Assembly (NCBI GenBank): GCA_964597545.1
Contig: CAZQXN010000010.1
Location: 140-64,139, forward strand
Length of the DNA: 64,000 nt
Source of the DNA: an uncultured Planctomycetia bacterium
GTDB lineage: Bacteria; Omnitrophota; Gorgyraeia; 1-14-0-20-64-10
Direction of reading: 5' to 3'
Shown: one piece after another, positions 1-64,000 of the stretch
How positions within the stretch are numbered: the first letter of the stretch is position 1
How the letters are laid out: each line of letters begins with the position of its first letter
Made by a program: the position numbers and the translations under genes
Notes under the pieces: generated by a model
The model's database searches: none
Told to the model about the DNA's origin: nothing
Seen by the model: only the letters and a program-made list of their open reading frames with translations

Positions 1-847
1 CGAGGGGGGGATCCGGCAGCCTCTCGACTGGTGTGACGTTGCCGGTATCATCAATCAGAAAGATTTGGACAACATGCTGCCTCCGCTGACCTGCTGAGTC
101 GCGCATGTTCGCTGCGCGGTAGTTCATCTTGGGGTTGAGGTAGTCTTTGAGAAAAAGGTCAAAACCAACGGGGTCTTCAAAGACAACAACAGCGCGCTGG
201 ACTGTTGGGTTGCCGCGGAGATCCTTCCCCCGGAAAGGAGAGCGCTCCACGGTCTTGACGGTCACGCGCCCATCGGGTTGAACCCTGAACATGGCAGGGT
301 GTTCGGGGTAGCGGGTTGGATCCGGGTTCTCTTTATACGGCTCAAGGTAGAACTTGCCGGGAACAGAGAAGGTTCGCCCGGTTTCTGAATCATGGACAGT
401 CACCTTGATCTGAATGAAGGGGGAAGCCACCAACGGTTTGCCCCTGAGCGTCTCAGGAATCTTCAGATGAAGGGTCATCTCAAGCGGCTTAAAGTCTGTT
501 GCGGGATCTGGGATGGTTGCGGTCACCGCCGGATTGGGGTCAACCTCGACGGGGGGCTGGTAGAGCGCAGTCAGAACCCCTAAACCGCCTACGCCAAAGA
601 GGACAGCGGCGATTGCCCATCTTTTGAGGCGCAACCGACGGGTTGTCTTCTCCTCTTCTAAGCCGGCTTGGATCCGTTCGGCCACAACAGATTGACCGGC
701 TTGCACTCTGCGCAGAGTCTCTCCTGAATAGGAGTAGGGTCGAAACCCATCCTGAGCAGAGTCAATGGAAGTCCCGGCAAACTGTGACATGGCTAAACTC
801 GTGCTTAGCCAAAGGACTAAGATTCTAGTTACAGCTTTTCCACTCAT
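1..847 (-). CDS. 5' portion of a large secreted protein, paralog of the N-terminal ~280 aa of the 1406-aa protein at 41351..45571; gene continues beyond window start
   Basis: Manual minus-strand translation from ATG at 847 gives MSGKAVTRILVLWLSTSLAMSQFAG...PFIQIKVTVHDSETGRTFSVPGKFYLEPYKENPDP...HPAMFRVQPDGRVTVKTVERSPFRGKDLRGNPTVQRAVVV...QIFLIDDTGNVTPVERLPDPP with no stop through position 1. It is collinear with and clearly similar to the N-terminus of the 41351..45571 protein. The plus-strand ORFs 392..583 and 45149..45340 are antisense shadows of this similarity. Confidence 0.6.
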   Translation of the reverse strand, partial: MSGKAVTRILVLWLSTSLAMSQFAGTSIDSAQDGFRPYSYSGETLRRVQAGQSVVAERIQAGLEEEKTTRRLRLKRWAIAAVLFGVGGLGVLTALYQPPVEVDPNPAVTATIPDPATDFKPLEMTLHLKIPETLRGKPLVASPFIQIKVTVHDSETGRTFSVPGKFYLEPYKENPDPTRYPEHPAMFRVQPDGRVTVKTVERSPFRGKDLRGNPTVQRAVVVFEDPVGFDLFLKDYLNPKMNYRAANMRDSAGQRRQHVVQIFLIDDTGNVTPVERLPDPPL

Positions 848-924
848 AAGATATGCCTGTAGATACTATAAGTTTACCTGAGCAATGGGAGTTATGGCAA
901 GGTGTTAGCTAGATATTATTACGC

Positions 925-1653
925 TTAATGATTGGTGGCGCGCGTAAAATAGCCACCAGTGAAGGCGTCAAGGTGGGCGGTGAGCGCCTCAATGCGCAGA
1001 CGTCTTTCCTGGCGAAGGTGCGGATCATCGGTAGGGGCAGCCCGAAACCGCTCCAAAAGCTCCTTGCGTTCAAAATAGATCCGGGTGACCTCCTCTAAGA
1101 TCTGGTTTCTAAGCTTTACCATAAGCCGTGAGCGAACATCGATAGAGGTTTGATCGGTTGACCAGAGCAGATCCCCCAAATCCCAGGTGAAATCAAAGTC
1201 CACCGAGAAATTGCGCCGCTTGGGCCCAATCGTAAATTGGGTCACCCCCTTATAGGTCGAGGAGGCAATGTTGGCACTCTGGTCCCGGTCGAGGCTGAGC
1301 GTAAACTTAGGCAAAAAAGCCTTCCACCGAGCTTGAGCTCGCCACCGAGAGATCTTCTGAGGTGAAACCTCTGCATGGCGAATGGCAGCCTGCTGGACCT
1401 GCCCCACAGTCGGCTCGGCACTACCTTCCCAAGGCAGCTTCAATCCAACAGGGTGACGTGGAGCAATAGGCACGGCAGGTGCCGGCGCCGGCGCACCAGG
1501 CACCGGAATGGCCCTTCCGGTAGCCGGAAGTATCGAAGCATGCACCTTGTGGTTGCCGCGCATGGGGATCAAAATAATCCAGGCAACAACCAGTATGAGG
1601 GGAAGCAGTAGGATTGTAATTTTTACGCGCTCTATTCTCATCGGGGACCCCAA
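925..1653 (-). CDS. hypothetical membrane-anchored protein (N-terminal TM helix, Pro/Ala-rich linker)
   Basis: ORF with hydrophobic N-terminus ITILLLPLILVVAWIILIP followed by PAPAPAVPIAP linker; no recognisable catalytic motif. Confidence 0.45.
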   Translation of the reverse strand: MGSPMRIERVKITILLLPLILVVAWIILIPMRGNHKVHASILPATGRAIPVPGAPAPAPAVPIAPRHPVGLKLPWEGSAEPTVGQVQQAAIRHAEVSPQKISRWRAQARWKAFLPKFTLSLDRDQSANIASSTYKGVTQFTIGPKRRNFSVDFDFTWDLGDLLWSTDQTSIDVRSRLMVKLRNQILEEVTRIYFERKELLERFRAAPTDDPHLRQERRLRIEALTAHLDAFTGGYFTRATNH

Positions 1654-1765
1654 AAGAGGGATTCTCTATTTAACATGCTTTTTGCATATATGTCAATATA
1701 TCTTTTTTCCCGTTTTAGCAACCGATTGCCTTGCTGTGCTAGGGTGGAGGTGGTAGGATATCCCC

Positions 1766-2320
1766 ATGAAAATCGGAAAGAAGATCAGGCAGTTTAGGCA
1801 AACCAAGGAGTGGACCTTGGCGGATCTGGCCAAGCATTCCGAGGTAGCCCTCTCATCTTTAAGCCGCATCGAGACCGGGCGCATGACCGGAACGCTGGAG
1901 TCGCACATTCAGATTGCCCGGGCACTCGGAGTGCGCCTACCCGAGCTCTATGACAATCTGGATTTGAGTGCCGCCAACCTGGAGGTGCGGCGCGCCGATG
2001 CCCCCGCAGACAAGCTCACCCCTGCCAAGGGGGGCGGGACCATTACCCTGCTGGCAAAATCCACCCCGGAGAAAAAGCTCCTGCCAGCTCTCATCACCGT
2101 TAAGCCCAAGCAGAGCCTTTCCCTCTCGACAGGCGGCGTTGGTTCAGAGCGCTTTATCTACCTTTTGAAGGGACAGGTGGAAATCGCAATGGGAGAGGAG
2201 CGGGTAGGCTTGAAGGTAGGCGACAGCGTCTGTCTGCAAGCTGCTCAGAAGCATACTCTCACAAACCTAAGCACTGCCCCGGCACTGGCGCTCAGCGCCA
2301 TTGCCCCACCTTCAGTCTAA
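1766..2320 (+). CDS. XRE-family HTH transcriptional regulator with C-terminal cupin domain
   Basis: N-terminus IRQFRQTKEWTLADLAKHSEVALSSLSRIETGR is a classic HTH_3 motif; C-terminal beta-rich region typical of cupin sensor domain. Confidence 0.8.
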   Translation: MKIGKKIRQFRQTKEWTLADLAKHSEVALSSLSRIETGRMTGTLESHIQIARALGVRLPELYDNLDLSAANLEVRRADAPADKLTPAKGGGTITLLAKSTPEKKLLPALITVKPKQSLSLSTGGVGSERFIYLLKGQVEIAMGEERVGLKVGDSVCLQAAQKHTLTNLSTAPALALSAIAPPSV

Positions 2321-2329
2321 AGAGCGCCT

Positions 2330-2725
2330 TCAGCGGGTCTGTTCTACCACCAGGGAGTAGCGAACCTTCAAATCGCCGTTTAAGAGCACCTCAACGGCGT
2401 ATTCCCCTGCCTGCGGAAGCTCCAAATTGCTGAACCGGGCAATCACGGAGTGCCGGGATTTGAGGCTCGCCAGCTGGAAAGCCGTTTCTTGGTCGCGGGC
2501 AATCTCTTGGCCTTCAGGGTCTAAAACGCGGCTGAACTGCTTGAAGGCGCCTACCCCGCCAATCCAGCCGTTGACAACAAAAAGGGTGGGATGTGTTGCC
2601 GGAAATTCTCGAGCGCCAACCGTCTCAAAGAGGCCCAGCAGGATAAACTTGCCGTTGTCTTCGCGACGGACATCGTCGCACAAGACAGAGTAAAGCAGGG
2701 CGGGTGCAATGGTCGTTGATTCCAA
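2330..2725 (-). CDS. hypothetical protein (possible degenerate PilZ-like partner)
   Basis: 131-aa ORF directly downstream of PilZ gene on same strand; no clear motif. Confidence 0.4.
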   Translation of the reverse strand: MESTTIAPALLYSVLCDDVRREDNGKFILLGLFETVGAREFPATHPTLFVVNGWIGGVGAFKQFSRVLDPEGQEIARDQETAFQLASLKSRHSVIARFSNLELPQAGEYAVEVLLNGDLKVRYSLVVEQTR

Positions 2726-2731
2726 GGAGGG

Positions 2732-3088
2732 CTACTTGGCGCTTGCCTTGTCGATGACTGCTTCGAGGCGCGCCTTGTCCTCCGGTACAAGCTGAGCAAA
2801 CTCAACACCCGTATCGAAGCTCGGGCCCTTCTTGATTTCTCGGTGGCGCACCACCCAGACGATGGTGCCTTCAACCTTAATCGGCCCCCTGCCGTCGTCT
2901 AGGGTCAGCTCCAAATCGACCGGGGAGAAGATGTCCATGCCCTCCTCCAGGAGAACGCACACTCCCCCTAACCCCACATTCTCCGTGACGGACGAAACGG
3001 TCTTTGCGTCCTGAGGCTGCTTAAGTGTCACCTTACAGGCATACTGAATGCGTGGAAAACGACGCTGATCAATTCCCTGCCATACCAT
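2732..3088 (-). CDS. PilZ domain protein (c-di-GMP binding)
   Basis: RRFPRI (RxxxR) followed by NVGLGGVCV (D/NxSxGG) PilZ signature. Confidence 0.7.
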   Translation of the reverse strand: MVWQGIDQRRFPRIQYACKVTLKQPQDAKTVSSVTENVGLGGVCVLLEEGMDIFSPVDLELTLDDGRGPIKVEGTIVWVVRHREIKKGPSFDTGVEFAQLVPEDKARLEAVIDKASAK

Positions 3089-3223
3089 AGAATCCTCCGC
3101 AATACGTGATCAACAGGTCAAAAGCCTTAAAATCCATGAATAAACGCCACCACTCTTATAGAGGATATCGATCGAAATTGCAAGCAGCTTCAGATCGTGA
3201 TAGCCTAACCTTAAGGAGTCATT

Positions 3224-4123
3224 ATGTACGAAGCCTTCTTTGGCCTGCGCGAAAAACCGTTTCATGTCACCGCCGACCCGGCCTTTCTCTATCCGTCCCA
3301 TCAACATGAGGAGGCGATGGCGCACCTGATGTACGGCATCCGGGAGCGCTTGGGATTTCTCATGATTACCGGTGAGGTCGGTACCGGAAAGACCACCCTG
3401 GCTAAGGCGCTCATCGAAAAGCTTAAACAACCCACGAAAACAGCCCTCATCTTGAATCCCGCCTTAAGTGGAACGCAGCTGCTCCGGGCCATCCTGTTGG
3501 ATTTCGGCTTGGGATCAACAACCGGAACCGCTGGTGACCCACCCAAACGGCTGGGGTCAACGCGGGGGGAACTCCTGCAAACGGTAGAACAGTTTCTGCT
3601 GGGATTGGCCGATACCAGCGGAGTGGGTGTTCTGATTATCGATGAAGCCCAGGCCCTAAGCCCAGCCACCCTTGAACAGGTACGGCTTCTCTCCAACGTA
3701 GAAACACCTAAAGCCAAGCTCCTTCAAATCATCTTAATCGGCCAACCCGAGTTGGCCCAGCATCTCAAGAAGGATGCACGTTTACGGGCACTCCATGAGC
3801 GGATCGCCGTCCGATATCACATTCAACCGTTGAGTGAGGCCGAGGTGGCCGACTACATTGACCACCGCCTGAAAATTGCCGGCTCGACCGGAATCGTTCA
3901 GTTTGCGCCCGAGGCCATCTCAAGCATTGCGCAACTCTCCGGAGGCATTCCGCGCCGGATCAATCTGCTGTGCGACCAAGCCCTGGTGGCCGGATTTGTT
4001 CATGAATCCACAACCATTGACCCGACCCTGGTAGGTACCGCCCAAGGCGCATTGACTGCAGCGCCCGAGCCCGTTGCTACCGGGGATCACACGAATACCT
4101 CAATGCAAGGAGTAAACCCATGA
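3224..4123 (+). CDS. ExeA/GspA/MshM-like AAA ATPase (short form, ATPase domain only)
   Basis: Walker A ITGEVGTGKTTLAKAL, Walker B VLIIDEAQAL, sensor motifs typical of ExeA/TniB-like AAA+ family. Confidence 0.8.
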   Translation: MYEAFFGLREKPFHVTADPAFLYPSHQHEEAMAHLMYGIRERLGFLMITGEVGTGKTTLAKALIEKLKQPTKTALILNPALSGTQLLRAILLDFGLGSTTGTAGDPPKRLGSTRGELLQTVEQFLLGLADTSGVGVLIIDEAQALSPATLEQVRLLSNVETPKAKLLQIILIGQPELAQHLKKDARLRALHERIAVRYHIQPLSEAEVADYIDHRLKIAGSTGIVQFAPEAISSIAQLSGGIPRRINLLCDQALVAGFVHESTTIDPTLVGTAQGALTAAPEPVATGDHTNTSMQGVNP

Positions 4124-4542
4124 GTCTGATTTCTGATGCTCTCCGAAAAACTCAACCTCCACCTGAGCCCCCTCCGCCCGGTAACAAATCCCGCTGGATC
4201 TTTGGGGCCATTGTGATGGGCGCGGTGGGCCTGGTACTCACGCTCGTCGCCTATCTCCCTAAAACCAGCAGTTCCCTGCTCCCTGCAACAGCGGGGATCT
4301 CCTCCGCAAAAAGAACCCCCTCTGCCCATCCCGCCGGGCTTCGGCTGCTGCGATCTGCTCGGAGCGGCTTAAGTTTAAACGGCATTGTACGGGGAAGTGA
4401 TGGGGAATCACTCGCACTGATCAACGGACAGGTGGTCTCGGAAGGAACGATCATTGGAGGAGCAAAGGTTGTCCGCGTGGATCGAGATTACGTGGAACTT
4501 CGGGAAGGCGACAACGTCAGAACGCTGACGCTGCAGGATTAG
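4120..4542 (+). CDS. GspB-like single-pass membrane protein, translationally coupled to ExeA-like ATPase
   Basis: ATGA start/stop overlap with upstream gene; Pro-rich N-terminus, one TM helix IFGAIVMGAVGLVLTLVAYL, periplasmic C-terminus. Confidence 0.5.
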   Translation: MSLISDALRKTQPPPEPPPPGNKSRWIFGAIVMGAVGLVLTLVAYLPKTSSSLLPATAGISSAKRTPSAHPAGLRLLRSARSGLSLNGIVRGSDGESLALINGQVVSEGTIIGGAKVVRVDRDYVELREGDNVRTLTLQD

Positions 4543-4617
4543 AGGCTGTTTCGAAACCGACTCTAGTGGCCTCGTATTGCGAGAACCCCGCCCCTGGCGG
4601 AGGATGAAGCAATCTCT

Positions 4618-5289
4618 TCAGTAGAGTCGGACGAAGGCGTCTTTGAAATCTTGGAAGCGGGCATCCCCGGAAAGTTTAAGCCGTTCTAGATCCGCTTCTT
4701 CTTGAGTCACAAAAGATCCGACATAAACTCGGTAGCGAGTTTTGCCGTTGGTCCGGCGGCGCAAATCCACCAAGAAAGCCTCGTATCCCAAATCCTTCAA
4801 GTAGCACACCGCTCGATCGGCAGGTGCTTCGACATCGTAGACAGCCACCTGAACGGTGTAGGGGGTTAGATCCCCAGATGAAGGCGAGGCTTGGAGGCTG
4901 CGCATCCCAAAGGGGATACACAGCAAGCCAATCACTAAAACCCACGCCACCATCGCACCCAACGCCCCTGAGGAACCCTCCGCAGAACTCCTCCGGGTCG
5001 CTTCAGGGCAGTTCAACCGTTGCAGACGGGATTGAAGATTTTCCCGCTCGCGCCTGAGTGAGCTGAGTTCACCCCGAAGGCGACTCAGTTCGCCATGAAG
5101 AATCTCCTGCCCTGTCCAAACTGGGCTGGGCGTTTTTCGGTCTGTGACCGCAGGAGCAGCAACCGGTGTGAAGCGTCTCTGGGGGGACTGCTTGCGGCTG
5201 TGGTAGTTGCCATAGAGGCGCTGCTGAATCTCGGACTCGGAGAGGACCCGAACTCCTTCGGGAAGCGGGTTGCGCGGCTCAGCGCTCAT
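4618..5289 (-). CDS. SPOR domain protein with coiled-coil and TM segment
   Basis: C-terminus YTVQVAVYDVEAPADRAVCYLKDLGYEAFLVD...RYRVYVGSFVTQEEAD matches SPOR peptidoglycan-binding fold; coiled-coil LSRLRGELSSLRRERENLQSRLQRL. Confidence 0.6.
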   Translation of the reverse strand: MSAEPRNPLPEGVRVLSESEIQQRLYGNYHSRKQSPQRRFTPVAAPAVTDRKTPSPVWTGQEILHGELSRLRGELSSLRRERENLQSRLQRLNCPEATRRSSAEGSSGALGAMVAWVLVIGLLCIPFGMRSLQASPSSGDLTPYTVQVAVYDVEAPADRAVCYLKDLGYEAFLVDLRRRTNGKTRYRVYVGSFVTQEEADLERLKLSGDARFQDFKDAFVRLY

Positions 5290-5876
5290 TGCAGTCCCAA
5301 CCGAAATCGAACCAAGGTCACGCCCCCTAAGGTCCAGCGGCCGTCCTCCACAAAACCTTGAGACAAACAGAGGCGAATGGCCTGCTCCATTCGAGTGGAG
5401 GTTCGGATGACCACCTGCGCAAAGCCCTTGGAGCGGCAGAAGGCCAGCGCTTCCTTTAAGAGACCGGATCCCATCCCATGGCCACGCAACGTGGAATCCA
5501 CAAAGAAGCGTCTTAAGATGGCGGTTGTCTCATCCTCGGCCTTCACCCCGCATGTGCCCACAATCTTGCCTTCACGCTCAGCCACCAAGAAGGTGCTGCG
5601 CGTCCCGCCATAGGTTTTGTCTAAGCGGTCTAAATCCTCTGTGGAATAGGCGGCTTGGTCCTTGGGGAATTCGCCCCCCAAGATGGAGGTGATGAGACTC
5701 ACGATGCCCTTCCCGTCTTCGGGTCGGGCTGAGCGAATATGGATTCCGGTTGAGGTTTCGGAAGAAGTTTCCTTACGAGGCAATCTTGTAAACTCTGTCG
5801 TGTTGCCGAACCTTAGCAGAAACCTGAATACCGACCTCGTCACCCTGCTTGGCTTCAGTAACGGGCTTATGGTCAA
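5286..5876 (-). CDS. GNAT family N-acetyltransferase (true start probably downstream of 5876, near 5700-5750)
   Basis: IRSARPEDGKGIV...RRFFVDSTLRGHGMGSGLLKEALAFCRSKGF GNAT acetyl-CoA binding motif; N-terminal 35 codons overlap ORF 5773..6060. Confidence 0.65.
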   Translation of the reverse strand: MTISPLLKPSRVTRSVFRFLLRFGNTTEFTRLPRKETSSETSTGIHIRSARPEDGKGIVSLITSILGGEFPKDQAAYSTEDLDRLDKTYGGTRSTFLVAEREGKIVGTCGVKAEDETTAILRRFFVDSTLRGHGMGSGLLKEALAFCRSKGFAQVVIRTSTRMEQAIRLCLSQGFVEDGRWTLGGVTLVRFRLGLQ

Positions 5877-6060
5877 TCTGCATGGAACGGATGGTTTCCT
5901 TTAAATCCGTAGTGTGTCCCTTGATCCAGATGGTTTCCCCTACCTTCAACGTTCCCTTCTGAATCGCTATGATGACGACGCTGGGGTGGGCGAAGAAAGA
6001 AACGGCCACTCCGATCTCGTCACCGGGGGGTGCTTCTGGAGATGGTGCCGGCTCTGGCAT
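5773..6060 (-). CDS. small beta-barrel protein resembling EF-Tu domain 2
   Basis: KVGETIWIKGHTTDLKETIRSMQIDHKPVTEAKQGDEVGIQV resembles translation-factor domain-2 barrel; overlaps GNAT ORF so one of the two starts is wrong. Confidence 0.4.
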   Translation of the reverse strand: MPEPAPSPEAPPGDEIGVAVSFFAHPSVVIIAIQKGTLKVGETIWIKGHTTDLKETIRSMQIDHKPVTEAKQGDEVGIQVSAKVRQHDRVYKIAS

Positions 6061-6128
6061 CTTATGCCCTCCTTACGCGAACTGCTTCATATTAGCCAAG
6101 TCCTTCTCACCTGTCAATGCTGTTACCA

Positions 6129-6773
6129 TCACGGTACTGGAGCTAAAAGATGCTCCAAGGCAATCCGCGCTGCCTCTTGAGAGGCCGCCTTCTTGCTGGG
6201 TCCAGAACCCTGGCCATAGAGTTTTCCCCGCCAACCGACAGAAACCTGAAAGCGGCGGCGGTGACTGGGGCCGGCTTCTGCCACGACTCGGTATTCCGGT
6301 GTCGCCTTGAAGTAGCGCAGGGCATACTCCTGAAGCAGAGACTTGTAATCAGCGGCCAATTGCCCGGTCTCGACCGCCTCGATTTGACGGTGAAAGAGCT
6401 TCTTGATCAGCCGGGTCACCGGCTTGAGCCCCCGGTCCAAGTAGATGGCCCCCAAAACCGCCTCCAGGGCAGAGCCGATGACCGAGGGGCGCTGAGCCTC
6501 ACCCCGGGAGATCTCCCCCGGCCCCATGAGGATCCAATCGTCCAACTTGAGGGCTGCCGCCACCTCTCCGAGTGTCGCGCGGCTGACCACCTGGGCCTTG
6601 ACCTTCGCCAGATCCCCCACCTCAGAAACCGGGTAAAGGCGAAACAACTCCTCGGAAATGACCAGCCCCAAAACAGCATCCCCAAGAAACTCCAGCGTCT
6701 CATTGTCCACATGGAGGGCATCCGGCTTGGCCATTTGAGCATAGGAGCGGTGAATCAGCGATCGGTTGAGCAT
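6129..6773 (-). CDS. rnc: ribonuclease III
   Basis: RNase III signature ETLEFLGDAVLGL plus C-terminal dsRBD. Confidence 0.9.
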   Translation of the reverse strand: MLNRSLIHRSYAQMAKPDALHVDNETLEFLGDAVLGLVISEELFRLYPVSEVGDLAKVKAQVVSRATLGEVAAALKLDDWILMGPGEISRGEAQRPSVIGSALEAVLGAIYLDRGLKPVTRLIKKLFHRQIEAVETGQLAADYKSLLQEYALRYFKATPEYRVVAEAGPSHRRRFQVSVGWRGKLYGQGSGPSKKAASQEAARIALEHLLAPVP

Positions 6774-6866
6774 CGCCGGCTTACGGAAACGAACACCCAG
6801 AACCCGCTCCAGTCGATGCAGGTGCTTGAGTCGATCGCGTGTCAGTCCCTTACGAAGAAAAATGGC

Positions 6867-7976
6867 CTAACCCTCCCAGGCGCCTCGAATGGCCTTCGTG
6901 ATGACTGGGCTCGGAACATTCTCTTTGACCGTGCAGCGGCCAATGCCGGTGGGCAGAACCCACCGGTTGCGCCCTGTAAACCACTTTTTGTCGTGTGACA
7001 TGGCGCGGGTGATATCCGCCAAGCGCACACCGCGAAACGTCACAGGAAGGTCCAAGTGGCACAGAAGGCCACAGATCCGATCCGCGCTGCGCGCCGAAAG
7101 CAGTCCCAGGGATTGAGATACATCCGCAGCCACCCGTATCCCAACCGCCACAGCCTCGCCGTGAGTATAGGAACGGCGGTAGCCGCTGGCCGTCTCCAAG
7201 GCATGCCCAAGGGTGTGTCCGAGGTTCAGAATTGTTCGAATGCCTTTGGTTTCAAATTCATCCTGCTCAACGACTGCAGCTTTAACGCGCATCGCCCGAT
7301 ACAGAGCCCAACTCAAGCGATCAGCCCCCTTACGCATCTGACGTACGGAGCTGTGCTCCAGGGCCTTAAAGAGGGCGGCATCACGAATGACTCCGCATTT
7401 GGCCACCTCCGCCAAACCGGAACGGAACTGCCGCTCCGAAAGGGTCTCCAAGAACTTAAGCTCTACAAAGATGAGGCGCGGTTGAACAATGAGCCCCACC
7501 AAGTTCTTTCCCTGCGGAAGATCTACGGCGGTCTTTCCCCCAATGGCAGAGTCGACCTGAGCCAACAACGTTGTGGGCAGCTGCACATAGGGGATGCCGC
7601 GCTTGTAGAGGCCGGCTACCACACCGCCCAAATCCCCCACAACCCCTCCGCCCGCCAAGACCAAGAAAGGGCGCTTGCCCGGGCCATCCAACTTGGCCAA
7701 GGCCGAGAGAAGACGACTCAAGCTGGGCAAGCTCTTGCTTTGCTCTGTGTCGGCAACGGTCAGCGTCGTCACTGGCCCACCGACCCGCTGCAGGGCCTTT
7801 TGAATGGCCTTGCCGTGCCGACGCAAAATGTTTGGGTTGCTCAGAAGAATCGGATGGGTTCCCAGTGCCATGCGGCGCAATCGGGACCCCAAGCGGTTGA
7901 GATGCCCGGAGCCCACCACAATCTCAACCGGTTGCCGCGATAGCTTCATTCGAATCGTATGTGTTTGTCCCATCAC
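6867..7976 (-). CDS. aroB: 3-dehydroquinate synthase
   Basis: GGGVVGDLGGVVAGLYKRGIPYVQLPTTLLAQVDSAIGGKTAVD NAD-binding and metal-binding motifs of DHQ synthase. Confidence 0.9.
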   Translation of the reverse strand: MMGQTHTIRMKLSRQPVEIVVGSGHLNRLGSRLRRMALGTHPILLSNPNILRRHGKAIQKALQRVGGPVTTLTVADTEQSKSLPSLSRLLSALAKLDGPGKRPFLVLAGGGVVGDLGGVVAGLYKRGIPYVQLPTTLLAQVDSAIGGKTAVDLPQGKNLVGLIVQPRLIFVELKFLETLSERQFRSGLAEVAKCGVIRDAALFKALEHSSVRQMRKGADRLSWALYRAMRVKAAVVEQDEFETKGIRTILNLGHTLGHALETASGYRRSYTHGEAVAVGIRVAADVSQSLGLLSARSADRICGLLCHLDLPVTFRGVRLADITRAMSHDKKWFTGRNRWVLPTGIGRCTVKENVPSPVITKAIRGAWEG

Positions 7977-8596
7977 ACACCCAATGCGTCGGCTAAAAAG
8001 GTGACCGTTGGCCAGAGAAAACGCCTCAAGATCCCAAAGTAAATGAGCGCAAAAACAATCAGAATCCCCCAGCGCTCTAATTTCAGAACATGCCGGGCCA
8101 AAGAAACCGGCAAGAGCCCGACGAGAATCCGGGAACCATCCAGGGGAGGAATCGGCAGAAGATTAAAGACCCCCAAAACCAGATTGATGAGAATCAAATA
8201 CGTAACCATCGCCTCAGCCAGCTCGGGAAGCGCGGAACCTGAAACCCGAAGCATGAATGCCAGCATTGCCGCCAAGATGAAGTTGGAGGCTGGACCGGCC
8301 AACCCCACCCAAAGCATGTCCTGCTTAGGCCTGCGCAGATGATAGGGGTTGATCGGAACCGGCTTGGCCCACCCAAAAACAAAAGGGGCCCGAGCCAGGA
8401 GCAGGATGATGGGCAGCAGCAGGGTTCCTACGGGATCGATATGACGCAGAGGATTAAAGGTTAACCGTCCAGCCTGTTTTGCTGTAGGATCCCCCAACAG
8501 CAAGGCCACCCAACCGTGGCTGACCTCATGAACCATCACGGCAATCATAAAGAGAGGAAAGAGCAGCAGGAAACCCATCAAAAAATCCATCAGCAC
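7973..8596 (-). CDS. M50 family (site-2 protease-like) membrane metalloprotease
   Basis: HEVSHG zinc-binding motif in TM helix, multi-TM protein. Confidence 0.75.
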   Translation of the reverse strand: MLMDFLMGFLLLFPLFMIAVMVHEVSHGWVALLLGDPTAKQAGRLTFNPLRHIDPVGTLLLPIILLLARAPFVFGWAKPVPINPYHLRRPKQDMLWVGLAGPASNFILAAMLAFMLRVSGSALPELAEAMVTYLILINLVLGVFNLLPIPPLDGSRILVGLLPVSLARHVLKLERWGILIVFALIYFGILRRFLWPTVTFLADALGV

Positions 8597-9258
8597 AATC
8601 CTCTAGGAAGAGAGATGTTTGCTACCGATACACGACCGGCCGCCGCCCTTCCCTTGCCTCTGAGCAGCCCTTTTTTAAGCAAACCGCAGGTGACGGTGTG
8701 ATTGGCGCGCACCACTGCTCCGCAGGATGCCCCATTGTCAGAATTGATCCCTGAGGGTAAGTCGATCGAGAGCACTGGAGAGCGCTGGCGGTTGATCCAA
8801 TGAATCGCCGAGCGGAACGGTTCACGAACCTCACCGGAGAGCCCGGTCCCCAGCAGTGCATCGATGATCAGCCTGGGGTGGGTTTTTCTGCGGCACCATC
8901 GATTCCACAGCGCGCGGGAAGAGACCACTCGAACCGGAACCTTGAGCGCTTTTAAGATCTTGAGGTTCTCTGCTGCTGCGCCCTTAAGCTTGGAAAGCAC
9001 TCCCAACAGAACCACCTCTACAGCAATCCCCCAGTTATCAAGATGGCGCGCTGCAACAAACCCGTCACCCCCGTTGGCCCCGCTGCCGGCTAAGACCAGC
9101 ACTTTTCCGCTCGAGCGCGATTTTCTCGACAGCAGCGATTTGGCGCGCTGAGCCACTGCAGTGCCGGCATGCTCCATTAAAATCAGCTCCGGAATTCTGT
9201 ACCGCTGCTGGGCTTGTTGATCGACCCTTCGCATCTGAGCAGCAGTTACAGCGGACAT
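8590..9258 (-). CDS. nnrE: NAD(P)H-hydrate epimerase (YjeF N-terminal domain)
   Basis: VLVLAGSGANGGDGFVAARHL motif of YjeF_N family. Confidence 0.8.
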   Translation of the reverse strand: MSAVTAAQMRRVDQQAQQRYRIPELILMEHAGTAVAQRAKSLLSRKSRSSGKVLVLAGSGANGGDGFVAARHLDNWGIAVEVVLLGVLSKLKGAAAENLKILKALKVPVRVVSSRALWNRWCRRKTHPRLIIDALLGTGLSGEVREPFRSAIHWINRQRSPVLSIDLPSGINSDNGASCGAVVRANHTVTCGLLKKGLLRGKGRAAAGRVSVANISLPRGLC

Positions 9259-9579
9259 TTACCGAACGGCCGAACCGACCGCCACCTCTCGATCTGGAGT
9301 GAGCAAACTCAAAACCTCGCCATCCTGTGCTGCAAGCAGCATCCCGTTGGAGGTCACACCGCGGATGGTCGCAGGGTCCAGGTTGTCCACCACCACAATG
9401 GTCTTTCCGGTAAGCTCTTCCGGACGATAGTGGCGAGCAATGCCAGCCACAATCTCTTTCTGAGCGCCTCCAGACTCAATGGTCAGCACCAAAAGCTTAT
9501 CGGCATTCGGATGCACTTTGGCCTCCAAAACCCGGGCCACTCGAAACTCCAACTTCTTAAAATCATCAAAGGTTGCCAT
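9259..9579 (-). CDS. tRNA-binding protein (CsaA/EMAP-II-like OB fold)
   Basis: FRVARVLEAKVHPNADKLLVLTIESGG...IVAGIARHY typical tRNA_bind domain. Confidence 0.8.
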   Translation of the reverse strand: MATFDDFKKLEFRVARVLEAKVHPNADKLLVLTIESGGAQKEIVAGIARHYRPEELTGKTIVVVDNLDPATIRGVTSNGMLLAAQDGEVLSLLTPDREVAVGSAVR

Positions 9580-10078
9580 GGCTATCCTCTAACTCGGGTA
9601 CATCAAACTCAGGCACACCCACCACGAAACCAGCGTGGATCCACCCGCGACAGAAGTTCGGCGGCACAATCGCCCGCCACTGGCCCTCAGCGCCCCGGAG
9701 CTGAACCTTGTCTCCCTTGGAGAGGAACCCTAAACTCGTAAAATTGAGCCCCGCCCCGCAGCGAACATGGACCCGGTCTCCCTGGATCAGGCCCCATACC
9801 TCTTGGGCAGCCACATAATCAGAATGGACATAGACCGGCACCTCAATCGGAAGCGAGGTTCCGTACCATTCGCCGCTGCGCTCCAACAGGGGAATTTCCT
9901 GTCCTTGGGGAAATTGATACAGCGCTTCAAAGGTCAGTCCCGGACCCGAACGCAGATTGACGCGCTCCCCGGTCACCAACCCTGTAGGTGCCAAAGGCTC
10001 CTCCTGAGCAAGAGCACTCAAAAGGAGTGTGAGGAAAACCGGAAGGAAAAGAAAGAGGGGGTAGGGGCTTCGGTTCAA
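9566..10078 (-). CDS. secreted protein with two bacterial SH3 (SH3b) domains
   Basis: Signal peptide LFLFLPVFLTLLLSALA; two repeats of GERVNLRSGPGLTF / GDRVHVRCGAGLNF. Confidence 0.65.
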   Translation of the reverse strand: MNRSPYPLFLFLPVFLTLLLSALAQEEPLAPTGLVTGERVNLRSGPGLTFEALYQFPQGQEIPLLERSGEWYGTSLPIEVPVYVHSDYVAAQEVWGLIQGDRVHVRCGAGLNFTSLGFLSKGDKVQLRGAEGQWRAIVPPNFCRGWIHAGFVVGVPEFDVPELEDSHGNL

Positions 10079-10084
10079 ATCCGG

Positions 10085-10429
10085 CTACTTCTTCCCAGAA
10101 GCACCGGACGGCTTGGCCGATCCTGTCCCTGCCGCCTCTTTTGCTGCACCAGCTTGAGGCTTGCCGGCTCCTGCCGGCGCCTTGCCTGTCGCCTCGGCAG
10201 CTGCCGGGGCTTCCTTCCCTTCTGCTGAGGCCTCTCCCTCAGGAGAAGCCGCCTTACTCTTCTTGACCTGAATCTTGAGGTGCTTGACCTTCGGCAGTCC
10301 TAGAGCAGAAGTGTCGGCTGGATCGAAGTCGCCCTTCTCCATCAAAACCTTAACCCGCTCTAATCGGTTGAGGACCGAGCGGTGGCGCTTCATGGTATCC
10401 CCTGATTTGAAACTGGAATGGATTGACAT
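10085..10429 (-). CDS. small basic protein with Lys/Ala-rich histone-H1-like tail
   Basis: N-terminal MKRHRSVLNRLERVKVL followed by KAASPEGEASAEGKEAPAAAEATGKAPAGAGKP low-complexity tail. Confidence 0.4.
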   Translation of the reverse strand: MSIHSSFKSGDTMKRHRSVLNRLERVKVLMEKGDFDPADTSALGLPKVKHLKIQVKKSKAASPEGEASAEGKEAPAAAEATGKAPAGAGKPQAGAAKEAAGTGSAKPSGASGKK

Positions 10430-10449
10430 CTTGTTCTCTTTCTTAAGCT

Positions 10450-11064
10450 TTATCCAGAAGAAAGACGCTTGATAAATGCGTCGCGATATCTCTTGCGTAA
10501 CGTACCCAAAGATGCTTGAGCATGCTGCCGAGACCGATACCCAATGGCGCGCAGCTCATAGTAACGCCCCTGTTGGATGACCCGAACATCAATGCCCTTT
10601 CGGCGCAGCCGCGCTGCTTCATCGCGGGCCGACTGCGCCCCCACATAGCTGGCCAACTGAATCACATAACGCTGCGCTGGCCTCCGTTGGGGCCTAGGAA
10701 CCACATCGGTATCCCGCTGGGAGGGAGCACTTGCCGGTTGAACGGTCTGCTCATCGACCCGTTCCTGCAGCATCCTCTCCGGAACTGCTGGGCTCGCCTG
10801 GGGGGAGACGACATCTGACACCCCCTCACCGGCTCGGGCCACAAGCTGGGGACTTGCAATGTCCTGGGGACCTGCAACCAGGTGCTTGCCCCGCTCTATC
10901 CCTAAGCAGTAACCGGCTAGAAACAAAAGAATTACGCTTAAGATCCCGAAGACCAGGTCCTCATAAGCAACCTTGATCCTCAGAAAGCGCCCCGGAAAAG
11001 CCGGCCAATTCAACCGCTTGGGTCGTTCAGCCGAGGGTAAATCTTGAAAGAGCTCCGGCTGCAT
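10450..11064 (-). CDS. SPOR domain membrane protein
   Basis: TM helix LVFGILSVILLFLAGYCLGI; C-terminal RYVIQLASYVGAQSARDEAARLRRKGIDVRVIQ...YELRAIGY SPOR motif. Confidence 0.6.
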   Translation of the reverse strand: MQPELFQDLPSAERPKRLNWPAFPGRFLRIKVAYEDLVFGILSVILLFLAGYCLGIERGKHLVAGPQDIASPQLVARAGEGVSDVVSPQASPAVPERMLQERVDEQTVQPASAPSQRDTDVVPRPQRRPAQRYVIQLASYVGAQSARDEAARLRRKGIDVRVIQQGRYYELRAIGYRSRQHAQASLGTLRKRYRDAFIKRLSSG

Positions 11065-11075
11065 GATGTGCTATT

Positions 11076-11149
11076 TTACCATAGGGTCTGACCCTTAGGT
11101 ACACAATTGGCCCATCTGCGCTGTACCAAAGGGTCTGACCCTTTGGTAC
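11076..11149. repeat. two tandem copies (one degenerate 11076..11102, one perfect 11123..11149) of 27-bp palindrome GTACCAAAGGGTCTGACCCTTTGGTAC
   Basis: Seen directly; the same palindrome recurs at 41182..41208 and 60479..60505. Confidence 0.85.
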
Positions 11150-11153
11150 AGGA

Positions 11154-14100
11154 TCATGCCAAGCTCTCTGGGCAGAGATCCCGAAAATCGCACCGGCGGC
11201 ATTTGATGACAGAAGGTGTTGCAGCGAAATCAGATACAGCAACGCCCTCTGCCAACTCCGTGATCCGTCGGCGGGTCTCCTCCAGCGCTTCAGGTTCCTG
11301 CTCAAAGGAAAGCTTTTCATTATTGCGCAGGTAGTAGAAACTCACCCGCTTCGGGGTAAGCCCCAGTGCATCGCGAGCAGCAAGCGCATAGAGGCGCAGC
11401 TGAAGCTGGTCCTCGCTGGATGCCTTGGCCTTTGGCTTTCCGGATTTGTAGTCGATGATCTCAACCGATCCGTCTTCCAGGGGATCTACCCGGTCGACCA
11501 CCCCTCGCACCCACACCGCTCCCAAGCGAAGGGTGAAGGCTTTTTCTACAAAGAGCGGAGGGCGGAAAGCACCCTTTTGCTTCTTGTAGAAGGCGCGCAG
11601 CAACTGCGCTCCAAGCTTAGAGATCTCCCGGTCTTGGAACGGCTCCCCGTAGCGGCATGGATGATGCAGCTGTTTGAAGGAAGCGAGCAGCGCCCCTTCA
11701 GCAGGGGCCTTGCCGGCCATGACCTCCAAGTAGAACTTCTCCAGGCAAAGATGGAGATCGCTGCCCAGCTGCATATCAGGGGTGGAGCGCACCGGAATTT
11801 TATAGATGTAAGCATAGAGGTACTTCTTGGGGCAGTAGCGAAAGGTCTCCATCTGCGTGAAGCTAAACTTCTCCTGCATGGGAAAATCAGATCGCTTGAG
11901 TGTTGCGGCTTTTCGGGCCGTTTCTGCGTGCAAAGCCGCCGCAAGCTGCGCAATCTCATCGAGGGCGCGCTTCAAGCCCTTGCTGTCCTTTTGATCCAGG
12001 GTGCGGATCTCCTCCAGCAGCTCTAGGGTTCTGCGCTCAGCTGCCAAAGCTGTCGGCCGGGCCCCTTCCCTCCCCCGAGGGTAAGTTTCCTGGTCCGACG
12101 GCGCATCCGACTCTTTGTCTTTCGCGACCCGCTGAATCTCATTCCCCAATCCAGAGGCCAGCATTTCTCTGACAAAAAGGGATGGGCGGCGATAGGCTTG
12201 CTCTTGCGTGAAGCAATACAGATGGCGCTTGGCCCGCGTGCAGGCCACATAGCAGAGCCGACGCTCCTCCTGGAGATGGAAATCCCCCTTGGGCAGGGAT
12301 TCCTTCATCAGGGCAACGGGAAATGGAATCTGTTCCGGGCGACTCCGGGCCGGAAAGCGCCCCTGCACCATGCCCAGCAGAATCACGCAGTCAAATTCCA
12401 ACCCCTTGGCCTGATGAATGGTCATCAGCTGCACCCGGTTGCCAACCTCCCAGCTCTCTTCGTCCGCTGAATCACTCATGCCGGCCTTGAGGGCGGAATC
12501 CAGGTACCAGAGAAATTCTGCCGGGCTTTGTTCCTCGGGATGACTCTGGGTATAGCGATGCGCCAAGCGCTTGAGCCCCGCCAGGATTGCCACCGGATCC
12601 CCCTCCGCAGTAACCGGCATCCGGAAAACAGCCCTGAGGGAGGAGCCCTCTGTTAGGGCATCCATCAAACGAATGACATCCCGCTGAGGCAATTGACGCT
12701 TGAGCCGGTCCAGCTCCGCGAGCAACTGAGCAACCCGCTTCTGGGAGGCGGCCTTGAGAGAAAGGTGCTTTGCCTGCCGCAGCGCCCTAAGAAGCGTTAT
12801 CTCCTGCTCCTTGCAGGTGCGGCTGATGGCAAGCAGATCCTCCCCCGGAAGATCCCAAACCGGATGGCTCAGCAGTCGAAAGAGGCTGACGGAATCGTCC
12901 GGATCCTGCAGTACTTTCAGCAGAGCAATGACATCTTTAACGGCCGGATCGTTTAAAAGGGCGTATCTGCCGCGCACCAGGAAGGGGATGTGGTGAGCGC
13001 GCAGCGCCTCAACCAGAGTATCGCGGTGTGCGTGCGCCCGATAGAGCACGGCCACTTGATTCCACTGCGGCTCGCCTCCAGAGGTGCAAGCCGCAGACTG
13101 AATGACCTCGATGGCCCGACCTGCCTCATGGACATTGCTACTCACCTGCTCCACTGAAACAGGAGCGCCGGCTGGGCCCTCTGCCGTCAACCGCTTGTCT
13201 GGATCGTATCGATCGGTGCCGTTGTTCTGGATGAGGCGCTCAGAGACCGAGAGGATTTTCTGGGTTGAGCGATAATTGTGTCTCAAGCGCAGCGTCTTGA
13301 CGTTGGGAAAAGCCTCCTGCATCAACAGGAAGCTGGCAAACGAAGCTCCCCGGAAGCGATAGATGGCTTGATCGTCATCCCCTACAACGCAGAGCTGTCT
13401 GCCATCTCCGGCCAAGAGCTTGAGCAGCGCGATCTGGGCAACGTTGGTATCCTGGAACTCATCCACCAGGATGTGACGGTACTGTGCGCGAATCTGCGCC
13501 AAGAGCCCTGGCCGCGCTTCCAGGTGGCGGCAGCTCTCCATGATGAGGTCCCCAAAATCCAGACATTGATGCTCACGCATCTGCTGCTGGTAAACAGAAT
13601 AAACCGAGGCCATCTCTAAAGCGCGTTTGCGCTCCTCACTTTCTTCAAGCCCCTCGGCATAGCGGTGGAAATCCTCCGGAGAAACCAATTCATCCTTGGC
13701 GCGGCTGATGAACTTCAGGAAACCATCGATACATTCAGTCGGATTCGAGAGATTGAGATAGTGCTTCAATCGAATTTGAGGCAGGAGCTTGCGGAAGAAG
13801 ACCCAGGTTTCTGTTGAATCCAACAGCTGGAATCGCTGGGGCAAACCCAGCTCCAAGGCGTAATCCTGAAGGAAGCGGTTGCAGAAACCATGGAAGGTGA
13901 AGACCCCCAGGGTATCGGCATAGGTTCCGGTAAGTCGCTCCACCCGCTCCAGCATCTCTCGCGCTGCTTTTCGGGAGAATGTCAGCGCCAGGAAATTGGC
14001 CGGCGTTAAAGCGGAATCCCTTTGCAGAAGGTGGGCGATGCGGTGAGCAATGACCCGAGTCTTTCCGGTCCCTGCCCCGGCCAAGATTAAGATCGGCCCT

Positions 14101-14234
14101 TCAGCGGTTGAACCCGCCTGACGCGGTTCGGCATTGCGCGGCTCCAAAGGAGGGTCGCCGGAGTTACGAGGCGACTTCTTCGATCGCGAGGGGGAACTCG
14201 AAGTGGACGGCACTGCCGGGCTGGTCGGCTGCAT
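11154..14234 (-). CDS. UvrD/Rep-family helicase fused to C-terminal PD-(D/E)XK (RecB/AddA-like, Cys-containing) nuclease domain
   Basis: Walker A ILAGAGTGKTRV, helicase motifs LVDEFQDTN, YRFRGAS, TIHQAKGLEFD; C-terminal KSGKPK...CRRCDFRDLCP iron-sulfur/nuclease-like cluster; first ~23 codons overlap upstream gene so start may be downstream. Confidence 0.85.
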   Translation of the reverse strand: MQPTSPAVPSTSSSPSRSKKSPRNSGDPPLEPRNAEPRQAGSTAEGPILILAGAGTGKTRVIAHRIAHLLQRDSALTPANFLALTFSRKAAREMLERVERLTGTYADTLGVFTFHGFCNRFLQDYALELGLPQRFQLLDSTETWVFFRKLLPQIRLKHYLNLSNPTECIDGFLKFISRAKDELVSPEDFHRYAEGLEESEERKRALEMASVYSVYQQQMREHQCLDFGDLIMESCRHLEARPGLLAQIRAQYRHILVDEFQDTNVAQIALLKLLAGDGRQLCVVGDDDQAIYRFRGASFASFLLMQEAFPNVKTLRLRHNYRSTQKILSVSERLIQNNGTDRYDPDKRLTAEGPAGAPVSVEQVSSNVHEAGRAIEVIQSAACTSGGEPQWNQVAVLYRAHAHRDTLVEALRAHHIPFLVRGRYALLNDPAVKDVIALLKVLQDPDDSVSLFRLLSHPVWDLPGEDLLAISRTCKEQEITLLRALRQAKHLSLKAASQKRVAQLLAELDRLKRQLPQRDVIRLMDALTEGSSLRAVFRMPVTAEGDPVAILAGLKRLAHRYTQSHPEEQSPAEFLWYLDSALKAGMSDSADEESWEVGNRVQLMTIHQAKGLEFDCVILLGMVQGRFPARSRPEQIPFPVALMKESLPKGDFHLQEERRLCYVACTRAKRHLYCFTQEQAYRRPSLFVREMLASGLGNEIQRVAKDKESDAPSDQETYPRGREGARPTALAAERRTLELLEEIRTLDQKDSKGLKRALDEIAQLAAALHAETARKAATLKRSDFPMQEKFSFTQMETFRYCPKKYLYAYIYKIPVRSTPDMQLGSDLHLCLEKFYLEVMAGKAPAEGALLASFKQLHHPCRYGEPFQDREISKLGAQLLRAFYKKQKGAFRPPLFVEKAFTLRLGAVWVRGVVDRVDPLEDGSVEIIDYKSGKPKAKASSEDQLQLRLYALAARDALGLTPKRVSFYYLRNNEKLSFEQEPEALEETRRRITELAEGVAVSDFAATPSVIKCRRCDFRDLCPESLA

Positions 14235-14934
14235 TGAAGTCTGTTTTGATGTTGTAAATCAACAGGCGGATGGAGGTAGCATCCGGGTGGGGCCGCGGAA
14301 AAGCAACGTACCCATCGTAAGCGATGCCGGGATGCACATAGCCTCCTGCCAAACGCACCTGCTTAATCAGGAAATGTCGCTTTCGAGCGCTGCCGCCGCT
14401 TAAGGCTCCAGCGACTTTAAGGGGAGCCCCGTAGGGACCGGGAGCCAAATCACCCGTTGTCTTGGCATAGGCCCAAACATTGGTCTTGGCCTCCAGGAGG
14501 GCCGAGATGTTATCCGGGGAAAGCTCCGGGTATTGGATGTTGATGTTGTCGATCAAGGCGAAATCACCGGGATCCACCTTGATGCGCTTGCCGCTGTGGT
14601 TGGCCAGCTTCACATAGAAGACAAGGGTTTGCGGCGGATAGGGGTTCTTATCTGCCAGCTTCCCGAAAACCTCTTTATTCTTGAAGAAAGCAGTCAGCTC
14701 CTCAGGATTTGCATACCGGACCGTCACATCAATGCCTGATTTGGACAGCGAACTGGTGGCAGGAGAAATCTGAACAGAGGTGGGCGGGCCCCCTTCTTCA
14801 GGCCGACGCTGCTCAATCTGGCCCTTGGGGCGCTCCAGCATGACCATACGGCCCCGGCAGCCACCTACTCCAATCGCCAGGCCGCACACCAAACCGAGTA
14901 AAACCACCTTCGTTCCAAGAAATCGAACCATCAT
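14164..14934 (-). CDS. hypothetical lipoprotein
   Basis: Lipobox LAIGVGGC at N-terminus. Confidence 0.5.
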   Translation of the reverse strand: MMVRFLGTKVVLLGLVCGLAIGVGGCRGRMVMLERPKGQIEQRRPEEGGPPTSVQISPATSSLSKSGIDVTVRYANPEELTAFFKNKEVFGKLADKNPYPPQTLVFYVKLANHSGKRIKVDPGDFALIDNINIQYPELSPDNISALLEAKTNVWAYAKTTGDLAPGPYGAPLKVAGALSGGSARKRHFLIKQVRLAGGYVHPGIAYDGYVAFPRPHPDATSIRLLIYNIKTDFNAADQPGSAVHFEFPLAIEEVAS

Positions 14935-15623
14935 GACCGCCGTCCTTTCCGTATCTTTAAGGTGTTCGAGAAGAAGTCGGAGACAAAAGAGAGGAGGGTC
15001 TCCTCCGGTGCTACTTGCAATTCCAAGCGAAAAGATTTCCAGGGCTCAGGAGGGTCGGCCGAGACCTTAAGCAGGCTCATCGCCCGAAGCACCCTCTCGG
15101 ATAACGCCCCCTCCAAATGAAGCTGTGCTTGATGGTGGCGACCCATCCACCCTTCACCTGAGAGCCTAAGCAGCCGACCCTGAAGCGACAACCCTGTGAG
15201 ATCCACTTGGGCCGGCCGGACTTCAAGTACTGCGGTGCCGCTGCGAGCCACCGGCTCTGCCGAAAGCACCTCCTGGGCTGCGGGCTTGCGAATCCGCCAG
15301 GAGGTCGGATCCAATCGGATCTCGCCCAGCCGCCAGGCTGTCGTCCAGCGTCCCAGAGGGAGCGGACCCGCTTGCTGAGCAATCCATACTCGGACAAGAT
15401 GCAGCCGCCCCCCGTGCGGCGTCTGAAGCTTCACATCCCGAAGCTCCAAGCTGCGCCAGGGGGTCCAGCGCGCCTGGGCAATGCTGACCTGCCAACCGCT
15501 CCGACCCACAAGCCGCTCGGCTGCCCACTGCGCTGGCCGGGTCACCGGCCAGCCGAGAAATCCCAGAGCAAAGACAAAGATCAGTCCCAGGAAAAAGGGG
15601 CGGGGCGACTTCGTAGACGCCAA
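14931..15623 (-). CDS. hypothetical secreted protein
   Basis: Signal peptide FFLGLIFVFALGFLGWPV; translationally coupled in array. Confidence 0.45.
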   Translation of the reverse strand: MASTKSPRPFFLGLIFVFALGFLGWPVTRPAQWAAERLVGRSGWQVSIAQARWTPWRSLELRDVKLQTPHGGRLHLVRVWIAQQAGPLPLGRWTTAWRLGEIRLDPTSWRIRKPAAQEVLSAEPVARSGTAVLEVRPAQVDLTGLSLQGRLLRLSGEGWMGRHHQAQLHLEGALSERVLRAMSLLKVSADPPEPWKSFRLELQVAPEETLLSFVSDFFSNTLKIRKGRRS

Positions 15624-15626
15624 CCG

Positions 15627-15881
15627 CTAGCCCTCTAACACCGCTTGAATTTGCCCCAGAACACGCTCATCCCGAGTCAGCACATAGCCCCGGACTGAAG
15701 CGCTCTCGTGGGTCAGAAGCCACTTGCGCTCTGTCAGCTGATCCAAAACCTGCTGAACCTGCTCTGCCTCAGCTCTCACCCAGGCTGAAATGCCCCGAAC
15801 GGTCTCCACAGCCTGCGGCTGTTCCTGGAAAAACTGAAGGATCCTGCGCTCAACGAAAGCCGGGGATGTCGCCTCAGGCAC
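15627..15881 (-). CDS. hypothetical small protein (possible winged-helix)
   Basis: 84-aa ORF in tight array; no motif. Confidence 0.35.
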   Translation of the reverse strand: MPEATSPAFVERRILQFFQEQPQAVETVRGISAWVRAEAEQVQQVLDQLTERKWLLTHESASVRGYVLTRDERVLGQIQAVLEG

Positions 15882-15883
15882 AG

Positions 15884-17401
15884 CTATTTCCCTCCGCTGC
15901 GCGCGGGGCGGCCGGCCAAAGCAAGGGCAAAACCCTCCAGCGCCTTGGAGCGGACCGCACCCAAGAAGGCCTTGACCACCTTGGGATCAAATTGCGTGCC
16001 TGCATGCCGGGCAATCTCACGCGCTGCATCTTGAACCGAGAGGGTCCGTCGATAGGGGCGCTCACTGACCATGGCCTCAAAGGCATTTGCGACCCCCAGG
16101 ATTCTGGCACCCAGAGGGATTTCCTCCTTCTTAAGCCCCTTGGGATACCCTGTCCCGTCGTAGCGCTCATGGTGATAAAGGATGATGGGGATCGCCGGCT
16201 CTAAGATATGCAGAGGCTCCAACAGGCTTGCCCCTTTGACTGGGTGCTCTTTGATCTTGGCAAATTCAGCCGGCTCCAGTTTGCTGGGCTTCTTCAAGAT
16301 GCTCGTCGGTATGCCGGCCCGGCCGGCATCGTGCAACAGGGCCGCATATTCCAACGAACGCAGTTGGTCGTCTCCCAAGCGCATCTGGTGGCCGATCGCT
16401 AAGGCGATGTTGGCCAAGATCTGAGGACGTGGAACAGACTGCCCTGAGGCGGTATCCATGCCGCCCAAAATGGCACTCAAGCTCTTGATCGTCCCCCAGG
16501 TAATCCGCTCCTGGGTTTCGTACATTTGTGCGTTGCGTATGGCAACCACAGATTGCTCTGCCAGGGTGGTGAGAATCTCCTGATCCAATCGGCTGAACAG
16601 TTTGGTGCCGGTCTTGCGGCGCACGAGGATAACCCCCATGCACTCTTCCTCGACCAAGGGGACAATCATCATCCGAGGGGTCAAGCGGGAGGTGCAGGAA
16701 GCAGCCACCTTCCCAACCATACCCATCCCCGCCTTGATTGAACGAACAGAGCCGGACTTCTGCCTAGAAGGGCTCACTACTGCGCGGGGCTCGAGTGTCT
16801 GCTTCTCCTGATCCAGCAACCAGATGGTACATGCCTGGGCCCTGAGCACCTGGCAACAGAGACGAGCCACACGAGGCAGCAGCTCTCCTAAGTTCAAAGT
16901 TGAGCTGATCAAACGATGGATGGTATGGATGGTGGAAAGGGCTACGCATCGAGGCTGCAAGGTGTCGGAGAGGTTCTTAAGTTCTTGGGCAGTTGCGCGC
17001 TCCCTGAGTGCCGCCTCAACCACCAACCCGCCCAGTTGAAGCTGAGCGTTGGAAAGGGGCCGTTTGGCGTAACAGATTCCCAGAAACCCATGGGTTTTAC
17101 TATTCCGGGAAAGGGGAAGAATGGCGGCGTTGCGCTCAATCGGGCAGAGGAATCGAAGGGGTTGGCCCGACCGACGGGCCTGCCCCAAGGCGGTTAAGAA
17201 GCGCTTCTGGCAGCGGGAGCGGTTGGCCAGGGACTGGCGAACATAGGGGCAAGTTCGGCAAGCGGCCTTGTAATTCAAGGATTTCGGCCGCTCCAAGGCA
17301 ATTTCCCACCATATCAGGCGGGCCGCCTGTGCGGTGAGAATCTCCCGAAGGCGGCGTACCTGTGCAGGGTCAATCCATTGTGTGGGCTTCATCTTCTGCA
17401 T
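15884..17401 (-). CDS. GAF domain-containing HD-GYP phosphodiesterase (c-di-GMP)
   Basis: HDAGRAGIP and HHERYDGTGYPKGL HD-GYP motifs; N-terminal GAF-like region. Confidence 0.8.
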   Translation of the reverse strand: MQKMKPTQWIDPAQVRRLREILTAQAARLIWWEIALERPKSLNYKAACRTCPYVRQSLANRSRCQKRFLTALGQARRSGQPLRFLCPIERNAAILPLSRNSKTHGFLGICYAKRPLSNAQLQLGGLVVEAALRERATAQELKNLSDTLQPRCVALSTIHTIHRLISSTLNLGELLPRVARLCCQVLRAQACTIWLLDQEKQTLEPRAVVSPSRQKSGSVRSIKAGMGMVGKVAASCTSRLTPRMMIVPLVEEECMGVILVRRKTGTKLFSRLDQEILTTLAEQSVVAIRNAQMYETQERITWGTIKSLSAILGGMDTASGQSVPRPQILANIALAIGHQMRLGDDQLRSLEYAALLHDAGRAGIPTSILKKPSKLEPAEFAKIKEHPVKGASLLEPLHILEPAIPIILYHHERYDGTGYPKGLKKEEIPLGARILGVANAFEAMVSERPYRRTLSVQDAAREIARHAGTQFDPKVVKAFLGAVRSKALEGFALALAGRPARSGGK

Positions 17402-17484
17402 GGCTTCACCTCTATTATACTCGGAGAGGCTCGTTTCGGGGAGTTGTTGCGCAGATCTGTTTAAGGCTCAAGCGGTGCCGCCCT

Positions 17485-18621
17485 CTACTCAAAGGGATAA
17501 AAAAGTTTGCGGTACTCCTGCATGGCAAACCGATCGGTCATCCCTGCCAGATAATCACAGACCACCCGGTAGGGATCCTCAGTCCGAAGGCGCCGCCGGG
17601 GCGTACCTGGCAGCTGGCCGGGCTTGCGCAGATAAGCCTGGAACAGGGCCGTCAGAAAACGCTGGGCCTTATCGGCCATCCGGACCACTTTGTGATGATG
17701 GTACAACCGCTTATCCAGAAACCGTTTCAGCGGCAGCCTCGCCCGCGTAAGCCCCGCGCTAAAGGCAATGATGCGCTTTGGATTCCTCTGGGCATCGGCA
17801 GGGCACCGAATGCGCCGGGCTTTGATCCTGCGCTGTGACTCCTTGATCAGATCCGTCACCTGCAGATCAATTAATCTTCGAATGATCTGGTAAATTCGAA
17901 GCCGCTGCTCACAGCCGGGAAAGTGCTTGCTCGCCTGACGTCGAGCATCTTTCCAAAGCGGAACAGCGCGAAGCTCTTCCTCGCGCAGGAGCTTTGAGGC
18001 AATCCCGTCGTCCAAATCGTGATGGTCGTAGGCAATCTCATCGGCCAGATCCACCACTTGGGCCTCCAGGCTTAAGTTCACAGGAACCAATCCTTCTTTT
18101 CCGGGCAAAGGAGAGCGGTGCTTATTCAGCCCTTCCCTGACCTCCCACGTGAGATTCAGTCCCGGAAAAGCAGGGTAGCGCTCCTCTAGGAGATCGACAA
18201 TCCGGAGGGCCTGGAGGTTATGGTCAAATCCTCCGTGTCCGGCCATCAAGGTGCGCAGCGCCGCCTCGCCGGAATGGCCAAAGGGGCCGTGGCCCAGATC
18301 GTGAGCCAATGCAATTGATTTAACCAAATCGGTATTGAGGCGCAGCGCCCGGGATACTGTCTCTGCGATCTGGCACACCTCGAGGGTATGGGTGAGCCGC
18401 GTTCGATAGTAATCCCCCTCGTGAATCACAAAGACTTGGGTTTTGTATTCTAATCGCCGGAAAGCCGTCGAATGGATGATGCGATCGTGATCTCGCTGGA
18501 AGCTGGTGCGGTAAAGATGCTCCGGTTCGGGATAAATTCGGCCGCGGGAGCGCTTGGAGGCAATGGCGTAGGAGGCCAAGGCTTTGCGCTCCTGAGCCTC
18601 TTGCTGTTTCCGGGTCAGCAT
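17485..18621 (-). CDS. dgt: dGTP triphosphohydrolase-like HD domain protein
   Basis: HDLGHGPFGHSGE HD motif and overall Dgt-like architecture. Confidence 0.85.
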   Translation of the reverse strand: MLTRKQQEAQERKALASYAIASKRSRGRIYPEPEHLYRTSFQRDHDRIIHSTAFRRLEYKTQVFVIHEGDYYRTRLTHTLEVCQIAETVSRALRLNTDLVKSIALAHDLGHGPFGHSGEAALRTLMAGHGGFDHNLQALRIVDLLEERYPAFPGLNLTWEVREGLNKHRSPLPGKEGLVPVNLSLEAQVVDLADEIAYDHHDLDDGIASKLLREEELRAVPLWKDARRQASKHFPGCEQRLRIYQIIRRLIDLQVTDLIKESQRRIKARRIRCPADAQRNPKRIIAFSAGLTRARLPLKRFLDKRLYHHHKVVRMADKAQRFLTALFQAYLRKPGQLPGTPRRRLRTEDPYRVVCDYLAGMTDRFAMQEYRKLFYPFE

Positions 18622-18630
18622 TGAAAGCGG

Positions 18631-19146
18631 CTAGCGTTTACGGCGCTTCTTTCGGAGAGGCCCCCGGCGAACCAGGAGGCGGTACGCCGCATCCAGGGAC
18701 TGGGAGATGACTTTCGTCCCGGAGAAGATAGGCATGAAATTAGTATCACCCTTCCAGCGAGGAACGATGTGCAGATGCAGGTGCCCTGGAATCCCTGCCC
18801 CGGCAACCCGTCCAAAATTCAAGCCCACATTGTAGCCGTGCGGTTTAAGCCCTTGTCCCAAGCGCTCCATGGCATCGTTAGCCAACTCCAACAAATCCAG
18901 CCACTCGGTCTTGCTCAAGCGAGAGAGGTGGCCCACGTGCCGGTAGGGAGCAACCATCATGTGACCATTGCTGTAGGGGAAGAGATTGAGCAGAGAAAAA
19001 CCGTGCGCGCCGCGCTTGACCACGAAGTTCTTGGCATCCAGCTTAGATCGCCCTTTCTGGCAAAAGAGGCAGTCCCGAGTCCCAGGCGCGTGGGTTGAGG
19101 TGATATAGGCTTGCCGCCAAGGTGCCCAAATCCGTTTCTGGTTCAT
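18631..19146 (-). CDS. HIT family protein
   Basis: Histidine triad HLHLHIVPR; CLFC zinc motif. Confidence 0.8.
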   Translation of the reverse strand: MNQKRIWAPWRQAYITSTHAPGTRDCLFCQKGRSKLDAKNFVVKRGAHGFSLLNLFPYSNGHMMVAPYRHVGHLSRLSKTEWLDLLELANDAMERLGQGLKPHGYNVGLNFGRVAGAGIPGHLHLHIVPRWKGDTNFMPIFSGTKVISQSLDAAYRLLVRRGPLRKKRRKR

Positions 19147-20894
19147 GCCGCGCCTCCGGAATCTTGCAGGGGTGTCTCTGTTTTCGCCGCACCCGACCGT
19201 TCAAAAGTACTGTCTCTTGCCGACAGCGGCACTGCAGTCGCGCCCATAGGTGCGTGGGAGGCGGCTGTGGGTGACGGGATGCAGGGCAAACCATACAAAT
19301 CCAACAAATCATTCAAGAGGGTCAGATCCCAAAGACGCACCCGGGCCTGCTGGAGAATGAGGCGCGCGTGAATCTCCACTGGGTAGGCGCCGATAAGCAC
19401 CTTCCGATAATCTTTGTAATGGGGAAGCGCTGCAAAGGTGTCTAGAAGGCGGCGGGCCTCACCCTCCTCCAGAGAACCGGACCAAGGCACCACCAACCAC
19501 CCCTTGGCGGTCTTGCCGGGGCGCCGCGCCGCAAACCACGACTCTCCTGAGAATGCTGAGATCCCCTCGACGCTCTCCCATTGAGGCAGGAGGGTGCGTC
19601 GACCCTCCATCTCCACCTGCTCCCCCTCCCACAACCGCATCAAAGCAGCAACGCGTTCTGTCATCGGCTGATTCAAGCCTTGGCGGACCTCTTCCATCCA
19701 TTCCTGAAGGGAATGCCGAAACTGCACACGAGCCCCGGCCCAATCCACCCGCGCGACCCCCTCGATAATGGGGTGAGTGGTCCGCATCCACAGCTGAAAG
19801 AGCTGGTCGGAAATCCTAAAGAAGACCCCTTGCCGACGGACCAATCGCGCCTGTTCCAGAGCACGCAAACCACGGTTGATCTGCAGCGTAGGCCGGTCGA
19901 GCCGCTCGGCAATCTCGCCGGCCCGGTGCTGGCCCACCGCCACTGCACCTAATATCTGAATCCACAAGAGACGGTTGTTGTGGGCAGGGAGGCGCCCCAG
20001 TTGCTCCTCGAAGCGCAGTCGAAGCTTCCCCTGAGGATCAAAGAGGAGGGATTCCAATAAATCCAGCACACAATGCTCATGGACCGGATGGGGTGAATCA
20101 GAGCAGTTGCCCATCAGCCCCTGTTGAAGGAGATCCAGATTACCGGGGTGACCCTGAACCAATTCCATCAGAAGGTGCTCTAAGAATGGGTCCTGCTGTC
20201 CTTCGGGCCAAACCGATCGAATGGCCTTCAGAGAAGCAGCGGGAGCCAAACAGCCCACCGGAATGATTTCAAACTGGCCGAAGAGGAGGGAGAGCCCTTC
20301 CTTCAGGATAGACCGAGCGCGATGCACCCGGGAGGAGGCGACCAAATAGAGGGAACCGCTCTGCACCATAATCTTGCGCCCCAATCGCTTGAAGGGATCC
20401 TTGACCGGCAAGCGCTGAAGCAAATCAAACTCATCTAAAACAACCAGCACACCGCGCCCCAGTTCCTGCGTCACCATCTGGGGCAAATCCCAAAGCCGGT
20501 CATAGACCTCGTCGGATCGGTACGATTGCGCCCGATCCAAGAGGCGGGCCGCAACCGCACAGGTGCGCGGTACCCGGGTAGCGCTCAAACTGATCAGCTC
20601 GCTATGCTCCGCTGGAAGCGGTTTGACCCCTTCGACCTGAAGGACGCCATACAACAAAGCCTGAACAAAGCGCTGTGCCCATTCGGCCACAGACTCCCCT
20701 TCCCTAAGCTCCAGGTAAAAGGGGATGGGGCCTTGGGGTGCCGAGCGCTGCGACTGCAGCAGGCGGTTGAGCAGGGTGGTCTTGCCCATGGCCTCGGGAC
20801 CCACCAAGGCAAGGTTCTTGCGGTAGCCCGCGTTGAAACTCTCTACGCGCTTGAGCAGCAGATGAGTAATGTCGTCTCGATCAAACCAAATCAT
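19143..20894 (-). CDS. AAA ATPase of the archaeal-ATPase (PF01637-like) family with long C-terminal extension
   Basis: Walker A LVGPEAMGKTTLLNRL, Walker B VLVVLDEFD; 583 aa is longer than typical ~450. Confidence 0.7.
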   Translation of the reverse strand: MIWFDRDDITHLLLKRVESFNAGYRKNLALVGPEAMGKTTLLNRLLQSQRSAPQGPIPFYLELREGESVAEWAQRFVQALLYGVLQVEGVKPLPAEHSELISLSATRVPRTCAVAARLLDRAQSYRSDEVYDRLWDLPQMVTQELGRGVLVVLDEFDLLQRLPVKDPFKRLGRKIMVQSGSLYLVASSRVHRARSILKEGLSLLFGQFEIIPVGCLAPAASLKAIRSVWPEGQQDPFLEHLLMELVQGHPGNLDLLQQGLMGNCSDSPHPVHEHCVLDLLESLLFDPQGKLRLRFEEQLGRLPAHNNRLLWIQILGAVAVGQHRAGEIAERLDRPTLQINRGLRALEQARLVRRQGVFFRISDQLFQLWMRTTHPIIEGVARVDWAGARVQFRHSLQEWMEEVRQGLNQPMTERVAALMRLWEGEQVEMEGRRTLLPQWESVEGISAFSGESWFAARRPGKTAKGWLVVPWSGSLEEGEARRLLDTFAALPHYKDYRKVLIGAYPVEIHARLILQQARVRLWDLTLLNDLLDLYGLPCIPSPTAASHAPMGATAVPLSARDSTFERSGAAKTETPLQDSGGAA

Positions 20895-20897
20895 GGG

Positions 20898-21614
20898 TTA
20901 CGGCAAATAGTACAATGGATTCTGAGGTTCCTGATTCTTTCGTATTTCAAAGTGAAGTGCTGGAACTTCCGCGCGACCGGTCTGCCCTACTCGGGCGATG
21001 ACATGGCGCTGCTGGACTTCATCCCCGTACTGCACAAAAATTTCCTTCACATGGGCGTAAACGCTGGCCAAACCCGCCCCATGGTCAATGATAATGGTCT
21101 TGCCAAAACCAGGAAGCCCCTGATGAATGAAGCTTACCCGGCCGCCCCGAGCCGCTAACACCTCAGTCCCGGATCGAGCTTCAATGTCCAGGCCCTTGTT
21201 GACCATTCCCCCGCGACGACCGCCAAAGACAGAGATGATCTTGCCGCGAACAGGCCAAATGAAGTGCTCCTCCACACGAGAAGCCTTCGGACGAACGGAT
21301 TCAACTGTTCGCCGGGAAGCAACCGCCCGGCGGGACTTGCGTACAGGCTGCCGTTTTTCGGGGATCCTAAGCTTCTGACCTACTTGAATCTGAGAAGCAT
21401 TCGTAATCTGATTCAGATCCGCCAAGGCCTCCAACTCCACCTGGTATCTCCTGGAGATAGACCAGAGCGTCTCACCTCGGCTAACCAGATGCACCACCCC
21501 GCCCTGCGAAACAACCTCTGGACGGAGAGGCTGCCGATGAGGGGCGCAACCGACCATCAAGGCCACAGCAAGAAACATGCTCAGGTACTTAAAGAGTGTA
21601 TTCAAACCCACCAA
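20898..21614 (-). CDS. LysM + M23 family peptidoglycan endopeptidase
   Basis: LysM VVHLVSRGETLWSISRRYQVELEALADLNQI; M23 GLDIEARSGTEVLAARGG...IIDHGAGLASVYAH. Confidence 0.85.
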   Translation of the reverse strand: MVGLNTLFKYLSMFLAVALMVGCAPHRQPLRPEVVSQGGVVHLVSRGETLWSISRRYQVELEALADLNQITNASQIQVGQKLRIPEKRQPVRKSRRAVASRRTVESVRPKASRVEEHFIWPVRGKIISVFGGRRGGMVNKGLDIEARSGTEVLAARGGRVSFIHQGLPGFGKTIIIDHGAGLASVYAHVKEIFVQYGDEVQQRHVIARVGQTGRAEVPALHFEIRKNQEPQNPLYYLP

Positions 21615-21641
21615 CAGATTTCAAGCGGGTGGGGGGAATCG
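21607..21641. repeat. 35-bp perfect direct repeat of the tRNA-Gly 3' end plus 17 nt of 3' flank (second copy 21701..21735)
   Basis: CCCACCAACAGATTTCAAGCGGGTGGGGGGAATCG occurs twice 59 nt apart; second copy overlaps tRNA 3' end. Confidence 0.85.
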
Positions 21642-21717
21642 TGTACCGCACTCCCTGTGTCCCAACTTTGCTGCAGAGACAGCGGTCCACCTTCGATCCC
21701 CCCACCAACAGATTTCA

Positions 21718-21788
21718 AGCGGGTGGGGGGAATCGAACCCCCGTACTCAGCTTGGGAAGCTGATATTCTGCCACTGAATTACACCCGC
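21718..21788 (-). tRNA. tRNA-Gly (anticodon CCC)
   Basis: Manual fold of GCGGGTGTAATTCAGTGGCAGAATATCAGCTTCCCAAGCTGAGTACGGGGGTTCGATTCCCCCCACCCGCT: 7-bp acceptor, D arm ATTC/GAAT, anticodon stem TCAGC/GCTGA with loop TTCCCAA, T arm GGGGG-TTCGATT-CCCCC. Confidence 0.85.
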
Positions 21789-21815
21789 AACAAGTTCTTG
21801 AAGTGCCCAGCCGCC

Positions 21816-22721
21816 TTACAAGATGGCGGCTCGTGTCATCGATTGATAAACCTTAGACCTTTTAAGGATCTCGGACCTCGTGGCCTTGACCAGCTTGGCC
21901 GGCCCAAAGGTCTCAATGGCGATTGTTGCGGCAACAGAAGCATATTGAATGGCTCGGCAGAGCGTCGCCCAAGAAACACGCTTCTGTGTCCGTAGATACC
22001 CCATGCAAGCCCCTGCAAAAGCATCCCCAGCCCCGGTGGGATCTGTCACCTGCTCCACCGGATAGGCCGGCAAGGAGAAGAAGGCATCGCGAGAGGCCGC
22101 CAGGACGCCGTGCTCCCCTTTCTTGACAATGGCCACCTTCGGACCCAAGCGCGCCAGCACGCGGGTCGCCTGTACTAAACCATGTACGCCGGTTAAGAGC
22201 CGCGCTTCACTGTCATTGAGAAAAACCAAATCCATGCGCTTTAAGAGCTTCAGGAATCCTCGGCGCTGCGTCTTGATCCAGTCATCACGAGAATCGCAAG
22301 CGACGATCTTGGGGGCCTTGAGCTGCTTCAAGACGTGCCACTGCAGATTGGGGTGGATGTTCCCAAGGAAGGCGTGGCGGCTGCGCTTTAAAGCTGGCGA
22401 GAGCTTGGGAGAAAACCCACTGAAAACGCCTAGATCGAGGTGCAGTGTGGTCGGCTGAAGATCCCTGTTGTAGCGGCCTTTCCAGCGAAAGGTCTTTCCC
22501 TCGACCTGAGTAAGCCCCTCTCCATTGATCCCCTTGCGCGAGAGCAAGCGGCTGTACTCGGAGGGAAAATCAGAGCCCACCACAGCCAGCATGGCGGTGG
22601 GAGACCACAATCGAGCCGCCAACGCCGCATAGGTAGCCGATCCCCCTAGAGCCTGACGGATGCTCCCCCAGGGGGTTTCAATGGAATCAATGGCAACGGA
22701 ACCGACAATAAGAAGGCTCAT
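21816..22721 (-). CDS. PfkB family carbohydrate/nucleoside kinase
   Basis: DPTGAGDAFAGA signature 2 of ribokinase superfamily. Confidence 0.8.
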   Translation of the reverse strand: MSLLIVGSVAIDSIETPWGSIRQALGGSATYAALAARLWSPTAMLAVVGSDFPSEYSRLLSRKGINGEGLTQVEGKTFRWKGRYNRDLQPTTLHLDLGVFSGFSPKLSPALKRSRHAFLGNIHPNLQWHVLKQLKAPKIVACDSRDDWIKTQRRGFLKLLKRMDLVFLNDSEARLLTGVHGLVQATRVLARLGPKVAIVKKGEHGVLAASRDAFFSLPAYPVEQVTDPTGAGDAFAGACMGYLRTQKRVSWATLCRAIQYASVAATIAIETFGPAKLVKATRSEILKRSKVYQSMTRAAIL

Positions 22722-23404
22722 GAAGACATTTGCTCACAAAATGCACGCGCCGCTGCTTCAGGATCCGAGGCAGCGGCGATCGCCCGAACAACGGCAACCC
22801 GAGTGGCACCCGACGATAATACCAGAGGCAGTGTGATCAGGTCAATCCCTCCGATCGCTACCCAGGGGATCTTAATGTGGACCTTGACCTGCGTTAGAAG
22901 CTGTGTGCCCACCACTGGATAATCCGGCTTGGTGGGTGTGGAGAAGACGGGTCCAACCCCAATGTAGTCAGCCCCATCCCGCTCAGCCGCCTTGGCCTCT
23001 GCCAGGGAGTGGGTGGAACGGCCGATCATCATCCCCTCTCCTGCCTGTTGGCGCGCCTTGGGAACCGCCAAATCCTTATGCCCCAGGTGCACACCATCGG
23101 CCTGAACCTTGAGTGCTATGGGCAGGCGGTCATTGACCACAAAAAGAGCATGGTGTTTATGCGTAAGCTTACGCAGTGCAGCCGCTGTTTCAAGAAAGGT
23201 GTCATCCGGCGCCTGCTTATCTCGCCATTGAATGACCTCTGCCCCGCCCCGAATGGCTGCCTCAGCCACGACGAGGGGATCCTGCGCACCTACGACCGAA
23301 CGGTCAATGATGGCGTAGAGTCGAGAGTTTTGAATAGAGGGCTTTTTCAATGGCATAGGTCCGGAATCGAAGCAGCCCAAATTGCTTAGAGGCTGTCGGA
23401 TCAT
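22718..23404 (-). CDS. thiE: thiamine-phosphate synthase
   Basis: RLYAIIDRS...HALFVVNDRLPIALKVQADGVHLG...GADYIGVGPVFSTPTK. Confidence 0.85.
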   Translation of the reverse strand: MIRQPLSNLGCFDSGPMPLKKPSIQNSRLYAIIDRSVVGAQDPLVVAEAAIRGGAEVIQWRDKQAPDDTFLETAAALRKLTHKHHALFVVNDRLPIALKVQADGVHLGHKDLAVPKARQQAGEGMMIGRSTHSLAEAKAAERDGADYIGVGPVFSTPTKPDYPVVGTQLLTQVKVHIKIPWVAIGGIDLITLPLVLSSGATRVAVVRAIAAASDPEAAARAFCEQMSS

Positions 23405-23843
23405 CCAGCCGGCTGAATTCCTCCAACACCCGAAGGGCTTCTTGAACGCGGCGGATGTTGGCTGCTGCCAGATCCTTCAGGGTGGGATGCAGCCTCACCT
23501 TTCCTCGTCGGGAAGGCCTCCCAACATCAGCGGTGGTGGTGCGGCAACGCAGACGCTTGGGGTTCGAGTGTCTTCGGCTCACACGCTCTAAGGCATAGCG
23601 CAGCCGCTGACAGCGTCGGGTGAGGAGGCCTTCGTCCAACACCATCCGAGCCACCTCTTCGCAAACCCGCAATCCTTCACGGGCGCGATTGAGATTGGCA
23701 TCTAAAACACGGAGAAAGGCCTTAGAGACAACATGGGAATCTTTTTTTGGCAAGGTCACCTCAGCAATGCAGGGGTTATTCGGAAAGAGCCCGCCTCCGG
23801 GCCTCTTCCATGGAGTTCGGCAGGAGGGGCTTAAGACCCTCAT
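23304..23843 (-). CDS. hypothetical helical protein overlapping thiE 5' end (possible ThiE N-terminal accessory domain or frameshift)
   Basis: 179-aa ORF overlapping thiE ORF by ~50-100 nt in different frame; Arg/Leu-rich helical repeats. Confidence 0.35.
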   Translation of the reverse strand: MRVLSPSCRTPWKRPGGGLFPNNPCIAEVTLPKKDSHVVSKAFLRVLDANLNRAREGLRVCEEVARMVLDEGLLTRRCQRLRYALERVSRRHSNPKRLRCRTTTADVGRPSRRGKVRLHPTLKDLAAANIRRVQEALRVLEEFSRLDDPTASKQFGLLRFRTYAIEKALYSKLSTLRHH

Positions 23844-24465
23844 GGAAAGTCACCAGAAAATAGCTGATATCCTCAACACTGTATCCAGCGAGGGGAAAAT
23901 CAAGATTAACATTCATGGTGGTGCCGGGCTTCGTGACCCCCTCCGTAAGATGCGGATAGGCATCAGCGCTTAAGAGTTGGTCTTTCTCATCAAAGAAAGC
24001 CACCGCGATGGCAGTATGGATACTCTGGTCGGTCTTGTTGTTGTAGATAAGCAGCGCCTTGATCCAGGGCTTCCAACCCTCCAGATCCGGACCCGGCTCC
24101 TGCAGCTCGAAGCTGAGCGAGTAATTGACCTTCCCGAAAAAGCCATATGAGCGGTCAATTCCAAAGGGAAAGCGCCGCATCCCACCCACCGCAATCGGGC
24201 CCCGTTCGATCGATTCGATTTCAGGGTGGTAGAAGGTCAGGGTCTTTGTCCCGGTGTCCAGGCGCACTCGTTCGGAGGTCTCCTCGACAATGAGCCCCTC
24301 GTAGCTGCCCTCAGGGATATGGACGATATCTGCTGAGGCCTGCAACACCCCTGCCCCCAACGCCATCCAGAGACTTAAGAAGACGCGCTTATGCAGCAGA
24401 GATTCAATACCTTCTGTCCACCACAAAGTCGACCTCATTGTCCCCTGCGGCCCCAATGACCACAT
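23776..24465 (-). CDS. hypothetical secreted protein
   Basis: Signal peptide FLSLWMALGAGVLQASA. Confidence 0.45.
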   Translation of the reverse strand: MWSLGPQGTMRSTLWWTEGIESLLHKRVFLSLWMALGAGVLQASADIVHIPEGSYEGLIVEETSERVRLDTGTKTLTFYHPEIESIERGPIAVGGMRRFPFGIDRSYGFFGKVNYSLSFELQEPGPDLEGWKPWIKALLIYNNKTDQSIHTAIAVAFFDEKDQLLSADAYPHLTEGVTKPGTTMNVNLDFPLAGYSVEDISYFLVTFHEGLKPLLPNSMEEARRRALSE

Positions 24466-25798
24466 CCCTCCACTCGCTGTGGATGTTTAGGGCGTCGTCC
24501 GGCTCAGAGACAACGTACCAAGCGGTCGCTGAATAATCGTCGGGCTCAACCCCATCGATCGTGTAGCTGGCTCGGCCATCCGTGAAAACCTTATCCTCCA
24601 GGTCGACACCGAAATACCCCATCCCCTTCTTTCGGTTGAACTGAATCCTAAGATACCCGGTCTCATTGGGCTCCTTAAAGAGGCGCACTGATCCGGAAAC
24701 CGATGCCTCCCCCTCCTCAATGCTTCCAAAGCGGTCATAACCGGTATCTTCTTTGCGCGGCTGTGTGGGATCAGAGGAGAAGGAGAAGGCGGCCTCACCC
24801 CCCTCGCTTTGTTCGGAACCAGACCACTCCTCTTTGAGGTACTTCCAGCGACCCTGCTCTCGAACCAGGGTAACGCTGCCCTGCATCTTGCCCATAAACG
24901 TCTCGCTGCTGCCGGTTAACGCGGCTGTATCCCCCTGGATGTCTACATCGGTAAAAGCGATGTTGGCAGGCATGAGCGCCGACATCTGCTTCATCAACTC
25001 AGGGGTCATATCTCCAAAGTCCTCTTGCCACGTTTCCAGGCCCGCCTGAGCAGTTCTCTGCCGAACCCCCTCTATGTCTCCGTCTTTAAAAGCAGAGATA
25101 TAAGCGTGATAGGCTGCCTCGGGACCCTCTTCGTCACCCATGGCCCCTCCAGCTTTCTCTGACCCGCCCCCACTCTTCTGTACGCTGGACCACGCCTCCT
25201 TGACATATTTCCAGCGACCCTGCTCGTGAACCATGGTGACACTGCCCTTGGCAGGACCCAGGAATGACTTGGCACTTCCGGTTAAAACCACCCTATCCCC
25301 CTCGATGTTCACATCATCGAAAACAATGTTGGTGGGAATCATCGGCGACATCTGCTTCATCATCGCAGAGCTCATGTTTCCATAGGTTTCATCCCAAGCC
25401 TTCATGCCCTCTTTCGCAACCCGCTGCCGAGTTCCCTCGACGTCCCCCTGCCTGAAGGCTTCCAAATAGGCTCGATAGACTGCTTCAGGGCCACCCGAAG
25501 CGCTGTTGTCTGCCGCCTGCCCTGCCACGGGGGACTGAGCAAGCGGTGAGACCCCGACGACAACCTGTTCTGCTTTGGGCCCAGAGCGCTCAATCCGCTC
25601 AATCTGCTCCGGGAGATACAGCATGGAGGCTCCGTCTCGCTCAACCTCGATGTAGCCGGCCTCCTCGCTTAGGCTGGCGGCCTCAATGGTCCGGCCATCC
25701 TTGAGCACCAGGGTATCTGCCAGAAGCTCAGAGACTCGACCCACCGCAACGCCCAGGAAGACCGCGAGCAGCAAACCAATCTTGGAAGCTTGCGACAT
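24404..25798 (-). CDS. secreted protein with two tandem ~95-aa NTF2-like (DUF4878-like) repeats
   Basis: Signal peptide IGLLLAVFLGVAVG; internal duplication AYLEAFRQGDVEGTRQRVAKEGMKAWDE...EQGRWKYVKEAWS vs AYISAFKDGDIEGVRQRTAQAGLETWQE...EQGRWKYLKEEWS. Confidence 0.55.
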   Translation of the reverse strand: MSQASKIGLLLAVFLGVAVGRVSELLADTLVLKDGRTIEAASLSEEAGYIEVERDGASMLYLPEQIERIERSGPKAEQVVVGVSPLAQSPVAGQAADNSASGGPEAVYRAYLEAFRQGDVEGTRQRVAKEGMKAWDETYGNMSSAMMKQMSPMIPTNIVFDDVNIEGDRVVLTGSAKSFLGPAKGSVTMVHEQGRWKYVKEAWSSVQKSGGGSEKAGGAMGDEEGPEAAYHAYISAFKDGDIEGVRQRTAQAGLETWQEDFGDMTPELMKQMSALMPANIAFTDVDIQGDTAALTGSSETFMGKMQGSVTLVREQGRWKYLKEEWSGSEQSEGGEAAFSFSSDPTQPRKEDTGYDRFGSIEEGEASVSGSVRLFKEPNETGYLRIQFNRKKGMGYFGVDLEDKVFTDGRASYTIDGVEPDDYSATAWYVVSEPDDALNIHSEWRDVVIGAAGDNEVDFVVDRRY

Positions 25799-25800
25799 GA

Positions 25801-26307
25801 CTACCTCCTCTTTTGCTTTCTCTTAAGCCTGTGAAGCATCCGGGTTGTCGAGCGCCCTTTGAGATAGGGTATTTGAATGACACGGCCGCCGTTGGACTCA
25901 ACAAAGTCCCCGCCGACAATCTGTGCTTTCTTCCAGTCGGCCCCCTTGGCCAAGAGATCCGGCCGCAGGAGACGAATCACGCGAAGGGGGGTATCCTCCC
26001 GAAAAACAACCACATAATCAACCGGCTTGAGTGCTGCCACCAACCGGGCCCGATCGCGAACCGGGGTGATGGGCCGCCCTACCCCTTTAAGACGCCTGAG
26101 GGAGGCATCGGAATTGACTGCAACCACCAGAACGTGGGCTTGCCGTTTGATGGACTCCAAGTAGCTCAGGTGTCCTGCGTGCAAAAGGTCAAAACAGCCG
26201 TTGGTGAAAGCGATGATCTTCTTCTGGCGGCGCAGCCGGTTAAGTTCCGCTGCCAGCTGCGGCAAGGAAAGGACAGTGCGATTAACTGCGCGCGAAGTGC
26301 GCTTCAA
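25801..26307 (-). CDS. rfaE2: D-glycero-beta-D-manno-heptose 1-phosphate adenylyltransferase (RfaE domain II)
   Basis: Cytidylyltransferase motif FTNGCFDLLHAGHLSYL. Confidence 0.85.
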   Translation of the reverse strand: MKRTSRAVNRTVLSLPQLAAELNRLRRQKKIIAFTNGCFDLLHAGHLSYLESIKRQAHVLVVAVNSDASLRRLKGVGRPITPVRDRARLVAALKPVDYVVVFREDTPLRVIRLLRPDLLAKGADWKKAQIVGGDFVESNGGRVIQIPYLKGRSTTRMLHRLKRKQKRR

Positions 26308-26890
26308 CGAGTTCGCAGAGTATGTGTGTGACGGTAATGTGCGCTTCTTGAATCCGGCTCGTCAACTCCGCGGGGATCACCACGGCGACATCCACCGCCG
26401 ATTTCAAGGCACCCCCATCTCGGCCGGTCAGGCCCATGGTCGTAAGCCCCATCGCCTTGGCAGTCTTGACCGCCGCCAAAACATTGGGGGAGTTACCGCT
26501 GGTGGAGATGGCAAAGGCAATGTCCCCTGCCGCTCCCAATGCTTCGATCTGCCTCGAAAATACGGTTTCAAAACCAAAATCATTGGCGAGCGCCGTCAAG
26601 GCAGAGGTGTCTGTGGTCAGCGCTAAGGCCGGCAGTGCGCGCCGGTTGATCCTGACCCGGCCCACCAATTCCGCCGCCAAATGTTGGCTGTCGGCAGCCG
26701 AACCCCCATTGCCAAAGAAGAGGATCTTGTGGCCCTGGTTTAAGGCATGGATCCAATCGCCCGCAACCCGATCCAGGGTCGGAACCAGCGAACCCAGCAC
26801 CGCCTCTTGAGTCTGGATGCACGACTTGAGGCACCCCTCAATTTGGCGCGCTAGGCTGCCTTTATCCGAAGAAGAGTTTGGCGATGTCAT
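26282..26890 (-). CDS. gmhA: phosphoheptose isomerase (SIS domain)
   Basis: FFGNGGSAADSQHLAAELVGR...ISTSGNSPNV; start set at internal Met (MTSPNSS) because longer ORF overlaps pfkA. Confidence 0.85.
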   Translation of the reverse strand: MTSPNSSSDKGSLARQIEGCLKSCIQTQEAVLGSLVPTLDRVAGDWIHALNQGHKILFFGNGGSAADSQHLAAELVGRVRINRRALPALALTTDTSALTALANDFGFETVFSRQIEALGAAGDIAFAISTSGNSPNVLAAVKTAKAMGLTTMGLTGRDGGALKSAVDVAVVIPAELTSRIQEAHITVTHILCELVEAHFARS

Positions 26891-27932
26891 AAAGCGCCTG
26901 ATCCACCGTTTTGATCTCTTTTGTGGAGGCCGAAAGATCAACGGCAACAATGTCGTTGCCCTTGAGGCTGACCATCTTGCCGAATTCGCCGGAGAGTGCG
27001 AGCTCCACCGCTTTGACGCCAAAGCGCGTGCCCAGGACGCGGTCAAAAGCAGTGGGAGAGCCGCCCCGCTGAACGTGCCCGAGCACGGTTACGCGTGTCT
27101 CAAAACCGGTCTTCTCTTCAATCAGCGCTCCGAGGGAGTGGCCAATGCCGCCGAGACGAACGTGGCCAAACTGGTCCAGCTTCTTATCCTTGGTGACCAT
27201 CTCACCTGGTTTAAACTCAGCCCCCTCAGCCACAACCACAATTGAGAAGGTCTTGCCGCGATCATGCCGCTTGCGAATGGCGGCGCAGACCTCCTCCGTA
27301 TCAATCGGGGCCTCGGGCACCAGGATGGCATCTGCGCCGCCGGCAATGCCGGCATGAACCGCAATCCATCCGGCGTGGCGGCCCATCACCTCGCAAACCA
27401 TGATCCGATTGTGACTCTCTGCAGTGGTGTGCAACCGGTCAATCGAGTCCATGGCGATGTTGACAGCGGTGTCAAAACCAAAGGTGTAGTCGGTCTCAGC
27501 CAAGTCGTTATCGATCGTCTTGGGAACGCCAACCACCTGAACCTTCTCCTTGGAGAGCCTGTTCGCAACCCCCAAGGTGTCCTCGCCGCCAATGGCGATC
27601 AGCGCATCCAACCCTAAGACGTTCAAGTTCTTCTTCACTGCCTCCACGTGCTCAGGCTTCTTGTATGGGTTGGTTCGAGAGGTCCCCAGAACCGTCCCGC
27701 CCTTATGCAGGATGCCGGATACAGAAACCAAGTCCAGTGGGGTCGTGCTCTTCTCGATCAACCCCTTCCAGCCTCCCTTGATGCCCAACACCTTAACCCC
27801 TACGCTGTCGGCCTTGCGGACAATCGCCCGAATGACTGAGTTTAAACCCGGGCAATCACCCCCGCCCGTCAACACGCCAATGGTTTGAATCGATTTGGCC
27901 ATATTAAAACCCCCGAAATGGTCCGGAAACAT
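26862..27932 (-). CDS. pfkA: 6-phosphofructokinase
   Basis: GVLTGGGDCPGLNSVIRAIV, GGDGS-like IAIGGEDTL, GHVQRGGSPTAFDRVLGTRFG. Confidence 0.9.
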   Translation of the reverse strand: MFPDHFGGFNMAKSIQTIGVLTGGGDCPGLNSVIRAIVRKADSVGVKVLGIKGGWKGLIEKSTTPLDLVSVSGILHKGGTVLGTSRTNPYKKPEHVEAVKKNLNVLGLDALIAIGGEDTLGVANRLSKEKVQVVGVPKTIDNDLAETDYTFGFDTAVNIAMDSIDRLHTTAESHNRIMVCEVMGRHAGWIAVHAGIAGGADAILVPEAPIDTEEVCAAIRKRHDRGKTFSIVVVAEGAEFKPGEMVTKDKKLDQFGHVRLGGIGHSLGALIEEKTGFETRVTVLGHVQRGGSPTAFDRVLGTRFGVKAVELALSGEFGKMVSLKGNDIVAVDLSASTKEIKTVDQALYDIAKLFFG

Positions 27933-28500
27933 TCTCGTCTGTACGCTCAGGAAGATGCTCCTTCACATCCCGGTGAACGATCTTTGCCACATGCACGCGA
28001 ACGGCAACCGGCTCCTCAATGCCGGAGAGCATCTCCTGAATTCGGGTCTTAACGACCCCCTGGATCTTCTCGGTCACTTCCGGGATGTGGGCCTCTGACC
28101 AAAGGGTGGCGCGAGCGCGCACCGTGATCTTTCCCTTGCGGGCAACCACATCAGAGCGCAGTTCCTTGACTGCCGGAATTTCTCTTGCCGCCTTGTGGAT
28201 GAAATCCTCGATCGCAGTCAGGGAAACCGTCACCTGCCCGTCCGGGTTGTCAAAGGCGATGGTTTTTTGGCGCTGGGCCTTCGCCAGGGTGAGCTCCGCG
28301 AACATCCAGTTAAGCAAGATCAGCCCCACACCCGTGAGGAACAAGGCAAGCCGGAGATTCTTCTCCTGGTATGCCTCCTCAATCCAGAGGACCGTCCCGT
28401 CCAGGGGGATCCACTGCAAAGAAAAGGCCACCAGCCCCACGCCCATCAGAATGAACAGGACGATGTAACAGGTCATGATAATCCATGTAAACAGCTTCAT
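27904..28500 (-). CDS. AmaP-like membrane anchor protein (Asp23 partner)
   Basis: TM helices FTWIIMTCYIVLFILMGVGLVAF; start set at internal Met right after Asp23 stop. Confidence 0.5.
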   Translation of the reverse strand: MKLFTWIIMTCYIVLFILMGVGLVAFSLQWIPLDGTVLWIEEAYQEKNLRLALFLTGVGLILLNWMFAELTLAKAQRQKTIAFDNPDGQVTVSLTAIEDFIHKAAREIPAVKELRSDVVARKGKITVRARATLWSEAHIPEVTEKIQGVVKTRIQEMLSGIEEPVAVRVHVAKIVHRDVKEHLPERTDENVSGPFRGF

Positions 28501-28505
28501 CCGAG

Positions 28506-28841
28506 TCAGCTCCGTTTCGGTTTGATGTGATGAATGGAAACGTGAACCTCGCCTGCGGAAAGGTGGGTCATCTTCTCTATCATTTCTCGCACGCGATCCT
28601 GCACCTGGGTCGCCACCTCTGGAAGGGCCACCCCATATTCCACCACTAAGTTGAGCCACAGGCGAACATCTTGGTCCTCGGCCTCGACCCGCACACCCGA
28701 ATTCCCCGGCAAGAAGCCCCAGGGAGGACCCCCCCGCCAGATGCCCACCACCCCTTCAACCTCCTGGGCGGCTTGAGCGGCAATCGCTCCAATGACTTCA
28801 TTGTGAATCTGAACAGAACCTAAATCAGTTCTTCGTGCCAT
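28506..28841 (-). CDS. Asp23/Gls24 family envelope stress protein
   Basis: VQIHNEVIGAIAAQAAQEVEGVVGI Asp23 family N-terminus; start at internal Met adjacent to accC stop. Confidence 0.75.
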   Translation of the reverse strand: MARRTDLGSVQIHNEVIGAIAAQAAQEVEGVVGIWRGGPPWGFLPGNSGVRVEAEDQDVRLWLNLVVEYGVALPEVATQVQDRVREMIEKMTHLSAGEVHVSIHHIKPKRS

Positions 28842-28842
28842 C

Positions 28843-30216
28843 TTATGCCCCGACCAGTTCTCCGGCCGACTTCGAAGCGCTGGACAGACGCTCAACGAAA
28901 TCGGTAGAGTAGTTGCCTGCTACAAAGTTACGATCCTCCAACACCCTGCGATGAAACGGGACGGTTGTGCGCATGGGCTCAACGGTCATCTCATCGAGAG
29001 CTCTCAACATGGTTCGAATGGCCTCTTGTCGATTCTTGCCGTGCACGATGATCTTCCCCAGCAAAGAATCATAGTGGGGTGGGATGCGATAGCCGGTGAA
29101 CAGGTGCGAGTCTACCCGCACATTGGGCCCTCCAGGCGGATGGTACAGGGAGACCATGCCCGGACAAGGCAGGAAATCCTGATCCGGATCCTCGGCATTG
29201 ACGCGGCACTCAATGGCATGACCGGACCAGCGGATCTCCTCCTGGGAGAATGAGAGCTTCTCCCCTGCCGCCACCCGAATCTGCTCTTTGATGAGATCGC
29301 GGCCCGTCACCATCTCGGTCACCGGATGCTCCACCTGGATGCGGGTATTCATCTCCATGAAGTAAAAGGATCCCTTAGCATCCAAGAGGAACTCCATCGT
29401 CCCCAAGGAGTTGTAGTTGACCGCCTTCGCCCCTTTGATGGCCGCCTCTCCCATGCGTTTGCGGAGTTTCGAATCGACCGCCGGCGAAGGAGATTCCTCA
29501 ATCAGCTTCTGGTGCCGCCGCTGGATGGAGCAGTCCCGCTCCCCGAGGCTGACGATGTGACCGCGAGAATCGGCGGCAATCTGAATCTCAACATGGCGTG
29601 GGCGCTCAACAAACTTCTCAATGTAAACTTCTGAGTTGCCAAAGGCAGCCTCTGCCTCGGCCTGGGCCATCATGAGGGCTGAGATCAACCGCACATCATT
29701 GTGGGCAGTCCGCATCCCCTTGCCCCCGCCCCCGGCGGCCGCCTTGATCATGACCGGATACTGAATCTTCTTGGCAATCTTGAGGGCCTCCTCTTTTCCG
29801 GAGACCGCCGCCAAAGATCCCGGAACCACCGGAACGCCGGCCTTGGTCATGATCTCCTTGGCCTGCCGCTTATCCCCCATGAGCCGGATGGACTCGGGGT
29901 CCGGCCCAATAAAGGTGATCTTGCAGGATTCGCAGATCTCAGCGAAGTGGGCGTTCTCGGCCAAGAAACCATACCCGGGATGAATGGCCTCTACATCGGC
30001 AATCTCCGCCGCGCTGATGATGGCGGGGATATTGAGGTAGCTGGCGGCGCTGGTGGCCCCCCCAATGCAGATGGACTCATCGGCCATGCGCACATGGAGG
30101 GACTCGGCATCCGCTTCGGAATAGACCGCTACCGTTCGGATCCTCATCTCCTTGCAAGCCCGGATGATCCGTGTGGCGATCTCGCCTCGGTTGGCAATCA
30201 GGATTTTTGAGAACAT
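28843..30216 (-). CDS. accC: acetyl-CoA carboxylase biotin carboxylase subunit
   Basis: [20 protein letters not shown] canonical start, ATP-grasp motifs, C-terminal biotin carboxylase domain. Confidence 0.92.
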
Positions 30217-30333
30217 ATTCAGGTGTCCGTCATTCCCCTGGAAGGGGGAATCAAACGCTGTCCTCGACTTGATCGAGGATCCTCGCCCCTCGGTCGAGGC
30301 CGAGGGCAAGCTTCGCGAGGAGACTTAAGGAAT

Positions 30334-30777
30334 TCACGTTGTTTCTACAACGAAGAGGGTCTGACCAAACTCGACCGGCTGAGCATTCTCAACCGAGATC
30401 TTAATCAGCTTGCCCCTGACCTCGGATTTGATCTCGTTCATCAGCTTCATCGCCTCAACGATACATAGGACCTGCCCCACCTCGATGGTCTGACCCGCCT
30501 CTACAAAAGGCGGTGCCTCAGGGGCGGGCGCTCGGTAGAAGGTCCCCACCATGGGAGATTTGATCTCTGTGCCTGCCGGCACCTCGGGTGCGGCGGGAGC
30601 GGCATCGGCAGCAGGTGCCCCAGCGGAGGGAGCAGGAACCCGCTCCACCACAACGCCGGCAGGACCCGAGCCCTCCTTGCGAAGGCGGATCTTCATCCCT
30701 TCGCGCTCCAGCTCGATCTCACCCAACCCATGTTCGTCCATGAGTGCGATCAGTTCTTTCACTTCTTTTAGATTCAC
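30334..30777 (-). CDS. accB: biotin carboxyl carrier protein
   Basis: Biotinyl-lysine motif IVEAMKLMNEI; Ala/Pro-rich linker. Confidence 0.9.
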   Translation of the reverse strand: MNLKEVKELIALMDEHGLGEIELEREGMKIRLRKEGSGPAGVVVERVPAPSAGAPAADAAPAAPEVPAGTEIKSPMVGTFYRAPAPEAPPFVEAGQTIEVGQVLCIVEAMKLMNEIKSEVRGKLIKISVENAQPVEFGQTLFVVETT

Positions 30778-30796
30778 TTGAGACCTCGTTTGACTG

Positions 30797-31357
30797 TTAA
30801 GCCCGGCCGACGTACTCGCCGGTTCGAGTATCCACCTTGACCTGCCCGCCGGATTCGACGAACAGCGGTACTTGAATTCTATATCCGGTCTCCAGGGTCG
30901 CCGGCTTCATTGCCGCCTTGGAGGTATCCCCCCTCAACCCCGGGTCCGACTGGGTTACCTTAAGGATCACGGTGGTCGGCAATTCCAAGCCCACCAGTCG
31001 TCCCTCGTAAAACTCGCCCTTGACCTCCAAACTCTCGGTGAGGTAATGAACAGCATCTCCCAGCTCATCGGCAGTCAGAGCCAACTGGTCGTAGCTGTTG
31101 ACATCCATAAAGTGAAAGGTGTCGCCGCCCTGGTAGAGATACTGGATCTTGCGCTTCTCAATAAAGGCTTCTTGGAACTTCTCCCCGGCATCAAAGGTGC
31201 GGCTGACCACGTTGCCGGTCTTGATGTTCCTGAGCTTCGTGCGCACGAAAGCCGCGCCCTTGCCCGGCTTAACATGCTGATACTCTACGATGAGCTGCAG
31301 CACGCCATCCAAAAGGATGGCCATGCCGGTTTTAAATTGGTTGGTGGAGATGGTCAT
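30797..31357 (-). CDS. efp: elongation factor P
   Basis: VKPGKGAAFVRTKLRNIKTGN with conserved modified Lys loop. Confidence 0.92.
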   Translation of the reverse strand: MTISTNQFKTGMAILLDGVLQLIVEYQHVKPGKGAAFVRTKLRNIKTGNVVSRTFDAGEKFQEAFIEKRKIQYLYQGGDTFHFMDVNSYDQLALTADELGDAVHYLTESLEVKGEFYEGRLVGLELPTTVILKVTQSDPGLRGDTSKAAMKPATLETGYRIQVPLFVESGGQVKVDTRTGEYVGRA

Positions 31358-31372
31358 TGAACCCCGCGTATT

Positions 31373-31825
31373 CTAGCGTCTGGCCCTTCTCGCCGTCAAC
31401 AGACCTGCCAATGCCCTCAGCCCCAGGCTATAGCTCTCGGCCCCGAAACCGCTGACCTGGCCGTCAACCACCGGTGCCATCAGCGAGGTGTGGCGAAAGG
31501 ATTCTCTCCGGTAAATGTTGCTCAGATGCACCTCTACCGATGGCAGGCGCACCGCTTCGAGCGCATCGCGAATCGCCACCGAGGTATGCGTATAGGCAGC
31601 CGGATTGATCAGGATGCCGTGATATTTACCGCGCGCATCACCGATTGATTCTACGATCTCCCCCTCGTGGTTAAACTGATGAATCTCAAGTGAGACTTTA
31701 AGCTTCTCGCCCAAGGTCTTCAACCGCTCATTGATGGTCGCGAGCGCAACCTTCCCGTAAACAGAAGGGTTACGCTCTCCTAAGAGCTGCAGGTTGGGGC
31801 CGTGGATCACCAACACACGTTTCAT
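31373..31825 (-). CDS. aroQ: type II 3-dehydroquinate dehydratase
   Basis: [24 protein letters not shown] canonical N-terminus; ATGA overlap with Trm112-like gene. Confidence 0.88.
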
Positions 31826-31986
31826 GGTTTCTCTGCCTCTTCCACCAACATCACCGGAATGTCGTCCCGAATGGGAAAGCGCAAACCGCATTCGGGGTTG
31901 GTGCAGATCACCCGTTCCTCTTTCAATGTGACTGAGGCTTTACAGGCCGGACAGGCCAACACCTCAAGCAGGGCTTCATCGATCAT
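31822..31986 (-). CDS. Trm112-family zinc-ribbon small protein (UPF0434)
   Basis: Manual translation [54 protein letters not shown]; 54 aa so below ORF-track cutoff. Confidence 0.7.
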
Positions 31987-31989
31987 GGC

Positions 31990-33057
31990 TCACTCCGCCT
32001 CCTTGACGGCTTTGGCGTCTTCCTGGAGAAGCTTTTCCGCCGGAAGGCCCGACGGAGGTGCTTCGATTGCCACCAGGCGATCCTGGAACCTCTCCAGATG
32101 ACGCTCTGCCTTTCCAAAATTATCGGCTGCGTAACGCAGCTGCTTACCTGCCTTGTCAAAATCCTCCCGCACGCCGGAAAGCTCCTGCTGCAGGCGGATA
32201 AGTCCCGAAAGAATATCCTTGGCGCGCTCGGCTACCGTCAGCCCCCGCAGGCCCAGCAGGATCACTTGGAGATAGGCATAGAAGCTGTTGGGGGAGACCG
32301 GGATCACCTGGCGTTTGACCGCGTGCTGGAAAACCCCCTTCTCATCACTGACCCCATCCCCTTTAATGACCGCTTCATAGTAGACGTTTTCGGCCGGAAT
32401 GTACATAAGTGCGAAATCAAATGTCCCCTCGGAGGGACGAATATATTTCTGGGCAATGGCATCGATGTGTTGCTTCACATCGGCCAGCAACCCTTTGCGC
32501 CACTGCGCCTGCTCTGCTTCGGTGGCGGCCTCCCCCATGCGACGAAACTGCTCAAGGGGGAATTTGGCATCGATGGGAACGATCCTCTCCTGCAGGCGAA
32601 TGATGGCGTCCACCCGTTCCCCGCCGGAGAATTCATACTGAAGGGCATAGAAATCACTGGGCAGAATCTGCGCCAAGAGATCCGCCAAGAAGAACTCCCC
32701 AAAACCTCCCCGCATCTTGGGGGCTCTGAGCAGCTCTTGGAGCGAGGAGACGTTGCGCCCCACCGATTCTACCTGATCGGTCGCCTCCTTGAGGGAGCCC
32801 AACTGCTCTTTGATGTCCGCAAAGGTTCGCTGGGTTTCTTCCAGCTTCTGGCTGACCGACTGGTCGGTGGTCTGTACCTGCATCTGGATCTGTCTCCAAA
32901 CCTTCTCCAGTTCTTCGGCCAGCCGCTTAGACCACTCCTCTTTGAGGACGCCCAGCTTGGCATCGGTCTGCTGTTGCGAGCCCTGCTGCCTGAGCAAAAA
33001 GAGCACCGCCACAAAGAGCATCAGCGCGAGCGCCCCGAAGAGAAGGGCCCAGCTCAT
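31990..33057 (-). CDS. rmuC: DNA recombination protein RmuC
   Basis: N-terminal TM, long coiled-coil, C-terminal FDFALMYIPAENVYYEAV RmuC nuclease-like domain. Confidence 0.85.
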   Translation of the reverse strand: MSWALLFGALALMLFVAVLFLLRQQGSQQQTDAKLGVLKEEWSKRLAEELEKVWRQIQMQVQTTDQSVSQKLEETQRTFADIKEQLGSLKEATDQVESVGRNVSSLQELLRAPKMRGGFGEFFLADLLAQILPSDFYALQYEFSGGERVDAIIRLQERIVPIDAKFPLEQFRRMGEAATEAEQAQWRKGLLADVKQHIDAIAQKYIRPSEGTFDFALMYIPAENVYYEAVIKGDGVSDEKGVFQHAVKRQVIPVSPNSFYAYLQVILLGLRGLTVAERAKDILSGLIRLQQELSGVREDFDKAGKQLRYAADNFGKAERHLERFQDRLVAIEAPPSGLPAEKLLQEDAKAVKEAE

Positions 33058-33425
33058 TGAGACGCCTCTTTTGTCTTGGCAACGTATTTCATGCGCAGCT
33101 CATAGAGCAGTCCTTCCAATGCTTGGGCCTCCTCGCCTGTGAGGTTCCCCTTGGTCTTTTCCTGCAGCAGTCCCAAAAGATCTATCAGGTAGCGGGCCTG
33201 ATCCAAATTGGCCTCAGGCTGATTTGTGGCGGGATTGGGTATCTCTCCCAACGCCACCAAGGCCTGCATGGAGAGGGTGGAGAGAAAGAATCCGAAATCA
33301 ACCTGCGGCATTTCTTGGCGCACAGATTCGGGTTGGGGTGAAGCAGGCTCCGTCGGCGGCTTCGGTCCACCGCCGCGCTCCTTGGCCACCTCATCCTTCC
33401 AGCTCTCATCTACTCTTTTGTCCAT
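33054..33425 (-). CDS. DUF1844 family protein
   Basis: VDFGFFLSTLSMQALVALGEIPNP...DLLGLLQEKTKGNLTGEEAQALEGLLYELRMKYV matches DUF1844 pattern. Confidence 0.55.
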   Translation of the reverse strand: MDKRVDESWKDEVAKERGGGPKPPTEPASPQPESVRQEMPQVDFGFFLSTLSMQALVALGEIPNPATNQPEANLDQARYLIDLLGLLQEKTKGNLTGEEAQALEGLLYELRMKYVAKTKEASQ

Positions 33426-33437
33426 CTTAACCCCTCA

Positions 33438-33547
33438 ATCCTTGGTACCAATCCTTGGTACCGGGTACACTTGTCAACAAATCCTTGGTACCGGGTACAC
33501 TTGTTGACAAGTGTACCCGGTACCATTGTACCCTTGTACCCGGTACC
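33438..33547. repeat. cluster of GGTACC-rich repeats: 30-bp direct repeat x2 (33451..33480, 33481..33510) and 38-bp near-perfect palindrome GGTACCGGGTACACTTGTTGACAAGTGTACCCGGTACC (33487..33524)
   Basis: Seen directly; motif (A/T)GTGTACCCGGTACC recurs at 37262..37303. Confidence 0.85.
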
Positions 33548-33551
33548 AACG

Positions 33552-34337
33552 CTATTTGATCACAATCCCGGCATAGCCAACCACTGCCCCTGCCTCGCCA
33601 GTTGCCTCGGCGCTCGTCCGATAAGCCGTCAGGTGCCCCTGAGAGGCTCCCAGATGACGTGCAGCGCTTAAGCCCACCGCAGCAGCCACTGTGCCACACA
33701 TGGAGGCCTTTGTTTCGGAGGCTGCCTCCAGCAGCCCCGGTCCATCCAGGGCAAGGAGGTGCTCCATCAGGCGTTCATCCTGGGCGCGTACCCGCTCATC
33801 AGGTTCATAGCGAGACAGATCAGTGGAGATCAACACCATCGCATCCCCGCCTGCGGCTTGAATCGCTTGAGCAATGGCAAGCCCCATGCGCTGCGCCTGC
33901 GCCGAATCGGCCTCACCCAACGCCAAGGGCACAATCCGTATTCCCTTCTGGACGCGCTGGAGAAAGGGGAGCAGCACCTCTACCGCGTGCTCCTCTGTGT
34001 GCGCCTGGGCATCTGACGAAAATTCCGGCGAAGCCCCCAGGATCGCCTGGGCCAGCTCTTGATCGATAAAAACGTTCCCTAGGGGGGTTGCCCAGTCACC
34101 CTTCGCTGCAACGCTGAAGCGCTCGCCAGGACCAGAATGGTTGGGTCCCAAGATCACTGCCCGTGAAGGCCACCGGATTTGGCTGAACACCCGGCCTAGA
34201 ATCTCGCCGGAAACAGTGTCTCCCCCGTGCGGGACCACGGCCGCGACGGCCTGCTCCGCCTTGTCATTGCGCTTGATGAATTGATCGACCCAATCGATCA
34301 GGGGCCGATTCTCTGCCGGATAAAAGATCCCGGCCAC
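33552..34337 (-). CDS. MEMO1-family protein (AmmeMemoRadiSam system protein B-like)
   Basis: MAGIFYPAE N-terminus, VVPHGGDTVSG (cf. VPHAGYxYSG), C-terminal VVGYAG. Confidence 0.7.
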   Translation of the reverse strand: MAGIFYPAENRPLIDWVDQFIKRNDKAEQAVAAVVPHGGDTVSGEILGRVFSQIRWPSRAVILGPNHSGPGERFSVAAKGDWATPLGNVFIDQELAQAILGASPEFSSDAQAHTEEHAVEVLLPFLQRVQKGIRIVPLALGEADSAQAQRMGLAIAQAIQAAGGDAMVLISTDLSRYEPDERVRAQDERLMEHLLALDGPGLLEAASETKASMCGTVAAAVGLSAARHLGASQGHLTAYRTSAEATGEAGAVVGYAGIVIK

Positions 34338-34392
34338 TGCAGGTTCCCGCAGCTTACTGCGTTGAGCGGGCTTCTTACTTGCGCGACCTTCC

Positions 34393-36936
34393 CTAGCGCT
34401 CGGCAGCGGCTGCAGCCTCCTCTTTGGCCAGACCGATCACAATGGCACAGCGCTTGGGGTCCAAAATCTCTTGGGCAAGCTTTTGAATGTCGGCAGCGTC
34501 AACTTGGGCCAGCCGCGCTTCATACCGCTTCTCGTAATCAAACCCCAAGCCATAAAGCTCATCGAGGCTCAGCTGTGAGGCAACCGCTCCTTGGGACTGC
34601 CGGCCGATCCGCCGAGCGCCCAAGAGTCCCTCCTTAGCAATCTCCAACTCCTCTTTTGGAACCGGAGTGGTACCCAGGGTGCGCATTTCGTCTAAAAGGG
34701 CCGTCTGAACAGACTCTAGATGGGCTGGATCCACCACAGCATACAAAATAAAAGAACCGGGATCGACGCCGTGGATCAAAATCGTCCCCACCGTATAGGC
34801 CAGTCCACGCTTCTCCCTGACCTCGGTAAAGAGCCGCCCTGCAGCACCGGAGAGGACGGTGTCAATCAAGTCCATCGCCGGTGCCTGGTCATCCCCCACA
34901 CGAAGCCCGTGAAATCCAACCATCACCAGCCCCTCTGCCCGGGGGGTAATCTCCTGGCGCTGCCGCCGGTGCTCCAGTGCCAACTCTTCAGGCAAATCCA
35001 ACACCTTCTTGCTCCGGGGCGGTATGACACCCAGCGCACCCTCTAAAAGCTCCATGACCTCGTCTGCTTCAAAATCCCCAACCACAGTCACCACGATGGA
35101 GCTGGGATTGAGTACCGCCTGATGAAACTGCATCAGATGCACCGGCTGCAGCCCCACCAAGGCATCGGCATTGCCTGACGGATCCAGGCGGTAAGGATGC
35201 GCTGTAAAGAGCAGCTCCTGCACCCGACGGATCCCCCAGGAGAAAGGATTCTCTTCTTTGGCCTTTAATGCCGCAAGGCTCAGGCACCGCTCCTTTTCCA
35301 ACTCCTCCTTAGGAAAGGTGGACTCTCTCAACAGCTCCCCAAGAAGCTCAAGGGCCTCAGGCATCGCCTCCTGCATGACCTCAAGGCTTACGCCTAAGGT
35401 GTTTCGCCCAGAGAAGGGATAGACCCCTGCCCCCATCTGTTTGACAGCCTGGGTAATCTCCTCTGCGGTCCTGTTCCGGGTTCCCCGAAGGAGCATCCGA
35501 GCTGTGAGGGCTGAGATTCCGTTGGTCTGGTCGGTCTCGTATCGAATGCCCCCCAGCATGGCAACGTTAACGGTGACCAAGGGCAAACGATGCTCAGGGC
35601 GCAGGAGCACCCGAATCCCATTGGAAAGCTGGCGCTTTTCTGCCTCATGCTCAACTGTCTTCTGGTTGTTTTGCGCCGAGAGGGGCTTCGAGGTCCCCTT
35701 GGGATAAAACTTCACTGTTGTGGCGCGTTCAGGTTTCAAATAGCGCTTCGCCATCTCACGCAAATCCTTGAGGCTCACCCCCTCAACACCCTTGAGATAC
35801 CGGGTAGCAAAGGTGGGGTCTCCAACGAGAGCTTCATACAGGGCCAAATCCCCTGCCTGCCCGCTTACGGTTTGCCGGTCCGCAAGGTACTCACGGAGCA
35901 GCACCCGCTTGGCGGCCCGAACCTCATCCCGATCAAACAGCTGGATCTGGGCCTTGGCCAGCTCCCCAAAAGCAGCATCAACCGCCTCAGGGATGCGTTC
36001 GGGATCCATCCGCATGGTAATGATGAATTGCCCTGGATCTTTGGGGGTGTAATTCCAGGTGCTCACTGAATGCACAATGCCGGTCTCTTTAAGGGCTTGA
36101 TCCAACGTAGAGCCTCTGCCTGCTCCCAACACCCAAGCCAGCAGATCTAAAGCATACAGATCCGGATGATCTACCGCCACTCCTGGAAAACCGATCGTCA
36201 CCACCCCCAACTGCGCCTCAACTTCACGGGTAACCTCACGCGCTGAAACCGGAAGGGGCTCTGTGGGCAACGCAGCCGCAACCGCACGACCCCGAGGAAT
36301 ATCAGCGGTCAAATCCGTAAAACGCTTGATCACCGCCTCAGTCTCAATGTCCCCCGCCACAGCAATCACCATGGCATTGGGCTGGTACCGGCTTCTGTGA
36401 TACACCTTGACGTCCTCGGCAGTCAGCCCCTGCATGAGTGCTACATGCCCGATGATCGGATATCGGTACGGGTGCAGTCGGTACGACTCAGCAAATAGGG
36501 TCTCAAAGGCCTTGCGCATCGGATCATCCTCACGCAGCTTGAGCTCACGCAGGACCACATCCCGCTCCTTGGCAAATTCCTTAGGATCGATGCTTGAGAA
36601 AAAGAGGGCGTCTATCCAAAGATCAGCCGCCTCAAACCAATGTTCTTGGTTGACGATAGCATTGTAGGAGGTGGTGTCAAAGGTGGTGCTTCCATGGGTC
36701 GAGCCTCCGTAGGAGCGGAATTTGCGCTCCATCACCCCCGGAGGATGGCGCTCGGAGCCCTTGAAGAGCATGTGCTCGAGCACGTGGGAGACGCCGGTGC
36801 CGAGGTATTCTCTTTCGGTGGCAGAACCGGTTTTGACCACCGCATGGAAAGCAACCAGAGGATGGGCGTGGTCCTCCTGAACCAGGAGGGTAAGCCCGTT
36901 GGGCAGAACCTGACGGGTAATCTCTGGGGGTGTCAC
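34393..36936 (-). CDS. M16 family (pitrilysin-like) zinc peptidase, tandem M16 modules
   Basis: HVLEHMLFKGS inverted zinc-binding HxxEH motif; 847 aa with duplicated peptidase-M16 architecture. Confidence 0.85.
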   Translation of the reverse strand: MTPPEITRQVLPNGLTLLVQEDHAHPLVAFHAVVKTGSATEREYLGTGVSHVLEHMLFKGSERHPPGVMERKFRSYGGSTHGSTTFDTTSYNAIVNQEHWFEAADLWIDALFFSSIDPKEFAKERDVVLRELKLREDDPMRKAFETLFAESYRLHPYRYPIIGHVALMQGLTAEDVKVYHRSRYQPNAMVIAVAGDIETEAVIKRFTDLTADIPRGRAVAAALPTEPLPVSAREVTREVEAQLGVVTIGFPGVAVDHPDLYALDLLAWVLGAGRGSTLDQALKETGIVHSVSTWNYTPKDPGQFIITMRMDPERIPEAVDAAFGELAKAQIQLFDRDEVRAAKRVLLREYLADRQTVSGQAGDLALYEALVGDPTFATRYLKGVEGVSLKDLREMAKRYLKPERATTVKFYPKGTSKPLSAQNNQKTVEHEAEKRQLSNGIRVLLRPEHRLPLVTVNVAMLGGIRYETDQTNGISALTARMLLRGTRNRTAEEITQAVKQMGAGVYPFSGRNTLGVSLEVMQEAMPEALELLGELLRESTFPKEELEKERCLSLAALKAKEENPFSWGIRRVQELLFTAHPYRLDPSGNADALVGLQPVHLMQFHQAVLNPSSIVVTVVGDFEADEVMELLEGALGVIPPRSKKVLDLPEELALEHRRQRQEITPRAEGLVMVGFHGLRVGDDQAPAMDLIDTVLSGAAGRLFTEVREKRGLAYTVGTILIHGVDPGSFILYAVVDPAHLESVQTALLDEMRTLGTTPVPKEELEIAKEGLLGARRIGRQSQGAVASQLSLDELYGLGFDYEKRYEARLAQVDAADIQKLAQEILDPKRCAIVIGLAKEEAAAAAER

Positions 36937-37025
36937 CCGATCCAGCGGCCGCCCCCCGAGATGGGGAGCTGCCCCAGAAATCGCCAGACTACTGCAACCG
37001 GTGAGTAAAAGGAAAAGTAGTGGGA

Positions 37026-37196
37026 CTAAGATCGTTTGCGGCTTTCTCTCAGTTTTCGCCGCCGGACCACAGAGGGTTTCTCGTAATGCTTGCGTGCCCG
37101 GACGACTTTCAATATCCCTTCACGCTCGACTTTCTTTTTCAGTCGCTTGAGGGCTCGCTCTAGAGGCTCATTGTCTCGCACTTCAACTACTGGCAT
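37026..37196 (-). CDS. rpsU: 30S ribosomal protein S21
   Basis: Manual translation MPVVEVRDNEPLERALKRLKKKVEREGILKVVRARKHYEKPSVVRRRKLRESRKRS; 56 aa so absent from ORF track. Confidence 0.85.
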   Translation of the reverse strand: MPVVEVRDNEPLERALKRLKKKVEREGILKVVRARKHYEKPSVVRRRKLRESRKRS

Positions 37197-37261
37197 AAAT
37201 GTCGTAACTCCTTGTAAGAGTAATAGGATACCTTAACCCGAAGCCACCGTCAAGCTGTACC

Positions 37262-37303
37262 CGGTACCGTTGTTGATAAGTGTACCCGGTACCGGGGTTG
37301 AGA
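37262..37303. repeat. two direct copies of GTGTACCCGGTACCG separated by 9 nt, upstream of rpsU
   Basis: TGTACCCGGTACCGTTGTTGATAAGTGTACCCGGTACCGGGG seen directly; same motif as 33438..33547 cluster. Confidence 0.8.
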
Positions 37304-37305
37304 GG

Positions 37306-37968
37306 TTAATCCAGGCGGTATTTGACCAGGAAATCGTAGGAGGTCTTGCCCTGCTTCATCAACTTCGAAAAAGCAGGGTAAGGGGCGGCCGAGCGCATAC
37401 CGGCCAGTGCGGCTTTTCGCAGACGGGGATCAGAGGCCTTAATCACCTTGGCTGAGCGTAACTTCCCCTTGGGATCCAACACCACCTGCAGCCGGACTGT
37501 CCCCTGCACCCAGAAGGCTGGATAGCGCAAGTGGGCCCTGAGGTGCTCTCGAACCTGCTCCTTGTGCTCAAAAGCAGCAAGTTCTCCCTCTGGCAAGAAC
37601 CCTCCTGAGGCTGGGGCATGGCCCGCTGTAGGAGGCAATACCGGCTCTTCGGAGACTTCGGCCTTGCGCTTCTTTGAAGCGGCAACCTGTCTCTTCTCTC
37701 TGGGGGGCTTAACAACTGGCTTGGGGGCTGCAGCTTGCTTGGGTACAGCTGGTTTTTGAGAAACGGCGGTGCCTCGACCCTGCTTGGGAGGAGCAGGCTT
37801 TACCCTGCCAGGGGAGAAATTGGCTTGAAGGCTGTTTCCGGCGGGAATGTAGGAAATCTCAATGGCTTGGAGTGTTCCCCGCTGCGGGACCATTCCCTCG
37901 GGAGGGCGAAAAGAGAGAAATCCCAAATGAATGATCAGCGAACAGAAAGCTGCGGCCTTGAGATTCAC
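37306..37968 (-). CDS. TonB family protein
   Basis: N-terminal TM, Pro/Lys-rich spacer PAPPKQGRG...PKQAAAPKPVVKPP, C-terminal TonB-C-like domain. Confidence 0.65.
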   Translation of the reverse strand: MNLKAAAFCSLIIHLGFLSFRPPEGMVPQRGTLQAIEISYIPAGNSLQANFSPGRVKPAPPKQGRGTAVSQKPAVPKQAAAPKPVVKPPREKRQVAASKKRKAEVSEEPVLPPTAGHAPASGGFLPEGELAAFEHKEQVREHLRAHLRYPAFWVQGTVRLQVVLDPKGKLRSAKVIKASDPRLRKAALAGMRSAAPYPAFSKLMKQGKTSYDFLVKYRLD

Positions 37969-37969
37969 C

Positions 37970-38569
37970 CTAAGACTCCGGAGATTGAAAAAGGACGCGC
38001 ACGGTAAAAGCCGCCGTAGGCTTGGACCAAGTGCTCGGCAGCGGTGGAAAGGGTGCTGCAGCCTTGAGGCCTCGACTCGCCACCTCTCTAAGTTGTTGAG
38101 GCATCCCTGCCGAATCAGCTACAGCGCGCGCTTGCTGCAAGTGCCCCTGTCGATCCACAATGAAATGAAGTAGCACCGCACCCTCAACACCACTGAGCGG
38201 GAATCGAATCTCTCGCCCAATCTTAGAACGAAGCTGCTCCAGATAAGGCTGGAGGGCCACTGGATGCTCTCCGGGACGGGGCGAAGGGGTCTCAAGCGCT
38301 CGGGTCTCTTTGACCCTTGTCGTAAGCGGCTCATCGGAATTGAGCCTGCGGGGCACAGCAGTGGGTTTGGGCTGAGCAAGTTGGAGTGCGGGACCAGTTG
38401 TCCCGATGTAGATAAACTCCGCCTCAACCGCTTGAGGGGGATGCGGCTTCAACTGCTCCAACCAACCCCAGCCGGTCGCTGCCCAGGCAGCGCCGGCATG
38501 GAGCAGACAGGAGAGTAGAAGCGCTACTCGGAAGCTGTGACCGTTACGGTCGAACGTCGGGCGAGCCAT
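37970..38569 (-). CDS. TonB-like periplasmic protein (second copy)
   Basis: Signal/anchor LLLSCLLHAGAAWA, C-terminal region resembling TonB C-terminal domain. Confidence 0.5.
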   Translation of the reverse strand: MARPTFDRNGHSFRVALLLSCLLHAGAAWAATGWGWLEQLKPHPPQAVEAEFIYIGTTGPALQLAQPKPTAVPRRLNSDEPLTTRVKETRALETPSPRPGEHPVALQPYLEQLRSKIGREIRFPLSGVEGAVLLHFIVDRQGHLQQARAVADSAGMPQQLREVASRGLKAAAPFPPLPSTWSKPTAAFTVRVLFQSPES

Positions 38570-39042
38570 CGGAGAAATAGCTCAAAGCACCCAAAAAGCA
38601 AAAAGGTATAGGCCAGATCACCAACCAACCCAAAGCGATAGAAGGGAATCCCCGCTACGAAACAGGCGGTGAGCCCCTCAAGGGTCGGTGGATACCACCC
38701 CAGCGCCCAAACGCCGAAGTTGGAGATCAGGAAAAAGAGGGTGGAGCCCGCCAGGGAACCGGCAGCCAACCGCAGGGGGGTGCGGCGCTCACGCAGGAAA
38801 CGGCCGATCAGACCGCTCAAGGCTACCGCCACCCAACCAAACAGATGCACGGCCTTAAGCCCCAGGAAGAGATCCCCTGCCCCAATGGCCAATACCGGAA
38901 CAATCAGGGCCCAGCGCTTGGGCAACACTGCCCCGCAGAAAAGCCCCATTCCGATGATCGGAGCAACATTGGGCGGGTGCGGCAGAAAGCGCGCCACCGC
39001 TGCCACAACAACAAAAAGAATAGCCAGAGAACGCTGCGTCAT
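38524..39042 (-). CDS. small polytopic membrane protein (DUF6580-like, typically adjacent to TonB-dependent B12 receptors)
   Basis: ILFVVVAAVARFLPHPPNVAPIIGMGLFCGA N-terminus and 4-5 TM helices. Confidence 0.5.
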   Translation of the reverse strand: MTQRSLAILFVVVAAVARFLPHPPNVAPIIGMGLFCGAVLPKRWALIVPVLAIGAGDLFLGLKAVHLFGWVAVALSGLIGRFLRERRTPLRLAAGSLAGSTLFFLISNFGVWALGWYPPTLEGLTACFVAGIPFYRFGLVGDLAYTFLLFGCFELFLRWLARRSTVTVTASE

Positions 39043-39119
39043 TTCAACCTCCTTGATTGCCCTAAAGAACCTGTTGCTGTTCTATCTTACCATCACAGTT
39101 GCTCAAAGCCCGAACCCAT

Positions 39120-41084
39120 TTACAAATCCCAGCCTACACCGGCCACCCAGGTCCTGGGAGGTGCGGGGTTCTCACCGGTAGAAACCGTGCTTCCATTGGA
39201 GGAGGCAAAGGTCTGGTACTCCTCATCCAAGAGATTGAGTACCTTGAAATAGACCTTCGTTTTGGGAAACTGGTACTCAACGGTACCGTTGACCACCCCG
39301 TACTTGTCAGCCAGCATCTTGTTGTTAAAATCGTTGATCCGAAACTGCTTACCCACCCACAGCGCATCCAGGTCCACAGTGAGTTTCTCGGTCACCGGCA
39401 GGCGCAACCCCCCTGTGATCCGCGCCTTTGGGGTAATGGGCAAAGTGTTGCCGGTATAGGCGCCCTTATGAAACCTGGCCCGGGTCCAACTGAAGGTGAG
39501 GTAGTAGGAGAGAGCTTTAAGTTTTTCCAGAATTCCGCTTACATTGAATTCCAGCCCCGCCCGTGTTGTGGTGTAGTTGGCATTGGCCCAAGTGGTGGCA
39601 TCATAAAGAATCTCATCCTTGGTATGCACCACGAACCCGGCTACCTTGACCTTGGCCCAGGGGGCAGCCTTCCAGCGCACCCCGCCTTCGTAGTGATCTG
39701 CCTGCTGAGGCTTGAGGGTAACCGCATCGTTGTAGGGCGGCAGCGGTGCATCCAGGTCATCAATGTTGGGCGCCTTAAAGGCCCGGGCCGCGCTCCCATA
39801 CAGATTCAAGCGGTCACTGAGCTTGTAGTTGATGCCAAGCTTGGGGCTTCTCCCGGAAAAGCGCAAAACCCCGGAGAAGGCCGGCCAGGTCAGATCCTCA
39901 TCATACCGGCTCTTGTCGTACCGGAAACCCAGCGTTACCGTGAGCCTCTCCAGCAATTCAATCGCCTCCTCCACAAAGAGCCCATAGATCCATCGGTTCG
40001 ACTCGGATTTGGTGGCGGTTCGGTTCCCGGTCACTGCTTTGTCCTTGGCCCAATCCACGCCAAAGATGGTCGTCGCACCCCAGCCCTCTGCCGAAAACTC
40101 ATGACTGGCACGTAACCCTGCGCCGAAGGTAGAGGTGATCGTCCCAAACCGGGCGGGCGTGACTGAGTCTACCTCCCGCTTGTGGAGAAAGAGGTTGCTG
40201 ACCACTGTCCAGGAATCGTTGAGCCGGCGAGTCAGGCTCAGGGAAGCCGAGCGCTGCCAATCATCAAAGAGGCCAGGGAATGATCCAGCCCCCTTGCGGT
40301 TCTGTTCAACAGTCGCTGTGGTAAGCCCACCCGAATAACCGCTGGTATCTTCGTGGTTGGTCAGATGAAGGTCGATCTGCGTCTCTGGGGTGGGACTCCA
40401 GCCGGCAAAGAGATTTGCGGTGGTACCCCGAGATTTTATGCGATCCCGGTAGCCGCCCCCCTCCATCCGGGTCACCCCTAAGCTGTAGGAGACCTCACTC
40501 AAACGACCCTGCATCAGTGCGGTAGACCGGTGATGAAGATAGCTGCCAATCTCTGAGGAGCCCTCAAACTCGAGGGGTTTCTCCCCCCCCTGCTTTGTGA
40601 CGATGTTGATCACACCGCTCAAGGCCCCTTCCCCGTAAATGGTCCCGCCGCCGCCTCGGAGAATCTCAATGCGCTCGACCTGCTCCATGGGAATGGCCAG
40701 CCAGTGAACCTCGTCCCCGGTGATCCGGTTCTGGCGCACACCGTTGACCAAAACCAAGGCGCCGGTCCGGGAGCTGTTGACAAACCCGCGTAAGTTGAGC
40801 CCCGAATCGGCCCCAAGCCCAAACCCACGCGAGTCAATAAGGCTGACCCCCTCGTACTGTGCCAGCAAATCCGGAAGGTTCGCAGCCCCTGAGGCGGTAA
40901 TCTCCTCTTCAGAAACAACGGTGACATTGCCTGGGAAGGCCGATTCTTGGATCTGAAGACCCGGGATGCGCCGTGGGGTAATGAGGAGATCGCCTAAGGA
41001 GACTGCCTCTTCGGCAGCTGAAACTACCGGTGGGAAAAACGTGAGCGCGGCCCCGATGATCAGGGCCTTAAAACAAAAATTCAT
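39120..41084 (-). CDS. btuB: TonB-dependent outer membrane receptor (BtuB-like, preceded by cobalamin riboswitch)
   Basis: Signal peptide, plug domain with NLRGF..ALVLVNGVRQN...ERIEILRGGGGTIYG, long beta-barrel. Confidence 0.85.
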   Translation of the reverse strand: MNFCFKALIIGAALTFFPPVVSAAEEAVSLGDLLITPRRIPGLQIQESAFPGNVTVVSEEEITASGAANLPDLLAQYEGVSLIDSRGFGLGADSGLNLRGFVNSSRTGALVLVNGVRQNRITGDEVHWLAIPMEQVERIEILRGGGGTIYGEGALSGVINIVTKQGGEKPLEFEGSSEIGSYLHHRSTALMQGRLSEVSYSLGVTRMEGGGYRDRIKSRGTTANLFAGWSPTPETQIDLHLTNHEDTSGYSGGLTTATVEQNRKGAGSFPGLFDDWQRSASLSLTRRLNDSWTVVSNLFLHKREVDSVTPARFGTITSTFGAGLRASHEFSAEGWGATTIFGVDWAKDKAVTGNRTATKSESNRWIYGLFVEEAIELLERLTVTLGFRYDKSRYDEDLTWPAFSGVLRFSGRSPKLGINYKLSDRLNLYGSAARAFKAPNIDDLDAPLPPYNDAVTLKPQQADHYEGGVRWKAAPWAKVKVAGFVVHTKDEILYDATTWANANYTTTRAGLEFNVSGILEKLKALSYYLTFSWTRARFHKGAYTGNTLPITPKARITGGLRLPVTEKLTVDLDALWVGKQFRINDFNNKMLADKYGVVNGTVEYQFPKTKVYFKVLNLLDEEYQTFASSNGSTVSTGENPAPPRTWVAGVGWDL

Positions 41085-41181
41085 GATTCACCTCCCTCGA
41101 GTGAAATCGATTTATTTTAGAGAGGCATCGCGAGGTCTCCTGGCTTCCGTTCTTCCTACTTTCCGCGCCTTCCCACCCTAA

Positions 41182-41208
41182 GTACTAAAGGGTCAGACCC
41201 TTTGGTAC
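41182..41208. repeat. copy of 27-bp palindrome (GTACTAAAGGGTCAGACCCTTTGGTAC) between riboswitch B12 box and receptor start
   Basis: Seen directly; 1 arm mismatch relative to copies at 11123 and 60479. Confidence 0.8.
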
Positions 41209-41335
41209 ATGAGCAGTGGCATTTGTGCGGATTTCGTCCCGGTTACAGTTGCGGGGCAGCGCCTGCTTTTACAGGCTTCCCTGACACGATGCTGCTATCC
41301 AAATTGTGGAATGGTTGTACAACAAGCGGGGCAAT
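41195..41335 (-). promoter_or_regulatory. cobalamin (AdoCbl) riboswitch in 5' leader of TonB-dependent receptor gene
   Basis: Minus strand reads ...CAGGGAAGCCTGTAAAAGCAGGCGCTGCCCCGCAACTGTAACCGGGACGAAATCCGCACAAATGCCACTG... containing conserved GCTGCCCCGCAACTGTAA core and GCCACTG B12 box; boundaries approximate. Confidence 0.75.
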
Positions 41336-41350
41336 GCAGTCAAGCAGTAA

Positions 41351-44300
41351 TTACGCGTAAACCGCGTGAATGAGCTGACCCTGCTCATCCTCGACGGTAA
41401 CAAAGCGAAGATTCAATAGTTGCCTAACGGTGAGATTCTTATTGATATTCAAAACCACCCAGGCCAAAGGATGCAAAGCCTCCATCTCTTGAATCGAAAA
41501 AGCCTGCATCCGAACCCCATCGACAGAGCCTGCCGGCGCAACCAGCATCCAATCGTAAGCTCCCAGGCCCGGCGGACGAATGAGGCTGGGGCGGTTACTA
41601 AGCAGATCCCGCAAATCCTCCTTGTGAACAACAAAGTCCATTCCTTTCGCCGGACGCTGGCGAAGGTGCCTGTAGATCGCCCGCCCAGCGGCCAATCTTA
41701 AGCTTGGGTCGGCAAACAGGGTAAAGCGCCCGGGAATCACTGGAGTCACCTCCCCTGCCGCTTGGATCTCAACCCGCTGCTGTTCGGTCAGTTGGCCGCC
41801 GTACTGCTCAAGGAAGGGATCGGCCTGAATCGTCTGATCCCTTCCAAAAACCCGGTCCTGCCACCACGGCTGCTGCGCCACGGCGGCCGCCATACCGCCA
41901 ACAGTTGCTGCATGCAGGACTTGCCGACGGGTCATCTCTGCAGAAGCCACCATACCACCACCGGTGGCTCCCTGTGGGTTGGACTGCCGAATCATCTCTT
42001 GAGCGGCTGCTATAGCGCCGCTCGTGACTGCCTGTAAGGTTGACTGCCGAATCATCTCTGCAGCGGCTGCCCGCATTGCCCTTTCATCCCCCTCCTCCAA
42101 GCCGGAGGAAAGGATGTCGTTGTCAGAAATAAGGGAGCAGTCTTCTGCTGTAGTAATCTGGAACATCTGTTCGTCTCCCAAATCAAATTGAATGGAGCTT
42201 AAGCCTCTCTCGTCATCGGCAATCAAGCTGGCGCTGGCAATACCACCCGCATCATCCACAGCATTGAAGAACTCGCGAATGGCCTTGGCACTCTTAGCCG
42301 GGTCTGCACCAAAGCCGGGACCGAGCAACAGCGTTGCTTTGCGATCCGGCTTTAATTCGAAAAACCTTCCATGCCGCACATCCACAAACAGCCCCCCCTC
42401 GGCGATGTCGTATGCCAATAGGCGGTAGTCGGCAGGAGCTCCCGGAAGTCCAGGGCGATCTACAACTGATGGTAACACCTGCTCCGGTCTCCCTGCTCCA
42501 ACCCAATCCACCGCTTCAATGGCGCCTGCGCCATCCACATGAATCAGGAATGGGATTTCATTTGTCTGCGTAACGTGGTCTGCCAAACGTCGGTGAAACT
42601 CGGTAAAGCCGTCCGACTCCTGCACGGAGGGCAAGACAGGAATCAAGGCAATGCGCTGGCTTTTCTTGTCAAGGGCAACAGGGCCCTCGCGAACCAGCTG
42701 GCCACCGATCTCCAGCTCAACAGGATGGTTGGCGTCAGTCCATCCCAGAGAGACAGAAAAAGTTACGGTGCGCGGCTCAGAGCGCAAGTCCCGATCCAGG
42801 ATGGTTAGGATCACGGCCTGTTCCTGAACGGCCTGGAGCGACAGGGGTGTGTCCTGAGCGCTACGCAAAAGATCAATCACGATTCGCTCGGGAAACAGAA
42901 GCACAACTTGCCCAATCTTAATCGGGACCGAGATTCCCCCCGTGCTTATCGACCCAGTTCGCTGTTGTTCCAAAGAGGCAAGTCGATCCTGCAGAAAACC
43001 AGCCAGCCTGTCAGGACCCCCGTCTCGCAGCTTTGACTCGAGGAAATCTTTTTTCGCAATGACGGTTCGAGCCAACGAATCCCTTACATACAGCGTTGGG
43101 CCACCCAGCGTCCCATGCCCTTGCCTAAGAAAGCCTTTGCCCTCCAAAACAGCATCGAGTCCCACCTCATGCTCGCCAACCTCCAATGTCACAATAGCTG
43201 CCTGAAACGGAAGCGTAAGCCGGACTTCCTCCAAGCCGGAGGTGGGTTGTTTAACTTGCCTGATCTCAACGCGCTTGGGAGCTTCTGCCCACTGATCAGG
43301 ACGCTTCATCGGGAAGAACAACTCACCATCGGGGTCTTCAGGGGGGGCCAAAATCACCATACTGTATCGGCCTGAAATAAAGATGTTGTCCCCATAAACC
43401 CGCTGCATCGCCAGATCAAGCTCACCCCCACGCTCTTCGTCGATATCGGCTCCATCCAACACCTCAGCAGGACTTTTTGCTGTCGCGTTCTCATACAGAT
43501 AGATTTTCATGCTCGAGGGATGGTTTTCTAGGATATCCTTTCTCACGTCGGAATATGGATTCCGCGACAAATTTACCATCTCATTTGTCAGCTCCTCATC
43601 GCCTTCCTCCAAGCCGGTGGAGTGAGGTGTCCGAGAAACCGATCGGAAATGCGGCTGGGGAACAACAGAGTTTCGGAACTGACGATTTAAGGATGGGAGG
43701 ATGGTTTCTGTGAGCACTCTATCCTCGAAAGCGTCATGATGCCCTCTGCTTCTGGGTAACGCCTCTCTTGGCTCAAAAAGGAATAGCCTGTCGTCATTAA
43801 ATCTCGCCTGGAGGATCCGCTCATGTCGCCCGACATTGGGAGCGTAGACACCAATCAAAACATCTTCAGATATGCCAACCTGCATAGCATCGATGAGCGT
43901 TACGCCTTGGGGTGCTTCGGCACCACTATGGAAATCAAGATCCAACAGGATAATGGCATCGTAGGGCCCGGTTTTCTTCCATGCACTCGCAAAAGCCGGG
44001 CCGGTGTTCGTAACGTAATCCACACGGATGCCTGAACGACCGTGATCGCGAAGCCACTCAGACGTCATCTCTTCGTACACTTGCCCATCACGGGTAGTGC
44101 AGGCAACGATCAAAACCCGCCGCAGCCCCTCCTCCTGGCCGGCGGCAGAGCCTGTTGTGAGGAAACTGAAGGTGCGCCGGGCAATATCCGATTGCAAATC
44201 AGGCGATAGAATAGAATCAAACGAGGTCAGCTTAGAACCGAGCATGTCGGTAGCTTGAGCCTTAGCATTGACAAGGTCTGTAATGTTACGCGTTGTAGCT

Positions 44301-45571
44301 TGTGGTTGCATGTTTGCGTGGATGACTCCGCCGCCTTGCGCAACAGATTGTGCTATCAGCGTTGAGGCTGCCATCAAGTAAAGTGCGCGTCCTGCCTGGG
44401 TTTGACCTCGGCCCAAGATCTCCGGAATCGCTTGTAAGATGCGGTCGGCAGCTCCGGAGTCGATCTTGTAAAAGATGTCGGGCAATTGTCCGGCACGCCG
44501 CATCTCATCAAAACGACCAAGAATATCCTCAAGAGATATATCCATTTCGAACGTCCCTGCACCCATGAGATCCTCCATGGCACGGATAACTGCCACTGAA
44601 ACCACAGCCATGTCCCTTGGATGGACAGCTCCGGGCCAGTCTTTCCAGACAGTCGGCTGCTCTTCCTGCCCAGCAGCAGGGGGACCCCCTGATTCATTTT
44701 CCCCCACATCCTCCTTGGGGAGAAACCGCTGTCGCAGCCTGAGGAATTGATCCACGGCAATGGGTGGCTCTGGCAATCGTTCTGCCGGCGTTACCCTCCC
44801 GTAATCATCAATCAAAAAGACCTGGATAACATGTTCCCTCTCCTGGCCCATTTCATTCTGTCTATTCGCCGCACGGTAACTCACCCCAGGATCCAGATAT
44901 TCGCTTAAGAACTGCTTAAATCCAGCAGGGTTTCTCATGACAACGACGGCTCGTTGGACAACTGGATTTCCGCGAGCATCCTTCCCTTGGAAGGGCGAGC
45001 GCTTCACTGTCGTAACGGTCACGTACCCATCGGGATGAACCCTAAACATGGCGGGATGATCAGCATGCACATCAGGGTCAGGATTCTCTTCGAACGGCTC
45101 GATGTACCACCTGGAGGGAATGGCAAAATCCCGCCCGGTTTTTGAATCATGAACAGCCACCTTGATCTGAATGAAAGGGACCGCCACCAGAGCTTCCCCT
45201 CGGAGTTCCTCGGGGATGTTCAACTGAAGGGTCATATGCAGTGGCGCAAAGTTGGTCTTGGGATTGGGAATATGCGCAGTCAGCGTTGGATCGTCATCTG
45301 CTTGCGGGAGTGGTTGGCGCAGCAGCATTCGTCCGCCTAATGCTGCCAAACCGACTCCGGCAACAGCAATTGCCCACCTTACCAGGAATGATCGACGGGG
45401 TCGTACCTCTTCTAAACCAGAAGAGAGTGCATCGGCAACCAAACCTTGGTCAGCTTGGATGCGGCGCAGGGCAAAGGTGGGGCTCGGCCAAGCCAAGCAA
45501 AGGCTTAACAAAATGGCCAGGGATCTGGCGATAACATTATGCTTCTTTACAGGGCTGAATGGTGTCATCAC
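41351..45571 (-). CDS. giant (1406 aa) signal-anchored secreted protein of unknown function with internal tandem repeats
   Basis: Single long ORF; N-terminal signal/anchor AILLSLCLAWPSPTFA and second hydrophobic segment; recurring SGLEEGDE motif; three ~20-aa tandem repeats AAEMIRQS...; N-terminal ~280 aa paralogous to partial gene at 1..847. Confidence 0.7.
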   Translation of the reverse strand: MMTPFSPVKKHNVIARSLAILLSLCLAWPSPTFALRRIQADQGLVADALSSGLEEVRPRRSFLVRWAIAVAGVGLAALGGRMLLRQPLPQADDDPTLTAHIPNPKTNFAPLHMTLQLNIPEELRGEALVAVPFIQIKVAVHDSKTGRDFAIPSRWYIEPFEENPDPDVHADHPAMFRVHPDGYVTVTTVKRSPFQGKDARGNPVVQRAVVVMRNPAGFKQFLSEYLDPGVSYRAANRQNEMGQEREHVIQVFLIDDYGRVTPAERLPEPPIAVDQFLRLRQRFLPKEDVGENESGGPPAAGQEEQPTVWKDWPGAVHPRDMAVVSVAVIRAMEDLMGAGTFEMDISLEDILGRFDEMRRAGQLPDIFYKIDSGAADRILQAIPEILGRGQTQAGRALYLMAASTLIAQSVAQGGGVIHANMQPQATTRNITDLVNAKAQATDMLGSKLTSFDSILSPDLQSDIARRTFSFLTTGSAAGQEEGLRRVLIVACTTRDGQVYEEMTSEWLRDHGRSGIRVDYVTNTGPAFASAWKKTGPYDAIILLDLDFHSGAEAPQGVTLIDAMQVGISEDVLIGVYAPNVGRHERILQARFNDDRLFLFEPREALPRSRGHHDAFEDRVLTETILPSLNRQFRNSVVPQPHFRSVSRTPHSTGLEEGDEELTNEMVNLSRNPYSDVRKDILENHPSSMKIYLYENATAKSPAEVLDGADIDEERGGELDLAMQRVYGDNIFISGRYSMVILAPPEDPDGELFFPMKRPDQWAEAPKRVEIRQVKQPTSGLEEVRLTLPFQAAIVTLEVGEHEVGLDAVLEGKGFLRQGHGTLGGPTLYVRDSLARTVIAKKDFLESKLRDGGPDRLAGFLQDRLASLEQQRTGSISTGGISVPIKIGQVVLLFPERIVIDLLRSAQDTPLSLQAVQEQAVILTILDRDLRSEPRTVTFSVSLGWTDANHPVELEIGGQLVREGPVALDKKSQRIALIPVLPSVQESDGFTEFHRRLADHVTQTNEIPFLIHVDGAGAIEAVDWVGAGRPEQVLPSVVDRPGLPGAPADYRLLAYDIAEGGLFVDVRHGRFFELKPDRKATLLLGPGFGADPAKSAKAIREFFNAVDDAGGIASASLIADDERGLSSIQFDLGDEQMFQITTAEDCSLISDNDILSSGLEEGDERAMRAAAAEMIRQSTLQAVTSGAIAAAQEMIRQSNPQGATGGGMVASAEMTRRQVLHAATVGGMAAAVAQQPWWQDRVFGRDQTIQADPFLEQYGGQLTEQQRVEIQAAGEVTPVIPGRFTLFADPSLRLAAGRAIYRHLRQRPAKGMDFVVHKEDLRDLLSNRPSLIRPPGLGAYDWMLVAPAGSVDGVRMQAFSIQEMEALHPLAWVVLNINKNLTVRQLLNLRFVTVEDEQGQLIHAVYA

Positions 45572-45652
45572 GGGTAAGGTACAGTTACTACAAGCTTACA
45601 CTCTGAGAGGCCATTTTTCAAGTCAAATAGCTAAAACTGTATTACTACTTAC

Positions 45653-46156
45653 CTAGGGCGCAGGGGCGTAGAAGAGTTGGAGCCCGGTATGAACCGCAAA
45701 ACTGACAATCAACCCTGAAAAGATCACTCCGCAGGCAATGGCTGGCAAGGCAATACGAAAGGGAAACCGGAAGATATAGGCAGCTGCGCATCCTGTCCAA
45801 GCACCGGTGATGGGCAGTGGAATCATCACAAAGAGGGTCAGTCCCACTGCTTCCAGCCGGCGAACAAACCGGGTCTTGGCCTCAGTGGAATAGAAAAGCC
45901 AGGTGAAAAACTTCTCGAAGAACGTAGAGTGGTGGCTCAACCATTTGGAGACACCATCGAGGAAAAGGAGCAGCGGAATGACCGGCAAGAGGTTCCCCAG
46001 CACCGCCCACAGGTAAGCTGATCGAATGGGCATCTCCAACAGGGTATGCCCAATGGGAATCGCACCCCTGAGCTCTGAAATCGGCAAGGTGGCAATCCAA
46101 AAGACGATCCACCGAGGCGGAAGGTTCTGCAGGAACTCAACGATGCTCTCGATCAT
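45653..46156 (-). CDS. small polytopic membrane protein (COG2426-like)
   Basis: 4 predicted TM helices; no catalytic motif. Confidence 0.45.
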   Translation of the reverse strand: MIESIVEFLQNLPPRWIVFWIATLPISELRGAIPIGHTLLEMPIRSAYLWAVLGNLLPVIPLLLFLDGVSKWLSHHSTFFEKFFTWLFYSTEAKTRFVRRLEAVGLTLFVMIPLPITGAWTGCAAAYIFRFPFRIALPAIACGVIFSGLIVSFAVHTGLQLFYAPAP

Positions 46157-46830
46157 TCAGATCCGGTCTCCTCTGCTCCAACCTCTCCAGACTTCCAGCC
46201 GGCCTCGCCTACCAAAGGAACAAAGAGGCAACCGCACAGATCCTTTGTCTCTAGCTTACCCTCGTGACGCTCCACCAATCGCAGGGTCTGCGCCAAGGGA
46301 TCCCCGACCGGAAGAATCATGCGACCAGCTTCGGCCATCTGCTGAATGAGCGGCTCCGGTACGTTAGGGGATGCAGCCGTCACCACGATACGATCAAATG
46401 GAGCCTCTTGGGCCCAACCAAGGGTACCATCTCCTGACCGAATTGTAACCCCTTTTATACCAAGGGGTTCGAGCCGCTCTTGGGCATCTTGGGCAAGGGC
46501 TTCGATGCGTTCAATGGAGTAGACGCGCGCTCCCAAAGCCGCCAAGATGGCGGTTTGATAACCAGAACCGGTCCCCACCTCTAAAACCTTGGCGCCAGTG
46601 CAAACCTCAAGGCGTTCAGTCATCAAGGCTACAATGTAAGGTTGAGAGATGGTCTGGCCGGATCCGATGGCCAGGGGGCGATCTTCGTAGGCCTGCGCTT
46701 GGCGATCCTCAGGAACAAATCGGTGCCTGGGTACCAAACGCATGGCCTTAAGCACCTTAGGATCCTGGATGCCGCGGCGCACCAACTGCTCGGCCACCAT
46801 CCGCTTCCGCTCCTCCTCAAACTGCCTCAC
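46153..46830 (-). CDS. pcm: protein-L-isoaspartate O-methyltransferase
   Basis: ISQPYIVALMTE and VLEVGTGSGYQTA SAM-binding motif. Confidence 0.9.
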   Translation of the reverse strand: MRQFEEERKRMVAEQLVRRGIQDPKVLKAMRLVPRHRFVPEDRQAQAYEDRPLAIGSGQTISQPYIVALMTERLEVCTGAKVLEVGTGSGYQTAILAALGARVYSIERIEALAQDAQERLEPLGIKGVTIRSGDGTLGWAQEAPFDRIVVTAASPNVPEPLIQQMAEAGRMILPVGDPLAQTLRLVERHEGKLETKDLCGCLFVPLVGEAGWKSGEVGAEETGSE

Positions 46831-47053
46831 CTAAGCACCCTCCGCCCATGGCGCAGTCGAGGGAAAGTATGGGGCGATGCTGCGGTGGGGCGGTCCACAC
46901 GCGCACCGTTGGGAGGCCGTGCGGGCATGGTGTCCCCGCTGCGTAATGTGGCTGGGGACGAGCACGGCCGGATACCGGAGCGAGGATCGCCTCGCTGGGG
47001 CGATCCGAGCGGTGCGCGGTGGACCGACCCGACGCAGGAGCACCCCAATGTGA

Positions 47054-47770
47054 TCACTTGCGCCATTGGCGCAGGTTGCGCAGGAATAGAAAGAACCTAA
47101 AGGTATCCCGAAGCGGGCGAATGAAGCTGAGTTCCCGACGATAGACGGAACTCACCGGAATCGAAGTCACCTGAAAGCCCGCCCAGGCAGCCTTGACCAA
47201 GAGTTCCGACTCAATCTCATAGCGCTCGGAATTTAACTTCACTCTCTTGATGACATCGGCCGAGATCATCCGAAACCCGCATTGGGAATCAGGGATCCAT
47301 TGGCCGGTCATCCGTGAGAGGAGCCACGACATGATCTTATTCGTCAGCCAGCGGTCAAAGGGCATTCCCCGGGGCTTACCCATGCGGTTGCCCAGGATCA
47401 CATCCAACTGACCCACCGCGACCACCTCCATGAAATGGGGAATCTCGCTGGGCAGGTGTTGGCCGTCAGAATCCATCACCAGCACCCAAGAAAAACCCTG
47501 CTTGAGGGCCGCGGCAAAACCTTCTCGAATGGCCCTTCCCTTGCCGCCGTTGACCTTGCGGGTTAAAACCTGGGCCCCGGCTGAGCGGGCCTCTAGTGCT
47601 GTGGCATCGGTGGAGGCATCGTTGACGACAATGACCGGAAGGCCAAAGGCCTTAATCTCCCGAATGAGGCTTCGTATGGTCCGCTCTGCCTGATAGGCGG
47701 CGATGACCACAACAACCTTGACCTTATCAAAACTAGAGGATGACACCCTGCCCCGGCTTCCAGAATTCAT
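47054..47770 (-). CDS. family 2 glycosyltransferase (polyprenol-phosphate sugar transferase-like)
   Basis: VVIAAYQAERTI...VIVVNDASTDAT GT2 DxD-type motif. Confidence 0.8.
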   Translation of the reverse strand: MNSGSRGRVSSSSFDKVKVVVVIAAYQAERTIRSLIREIKAFGLPVIVVNDASTDATALEARSAGAQVLTRKVNGGKGRAIREGFAAALKQGFSWVLVMDSDGQHLPSEIPHFMEVVAVGQLDVILGNRMGKPRGMPFDRWLTNKIMSWLLSRMTGQWIPDSQCGFRMISADVIKRVKLNSERYEIESELLVKAAWAGFQVTSIPVSSVYRRELSFIRPLRDTFRFFLFLRNLRQWRK

Positions 47771-48614
47771 GGAACATGTACCACTGGGTTGGATATTTGC
47801 GGATGTATCGGGTCATGGCATTGAGCGCGCCTTCGGTCAGATGGCGAACTGTCTCTTCGTGAGAGAGCCCCTGCGGGCTCTCGAGGGGTGGCTCGCAGAT
47901 GAACCGGTAGGTGCCATTGTTCTCTCGAACCAAAAAGGCAGGCAGGATGGGGGCCCCCGTTCTTAAGCTAAATGCAGCAGGACCGGTGGGGACCTGAAGC
48001 GTCTTTCCAAAGCAGGGGAGTTTCAGTCCCGACTCAAAGAAATCTCTGTCACTGACTAAGGCCAGGATCTTGTTCTGTTTGAGCGCCTGGATGGCAGACT
48101 CAAAAAAAGCTCGGATGCGTTTGGGCTGCACCGGAAGCCCCATGACCCCGACACGCTGGCGCTGCCGCTGAAACAGGGCATCGACCCGCGGGCTCTGATG
48201 CGTAAAGACCGCCGCATGGATCGGAAAACCAGAGAGGGCAAATACCGCCCCTGCCATTTCAAAATTGCCCAAGTGTGCTGTGATGCCAATGGCCCCTTTG
48301 CCGGCATCCAGGGCAGCCCGGGCATGCTCCAACCCCTCCACCTGGATGAGCTTTGAGATCTTGCGGGCATTGAGCCAACTGAACCGGAAGAAGTCCACCA
48401 GGTAAATGGCGAAATTCCTAAAGACCTCTTGGACCTGTTCTTCCGTGACGCGCTCAGGACCCAATATGGCGGTAAGATTCGCGCGCACCGCCTTGCGATC
48501 TTGAGGAACGCGCTTGCTGTAGCGATCGGCACCCCAACAGGCCAAACCATGGGCCACCCGCCTAGGCAGCAGGAAGACAACAAACGATCCGAAGCGATAG
48601 AGCAGATACAGCAT
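47733..48614 (-). CDS. lysophospholipid/lipid A-type acyltransferase (LpxL/HtrB-like LPLAT)
   Basis: Overall LPLAT architecture with HxxxxD-like GITAHLGNFE region. Confidence 0.7.
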   Translation of the reverse strand: MLYLLYRFGSFVVFLLPRRVAHGLACWGADRYSKRVPQDRKAVRANLTAILGPERVTEEQVQEVFRNFAIYLVDFFRFSWLNARKISKLIQVEGLEHARAALDAGKGAIGITAHLGNFEMAGAVFALSGFPIHAAVFTHQSPRVDALFQRQRQRVGVMGLPVQPKRIRAFFESAIQALKQNKILALVSDRDFFESGLKLPCFGKTLQVPTGPAAFSLRTGAPILPAFLVRENNGTYRFICEPPLESPQGLSHEETVRHLTEGALNAMTRYIRKYPTQWYMFHEFWKPGQGVIL

Positions 48615-49726
48615 CAGTTCCCCAAGATTAGCTTTGCCGTTTCAAGCGCAGAATGGGGCCGACCCAGCTTCTGAGCGCTGGCGCAAACAGACTTTAACTC
48701 AACGGGACTGGTCAGCAAACGTTGAACCAACCGAGGAAGCTCCTCCGGGCGCTTTGCGAGAAAAGCAGCATGGGTTTCAACTAAAAACTGGGCATTGCGA
48801 GCTTCCTGCCCAGGGATGGGGTTGAGTGCAATGATGGCGACTCCTTTGGCCAACGCCTCAGAGGCCGTAACCCCGCCGGGTTTGGTGATGATCAGATCCG
48901 AGACGCTCATGAGGTCAGAGACAAAATCAACATGCCCAAACACCTGGATGGGGTGGCGCAAGCGCGGGGCACGGGTGATCAGCCGGTGATACAGCGTGGT
49001 ATTGGTTCCGGCAACCGCCAACAGCTGCATGGGAACCTTGAGGCGATCGAGGTGGGCAACCGCCTCCAGCATGGGACCTAACCCCTGCCCTCCCCCCATC
49101 AGCAAAACCGTCGGAATTCCGTTAGAGATCTGGAGCCTGCGACGGATCTGACCAACGTCCGGAGCCTCCCCGAAGACCGGATCGATGGGGATCCCGTAAT
49201 GGAACACGCGAGAGGGTGCGACCTTGCGGTCTAGCAGCCATTGCTGGGTCTTCTGGGCTGCAACAATGTAGCCGTCCACCGCATCGTCCACCCAATAGCT
49301 GTGGGGAGAAAAATCTGTAATGATGCCGTAGAGCGGGGTCTTCAACTTGTTCTGGCGCTTGTAATCCGCGACCAATCCGCAGGGAAAGGCCTGGGTGCAG
49401 GCGATGGCGTCGGGCTCAAACTCCTCTAACAAACCCCGCAGGCGGGGAGAATCATAGCGGTGCAGGAGCTGGCGCAGGTTCTGAGACCGGCGGACAATTT
49501 TGGGGTTGTCGTACAGATAATCCCACAACTCCGGCAGCTTTTGGATGACCGAAAGGTACATCTGGTCCACAATGCGGGCCAAGACGGGATTGAGGTATTG
49601 GAAGGCATTGATGGAGAGGACCTGTGCATTCGGGTGGAAGCGTCGAATACCCTGCTCGATCGCTCGGGCCGCCTGGTAATGGCCCGAGCGAACCGTAATG
49701 TACATGAGCAGAATCTTCTGCCGCAT
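48614..49726 (-). CDS. GT28-like glycosyltransferase (MGDG synthase/UgtP-like)
   Basis: N-terminal ILLMYITVRSGHYQAARAI and C-terminal GT-B fold motifs. Confidence 0.65.
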   Translation of the reverse strand: MRQKILLMYITVRSGHYQAARAIEQGIRRFHPNAQVLSINAFQYLNPVLARIVDQMYLSVIQKLPELWDYLYDNPKIVRRSQNLRQLLHRYDSPRLRGLLEEFEPDAIACTQAFPCGLVADYKRQNKLKTPLYGIITDFSPHSYWVDDAVDGYIVAAQKTQQWLLDRKVAPSRVFHYGIPIDPVFGEAPDVGQIRRRLQISNGIPTVLLMGGGQGLGPMLEAVAHLDRLKVPMQLLAVAGTNTTLYHRLITRAPRLRHPIQVFGHVDFVSDLMSVSDLIITKPGGVTASEALAKGVAIIALNPIPGQEARNAQFLVETHAAFLAKRPEELPRLVQRLLTSPVELKSVCASAQKLGRPHSALETAKLILGN

Positions 49727-49734
49727 GGAGTCGG

Positions 49735-50946
49735 CTATCCGGAGATGGCCAGAACCTTCTTGATGCGCTCCAGGGCAATCTGCAGGCGATCCTCCGGTTC
49801 CACCAAAGCAAATCGGATGAAGCCCTCCCCGTACTCCCCAAAACCACTGCCTGGGGCAGTGACCACCCCCGCCTCCTCCACCAAAAGTTTGGAAAATTCT
49901 AGAGAGGTCAGGCCGCTGAATTTTGGCGGAATGTGGGCCCAGATATAGAAGGTGCCCTTAGGCTTCCTCACCTTCCAATCGAGGGCATGGAGCCCCTGCA
50001 CAAAAAGATCTCGGCGCTTTCGGTAGATTTCCACCGTTTCGGCAACGCAATCCTGGGAACCGGTGAGGGCTGCAATCGCTGCCTCTTGAACTGCCCGGAA
50101 GATTCCGAAATCAATGTAGGATTTGGTCTTCTCCAGGGAGCGCAAAATCTGAGCATTGCCCACCGCCCAACCGATCCGCCACCCCGCCATGTTGTAACTC
50201 TTGGAGCAGGTGTGAAACTCGATGCAGTTGTGCTCCTTGGCCCCCTTGACCTGAAGCAGGGAGGGCGCCTTGTAGCCGTCGAAGACCACATCGGAATAGG
50301 CAAGATCCGAGCAGAGGATGATCTCTTTACCGCGAATCCAATCCACGAGCTCCCTGTAGAAGCCGATGTCCACGCAAGCGGTGGTGGGATTGTGGGGGTA
50401 GCCAACGATCAAAAACTTCGCCATCCGGATGACTTCCCGGGTGAGGCTCTTTAAGTCAGGCCGGAAATCGTTTTCCGGTCCAATCGGCATGTTGTAGAGG
50501 ATCCCGCCAGCCATGATGACGCCGTTTCCGTGCACAGGGTAGGCGGGGTTGGGAATGAGGCCGATGTCATCGTTGTTGAGGAAAGCCAGCGAAAGATGGG
50601 CGATCCCCTCCTTGGACCCGATCAAGGGAAGAACCTCGGTGACCGGATCGAGCTTGACGCCGAAGCGCTGATCGTACCACTGAGCGATCGCCTCCTGGAG
50701 GCGCATCTCCACATCGCCGTGCGGCCTGGAATAGCGCTGATTCTCGACCTTGCGGGCTGCGCGGGCCAGCTCCTCAACGACGTGGGGCGGAGTCGGCATA
50801 TCGGGGTTGCCCATCCCCAGATCAATGGGATCCACACCCCGCGCCTGGGCCTCGGCCTTCAGCTCATCAATGATGGTAAACAGGTACAGCGGCAACCGCT
50901 TCATCCGGTTGGCCTCATGCATGTGCAGATCGTCAGGTTTTTTCAT
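49735..50946 (-). CDS. dapL: LL-diaminopimelate aminotransferase (class I/II aminotransferase)
   Basis: LPLYLFTIIDELKAEAQARGVDPIDLGMGNPD N-terminus characteristic of DapL; PLP-lysine region SKSYNMAGWR. Confidence 0.8.
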   Translation of the reverse strand: MKKPDDLHMHEANRMKRLPLYLFTIIDELKAEAQARGVDPIDLGMGNPDMPTPPHVVEELARAARKVENQRYSRPHGDVEMRLQEAIAQWYDQRFGVKLDPVTEVLPLIGSKEGIAHLSLAFLNNDDIGLIPNPAYPVHGNGVIMAGGILYNMPIGPENDFRPDLKSLTREVIRMAKFLIVGYPHNPTTACVDIGFYRELVDWIRGKEIILCSDLAYSDVVFDGYKAPSLLQVKGAKEHNCIEFHTCSKSYNMAGWRIGWAVGNAQILRSLEKTKSYIDFGIFRAVQEAAIAALTGSQDCVAETVEIYRKRRDLFVQGLHALDWKVRKPKGTFYIWAHIPPKFSGLTSLEFSKLLVEEAGVVTAPGSGFGEYGEGFIRFALVEPEDRLQIALERIKKVLAISG

Positions 50947-51854
50947 GAGAGCGCCTCAAAAGCATTGTAAGAAGAACGAACATACGGAGCGCTGGCCACA
51001 AACTCAAACCCCAGTGCCTCACCCTGCCTACGATACGCGTCAAAGGTCTTAAGGTCTATGAAATCCGCAACCGGCCGCTGGGCCGGGGTGGGCTGCAGGT
51101 ATTGACCGATGGTCAGTATCCCACAACCGCTCTCGCGCAGATCGACCATGGTCCGGGTCACCTCGTCGGGTGTCTCACCCAACCCCACCATGAGGCCGCT
51201 TTTGATCTTCATCTGCTTCGGCCGCATCTGACTGGCCAACCGAAGGCTTTTAAGTGACTCGCGGTAACTGGCCTGCGGTCGAATCTCGGGGCTAAGCCGT
51301 TCAACGCATTCCACGTTGTGGCTCAACACATTGGGACCGGCCTCAATCACCTGCCCGAGAAGCTCCTCTCGTGCATGGAAATCCGGCGTAAGCACCTCAA
51401 CTTGAATGTGAGGTGACCGCCCCTTGATGGCCCGAACAGATGCGGCAAATTGCCCGCTTCCCTCGTCGGCCAAATCATCTCGCGTGACCGAGGTCACCAC
51501 CACATACTTGAGCCCCAAGCGCATGACCGCCTCGGCCAGGCGTTTGGGCTCTTCAGCATCCACAGCTGCCGGTTGACCCTTCGAAACCGCGCAAAAGGTG
51601 CAGCGGCGGGTGCAGCACTCACCCAAGATCATGAAGCTCACGTTACCGTGGCTCCAACACTCTCCCAAGTTCGGGCAGCGGGCTTGCCGGCAAACCGTGG
51701 CAACCCCCAACTCCCGAACCAGCGCATGGGCCTGACTCCACTGCCCCTGGATGGCCAAGGGCCGGTGCAGCCACTGAGGAAAGCGAGATCCCTCGGTCGC
51801 TTTGCTCCCTCGGGATGAATTCGGGCAGATCGCTTGCGTTACTTCGTCCCTCAA
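50943..51854 (-). CDS. lipA: lipoyl synthase
   Basis: CPNLGECW and [10 protein letters not shown] iron-sulfur cluster motifs. Confidence 0.9.
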
Positions 51855-52945
51855 GCGATGCCCTCATTCAATTTCTTTATGATCGCCTCAGCCATTTGGC
51901 TCGTTCCAACGCTCGTCGGATCATCCCGATTGGGCTTAAGGTCATAGGTCACAGACTTGCCCTCTTTGAGAACCTGGGATACCGCTTGATCCAGTCGATC
52001 GGCTGCGTCATTCTCTCCCAGGTAGCGCAGCATCAACATCCCTGAGAGGATGGTGGCTGCGGGATTGACCTTATTCTGACCTTGGTACTTGGGGGCAGAC
52101 CCATGGATCGGCTCAAAAACAGCGATCCCCTCACCAACGTTAGCTCCGGGGGCAACGCCCAATCCCCCCACCAGCCCCGCGCACAAATCTGAAATGATAT
52201 CGCCATACAGATTCGGCAGCACCAGGACATCGTAAAGTTCGGGCTTCTGAACCAGCTGCATGCAGAGGTTATCGATCAACCGCTCATTAAACTCAATGCG
52301 GCCCTCATATTCCTTGGCAATCTTCCGAGCGGATTCCAGGAAGATGCCGTCGGAAAACTTCATGATGTTGGCCTTGGTGACGGCGGTCACGAGCTTGCGC
52401 CCGTTCTTAACCGCATACTCAAAGGCAAAGCGGACAATCCGCTCCGAGGCAGAGGGGGAGATCGGTTTTAATGAGATGGCGCTGTCCGGCTTAATTTTCT
52501 TGGTACCGTGCCTGCCTACCCAATCGATGAGCTCTTTGACCTCTGGGGTGCCCTGCTCGTATTCGATGCCGGCGTACAGGTCCTCGGAGTTCTCACGCAC
52601 CACCACCAAATCAACCTGAGGGTGCCAAGCGCGCACACCCGGGTAAAGCTTGGTGGGCCGCAAACAGGCATACAGATCCAATGCGTGGCGCAGCGCCACA
52701 TTGACTGAGCGAATCCCCTTGCCGATGGGGGTTGTAATCGGCCCCTTTAAGGCAAGCTTCGTCTTCCGAATGGCCTTGAGGGTCGATTCAGGAAGGGGGG
52801 TGCCATACTTCTCCATGACCTCTTCTCCGGCCTCGCACACTTCCCAGTCAATCTTGACCCCGGTCGCATTGACGCAGTCGCGAGCAGCAAAAGCCACATC
52901 AGGACCGATACCGTCGCCAGGAATTAAAATCGCTTTGTACGCCAT
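51851..52945 (-). CDS. isocitrate/isopropylmalate dehydrogenase family (probably NAD-dependent isocitrate dehydrogenase)
   Basis: [13 protein letters not shown]-terminus, NLYGDIISD metal/substrate motif. Confidence 0.8.
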
Positions 52946-52952
52946 AGAGTCC

Positions 52953-54119
52953 TCACAGTTTCTGAATGAATTGATCTAACCGATCCAACCCTTCCAGCAG
53001 CGCCTTCTCCCCCAAGGCAAAGCTTACGCGAATATGGGTATCCCACCCGAAACCAGCCCCTGGGATCACGGCCACCAGAGCCTCCTGAAGGAGCCGCTCT
53101 GAAAACTCGGTGGAAGGTAAGCCGGTCTTGGAGATGTCGACAAAGCAGTAGAAGGCCCCACTCGGCTTGACAAAGGAAACCTGAGGGATTTTGTTCAACC
53201 GCTCTGTCAGCAAATCCCTGCGCTTCTTGAAGGCCGCGGCCATCTGCTTAACCACCTCGGGATCCCCGGTCAACGCTGCCAGGGCAGCCTTTTGGCTGAT
53301 CGAGGTGGGGTTGGAGGTGGAGTGATCCTGCAGCCGGCCGGCAGCCTTTACCGCCTCCTTGGGACCAGCAAAATATCCGATGCGCCAGCCGGTCATGGAG
53401 TAGGTTTTGGAAACGCCGTCGACCACAAAGGTGCGCTCCTTGATCTCGGGCGCCACCTTGGCAATGGAGGGGGCTTCCCCTTCGTAAACCAACTGGGTGT
53501 AGATCTCATCGCTGATGATCCAGAGATTCCGCGCCTGAGCGATCTTCGCGATTCCCTTGAGGCGCCCCGCATCCAACACCGCCCCGGTAGGATTGGAAGG
53601 GGAGTTTACGATAAGGCATTTGGTGTTCGGGGTGCAGGCCGCATCGACCGCCTTGGGATCCAAACAAAAGCCGTTGGCTGCCTCGGTCTTTACCTCAACC
53701 GGCTTGGCTCCGGCCAGGCGGGCCATCTCGGGATAGCTGACCCAATAGGGCGTGGGGATCAAGACCTCGTCCCCAGGCTGAACCAACACCTGCAGGATAT
53801 TGTACAAAGCATGCTTGGCTCCACAGGTGACATTGACCTGTTCAGCGGTATAGGTTAACCCTTGCTCGCGCGCCAGGGTGTCAACAATTGCGCCTTTGAG
53901 CTGCGGCATCCCGGTGGAAGGGGTATATTTGGTAAACCCTTCCTCGATGGCAGCTACAGCGGCACGCTTAATGGCCTCAGGTGTGTCGAAATCCGGCTCC
54001 CCGGCAGCAAGGCTAATGACATTCTTGCCTTGTGCTTTGAGCTGTTTGGCTAAGGCGGTAACACGAAGTGTGGCGGAGGGTTGGACCGCCTGGATGCGCT
54101 CAGTGAGCATGGAGGCCAC
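52953..54119 (-). CDS. aspC: aspartate/aromatic aminotransferase (class I)
   Basis: [16 protein letters not shown]-lysine [10 protein letters not shown]. Confidence 0.85.
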
Positions 54120-54128
54120 CTTTTGGGT

Positions 54129-54788
54129 TTAAGGATTCTCGCGGCGCTTGAACAGGTTGCGTAAACCGCCTAAGAACCCCTTGGGTTTTTCCGGCTTAGG
54201 TTCTGTTTTCTTCGGCCCCTTCTCTAACTTGGGCCTTGGAGGAGCTTTGGGCTTAGGGGGGCGTGGAGCCTTGGGGGCAACCTCGGCCTTCTTTGGCTTC
54301 GGTGCAGGAACCTCTTCTTGGGGCTTGCCTGCCTCTGGGGGTGTGGGAACTCCCGCGGGTGCCGCCTGCTCCGGCTCGGGTTCTACTTCTTTCTTCTTCT
54401 CCCGGGTCACGGTCTTGGGCTTGCGCTCCTCAGAAAGCTCAACCAACTCCAAGATCACCAAGCGGGCACCATCCCCAGCGCGGATTCCGTCGTGGAGAAT
54501 TCGGGTGTACCCACCGGCCCGCTTTGTAAAGCGCGGAGCCACCTCAGCAAAAAGCCTACGTACAAGCGTGGGATCGTTGAGGAGCTGACGCGCCCGTCTG
54601 CGGGAAGAAAGGGTTCCCTTCTTGCCCAAGGTAATCAGCCGCTCGACCAACCGCTGTGCTTCTTTGGCGCGCGCCAGGGTGGTCTGAATCCGCTCACTCT
54701 TGATCAGTGCTTGGGAGAGGCTCAAGACCGTGGCCTTGCGCCAGCTCCGGTTTCGGCCCAAATCTCTGGTATGGACAGCGTGTGCCAT
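54129..54788 (-). CDS. rplQ: 50S ribosomal protein L17 with ~90-aa Lys/Pro/Glu-rich C-terminal extension
   Basis: N-terminus RNRSWRKATVLSLSQALIKSERIQTT L17 signature. Confidence 0.9.
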   Translation of the reverse strand: MAHAVHTRDLGRNRSWRKATVLSLSQALIKSERIQTTLARAKEAQRLVERLITLGKKGTLSSRRRARQLLNDPTLVRRLFAEVAPRFTKRAGGYTRILHDGIRAGDGARLVILELVELSEERKPKTVTREKKKEVEPEPEQAAPAGVPTPPEAGKPQEEVPAPKPKKAEVAPKAPRPPKPKAPPRPKLEKGPKKTEPKPEKPKGFLGGLRNLFKRRENP

Positions 54789-54792
54789 GGGG

Positions 54793-55785
54793 TTACGAGG
54801 AAAGCTGCTCCAGTGTGTGGCGATCGAGTTTCATACCCAGGCTCAATCCCATCCCATTGAGGATTTCTGAGATCTCAGAGAGGGACTTCTTGCCGAAATT
54901 GCGGAACTTCAGCATTTCTGGTTCACCCTTTTGGACGAGATCGGCGATCAGCTTGATTTTTGCCTCTCGCAGACAGTTGGCAGAACGGACCGAGAGCTCC
55001 AACTCTGAAACCGGCAGCCGCAGCTTCTCGACGACCTCGGGCGAGAGGGCCTCTTCATCCTCACCGGCATCATCCGACGGCAGATCACCAAAGATCGAGA
55101 AGACCTCCAGGTGCTTCTGGAAGATGTGGGCTGCGGTTAAGAGGGCGTCCTTGGGATTCATGGATCCGTTGGTCCAGACCTCAAGCACCAACCGGTCGTA
55201 GTCGGTCATCTGGCCCACGCGGGTGTTCTCCACATAGAAGTTCACCCGCTTGACTGGGGAGAAGACCGAATCCACCGGGATGACACCAATCGGTTGGGAC
55301 TCCTTGCGATTGCGATCAGCAGGCACATAGCCGCGCCCCACCCCCATCTCCATTTCCAGGTGGAACTTGGCAGGCTTGGTCAGGGTAGCAATGTGCATGT
55401 CGGGATTGAGGACCTCTACGGTTTCATCGGTTGTGATCTGCCCTGCCGTTACCGCGCCCTTCTTCTCTGCTGTAAGGGTCAAGGTCTTCGGAGAACGGGC
55501 GTGAGACTTGAGCACCAAACGCTTGATGTTCATCACAATCTCCGAGACATCCTCTCCCACCCCGGGGAGGCTGGAGAACTCGTGCAGGACCCCGCCAAAT
55601 TTAACAGAGGTCACTGCAGCTCCCTCCAGGGAGGAGAGGAGCACGCGCCGCAAGGCGTTGCCCATCGTCATCCCATATCCCCGCTCAAAGGGTTCAATGA
55701 AAAACTTTCCATAGGTCGGAGAATAGGATGCTTCATCCACTTCAACCCTTGATGGCATTTCAAAATCTTTCCAGGCGATTCCCAT
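54793..55785 (-). CDS. rpoA: DNA-directed RNA polymerase alpha subunit
   Basis: N-terminal dimerisation domain and C-terminal alphaCTD LELSVRSANCL. Confidence 0.95.
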   Translation of the reverse strand: MGIAWKDFEMPSRVEVDEASYSPTYGKFFIEPFERGYGMTMGNALRRVLLSSLEGAAVTSVKFGGVLHEFSSLPGVGEDVSEIVMNIKRLVLKSHARSPKTLTLTAEKKGAVTAGQITTDETVEVLNPDMHIATLTKPAKFHLEMEMGVGRGYVPADRNRKESQPIGVIPVDSVFSPVKRVNFYVENTRVGQMTDYDRLVLEVWTNGSMNPKDALLTAAHIFQKHLEVFSIFGDLPSDDAGEDEEALSPEVVEKLRLPVSELELSVRSANCLREAKIKLIADLVQKGEPEMLKFRNFGKKSLSEISEILNGMGLSLGMKLDRHTLEQLSS

Positions 55786-55804
55786 GCCGCAACCTCCTTA
55801 AACG

Positions 55805-56434
55805 CTATTTTGAGTAAAGCTCGACGATCAAAAGCTCTTGGATGGGGAACTGAACATCCTCGCGACTCGGAACCCCCACCACCGTTCCAAAGGGCTCATC
55901 TGGATGGCGATCCAACCAGGGGGGCATCTGCCGCTCCTTGGTCAACTCTCGGTTTTCCCGTACAATCTTTAAAAGCTTCTCAGACCCGGCTACCCGAACC
56001 AGATGTCCAGCCCTCACTTGAAAAGAGGGTATATTGACACGGCGATCACTCACCGTAATGTTGCCGTGGCGTACCATCTGCCGGGCCTGCGTACGAGAGA
56101 CCGCAAACCCCAATCGAAAGACCACGTTGTCCAAGCGCCGCTCCAAAAGCTCCAAGAGCTTCTCGCCCGTAACCCCTTTGGCGCGCGCCGCTTGAGCGAA
56201 GACTTTTCGGAACTGCCGCTCCAGCAATCCATACATCCTCTTGACCTTCTGCTTCTCCCGCAGCTGCAGGCCATAGTCCGACATCTTTCTCACGCGAGCC
56301 TGCCCATGCTCACCCGGGGGAAAGCTCCGTTTCTGATAGGGGCACTTCTCAGTGACACACTTGTTGCCCTTAAGGAACAGCTTGATCCCTTGGCGTCGGC
56401 AGATGCGACAGGCCGGTCCCAAGTAGCGCGCCAT
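55805..56434 (-). CDS. rpsD: 30S ribosomal protein S4
   Basis: [16 protein letters not shown] zinc-finger N-terminus and S4 domain. Confidence 0.95.
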   Translation of the reverse strand: MARYLGPACRICRRQGIKLFLKGNKCVTEKCPYQKRSFPPGEHGQARVRKMSDYGLQLREKQKVKRMYGLLERQFRKVFAQAARAKGVTGEKLLELLERRLDNVVFRLGFAVSRTQARQMVRHGNITVSDRRVNIPSFQVRAGHLVRVAGSEKLLKIVRENRELTKERQMPPWLDRHPDEPFGTVVGVPSREDVQFPIQELLIVELYSK

Positions 56435-56817
56435 CAGACACGCCTCCGCTTGGGCGGCCGGCAGCCGTTGTGCGGCACCGGGGTGACATCCCGAATGGCA
56501 GTGATGGAAAGACCAGCCGCCTGGAGCGCTCGAATCGCAGATTCTCGGCCTGAACCGGGTCCCTTGACAAAGGCCTCCACCTCACGCATCCCTGCAGCCA
56601 TAGCACGCTTGGCAGCATTCTCGGCAGCCATCTGCGCTGCGAAGGGCGTTGCCTTCTTGGATCCCTTAAAACCGACCAAACCGGTCGAGGCCCAGCAGAC
56701 GACATTGCCCTGCTTATCGGTGATGGTGATAATGGTATTGTTAAAGGTCGCCTGAATGTGGGCAATCCCACTGGTCGCTTGAATCTTTACTTTCTTCTTG
56801 GGTTTCGCGTCCGCCAT
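56434..56817 (-). CDS. rpsK: 30S ribosomal protein S11
   Basis: [19 protein letters not shown]11 signature. Confidence 0.95.
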
Positions 56818-56862
56818 AATCTCCTCTACATGTCATCCCCACGAATGGGGGACCAACTCCCT

Positions 56863-57270
56863 TTACTTTTTCCCAGTGGTGGGATTCTTCTTCCCTGCTC
56901 CGGCAATCGCACGTCCCCCGACCAACTTCCGGGGCCCCTTCCGAGTCCTGGCGTTGGTATGAGAACGCTGACCACGAACGGGAAGCCCGCGCCGATGGCG
57001 GACACCACGATAGCTGCCAATGTCAATCAAGCGCCGAATATTCTGGGATACTTCCCGTCGGAGATCCCCCTCTAACCGATAGCCCTGGGAAATCACAGAG
57101 CTGATCTGCTTGATCTGAGCATCTGTCAGATCCTTTGCGCGGGTGCCAGGTTCCACGTTGGACTTGCTAAGGATCTCGAGCGATTGGGCTGGACCCACAC
57201 CATACAAATAGGTCAATGCCACATCGACTCGTTTTGCTGCTGGAATGTCAACGCCAATGATACGCGGCAT
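56863..57270 (-). CDS. rpsM: 30S ribosomal protein S13
   Basis: [15 protein letters not shown] canonical S13 start. Confidence 0.95.
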
Positions 57271-57273
57271 GGA

Positions 57274-57387
57274 TTAGCCCTGCCTCTGCTTGTGCCGAGG
57301 ATTCTTGCAGATGACGCGAACCACTCGGTTGCGCTTCACCACCCGGCAACGTTCACAAATTCTTCGCACTGATGCTTTAACCTTCAT
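57274..57387 (-). CDS. rpmJ: 50S ribosomal protein L36 (zinc-ribbon type)
   Basis: Manual translation [37 protein letters not shown]; 37 aa, absent from ORF track. Confidence 0.9.
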
Positions 57388-57400
57388 TCGATCTCAACCT

Positions 57401-57622
57401 TTAGTTTCGAATTCGAAAAGTAATCCGTCCCCGGGTCAAATCGTACGGGGAAAGTTCCACCGTCACCTTGTCTCCCGGAAGAATCCGGATAAAGTGCATC
57501 CGCATCTTCCCGGCAACGTGCGCCAAAATCTTGTGGCCGTTTTCCAGCTCCACCCGAAACATGGCGTTGGGCAGCGCCTCAACCACTTTACCTTCTACTT
57601 GGATGGCTTCTTCTTTTGGCAT
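57401..57622 (-). CDS. infA: translation initiation factor IF-1
   Basis: [31 protein letters not shown]1-like OB fold. Confidence 0.95.
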
Positions 57623-58389
57623 CCTGTCAAAATCTCTGGTTCGGACTCCGTGATTGCAATCGTATGCTCAAAATGGGCTGAGCGTTTCCCATCTCGAGTG
57701 ACCGCGGTCCACCCATCCGAGAGGACCTTAACAGCGAATTCCCCCTCATTGACCATCGGCTCAATCGCCAGGACCATCCCAGCTGCCAACTCCGGGCCGT
57801 ACCCTGGTTTGCCGTAGTTGGGGATCTGCGGCGGCTCATGGAGCTCAACTCCTATGCCGTGTCCGACAAATTCCCGAACCACCGAAAAGCCACCTGCCTC
57901 GGCCTCCTGCTGAATCGCAGCAGAGATATCCGAAAGCCGCCTACCCGGCCGAGCCATTGCAATGCCGCGATAGAGCGCCTGCTCGGTGACGGCCATGAGC
58001 CTGCGGGCCGCATCCGAAACTCGCCCGGCAGCAACGGTGATGGCGGCATCCGCATAATACCCTTCGACCACCGCCCCCAAATCGAGGCTTACAATATCCC
58101 CTTCGCGCAGCCGCCGCTCGGAAGGGATGCCGTGGACCACCTCTTCATTGACCGAACAGCACAGGCTTGCCGGAAAACCTTGGTACCCCTTGAAGGCCGG
58201 CTGCCCTCCGAAACTTAAGACGGTCTCCTGAGCCAAGGCATCCAGCGCTTGAGTTTCAATGCCCGGACAAACGGCCGCATTAAGTGCATCGAGCGCCCCT
58301 GCCACCACTTGGCCTGCCCGGCGGATCTTTGTCAGCTCGCCAGCGCTTTTAAGTGCAATCATCGGCTCTTGCTCAACAACAGGACTCAA
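57595..58389 (-). CDS. map: type I methionine aminopeptidase (likely true start at internal Met near 58362)
   Basis: [17 protein letters not shown] canonical MetAP start; metal ligands D..D..H..E..E pattern. Confidence 0.9.
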
Positions 58390-59048
58390 CGGATCAGCGC
58401 CTCGCGCTCCAGCAACTGGAGAAGATTGCTGTACTGAGCATCTATCTCCAGCTCCCCAGGCACCTTGCGCAGCTTTCCCTGCATCTCGTAATATCGCACC
58501 AAGGGTGCTGTTTCCGCCTGATAAACGCCCATCCGCTTTCGGATCGTTTCAGGAACATCGTCCGCTCGCCTCGCGAGCGGCTTGTTACACCGATCACACG
58601 CCCCTGGCGCCTTGGGAGGTGCGGTCTCTACATGGTAGTTGGCACCGCACTGACTGCAGACCCTTCGCCCGCTTAAGCGCTTGATCACCGCCTCAGCAGA
58701 CATTGCAAAATCAACCACCAGGTCCACCGGTACCTGCCCCAGCTTGTTGAGGGCATGATCCAAGGTCTTCGCCTGGGCCACATTCCTGGGAAAACCATCC
58801 AGGACAAAAGCTTCATCCTCGCCCATGGTTTCCAAGCGCTGCAGTATCAGATCTGTTACCAGCTCATCCGGAACCAAAGCACCCTGCTGCACGTAATCGG
58901 CCACCTTGGAACCTAGATCATCTTTTCGGCGTATGGCCTCGCGCAGCAGCTGCCCGCTGGAGAGGGCCTTAACCCTCAACCGCTCTTCCAGGAGGGCTGC
59001 CTGCGTTCCTTTGCCGGCCCCCGGGGGACCGCTGAAAATCAGGCGCAT
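58386..59048 (-). CDS. adk: adenylate kinase
   Basis: MRLIFSGPPGAGKGTQA P-loop; CxxC...CxxC lid zinc motif. Confidence 0.95.
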   Translation of the reverse strand: MRLIFSGPPGAGKGTQAALLEERLRVKALSSGQLLREAIRRKDDLGSKVADYVQQGALVPDELVTDLILQRLETMGEDEAFVLDGFPRNVAQAKTLDHALNKLGQVPVDLVVDFAMSAEAVIKRLSGRRVCSQCGANYHVETAPPKAPGACDRCNKPLARRADDVPETIRKRMGVYQAETAPLVRYYEMQGKLRKVPGELEIDAQYSNLLQLLEREALIR

Positions 59049-60397
59049 CAGCGACGGCCGCGAAGCCGTCCCTGAGTTAAGAAGCCCTCGTAGTTGCGCA
59101 TGAGCAGGAACGATTCCACCTGCCGCATGGTATCCAGCATGACGCCCACGATGATCAAGAGGCTCGTGCCGCCGAAGAAGCTCGCAACCAAAAACGGAAT
59201 TCCGAGGCCTCTCGAGATCAAGCTCGGCAAGACGGCAATCACCGCCAGGAAGATTGCTCCCGGCAATGTGATCCGCGTCAACAATCTGTCAAAGAACTCA
59301 GCCGTAGGCCGCCCAGGCCGAATGCCCGGAATAAAGCCGCCTACCTTCTTCATGTTGTTGGCTACATCCACCGGGTTAAAAGCAATCGCCGTATAAAAAT
59401 AGGCGAAAAAGATAATCAGTCCCGAGTACAGCATGGTGTAGACCAGGTGCCCTTCCGTCAGCCACCGAGAGAGCGTGTGCAGGAATCCAATCCCGGTAAA
59501 ACCTGCCACCGTCCCAGGGAACATGATGATCGACTGGGCAAAGATGATCGGCATGACTCCGGACTGGTTGACCCGCATCGGGATGTAGGTGGCCTGGCCC
59601 CCATAGACCTTGCGACCGACAATCCGACGGGTGTACTGCACAGGGATTCGCCGCTGCCCCTGCGTGATCGCAATGACCGCTACCACCACCGCCACGAACA
59701 TCACCGCCATCAACAGGAGTGTTGCCGGCTCAATCTGTCGTTGGGTCGGCGACCAGGGGGAAGCCAGCATCACCAACTGCTGGGTTGCCGCCGGCAGCGC
59801 CGAGAGGATGCCGGCTGTGATCAATATCGACATGCCGTTACCCACCCCAAAGGCACTGATCTGCTCTCCCAGCCACATGATAAAGGCCGTTCCGCTGGCC
59901 AGGGTAACGATGGTCAACAACCGGAAGCCCCAGCCGGGAAACTGCACCATTTGAACCCCATCGAAATTTCCGGAGTTCTCCAACCACATGCTGATGAAGA
60001 GAGCCTGCAGTACGCCCAAGACCACCGTGAGGTACCGGGTGTACTGGTTGTATTTGCGCCGTCCGGACTCCCCCTCCTCCTTAACCATCTGTTCAAGCTT
60101 TGGGAATACCGGCACCAGCAGCTGCATGATGATCGATGCTGAAATCGCCGGCATGATCCCCAACGCAAAGATGGTCATGTTGGATAACCCGCCACCGGTA
60201 AAGAGGTTCATCACCGTAAAGAGGGAGGCTCCCATCTGCTGCGTCATTCTGTCAAAGAACGCTGAAAGAGACTGAACATCGACTCCCGGAAGGGGGATGA
60301 AGTTTCCTGTCCGGTAGACTGCAATAAGCCCCAACGTCACCAAGATCCGACGCCTCAGCTCCGGAATCTTAAAGCTGTTGGCCAAGGCTCTCAGCAT
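59048..60397 (-). CDS. secY: preprotein translocase subunit SecY
   Basis: 10-TM architecture, conserved N-terminus ELRRRILVTLGLIAVYR. Confidence 0.95.
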   Translation of the reverse strand: MLRALANSFKIPELRRRILVTLGLIAVYRTGNFIPLPGVDVQSLSAFFDRMTQQMGASLFTVMNLFTGGGLSNMTIFALGIMPAISASIIMQLLVPVFPKLEQMVKEEGESGRRKYNQYTRYLTVVLGVLQALFISMWLENSGNFDGVQMVQFPGWGFRLLTIVTLASGTAFIMWLGEQISAFGVGNGMSILITAGILSALPAATQQLVMLASPWSPTQRQIEPATLLLMAVMFVAVVVAVIAITQGQRRIPVQYTRRIVGRKVYGGQATYIPMRVNQSGVMPIIFAQSIIMFPGTVAGFTGIGFLHTLSRWLTEGHLVYTMLYSGLIIFFAYFYTAIAFNPVDVANNMKKVGGFIPGIRPGRPTAEFFDRLLTRITLPGAIFLAVIAVLPSLISRGLGIPFLVASFFGGTSLLIIVGVMLDTMRQVESFLLMRNYEGFLTQGRLRGRR

Positions 60398-60478
60398 AGG
60401 GTCTGGCTCCTTTTCGCACTTGAGACAACAGGCCAGACGAAAAGGTGCCTGACCCTTCTTTGTGCACGAAACGGTCTT

Positions 60479-60505
60479 GTACCAAAGGGTCTGACCCTTT
60501 GGTAC
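60479..60505. repeat. perfect copy of 27-bp palindrome GTACCAAAGGGTCTGACCCTTTGGTAC between rplO and secY
   Basis: Seen directly. Confidence 0.85.
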
Positions 60506-60518
60506 ATGTGGTGCAAAA

Positions 60519-60965
60519 TCACTGGCTCACCAGATCAGTCGCCCCCCCGGCATCAGCGATCTTTTGAACCGCCGACTTTGAAAACCGGTGGGCCTTGACC
60601 GTGAGGGCGCGCTTGAGCGTTCCCTCACCCAGAATTTTGATGATCCGTTTGCGAGTACTCACCAAACCTGCTTCTGCGAGAAGGGCCGTATCCACGACCG
60701 TTCCGGCCGCAAACTGGTTGAGCTGCTCAATGTTGATGATCTCAACCGGTTTGCGGCGGGAGTTTGTAAACCCACGCTTTGGGACGCGGCGAATGAGGGG
60801 CATCTGTCCCCCTTCAAACTCAGGGCGACGACTGTATCCGGAGCGGGACTTTTGCCCCTTGTGTCCACGGCCAGAGGTCTTGCCGTGGCCGGAAGATTCA
60901 CCCAGCCCCAAACGCTTGCGCCGTCGGGTTGCCCCTCGGGGAGCAGCAAGAGCATCAAGTTTCAT
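60519..60965 (-). CDS. rplO: 50S ribosomal protein L15
   Basis: MKLDALAAPRGATRRRKRLGLGESSGHGKTSGRGHKGQKSRSG canonical L15 start at internal Met of track ORF. Confidence 0.9.
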   Translation of the reverse strand: MKLDALAAPRGATRRRKRLGLGESSGHGKTSGRGHKGQKSRSGYSRRPEFEGGQMPLIRRVPKRGFTNSRRKPVEIINIEQLNQFAAGTVVDTALLAEAGLVSTRKRIIKILGEGTLKRALTVKAHRFSKSAVQKIADAGGATDLVSQ

Positions 60966-60966
60966 C

Positions 60967-61713
60967 TTAAGAACCCTTATTCTCTTCACTTGAAGCACGC
61001 CGCAGGGCAATCATCGCCTGGGGATCCTCTAAGTGCTTCAAGCCTTCGATGGTGGCGCGGACAACATTGACCATGTTGTCGGATCCCAAGGACTTGGTCA
61101 GGATGTCTCGAATCCCCGCCGAATCACAGATGGCTCGAACGGTTCCTCCGGCAATGACACCAGTTCCCGGTGCGGCCGGCTTTAGAAGAATGCGAGAAGC
61201 GGAATACTCCCCTATCGTGCCGTGAGGGACGGTGCCCTCCTTCATCGGAACGCGGAACATGGCCTTGCGCGCCTGAGCCAAGCCCTTTCGGATGGCATCG
61301 GCCACCTCATTGGCCTTGCCCAGAGACCATCCCACTTGGCCCTTTCCATCCCCAACGATGACCAGCGCACTGAAGGAAAGGCGCTTGCCCCCCTTGGTGA
61401 CCTTGGCCACGCGATTGATGGAGACCACCTTCTCAATTAATTCCTGCTCCCCTTCCCCCTGACCCTGCCTGCCTTGGCCCTGCCTGCCCGGGCCCTGCCG
61501 AAACCCCTGCCCACCCCCTCCAGGGGGTCGGGAAGAGCGGCCGAAGCCCCCGCGGGATCCCTGACCAGGCCCTGATCGACCCCGGCCCGGACCGCCCGGG
61601 CGTGCACCCTGTCTTGGGCTCGGCTTAGGAGAATCCGGCTTGGGAGACTCCGGCTTGGGAGCATCGGGCTGCTTCTGGGGAGAATCAGTTGTTTTAGGTG
61701 CATCATCCATCAT
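60967..61713 (-). CDS. rpsE: 30S ribosomal protein S5 with ~85-aa Pro/Gly-rich N-terminal extension
   Basis: C-terminal 160 aa canonical S5 ([33 protein letters not shown]...); N-terminal [13 protein letters not shown]...[10 protein letters not shown] low-complexity extension. Confidence 0.9.
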
Positions 61714-61715
61714 GA

Positions 61716-62081
61716 TTAAAACTCCAATCCCTTGGATCGAACTGAATCGGCCAACGCCTTGACCCGGCCGTGGTAAGGGTAGCCGCCGCGGTCAAAGACC
61801 AACTGCTTGATTCCCTGCTTGAGGGCCTCCTCTGCTACCAGAACACCCAGCTGACGCGCCCCCTCTAAACCGCCCCCCTTGCCGGAACTTTTCCGGAAGG
61901 CCTTCTGTCTCGTGGAGCAGGTTGCCAATGTCTTGCCGCTGATGTCATCCACCAACTGTGCCTCCAAATGCAGGTGGCTGCGGTGGAGGGTCAGCCTCGG
62001 GCGCTCGCCGGATCCTAAGACCTTCTTGCGAACCCTGCGGTGCCGACGCATCCTTTGAAGCTCTTTGAAATCCATTGGCAT
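61716..62081 (-). CDS. rplR: 50S ribosomal protein L18
   Basis: Start set at internal [20 protein letters not shown]; longer ORF overlaps rplF. Confidence 0.9.
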
Positions 62082-62617
62082 TAGGCCACCGCCTTTCCGG
62101 CCTTGCGGCGAATAACCTCGTCGGAATAGCGGATCCCCTTGCCCTTGTAAGGCTCGGGGGGCGCAAAGGCACGCAGGCGCGCTGCCACTTGGCCCACGAT
62201 GCACTTGTCCATTCCGCGAATGACCACCTGAGTAGGCTTGGGGGTCTCAGCGATAATGCCGGTCGGCAAGGTGTAAGCCACGGGATGCGAAAAACCCACA
62301 AAGAGCTCAATGGTGCTTCCTGTGACCTGGGCTCGGTAACCAACACCGCTCAACTCCAAACCCTTGGAGAACCCTTCGGTCACTCCTTTGATCATGTTAA
62401 AGACAATGGTCTTGTGCAGCCCATGCAGGCTCTTGATCCGCTTCTGCTCATTGGTGCGGGTGAATCTGAGCTCAGAACCCTCCTGGGCAGCATGAATCTC
62501 AGGAGGCAAGGTATGCTCAAGCGACCCCTTGGGGCCGGTCACCTTCACCTGGCTCCCTTGGATCTCAACCTTCGCCTCCGAAGGCACTGGAATGGGGGCT
62601 TTACCTACGCGCGACAT
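62081..62617 (-). CDS. rplF: 50S ribosomal protein L6
   Basis: MSRVGKAPIPVPSEAKVEIQG canonical L6 start. Confidence 0.95.
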   Translation of the reverse strand: MSRVGKAPIPVPSEAKVEIQGSQVKVTGPKGSLEHTLPPEIHAAQEGSELRFTRTNEQKRIKSLHGLHKTIVFNMIKGVTEGFSKGLELSGVGYRAQVTGSTIELFVGFSHPVAYTLPTGIIAETPKPTQVVIRGMDKCIVGQVAARLRAFAPPEPYKGKGIRYSDEVIRRKAGKAVA

Positions 62618-62623
62618 TTCCGA

Positions 62624-63025
62624 TCACCACACATGACAAATCATTTCGCCACCGACACCCTGTTCGCGAGCCTGAACACCCGTGAAAACACCTGTTGAGG
62701 TGGAAAGGACCGAGATCCCCACCCCTGAAAGCACCTTAGGAATCTTGGTCTTAGGCACATACACCCTGAGGCCCGGCTTCGAAATCCGACGGATGTGCCG
62801 AAGGATAGGCCGGCGCGCTTTGGTGTACTTGAGGTACACGCGAAGGGTCCCCTGAGGATTGCTCTCCTTGAGCAACCGCCAGTTCTGAATGAAACCTTCC
62901 TGCTTCAAACATTCGAGAACCGCCGCACCCAGCTTGCTGGCGCGAACATTCACCTGCGCCTTCCGTGCTTGGCTGGCGTTTCGAATCGCCGTAAGCATAT
63001 CGCCCATAGGATCTGTTAGACTCAT
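62624..63025 (-). CDS. rpsH: 30S ribosomal protein S8
   Basis: Start at internal MSLTDPMGDMLTAIRNA canonical S8 start. Confidence 0.95.
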   Translation of the reverse strand: MSLTDPMGDMLTAIRNASQARKAQVNVRASKLGAAVLECLKQEGFIQNWRLLKESNPQGTLRVYLKYTKARRPILRHIRRISKPGLRVYVPKTKIPKVLSGVGISVLSTSTGVFTGVQAREQGVGGEMICHVW

Positions 63026-63027
63026 CG

Positions 63028-63213
63028 TTACCAGCTCGCTTTTGTTAAGCCGGGGATCTGCCCGCGGTGGGCCAACTCCCTCATGCAAATCCGGCAGATG
63101 CCAAATTTCCGGTAAGTTCCCTTAGAGCGCCCACAGCGACCGCACCGGCTGTAACGCCGCGAGCGGAACTTGGCTCCCTTTGACCACGTCTGTAATTTTC
63201 CCTTCTTTGCCAT
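63028..63213 (-). CDS. rpsN: 30S ribosomal protein S14 type Z (zinc-binding)
   Basis: 61 aa with CGRCGR...CRIC zinc motif. Confidence 0.95.
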
Positions 63214-63233
63214 AATCCTTTTGCTTTCCTTCC

Positions 63234-63803
63234 CTACTCCTTGAAAGGCATGCCCAGCGCCTTCAAGAGCGCATGGGCTTCATCCCGATTGCGAGCCGTG
63301 GTACAGATCACAACATTCATCCCTTGAACGCGAGCCACCTTGTCGTACTCAAGCTCAGGGAAGATCAGCTGCTCGGTCAACCCCATCGCGAAATTGCCCC
63401 CTTCGTCAAAACCCTTCGGGTCCACCCCTCGGAAATCCCGAATGCGGGGCATGGCAATGCTCATCAGCCGATCCAAGAATTCATACATGTTCGCCCGGCG
63501 CAGGGTCACCTTGGCTCCGATCGGCTGGCCCTGCCTGAGCTTAAAGTTGGAGATCGCCTTCTTGGCCCGGGTCAAGACCGGGCGCTGGCCGGCAATCAGG
63601 GCCAATTCCTCAGCCGCCTGCTCCACAACCTTTTTGTCTTCGACTGCCGCGCTCACACCCATGCTCACCACAATCTTGCTCAGCCTCGGCACCTGATAAA
63701 GGTTCTTGTACCCAAACCGCTCCTTGAGGTGCGGAAGGATCTCCTTCCTGTAGCTCTGCAGCAGTCGGGGAGGTACGCGTCCCTGGGAAGCGTCGGTTGC
63801 CAT
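63234..63803 (-). CDS. rplE: 50S ribosomal protein L5
   Basis: [25 protein letters not shown] canonical L5; start at internal Met MATDAS. Confidence 0.93.
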
Positions 63804-63843
63804 CAGAAGCTCTCCTCGCACCGGCGGCAAATCCGGGTCTTGG

Positions 63844-64000
63844 TTCCGTCACCCAACACCTTAAAACCGACTCGAACCCCCCGGTTGCAGCGGGGGCAAA
63901 TCGGCAGGACGCGGTCCATGGGCAGAGGGCACTCGCGGTCCACAACCGCTCCCTGGGGATTGTTCTGAGAACGCCTGAGGTGCTTCTTAACGAGATTAAG
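63844..64000 (-). CDS. rplX: 50S ribosomal protein L24, 3' portion (gene start beyond window end); C-terminus carries four Cys
   Basis: Manual translation ...LNLVKKHLRRSQNNPQGAVVDRECPLPMDRVLPICPRCNRGVRVGFKVLGDGTKTRICRRCEESF*, KOW/L24 C-terminal pattern. Confidence 0.8.

What the first reader, a model, noticed from the sequence alone, without database searches (positions are those of the whole stretch)
11076..11149. Family of 27-bp perfect palindromes GTACCAAAGGGTCTGACCCTTTGGTAC scattered in intergenic regions
The same 13-bp-arm palindrome occurs at 11123..11149 (perfect), with a degenerate tandem neighbour at 11076..11102. Further copies lie at 41182..41208 (1 mismatch) and 60479..60505 (perfect). 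All copies sit in short intergenic gaps immediately 3' of a minus-strand gene: the helicase-nuclease, the giant gene/riboswitch leader, and rplO inside the ribosomal operon. No T-tract follows, so they are not classical intrinsic terminators. The pattern fits a REP/BIME-like element or the operator of a dimeric DNA-binding protein.
Basis: seen in the sequence. Interest (0 to 1): 0.6.

Follow-up and report, generated by a model that had tools for sequence, protein, structure and literature searches.

The report
Mobile REP-like palindromes in an Omnitrophota genome
The 27-bp palindromes are real, recently inserted copies of a small selfish hairpin repeat; its 19-bp core recurs in about eleven bacterial phyla, in places beside IS200-like tyrosine transposase genes, so this is a new example of a known but little-studied kind of mobile DNA.

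Summary
Four copies lie at three intergenic loci, where none is expected by chance. The contig is from a Candidatus Omnitrophota MAG.

- **Recent insertions.** A strain about 93% identical in DNA lacks the palindrome at all three orthologous sites. Its rplO and secY overlap, whereas the window has a roughly 120-nt insert there. Its helicase–SPOR gap is 49 nt against 89 nt here.
- **Inside a riboswitch.** The third copy sits in the P6 hairpin loop of a cobalamin riboswitch. The relative carries a different insert at that spot, and a more distant relative has only a short loop.
- **Shared across phyla.** The inner 19-mer CAAAGGGTCWGACCCTTTG occurs 136 times in about 45 GTDB genomes of roughly ten phyla. 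Each lineage has its own complementary outer stem, and most copies are extragenic.
- **Next to transposases.** The core abuts Y1/HUH (RAYT-like) transposase genes in an alphaproteobacterium and a Prevotellaceae genome. Plasmid homologues of that transposase are flanked by inverted GGG(G)TCAGA motifs, which match the published TIRYT motif GGGGWSAS.

My conclusion is a REP-like, TIRtron-type non-autonomous repeat, probably moved by a Group-1 RAYT. It is not an operator or a terminator. No transposase gene lies in the window, so mobilisation in this genome is inferred, not shown.

The parts
11123..11149 (.). Perfect 27-bp palindrome. It extends to 15-nt arms at 11121-11151. It lies in the 89-nt gap between the helicase-nuclease stop and the SPOR gene start.
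   Evidence: Absent from the orthologous 49-nt gap of the ~93% relative L006-L009.
11076..11102 (.). Degenerate copy with 3 mismatches, 20 nt from the perfect copy and in the same orientation (centre T on the + strand in both). Its right-hand end on the mRNA strand (TGGTAA) is native flank that the relative shares.
41182..41208 (.). Copy with 1 mismatch at the tip of the P6 hairpin of the cobalamin riboswitch. Its centre base has the opposite orientation to the other copies relative to transcription.
   Evidence: 30-nt insert where the model has 4 nt; the fold keeps the GCCACUGC/GGGUGGGAAGGC helix; the relative has a different 50-nt insert; the distant relative L013 has a short loop.
41112..41306 (-). 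Cobalamin riboswitch aptamer, the host structure of the 41-kb copy, upstream of the TonB-dependent receptor gene 39120-41084.
   Evidence: RF00174, 81.1 bits, E 1e-20; Plug and TonB_dep_Rec domains.
60479..60505 (.). Perfect 27-bp palindrome (14-nt arms at 60478-60506) in the 121-nt rplO-secY gap.
60398..60457 (-). Second, 'opened' unit. The inverted half-motifs AAGGGTCAG and CAGACCCT are separated by about 43 nt and fold as a long imperfect hairpin. The hairpin contains the secY Shine-Dalgarno sequence AAGGAG and abuts the secY ATG.
   Evidence: (-55.5 kcal/mol for the whole gap, z = -5.2). Its left part resembles the L002 variant GTCCAAAAAGGGTCAGGCACTTTTTGGAC.
60400..60534 (-). Segment present in the window but absent from all relatives examined: 117 nt at 60400-60516 plus 8 nt at 60527-60534. 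It is bordered by a 7-bp direct repeat, GAGCCAG. It replaces the rplO C-terminus (..ATEPIPC* becomes ..ATDLVSQ*) and supplies a new stop codon and a new SD.
   Evidence: rplO and secY overlap or abut in L002, L003 and L010-L012.

Best explanation
The palindromes are copies of a small non-autonomous mobile repeat of the REP type, most like the TIRtron (TIR-type) repeats. Each copy is two head-to-head copies of the end motif AAAGGGTCWGA, overlapping at the centre. That motif flanks genes for one clade of IS200-like Y1/HUH tyrosine transposases, known as RAYT Group 1, subclass 2.1 or TIRYT.

What is shown:
- The copies are recent insertions in this Omnitrophota lineage.
- The 19-bp core is shared by REP-like repeat families in many phyla. 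In each lineage the stem is extended by its own complementary bases.
- In other genomes the core or its half-motif directly flanks RAYT-like genes.

What is inferred:
- In this genome a transposase of that clade, encoded outside the 64 kb or already lost, recognises the hairpin on single-stranded DNA, cuts at its foot and pastes copies elsewhere.
- Copies survive where an extra hairpin is tolerated: intergenic spacers, the tip of an existing RNA hairpin, and between coupled genes.
- Once inserted, the copies are transcribed as stable mRNA hairpins. These may secondarily affect mRNA stability or secY translation.
For: Real family: 4 copies at 3 loci against 0 expected.

Insertion polymorphism against a syntenic strain about 93% identical:
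- That strain has an empty rplO/secY site, where the genes overlap in ATGCTGA. The same holds in the relatives with 84-88% identical SecY.
- Its helicase-SPOR gap is 49 nt against 89 nt here.
- At the riboswitch P6 loop the relative carries a different insert, and the distant relative L013 has a short loop.
- In an unbiased list of indels of 6 nt or more, the three loci are among the few large differences.

Cross-phylum core: CAAAGGGTCWGACCCTTTG gave 102 blocks and 136 copies in about 45 GTDB genomes. I expect about 4 by chance (my arithmetic). Only 26% of copies lie deep in long ORFs, against 83% of random positions. The outer stem covaries across 23 lineages, with all four pair types; 0 of 500 shuffles reach the observed score, and it is 0.36 against 0.06-0.12 for slid controls.

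Transposase link:
- A Prevotellaceae Y1_Tnp gene has the palindrome at its stop codon and also inside its ORF.
- An alphaproteobacterial 237-aa Y1_Tnp gene has a palindrome doublet 41 nt upstream of its ATG.
- The two proteins are 34% identical over the HUH/Y core. Both match NCBIfam's REP-associated tyrosine transposase model, below its cut-off.
- The four closest plasmid homologues examined (41-50% identity) carry GGG(G)TCAGA 50-120 nt upstream. Three of them also have the inverted motif 4-130 nt downstream. The R. rubrum copy is flanked by AAAAGGGGTCWGACCCCTTTT palindromes.
- This matches the published TIRYT TIR motif GGGGWSAS and the reported self-complementary, dimer-forming TIR repeat families (PMC3733652; PMC6006769, section on subclass 2.1).
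Against: - No Y1 transposase gene lies in the window or in the relatives' syntenic DNA (hmmsearch; gene lists). The rest of the MAG could not be reached, so genome-wide copy number and a cognate gene are unknown.
- The motif here is AGGGTCAG, 7 of 8 against GGGGWSAS.
- The insertion junctions are not clean. The inserts are about 72 and 125 nt rather than 27 nt, and at two loci they replace native sequence.
- Only 3 of the 102 GTDB blocks hold a Y1 gene, and only 2 of those are directly adjacent to the palindrome.
- More distant plasmid homologues (40% identity or less) lack the motif.
- I could not scan a control palindrome of the same composition, so the chance baseline for palindromic 19-mers is only calculated.
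- No enzyme activity on this hairpin has been shown anywhere.
Confidence: 0.72

Rival explanations
1. The palindromes are operators for a dimeric transcription factor that controls the three downstream genes.
For: The 9-1-9 symmetric half-sites are typical of HTH dimers, and every copy lies upstream of a gene start.
Against: The sites are absent from the same leaders in a strain about 93% identical and in more distant relatives. One site is in the loop of a riboswitch hairpin. One lies between genes that overlap in all relatives examined. The downstream genes (SPOR protein, B12 receptor, SecY) have no common theme. In other genomes the same core is present in dozens of copies, as doublets and next to transposase genes.
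Confidence: 0.04
2. They are primarily functional RNA hairpins, such as mRNA 3'-end protectors, processing sites or attenuators, kept by selection for gene-expression effects. How they spread would be secondary.
For: All copies are transcribed within operons. They fold into 12-13-bp stems. The rplO-secY insert sequesters the secY SD in a stem. REPs are known to stabilise mRNA and to terminate transcription (PMC6006769, background section).
Against: They are absent from close relatives with the same operons, so they are not needed for expression. No T-tract follows them. The centre-base orientation is not constant relative to transcription. The riboswitch copy adds nothing to the aptamer consensus. 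This account does not explain the cross-phylum core or the transposase adjacency.
Confidence: 0.1
3. They are parts of a classical MITE, with terminal inverted repeats and a target-site duplication, mobilised by a DDE transposase of an insertion sequence.
For: At rplO-secY the whole insert of about 117 nt is bordered by a 7-bp direct repeat, GAGCCAG. Its ends (TTTTGCAC ... GTGCGAAAA) are weakly inverted.
Against: The other two loci show no such duplication and no shared sequence beyond the palindrome. What is conserved across phyla is the centre of the hairpin, not the outer ends, which is the opposite of a MITE. No DDE transposase recurs near the copies in 102 blocks.
Confidence: 0.07
4. The similarity to repeats in other phyla is convergent or due to chance. 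In that case these palindromes arose locally, for example by template switching, and have no link to Y1 transposases.
For: A/T-flanked G+C stems are generically favoured hairpins. No control palindrome could be scanned. Many of the GTDB genomes hold a single copy.
Against: The 19 of 19 identity, including the W centre, is seen in about 45 genomes against about 4 copies expected. The core is multi-copy within genomes and has lineage-specific extensions. It is directly adjacent to homologous Y1 genes in two phyla, and the same half-motif forms the TIR of their plasmid homologues.
Confidence: 0.06

Closest known systems
TIRtron / TIRYT-associated TIR repeats (Di Nocera et al. 2013, PMC3733652). 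TIRYT corresponds to RAYT subclass 2.1 (Quentin et al. 2018, PMC6006769) and largely to RAYT Group 1 (Bertels et al. 2017, PMC5581495).
   Same: The motif GGGGWSAS is matched 7 of 8 by AGGGTCAG here, and exactly by the R. rubrum, Iodobacter and Skermanella flanks. Published TIR repeat families can be self-complementary, moderately abundant and arranged as singles, dimers or clusters. The transposase is long (237-301 aa) and can carry a C-terminal HTH-like region.
   Different: No TIRYT gene is seen in this window. Here the two motifs are fused into one compact 27-bp palindrome. The host phylum, Omnitrophota, is not in those surveys. Identity of a 19-bp core across about eleven phyla has not, to my knowledge, been reported. 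Assigning the L051 and L064 proteins to subclass 2.1 is my inference from length and motifs, not a phylogeny.
Canonical REP / BIME and REPIN elements with RAYTs (E. coli, Pseudomonas; PMC3116915, PMC6006769)
   Same: The element is short, repetitive, extragenic and palindromic. It lies inside operons downstream of genes. It is associated in other genomes with a single-copy Y1/HUH transposase. Doublets are common: 23 inverted doublets in the alphaproteobacterial MAG.
   Different: There is no 5' GT[AG]G tag. The core is not species-specific. The window's doublet is direct, not inverted. The family looks young and is absent from a strain about 93% identical, whereas REPIN populations are described as old and vertically inherited.
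Cyanobacterial small dispersed repeats, SDR, 21-27 nt (Elhai et al. 2008; recalled from memory, cited as reference 43 in PMC3116915)
   Same: Similar size, hairpin-forming, and interpreted as mobile from insertions into otherwise conserved sequence.
   Different: The sequence is unrelated, and no transposase link is known for SDRs. I did not test this comparison here.
IS200/IS605-derived palindrome-associated elements (PATEs) and other MITEs
   Same: They are non-autonomous derivatives carrying the hairpins that a Y1 transposase recognises. Such elements insert without a need for long TIRs.
   Different: In PATEs, LE and RE are distinct imperfect hairpins in the same orientation with defined cleavage tetranucleotides. 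Here there is a single symmetric palindrome. No IS200/IS605 copy with these ends was found.

Membership tests
Canonical REP (GTAG/GTGG-tagged) | Repetitive: many near-identical copies in one genome | tested here: inconclusive
   There are 4 copies at 3 loci in 64 kb, against 0 expected.
Canonical REP (GTAG/GTGG-tagged) | Extragenic location | tested here: met
   All copies lie between called genes. Across GTDB, 26% of copies lie in long ORFs against 83% of random positions.
Canonical REP (GTAG/GTGG-tagged) | Hairpin with a fully paired basal stem of 7-20 nt and a short loop (PMC6006769, methods) | tested here: met
   Folding gives a 12-13-bp stem with a 3-nt loop.
Canonical REP (GTAG/GTGG-tagged) | GT[AG]G tetranucleotide 0-2 nt 5' of the hairpin foot | tested here: not met
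   The 5' flanks are ..TCCT..CACAT..CCTAA and ..TTGT. The only GTA-type tetranucleotide is GTAC, and it lies inside the stem.
Canonical REP (GTAG/GTGG-tagged) | Sequence specific to a species or genus | tested here: not met
   The 19-bp core is identical in about 45 genomes of about ten other phyla.
REPIN | Two REPs in inverted orientation that form one long hairpin | tested here: not met
   The 11-kb doublet has centre T on the + strand in both copies, so it is direct, with 47-bp spacing. For contrast, the alphaproteobacterial MAG has 21 of 23 doublets inverted, centre A then T.
TIRtron / TIRYT TIR-type repeat | TIR carries the motif GGGGWSAS (PMC3733652) | tested here: inconclusive
   The window has AGGGTCAG, a 7 of 8 match. 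Exact matches flank the R. rubrum, Iodobacter and Skermanella homologues, and GGGTCAGA flanks the Pseudoalteromonas homologue.
TIRtron / TIRYT TIR-type repeat | Copies flank a RAYT-like Y1 transposase gene in inverted orientation | not testable with these tools
   This cannot be tested for the window's own genome: no Y1_Tnp gene lies in the 64 kb and the other contigs were unreachable. In other genomes the feature is met: L119, L120 and L121 on both sides, L064 and L051 on one side.
TIRtron / TIRYT TIR-type repeat | Moderately abundant dispersed family, as singles, dimers or clusters, sometimes self-complementary | tested here: met
   The window has two singles and one dimer, all self-complementary. 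In other genomes the same core occurs as dimers.
MITE (DDE-type) | Conserved terminal inverted repeats plus a target-site duplication at every copy | tested here: not met
   A 7-bp direct repeat is seen only at rplO-secY. The loci share no flanks. The conserved part is the centre of the element, not its ends.
Intrinsic terminator | G+C-rich hairpin followed by a T-tract | tested here: not met
   No T-run follows any copy, and the scans find none at the palindromes.
Transcription-factor operator | Site conserved at orthologous promoters of related genomes | tested here: not met
   The palindrome is absent at all three orthologous sites in the ~93% relative, and at the rplO-secY and riboswitch sites of the more distant relatives examined.

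The most novel reading that the evidence does not exclude
The palindrome may belong to a pan-bacterial family of REP-like hairpin repeats. Its 19-bp apical core, CAAAGGGTCWGACCCTTTG, is conserved in about eleven phyla, while the basal stem is re-invented in each lineage. The family would be spread horizontally and amplified by Group-1 RAYT / TIRYT transposases. That is the largest RAYT group, and one survey reported that neither automatic nor manual searches found REP-like sequences near its genes (PMC6006769). The Omnitrophota copies would then be a very young invasion. They landed in a riboswitch hairpin loop and between the translationally coupled essential genes rplO and secY.
Probability: 0.45. 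Interest if true: 0.65.

Novelty: new member of a known kind. Interest (0 to 1): 0.45.

Why it matters
The result gives the least understood and most widespread RAYT group a concrete, sequence-defined DNA partner that can be synthesised and tested for binding and cleavage.

It shows that REP-like repeats are not always species-specific. Here one hairpin apex is shared across phyla, which points to horizontal spread of a transposase-and-hairpin pair.

It also documents how such elements reshape compact genomes of an uncultured phylum:
- They separate overlapping essential genes and rewrite a ribosomal protein's C-terminus.
- They supply a new ribosome-binding site.
- They lengthen a riboswitch helix without destroying the aptamer.

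There is a practical consequence for annotation. Repeats like these break assemblies: contig L002 ends inside a variant copy. They can also be mistaken for terminators or operators.

Tried and rejected
- **Strict scans.** Scans for the full palindrome found nothing useful. GTDB representative genomes gave 0 hits, IMG/VR gave 0, and JGI metagenomes gave one unrelated AT-rich contig, L001. This first suggested a lineage-private family. The relaxed core scan overturned that view.
- **Exact-protein look-ups.** Look-ups for this MAG failed, so the rest of the genome could not be read.
- **Nested insertion.** I first read the second hairpin at rplO-secY as a palindrome copy split by a nested insertion with a CAG duplication. 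I dropped this after finding that its left part matches an independent variant hairpin in relative L002. It is better described as an opened pair of half-motifs.
- **GTAC as signal.** I considered the GTAC ends as the analogue of the REP GTAG tag, or as a restriction-related signal. GTAC and GGTACC are not unusual in frequency. In other phyla the outer stem is different, so GTAC is only this lineage's basal stem.
- **Shared neighbouring genes.** All-against-all comparison of ORFs in the 102 GTDB blocks found no protein shared across phyla other than common housekeeping families and the Y1 transposase. DUF3987 genes recur near the Prevotella copies but not elsewhere.
- **Literature and structures.** Searches for the core sequence found only irrelevant primers. 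The supplements of the two key papers do not contain it. A PDB sequence search with the Prevotellaceae transposase found nothing.
- **Terminator and promoter readings.** These were rejected by the scans.

Full report
**Observation**

- perfect at 11123-11149 and at 60479-60505;
- one mismatch at 41182-41208;
- three mismatches at 11076-11102.

No match occurred in 100 dinucleotide-preserving shuffles. The perfect copies extend to 14-15-nt arms. Half-site searches find no further copies in the window.

**Organism and gene context**

The window is almost the whole of a 64,140-bp contig of a Candidatus Omnitrophota MAG. Its SecY is 100% identical to an NCBI protein on that contig, and the named next-best hits are annotated Omnitrophica/Omnitrophota.

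The copies lie between co-directional minus-strand genes:
- a UvrD/PD-(D/E)XK helicase-nuclease and a SPOR-domain gene;
- a 1406-aa ORF without Pfam domains and a TonB-dependent receptor;
- rplO and secY.

No T-tract follows any copy, and terminator and promoter scans find nothing at them.

**The riboswitch copy**

The 41-kb copy lies inside a cobalamin riboswitch aptamer (RF00174, 41112-41306, minus strand, 81 bits). The Infernal alignment places it as a 30-nt insertion at the tip of the hairpin that follows the B12 box, where the model has 4 nt. Folding keeps the GCCACUGC/GGGUGGGAAGGC helix and simply lengthens it.

**Comparison with relatives: the copies are insertions**

Cluster look-ups revealed a close relative in four JGI metagenomes. 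Its contigs are syntenic with the window and 92-94% identical in DNA. None of them carries the palindrome.

- *rplO-secY.* In the relative the two genes overlap (ATGCTGA). In two further relatives with 84-88% identical SecY they overlap or are 6 bp apart. The window has a 121-nt gap, of which 117 + 8 nt are extra. The extra segment is bordered by a 7-bp direct repeat, GAGCCAG. It changes the rplO C-terminus and provides a new stop codon and a new AAGGAG ribosome-binding site for secY.
- *Helicase-SPOR.* The gap is 49 nt in four relative contigs and 89 nt in the window. About 32 nt are replaced by about 72 nt that carry the two copies.
- *Riboswitch.* The relative has a different 50-nt insert at exactly the same place, made of two ATCGGTACCAGGTACC units that also extend the helix. 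A more distant relative, L013, has a short loop without any insert.

In an unbiased list of all indels of 6 nt or more between the window and the relative, these three loci and a few other hairpin-repeat loci account for the large differences. The copies are therefore recent gains in this lineage, not conserved regulatory sites.

**Beyond this lineage**

Strict scans for the whole palindrome found nothing in GTDB representative genomes or IMG/VR. JGI metagenomes gave one unrelated contig.

Relaxing the pattern to the inner 19-mer, CAAAGGGTCWGACCCTTTG, changed the picture:
- It gave 102 blocks with 136 copies in about 45 genomes. The simple expectation is about 4 (596 Gb x 4^-18 x 1/2, my arithmetic).
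- The hosts include an alphaproteobacterial MAG (56 copies in the fetched blocks), many rumen Prevotella/Prevotellaceae, Lentibacillus, Virgibacillus, Bacillus, Tissierellia, Acidimicrobiales, Eggerthellaceae, Solirubrobacteraceae, Gemmatimonadota, Spirochaetaceae, Chloroflexota, Planctomycetota, Fimbriimonadaceae and Saganbacteria.
- Each lineage extends the palindrome with its own complementary bases: GAAAT/ATTTC, CCACA/TGTGG, TGGGA/TCCCA, CCCCCATAA/TTATGGGGG, and TGTAC/GTACA in the window.
- In an alignment of 23 lineages, the four pairs just outside the invariant core are complementary in 18-21 lineages and use all four pair types. The covariation score is 0.36, against 0.06-0.12 for slid controls, and 0 of 500 shuffles reach it.
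- The copies avoid coding sequence: 26% lie deep in stop-free stretches of 150 codons or more, against 83% of random positions in the same blocks.
- In the alphaproteobacterium they are mostly inverted doublets (centre A, then T) 76-78 bp apart. Their A+T-rich spacers have diverged strongly.

**Link to a transposase**

An all-against-all comparison of ORFs in the 102 blocks found no protein shared across phyla except common housekeeping families and one small cluster. That cluster is a Y1/HUH transposase:
- The Prevotellaceae ORF L051:5496-6401 matches PF01797 (39 bits against a cut-off of 23) and NCBIfam's REP-associated tyrosine transposase model, below that model's cut-off. The palindrome lies at its stop codon, and a second copy lies in frame inside the ORF, encoding IIKGSDPLMI.
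- In the alphaproteobacterium, a 237-aa PF01797 protein has a palindrome doublet 41 nt upstream of its start codon and another 1.5 kb downstream.
- The two proteins are 34% identical over the HUH and Y..NP motifs.
- A tblastn search of plasmids with the alphaproteobacterial protein found homologues annotated as transposase. I examined seven of them.
- The four closest (41-50% identity) have GGG(G)TCAGA 50-120 nt upstream, and three also have the inverted motif 4-130 nt downstream. In Rhodospirillum rubrum the flanks are the palindromes AAAAGGGGTCAGACCCCTT and GGGGTCTGACCCCTTTT. In Pseudoalteromonas the TIR is AAAGGGTCAGAGTTGTTG, with inverted copies repeated in tandem downstream.
- The three examined homologues at 40% identity or less lack the motif.

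**Comparison with the literature**

Di Nocera et al. (PMC3733652) described RAYT-like genes flanked by terminal inverted repeats rather than by GTAG REPs. They named the transposases TIRYT and the structures TIRtrons. They noted a shared TIR motif, GGGGWSAS, and found that some TIRs form moderately abundant repeat families, sometimes self-complementary and organised as dimers or clusters.

Quentin et al. (PMC6006769) equate these with subclass 2.1. They say that neither automatic nor manual searches found REP-like sequences near those genes. They define canonical REPs by a GT[AG]G tag 0-2 nt from a stem of 7-20 nt.

Bertels et al. (PMC5581495) call the corresponding cluster Group 1. It is the largest and most widely distributed RAYT group, with some plasmid-borne members and signs of horizontal transfer.

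The window's palindrome reads as two copies of AAAGGGTCWGA fused head to head. AGGGTCAG matches GGGGWSAS at 7 of 8 positions. It lacks GT[AG]G, and its doublet is direct rather than inverted. I therefore file it as a TIRtron-type, REP-like repeat, not as a canonical REP or REPIN. Assigning the neighbouring transposases to subclass 2.1 / Group 1 rests on their length, motifs and flanks, not on a phylogeny.

**Mechanism**

Shown:
- recent insertion at three loci;
- a structure-preserving position in a riboswitch;
- a cross-phylum conserved core with a covarying stem;
- physical adjacency of the core or its half-motif to homologous Y1 transposase genes in several genomes.

Inferred:
- A Y1/HUH enzyme of this clade, acting on single-stranded DNA hairpins as IS200/IS605 and RAYT enzymes do, recognises the conserved apex and mobilises the repeat.
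- The gene lies elsewhere in this genome or has been lost.
- The inserted hairpins are transcribed and may alter mRNA stability or secY translation, because the secY SD lies in a predicted stem.

Not settled:
- what the mobile unit is, since the inserts are 34, about 72 and about 125 nt rather than 27 nt;
- what the target rule is;
- whether the 7-bp direct repeat at rplO-secY is a target duplication.

**Rivals**

- An operator is excluded by the absence of the sites in close relatives and by their positions.
- A purely RNA-functional element does not explain the phylogenetic pattern or the transposase link.
- A DDE-type MITE is contradicted because the centre of the element is conserved and its ends are not.
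- Convergence is unlikely, given 19 of 19 identity and the shared transposase context. The missing control scan keeps it formally open.

**Verdict**

The element belongs to the less familiar TIRYT/TIRtron branch of that world. It is a new member of a known kind in an unsurveyed phylum. The wider point deserves a proper survey: one hairpin core is shared across about eleven phyla.

Noticed in passing
window 33440-33550 and 37256-37293: There is a second palindromic repeat family, TTGGTACCGGGTACACTTGT(Y)(R)ACAAGTGTACCCGGTACCAA, with 19-25-nt arms. It forms a cluster between the Memo and DUF1844 genes and a copy upstream of rpsU. The ~93% relative has it in a different copy number and arrangement. 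In more distant relatives Memo and DUF1844 overlap, so this cluster is also an insertion.
   Followed up: partly
L004:3862-3911 and L005 (orthologue of window 41177-41211): The close relative's cobalamin riboswitch carries a different 50-nt insert at the same P6 loop. It is made of two ATCGGTACCAGGTACC units that pair with each other. The same hairpin tip was therefore hit independently, or its content was replaced.
   Followed up: partly
window 30227-30338; L010:12998-13056: A third kind of hairpin-rich insert lies between accB and accC. About 100 nt are present in the window and absent in the relative. It ends in TTCCCCCTTCCAGGGGAATGACGG. The relative has a similar TTCCCGC..GCGGGAATGACAG hairpin between infA and rpsM that the window lacks.
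   Followed up: no
L002:2873-2901: In the relative with 88% identical SecY, a variant hairpin, GTCCAAAAAGGGTCAGGCACTTTTTGGAC, follows the secY stop by 3 nt, and the contig ends inside it. In the window and the close relative, secY and adk overlap at this point. The variant resembles the left half of the window's second hairpin at 60432-60457.
   Followed up: partly
L051:5496-6401 (Prevotellaceae MAG CALBJW01): The RAYT-like gene itself contains the palindrome in frame (..GSKTCIIKGSDPLMIQL..), and a second copy provides its stop codon (..SSKGLTL*). This recalls the in-frame insertions of Rickettsia palindromic elements.
   Followed up: no
L018, L041, L098, L115 and other Prevotella blocks: Several Prevotella copies lie deep inside long ORFs. 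Large DUF3987 (primase/helicase-like) genes of probable integrative elements recur within 1-2 kb of copies in 8 genomes.
   Followed up: no
L024-L106 (Alphaproteobacteria MAG CBDCGJ01): There are 23 inverted doublets, most with a spacing of 76-78 bp. Their A+T-rich spacers are barely alignable between loci, while both 19-mers are perfect. Something keeps the hairpins intact while the spacer decays.
   Followed up: no
window 41351-45571: The 1406-aa ORF has no Pfam hit. It is by far the most divergent region between the window and the ~93% relative: 64-80% identity in patches, and 1076 aa in the relative.
   Followed up: no
L001:10239-10261 and L099:746-764: The single JGI metagenome hit (an A+T-rich contig) and Bacillus sp. 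J37 share the same extended form, TCAAC-core-GTTGA. L001 is therefore probably a Bacillus-like member of the same cross-phylum family, not a chance match.
   Followed up: no

Follow-up and report, generated by a model that had tools for sequence, protein, structure and literature searches.

What does an unbroken minus-strand reading frame of 1406 codons encode when its product matches no recognisable protein domain, and how is such a gene put together? The frame lies in a window of 64,000 nucleotides, the whole stretch of DNA that we analysed, and its integrity agrees with a preliminary description, which had taken the gene to be intact (Table 1). The GTG at the head of the frame is followed by ATG 45568 as codon 2. 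We consider ATG 45568 the likely start, because an orthologue on a metagenomic contig (L013) has GCG in place of the GTG and keeps both the ATG and the leader that follows. The NCBI call P0001 (1325 aa, from M82) is probably too short. The promoter was read from the sequence, and a consensus scanner raised no flag there; its layout of TTGxxx, a spacer of 17 or 18 nt and TAwaCT is found upstream of all seven family genes introduced below. No Shine-Dalgarno sequence precedes the start, and GC3 is 0.56 versus 0.65-0.75 in the neighbouring genes, indicating low codon adaptation. Comparison with the orthologue reveals purifying selection in two shared modules, M4 and M5 (dN/dS about 0.36), and we thus regard the giant as a real coding gene.

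Table 1. Features of the giant gene and its paralogue, in window positions; residue numbers refer to the protein encoded by the respective gene
Feature	Position	Strand	Residues	Remarks
Giant ORF	41351..45571	-		1406 codons from GTG 45571; stop TAA 41351-41353
Sigma-70-like promoter	45593..45621	-		TTGAAA, 17 nt, TAAGCT; ATG ~25 nt downstream
Family leader, Sec-type signal-like	45467..45571	-	1-35	KK, hydrophobic core, PTFA/LRR
Junction motif 1, SGLEE	45407..45421	-	51-55	
Hydrophobic helix after twin arginines, RRSFLVRWAIAVAGVGLAALGG	45332..45397	-	59-80	Kyte-Doolittle 1.75
N-domain	44756..45316	-	~86-272	common to paralogue, P0003, P0004 (HMMER, alignment)
Junction motif 2, AGQEE	44660..44674	-	300-304	
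Module M2	44144..44659	-	305-476	homologous to P0006/P0009 aa 1584-1790
Junction motif 3, AGQEE	44129..44143	-	477-481	
Module M3	43619..44128	-	482-651	homologous to P0005 aa 202-400
Junction motif 4, TGLEE	43604..43618	-	652-656	homology with L013 orthologue begins here
Module M4	43241..43603	-	657-777	common to giant and orthologue
Junction motif 5, SGLEE	43226..43240	-	778-782	kept in orthologue as PSGLEEV
Module M5	42107..43225	-	783-1155	common to giant and orthologue
Junction motif 6, SGLEE	42092..42106	-	1156-1160	homology with orthologue stops here
Module M6, allele-specific	41354..42091	-	1161-1406	
Paralogue N-terminus	1..847	-		leader, AGLEE, RR-helix, N-domain; 3' side cut by window/contig end
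Paralogue promoter	871..900	-		TTGCCA, 18 nt, TAAACT

We searched the giant against Pfam, NCBIfam, PHROGs, PADLOC and PDB sequences and recovered neither a catalytic domain, as described previously, nor a domain of any other kind. Searched exhaustively with HMMER, 1.84 billion representatives yielded five relatives, each matching on a different module. The supposed restriction of the family to one species does not hold, as relatives, though extremely rare, are present in three or more further sources of sequence (two groundwater ENA assemblies, a Logan run and several JGI metagenomes). The giant belongs to a previously undescribed and very rare protein family, the GxEE-junction modular proteins. 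Its members start with a conserved leader of putative Sec type ending in AxA/LR, followed by a chain of domain-sized modules of ~90-430 aa. The modules are shuffled among members, with the N-domain located at aa 1047-1217 in P0004, and some of them open with twin arginines and a hydrophobic segment.

The motif that gives the family its name had been noted as a recurring SGLEEGDE. The recurrence is indeed beyond chance, but SGLEEGDE is merely the longest variant of [AST]-G-[LMQVIA]-E-E. The giant contains six copies of [STA]G[LQ]EE, against 0.014 expected (0 of 20,000 shuffles reach six), and the paralogue N-terminus contains one. The wider pattern is found 36 times in seven family genes, with 6-12 copies per protein, and at each locus the family gene is the sole ORF with two or more copies. 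P/S/A-rich linkers between modules end in the motif; upstream residues are enriched in proline (1.95x) and serine (1.75x), the residues following EE vary, and in the structural model of the giant the motifs map to coil stretches of low pLDDT. At the DNA level, the core CCGGCTTGGAGGA is present in three of the giant's copies; the motif core spans 13-14 nt, and its codons differ among lineages. GGAGG is encoded in 27 of the 36 copies versus 16.5 expected from synonymous resampling (2/5000 reach 27), an excess that is overstated because orthologous copies are not independent. Together with a G-ending codon before EE in 31/36 copies and an in-frame ATG after a few junctions (P0005 GLEEGM, P0009 GQEEGAGM), this could mean that a ribosome-binding site is translated as GxEE and that internal starts on the giant mRNA yield the modules separately as well. 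We regard this as highly improbable: ATG, GTG or TTG follows in frame within four codons of EE in 7/36 copies versus a background of 23%, the first copy in both the giant and its paralogue reads TTA GAA GAG and thus has no GGAGG, and GGAGG is common within other genes of the window.

We analysed the modules between the junctions individually. The N-domain, a beta-rich fold with pLDDT 67-93, is the sole part modelled confidently by AF2. Foldseek and PDB profile searches gave no significant match for it, and clusters of Cys or His are absent. M2 is predicted to be helical with low AF2 confidence, and pLDDT falls to 31 in the C-terminal half of the giant. M3 shows an alternating beta/alpha pattern resembling flavodoxins or receivers, a generic fold at low pLDDT. 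An assignment of M3 as a response-regulator receiver (PF00072) was rejected, as Pfam gives no match at E <= 1; in place of the acidic pair on beta1, the giant has AC and P0005 has GG. A B12-binding domain was suggested by Foldseek matches and by an adjoining cobalamin riboswitch. It was likewise rejected, as the D-F-H-S-G spacing in the giant differs from DxHxxG and P0005 has no histidine there; the matches have TM-scores of 0.15-0.34 and were obtained with a low-confidence model. The core of M5 reads YRLLAYD..GGLFVDVRHGRFFE. In M6, three AEM(I/T)R(Q/R)-type units in tandem precede a C-terminal domain; the module has no homologue in P0002 or P0007. The last of these units weakly matches the Tat signal (aa 1212-1232, window positions 41876-41938).

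We next compared alleles for one orthologous pair, the giant locus and contig L013. Over 10 kb of flanking DNA, beginning 6 nt before the stop codon, identity is 92.6%, and the flanking TBDR, DUF6580 and TonB_C proteins share 94-98% identity (89% for the p199 neighbour). The genes themselves align between L013 aa 53-556 and giant aa 652-1160, corresponding to M4-M5, with 45% identity over 513 aa. The orthologue has no RR-helix, N-domain, M2 or M3, so that about 600 aa have been lost or gained; its last 600 aa are unrelated sequence, the C-terminal module(s) having been replaced. The two homology breakpoints (L013 aa 54/giant aa 653 and L013 aa 553/giant aa 1157) coincide with copies of the junction motif. 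Divergence in the shared modules greatly exceeds that in the flanks: dS and dN are 1.25 and 0.46 for M4-M5 and 0.64 and 0.22 for the leader, versus 0.19-0.27 and 0.01-0.03 for the flanks. What had been described as a single giant protein is instead a string of exchangeable modules, and the set found at this locus differs in a genome that is otherwise near-identical.

A variable region bounded by a short conserved motif, at which homology starts and stops as it does at VENN (PMC3150448), together with ancient alleles, is reminiscent of polymorphic toxins or effectors, in which variable modules are exchanged in the manner of CdiA-CT or Rhs tips. We consider such a function a faint prospect here, as there is no immunity-type ORF, with 45 nt separating the stop codon from the cobalamin riboswitch, the flank is conserved between alleles with different C-termini, and no secretion-system partner genes are found nearby. 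The giant also has no TPS, FHA, DUF638 (VENN) or Rhs/YD architecture in Pfam, NCBIfam and PADLOC, and no known toxin domain in Pfam and PADLOC. The preliminary description had named adhesin, S-layer and predation/cell-contact roles as candidates, and a predation role stays a candidate here. Size, leader and hypervariability would fit a classical adhesin or S-layer protein, and the N-domain shows non-significant PDB profile matches to three S-layer chains (E = 0.14-1.1) and low-probability matches to Ig/arrestin-like beta-sandwiches. Such a protein appears improbable, given that SLH, Big, cadherin, FHA, autotransporter and known S-layer or adhesin domains are absent from Pfam and NCBIfam searches, that the giant has no internal tandem domain repeats, and that the orthologue does without half of the modules. 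An abundant S-layer protein in particular is disfavoured because there is no S-layer domain, and because low codon adaptation and the missing Shine-Dalgarno sequence argue against very high expression.

A second, partial copy of the gene lies at the start of the window. Its reported collinearity with the giant N-terminus was confirmed by BLASTP, in which giant aa 34-271 align with paralogue aa 44-282 (59% identity over 239 aa, one gap, E = 8e-95). A nucleotide identity of ~70% over 468 nt and a dS of ~1.65 indicate that the duplication is old, as previously proposed. The paralogue promoter and first ~24 codons share 71% DNA identity with the region upstream of P0009. The block between the copies is mostly minus-strand and housekeeping in content, including SecY, AccC, aminotransferases and a UvrD-type helicase. 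The bracketing of this block by the two copies, also remarked upon earlier, has no detectable meaning. Synteny of the orthologue is limited to the downstream BtuB-type operon.

We then asked where in the cell the module chain may reside. A hydrophobicity scan located the previously noted signal/anchor and second hydrophobic segment at aa 13-31 and 62-80. By eye, the leader follows a Sec signal pattern (KK(H)..R, hydrophobic core, P-T-F-A/L-R), and the same n-h-c arrangement is seen in L013, P0004 and P0009. The leader of the giant shares 70% identity with that of L013 and, over 66 aa, 39% identity with that of P0004. Judging from this pattern, the leader is predicted to be cleaved after AxA. 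The segment at aa 59-80, which is kept in the paralogue and in P0003, may represent a membrane anchor or a Tat-like segment. A Tat signal peptide (PF10518/TIGR01409) was rejected for the giant: Pfam reports no TAT_signal match at all for aa 59-80, and aa 1212-1232 stay below the curated cut-offs, at 14.5 bits against 22.7 and 11.9 bits against 16.7. An N-terminal Tat signal was rejected as well, as the RR segments begin at aa 59 and aa 1214 and the conserved Sec-type leader precedes the first of them. If both hydrophobic segments spanned the membrane, they would conflict with the positive-inside rule, because RPRR is located on the N-side of the helix, ~30 aa past the Sec-type leader. With one hydrophobic segment ahead, the second helix would run from outside to inside, and the ~1300-aa module chain would face the cytoplasm as a membrane-anchored scaffold, the two segments forming a hairpin or the leader being cleaved to leave a short outside tail. 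The receiver/flavodoxin-like pattern of M3 would suit this topology, as such domains are mostly cytoplasmic, and in P0009 TM segments lie mid-protein between large modules. We find a cytoplasmic scaffold unlikely, since RPRR favours an N-in orientation of helix 2, P0005 contains an esterase-type alpha/beta hydrolase module, and hypervariability is more typical of exposed proteins. Moreover, L013 and P0005 have a cleavable-looking leader and no second helix, and export of the whole chain is therefore predicted. Hypervariability and a Sec-type leader together favour an envelope or exposed location for the giant.

Tat signals normally work only at the N-terminus of a protein. Two internal stretches of P0004 nevertheless exceed the Pfam TAT_signal cut-off (34.6 versus 22.7 bits), and RR or RK with a hydrophobic stretch follows within 12 aa at 8/36 junctions. 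Several modules start like free-standing proteins (GLEE-G-M-SRVLLVGG, GLEE-GL-NRRQFLG), and the motif is found at every module boundary, past a flexible linker. These features would be expected of a bacterial polyprotein cut at or near each GxEE, some products of which use their own RR-type signal or anchor. We find a polyprotein unlikely, as no protease module and no conserved adjoining protease is present, the contexts differing at every locus, the residues after EE are variable, and the modules have no stand-alone homologues among the 1.84e9 representatives. A related and similarly unlikely view holds that the junction combines a site of whole-unit exchange between alleles with a processing or synthesis-pausing site. 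Here, a single ORF under a common Sec leader would join domain-sized units, some of them with export or anchor signals of their own, and [AST]-G-x-E-E, in most cases with GGAGG at the core of its coding sequence, would mark the joints. If true, such a gene chain would be a new way to organise bacterial genes.

The explanation that we favour, at roughly even odds, is that the giant is a hypervariable, exported and module-swapping envelope protein with GxEE junctions. It would be exported by Sec, tethered to the inner membrane by the RR-preceded helix, and its changing complement of modules would be displayed on the surface or within the envelope. Polymorphism at the locus may be maintained by diversifying or frequency-dependent selection, with phage, predators or competitors as possible agents and with whole modules being imported by recombination. 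In the protein, the junction motif may close a flexible linker and could, in addition, be a site of processing or docking. In the DNA, its core may act as a joint for module recombination, like the VENN-encoding sequence in cdiA; this role is drawn by analogy, because 13-14 nt is little for RecA-dependent exchange and the codons of the core differ among lineages.

We compared the giant to known systems with related features. Mycoplasma Vlp/Vsp proteins combine a conserved promoter and signal peptide with variable mature parts. The GxEE family similarly keeps its promoter region and leader among alleles and paralogues, and its mature part is a mosaic. Unlike Vlp/Vsp, the giant has no conserved lipobox (Cys25 is Ser in the orthologue), its modules are large globular domains rather than short tandem repeats, and no invertible or slipped-strand switch is seen. 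In dual Sec-Tat membrane proteins, the RR motif comes after an even number of TMDs and is directly followed by a single one (PMC5449189). Like the actinobacterial Rieske protein Sco2149 and others, the giant has a Sec-type segment upstream of an RR pair that directly precedes a moderately hydrophobic helix, positive charges after this helix (R81, R85), and weak, sub-threshold matches to Pfam TAT_signal and the Rieske TAT signal. It differs in that a single, cleavable-looking segment (aa 13-31, hydrophobicity scan) precedes RR59-60, in that the helix is followed not by a cofactor-binding domain but by the N-domain, unmatched in Pfam, NCBIfam and PDB, and in that relatives carry up to three RR segments per chain. 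In CdiA, a short VENN peptide and its coding sequence mark abrupt divergence and delimit module exchange (PMC3150448). The GxEE family, like CdiA and other polymorphic toxins (VENN in DUF638/PF04829), diverges abruptly at a short conserved motif, and the giant's alleles long predate the genome that flanks them. CdiA is unrelated in sequence and domains, GxEE differs from VENN, and the locus has neither an immunity gene nor a CdiB/TPS partner. VENN occurs once before the C-terminal tip, whereas GxEE is found at every module boundary, and the giant's family gains and loses modules in the N-terminal half as well.

The reading frame of the giant protein is unbroken over 1406 codons counted from GTG 45571, as expected for the large ORF of the preliminary description. 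ATG 45568 is codon 2 of this frame. In the positional orthologue on metagenomic contig L013 the GTG is replaced by GCG, but the ATG and the subsequent leader are kept, and 45568 is thus the likely start. The NCBI annotation of the same gene (P0001, contig of 64,140 bp) has 1325 aa and starts at Met82, omitting the leader, which is conserved and under selection, the first junction motif and an arginine-pair helix (RR-helix, aa 59-80). This start is probably too far downstream, since the stretch preceding Met82 is kept in both the paralogue and the orthologue and is thus coding. The paralogue at the window start shares 59% identity with giant aa 34-271, with one gap (E = 8e-95), and signal-like segments upstream of this match also align, in line with the related N terminus noticed earlier. 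The two copies have ~70% nucleotide identity and a dS of ~1.65; the duplication is therefore old, as had been proposed, and not recent.

Features of the window discussed in the text
Feature	Position	Strand	Remarks
Paralogue, N-terminal part	847..2	-	truncated by window start
242-aa ORF	925..1653	-	no Pfam or NCBIfam match
UvrD/PcrA-type helicase, 1026 aa	11154..14234	-	C-terminal Cas4-like (PD-(D/E)xK) nuclease domain; AddA/RecB-like fusion
TonB_C protein	37306..37968	-	downstream of riboswitch
199-aa protein	37970..38569	-	no Pfam or NCBIfam match
DUF6580 protein	38524..39042	-	downstream of riboswitch
TonB-dependent receptor	39120..41084	-	downstream of riboswitch
Cobalamin riboswitch RF00174	41112..41306	-	81 bits; begins 45 nt after giant stop
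Giant gene	41351..45571	-	1406 codons
CCTCC/GGAGG hairpin	42090..42110	-	within giant ORF
CCTCC/GGAGG hairpin	43224..43243	-	within giant ORF
Part missing from P0001 model	45329..45571	-	leader, first junction motif, RR-helix

Neither the giant nor the paralogue could be assigned to a family using Pfam, NCBIfam, PHROGs or PADLOC, and PDB sequence and profile searches gave nothing significant. The sole profile match in the giant is a sub-threshold TAT signal at aa 1212-1232, and the earlier statement that it lacks a recognisable catalytic domain thus holds. No internal domain repeats were found in the giant, a literature search for 'SGLEE' returned nothing relevant, and a profile of the N-domain (aa ~86-272) had no matches in GTDB genomes, JGI metagenomes or viral contigs. 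A word-indexed homology search with the full-length protein recovered its own database copy only, although negatives from this index cannot be read as absence. An exhaustive HMMER search of 1.84 billion cluster representatives, with aa 83-1282 as the query, yielded only five relatives, every one of which hits another part of the giant: P0002 matches aa 889-1165, P0005 aa 469-664 and P0006 aa 295-485, and P0003 and P0004 match the N-domain, which in P0004 is located at aa 1047-1217 of 1444. P0007 and P0009 are longer forms added by cluster look-up. Taken together, the Pfam, NCBIfam, PHROGs, PADLOC and PDB searches, with Pfam extended to all relatives, gave weak TAT-signal matches, an alpha/beta-hydrolase module in P0005 and nothing else. 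As the relatives are few, come from separate sources (JGI metagenomes, two ENA groundwater assemblies and one Logan run) and each cover a different part, the family is real, rare and modular. These comparisons establish, at the sequence level, a new and rare family described in no database, with modules shuffled among its members and with a conserved leader and junction motif as its marks.

We compared the leaders after correcting the 5' ends of the relatives. By sequence pattern, every member opens with a Sec-type leader, in which basic residues and a hydrophobic core are followed by small residues and then L-R (leader ends include PTFA/LRR, PVFA/LRE, PAFA/LRQ and SAWG/LRP). A scaffold facing the cytoplasm is one of the main rival explanations. 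A lipoprotein reading was ruled out, Cys25 not being conserved. All seven genes carry a sigma-70-like promoter (TTGxxx, 17/18 nt, TAwaCT) ~25 nt upstream of the ATG, and none has a Shine-Dalgarno sequence before that ATG.

The recurring SGLEE-type motif of the preliminary description is real: the giant has six copies of [STA]G[LQ]EE (aa 52, 301, 478, 653, 779 and 1157), where 0.014 would be expected, and the paralogue has one. In the broader form [AST]-G-[LMQVIA]-E-E it punctuates all members, with 36 copies across the seven genes, and among the ORFs of every fetched locus only the family member has two or more. The modules in between are domain-sized, mostly 90-430 aa. Pro and Ser are enriched 1.95-fold and 1.75-fold in the eight residues preceding the motif, and in 8 of the 36 junctions RR or RK plus a hydrophobic stretch follows within 12 residues. 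Internal RR segments in P0004 exceed the Pfam TAT_signal cut-off (34.6 bits), whereas the giant's own copies fall below it. An AF2 model of aa 83-660, calculated with N-domain relatives in the alignment, has a confident beta-rich N-domain (pLDDT 67-93), followed at low confidence by a helical module M2 and an alternating beta/alpha module M3; aa 653-1406 gave no usable model (pLDDT 31). In this model the motif is found in low-confidence coil stretches that directly precede the opening strand or helix of the following module. A B12-binding module, suggested by fold hits and the adjoining cobalamin riboswitch, was ruled out for lack of a conserved DxHxxG ligand motif.

We investigated whether peptide or DNA is conserved at the junctions. 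The exact word CCGGCTTGGAGGA is common to three giant copies, and the first motif copy reads TTA GAA GAG in both giant and paralogue. Across the family the Glu and Leu codons differ, and the peptide is therefore conserved as such. GGAGG occurs in 27 of 36 copies as compared with 16.5 expected by synonymous resampling (2 of 5000 resamples reach 27), a moderate excess that is overstated because orthologous copies are not independent. Internal initiation of translation at the motif, also among the main rivals, is not supported, since in-frame start codons follow it in only 7 of 36 cases, no enrichment over the 23% background. At two positions the junction word and the preceding Ser codons can form a small hairpin, CCTCCGGCTTGGAGG, in which an anti-Shine-Dalgarno-like sequence is paired with a Shine-Dalgarno-like one.

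The L013 gene allowed us to compare two alleles at one position. Its contig is identical in L014 and L015, and L006 is a fragment. Synteny was compared on the downstream side, where the cobalamin riboswitch, a 654-aa TonB-dependent receptor, DUF6580, the 199-aa protein, TonB_C, S21 and an M16 peptidase all match the window; the shared proteins are 89-98% identical, and the flanking DNA is 92.6% identical over 10 kb, starting 6 nt before the giant stop codon. The gene at the giant's position encodes 1163 aa. Its leader shares 70% identity with that of the giant and its aa 53-556 share 45% with giant aa 652-1160, but the RR-helix, N-domain, M2 and M3 are missing and its last 600 aa are not related to the last 246 aa of the giant. 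Both breakpoints coincide with the motif (VGQEE-54 with giant TGLEE-653, AGMEE-553 with giant SGLEE-1157). For this one orthologous pair, the aligned sequences establish a hypervariable locus with breakpoints at the motif. The flanking genes have dS values of 0.19-0.27 and dN values of 0.01-0.03, compared with a dS of 1.25 and a dN of 0.46 (dN/dS ~0.36) for the shared modules M4-M5; the leader lies in between. The alleles are therefore much older than the split of the genomes carrying them. Import or long maintenance of alleles explains this better than a mere acceleration of point mutation, and the protein is still constrained. The giant is thus a genuine gene under selection. Its GC3 is 0.56, compared with 0.65-0.75 in adjoining housekeeping genes. 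A second locus in a related population, on contig L012, encodes P0009 (1921 aa, 12 junctions). It shares 71% DNA identity with the window paralogue across the promoter and first codons, with wholly different modules. The preliminary observation holds and its interpretation is borne out in part; beyond a large orphan, there is a module-swapping hypervariable locus that defines an undescribed family with its own junction motif.

L013, L014 and L015, from three JGI samples, share their first base, which lies ~100 nt ahead of the family-gene promoter. Their initial ~118 nt have no match in the window, and this common start marks either an assembly break or a rearrangement where the locus begins on its 5' side. 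The window's upstream neighbours are Sm_multidrug_ex and PCMT. Synteny scans with PCMT and the TonB-dependent receptor returned only distant loci or loci lacking upstream DNA, the PCMT relatives being at most 53% identical and spread over several phyla. The conserved right flank is a BtuB-type B12 uptake operon consisting of the riboswitch and four genes. Its 199-aa ORF recurs with 89% identity in the corresponding operon of the related genome, likewise under riboswitch control, and is thus probably a real, uncharacterised component of the uptake system. The riboswitch variable region in that genome (L013:3860-3910, L006; alignment A9, columns 212-260) contains an insertion of ~25 nt, made up of GGTACC(A/C)GGTACC palindromes, that is missing in the window. 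Upstream of P0009 (L012:9540-9690) there are comparable tandem units of ~70 nt, also rich in GGTACC, together with a tRNA-like sequence, and the element is probably a small REP/MITE-like repeat.

We propose that the giant protein is exported via Sec, that the RR-helix may tether the exported chain, and that the modules it displays in the envelope would vary, with phage, predators or competitors exerting the selection that upholds this diversity. Each junction would be a linker end and its coding sequence a recombination joint. The junction may also be a processing site; a processed polyprotein is another main rival. A classical S-layer protein or adhesin is a further main rival, for which the family searches returned no match. 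If our reading is right, an uncultured diderm bacterium whose chromosome is conserved elsewhere has a hot spot of allelic diversity here, the encoded proteins form a family that databases do not describe, and one short motif, present at every module boundary and the site of whole-module exchange, provides a simple, searchable metagenome signature for such proteins. It would open to test how interchangeable parts are put together into large variable envelope proteins, and whether twin-arginine segments inside long exported chains act as anchors, as Tat signals after processing, or have no role.

The closest documented parallel to the junction is found in CdiA toxins, where homology between modules starts and stops exactly at VENN-encoding sequences (PMC3150448). 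A polymorphic toxin is one more main rival; unlike CdiA, however, the giant locus has no TPS, FHA or DUF638 domains, immunity gene or partner genes. The RR-helix resembles dual Sec-Tat membrane proteins, in which the RR motif comes after an even number of helices and is followed by a cofactor domain (PMC5449189), but the giant has neither. It is unlikely that the locus reflects a truly new organisation in the form of a punctuated gene chain or polyprotein.
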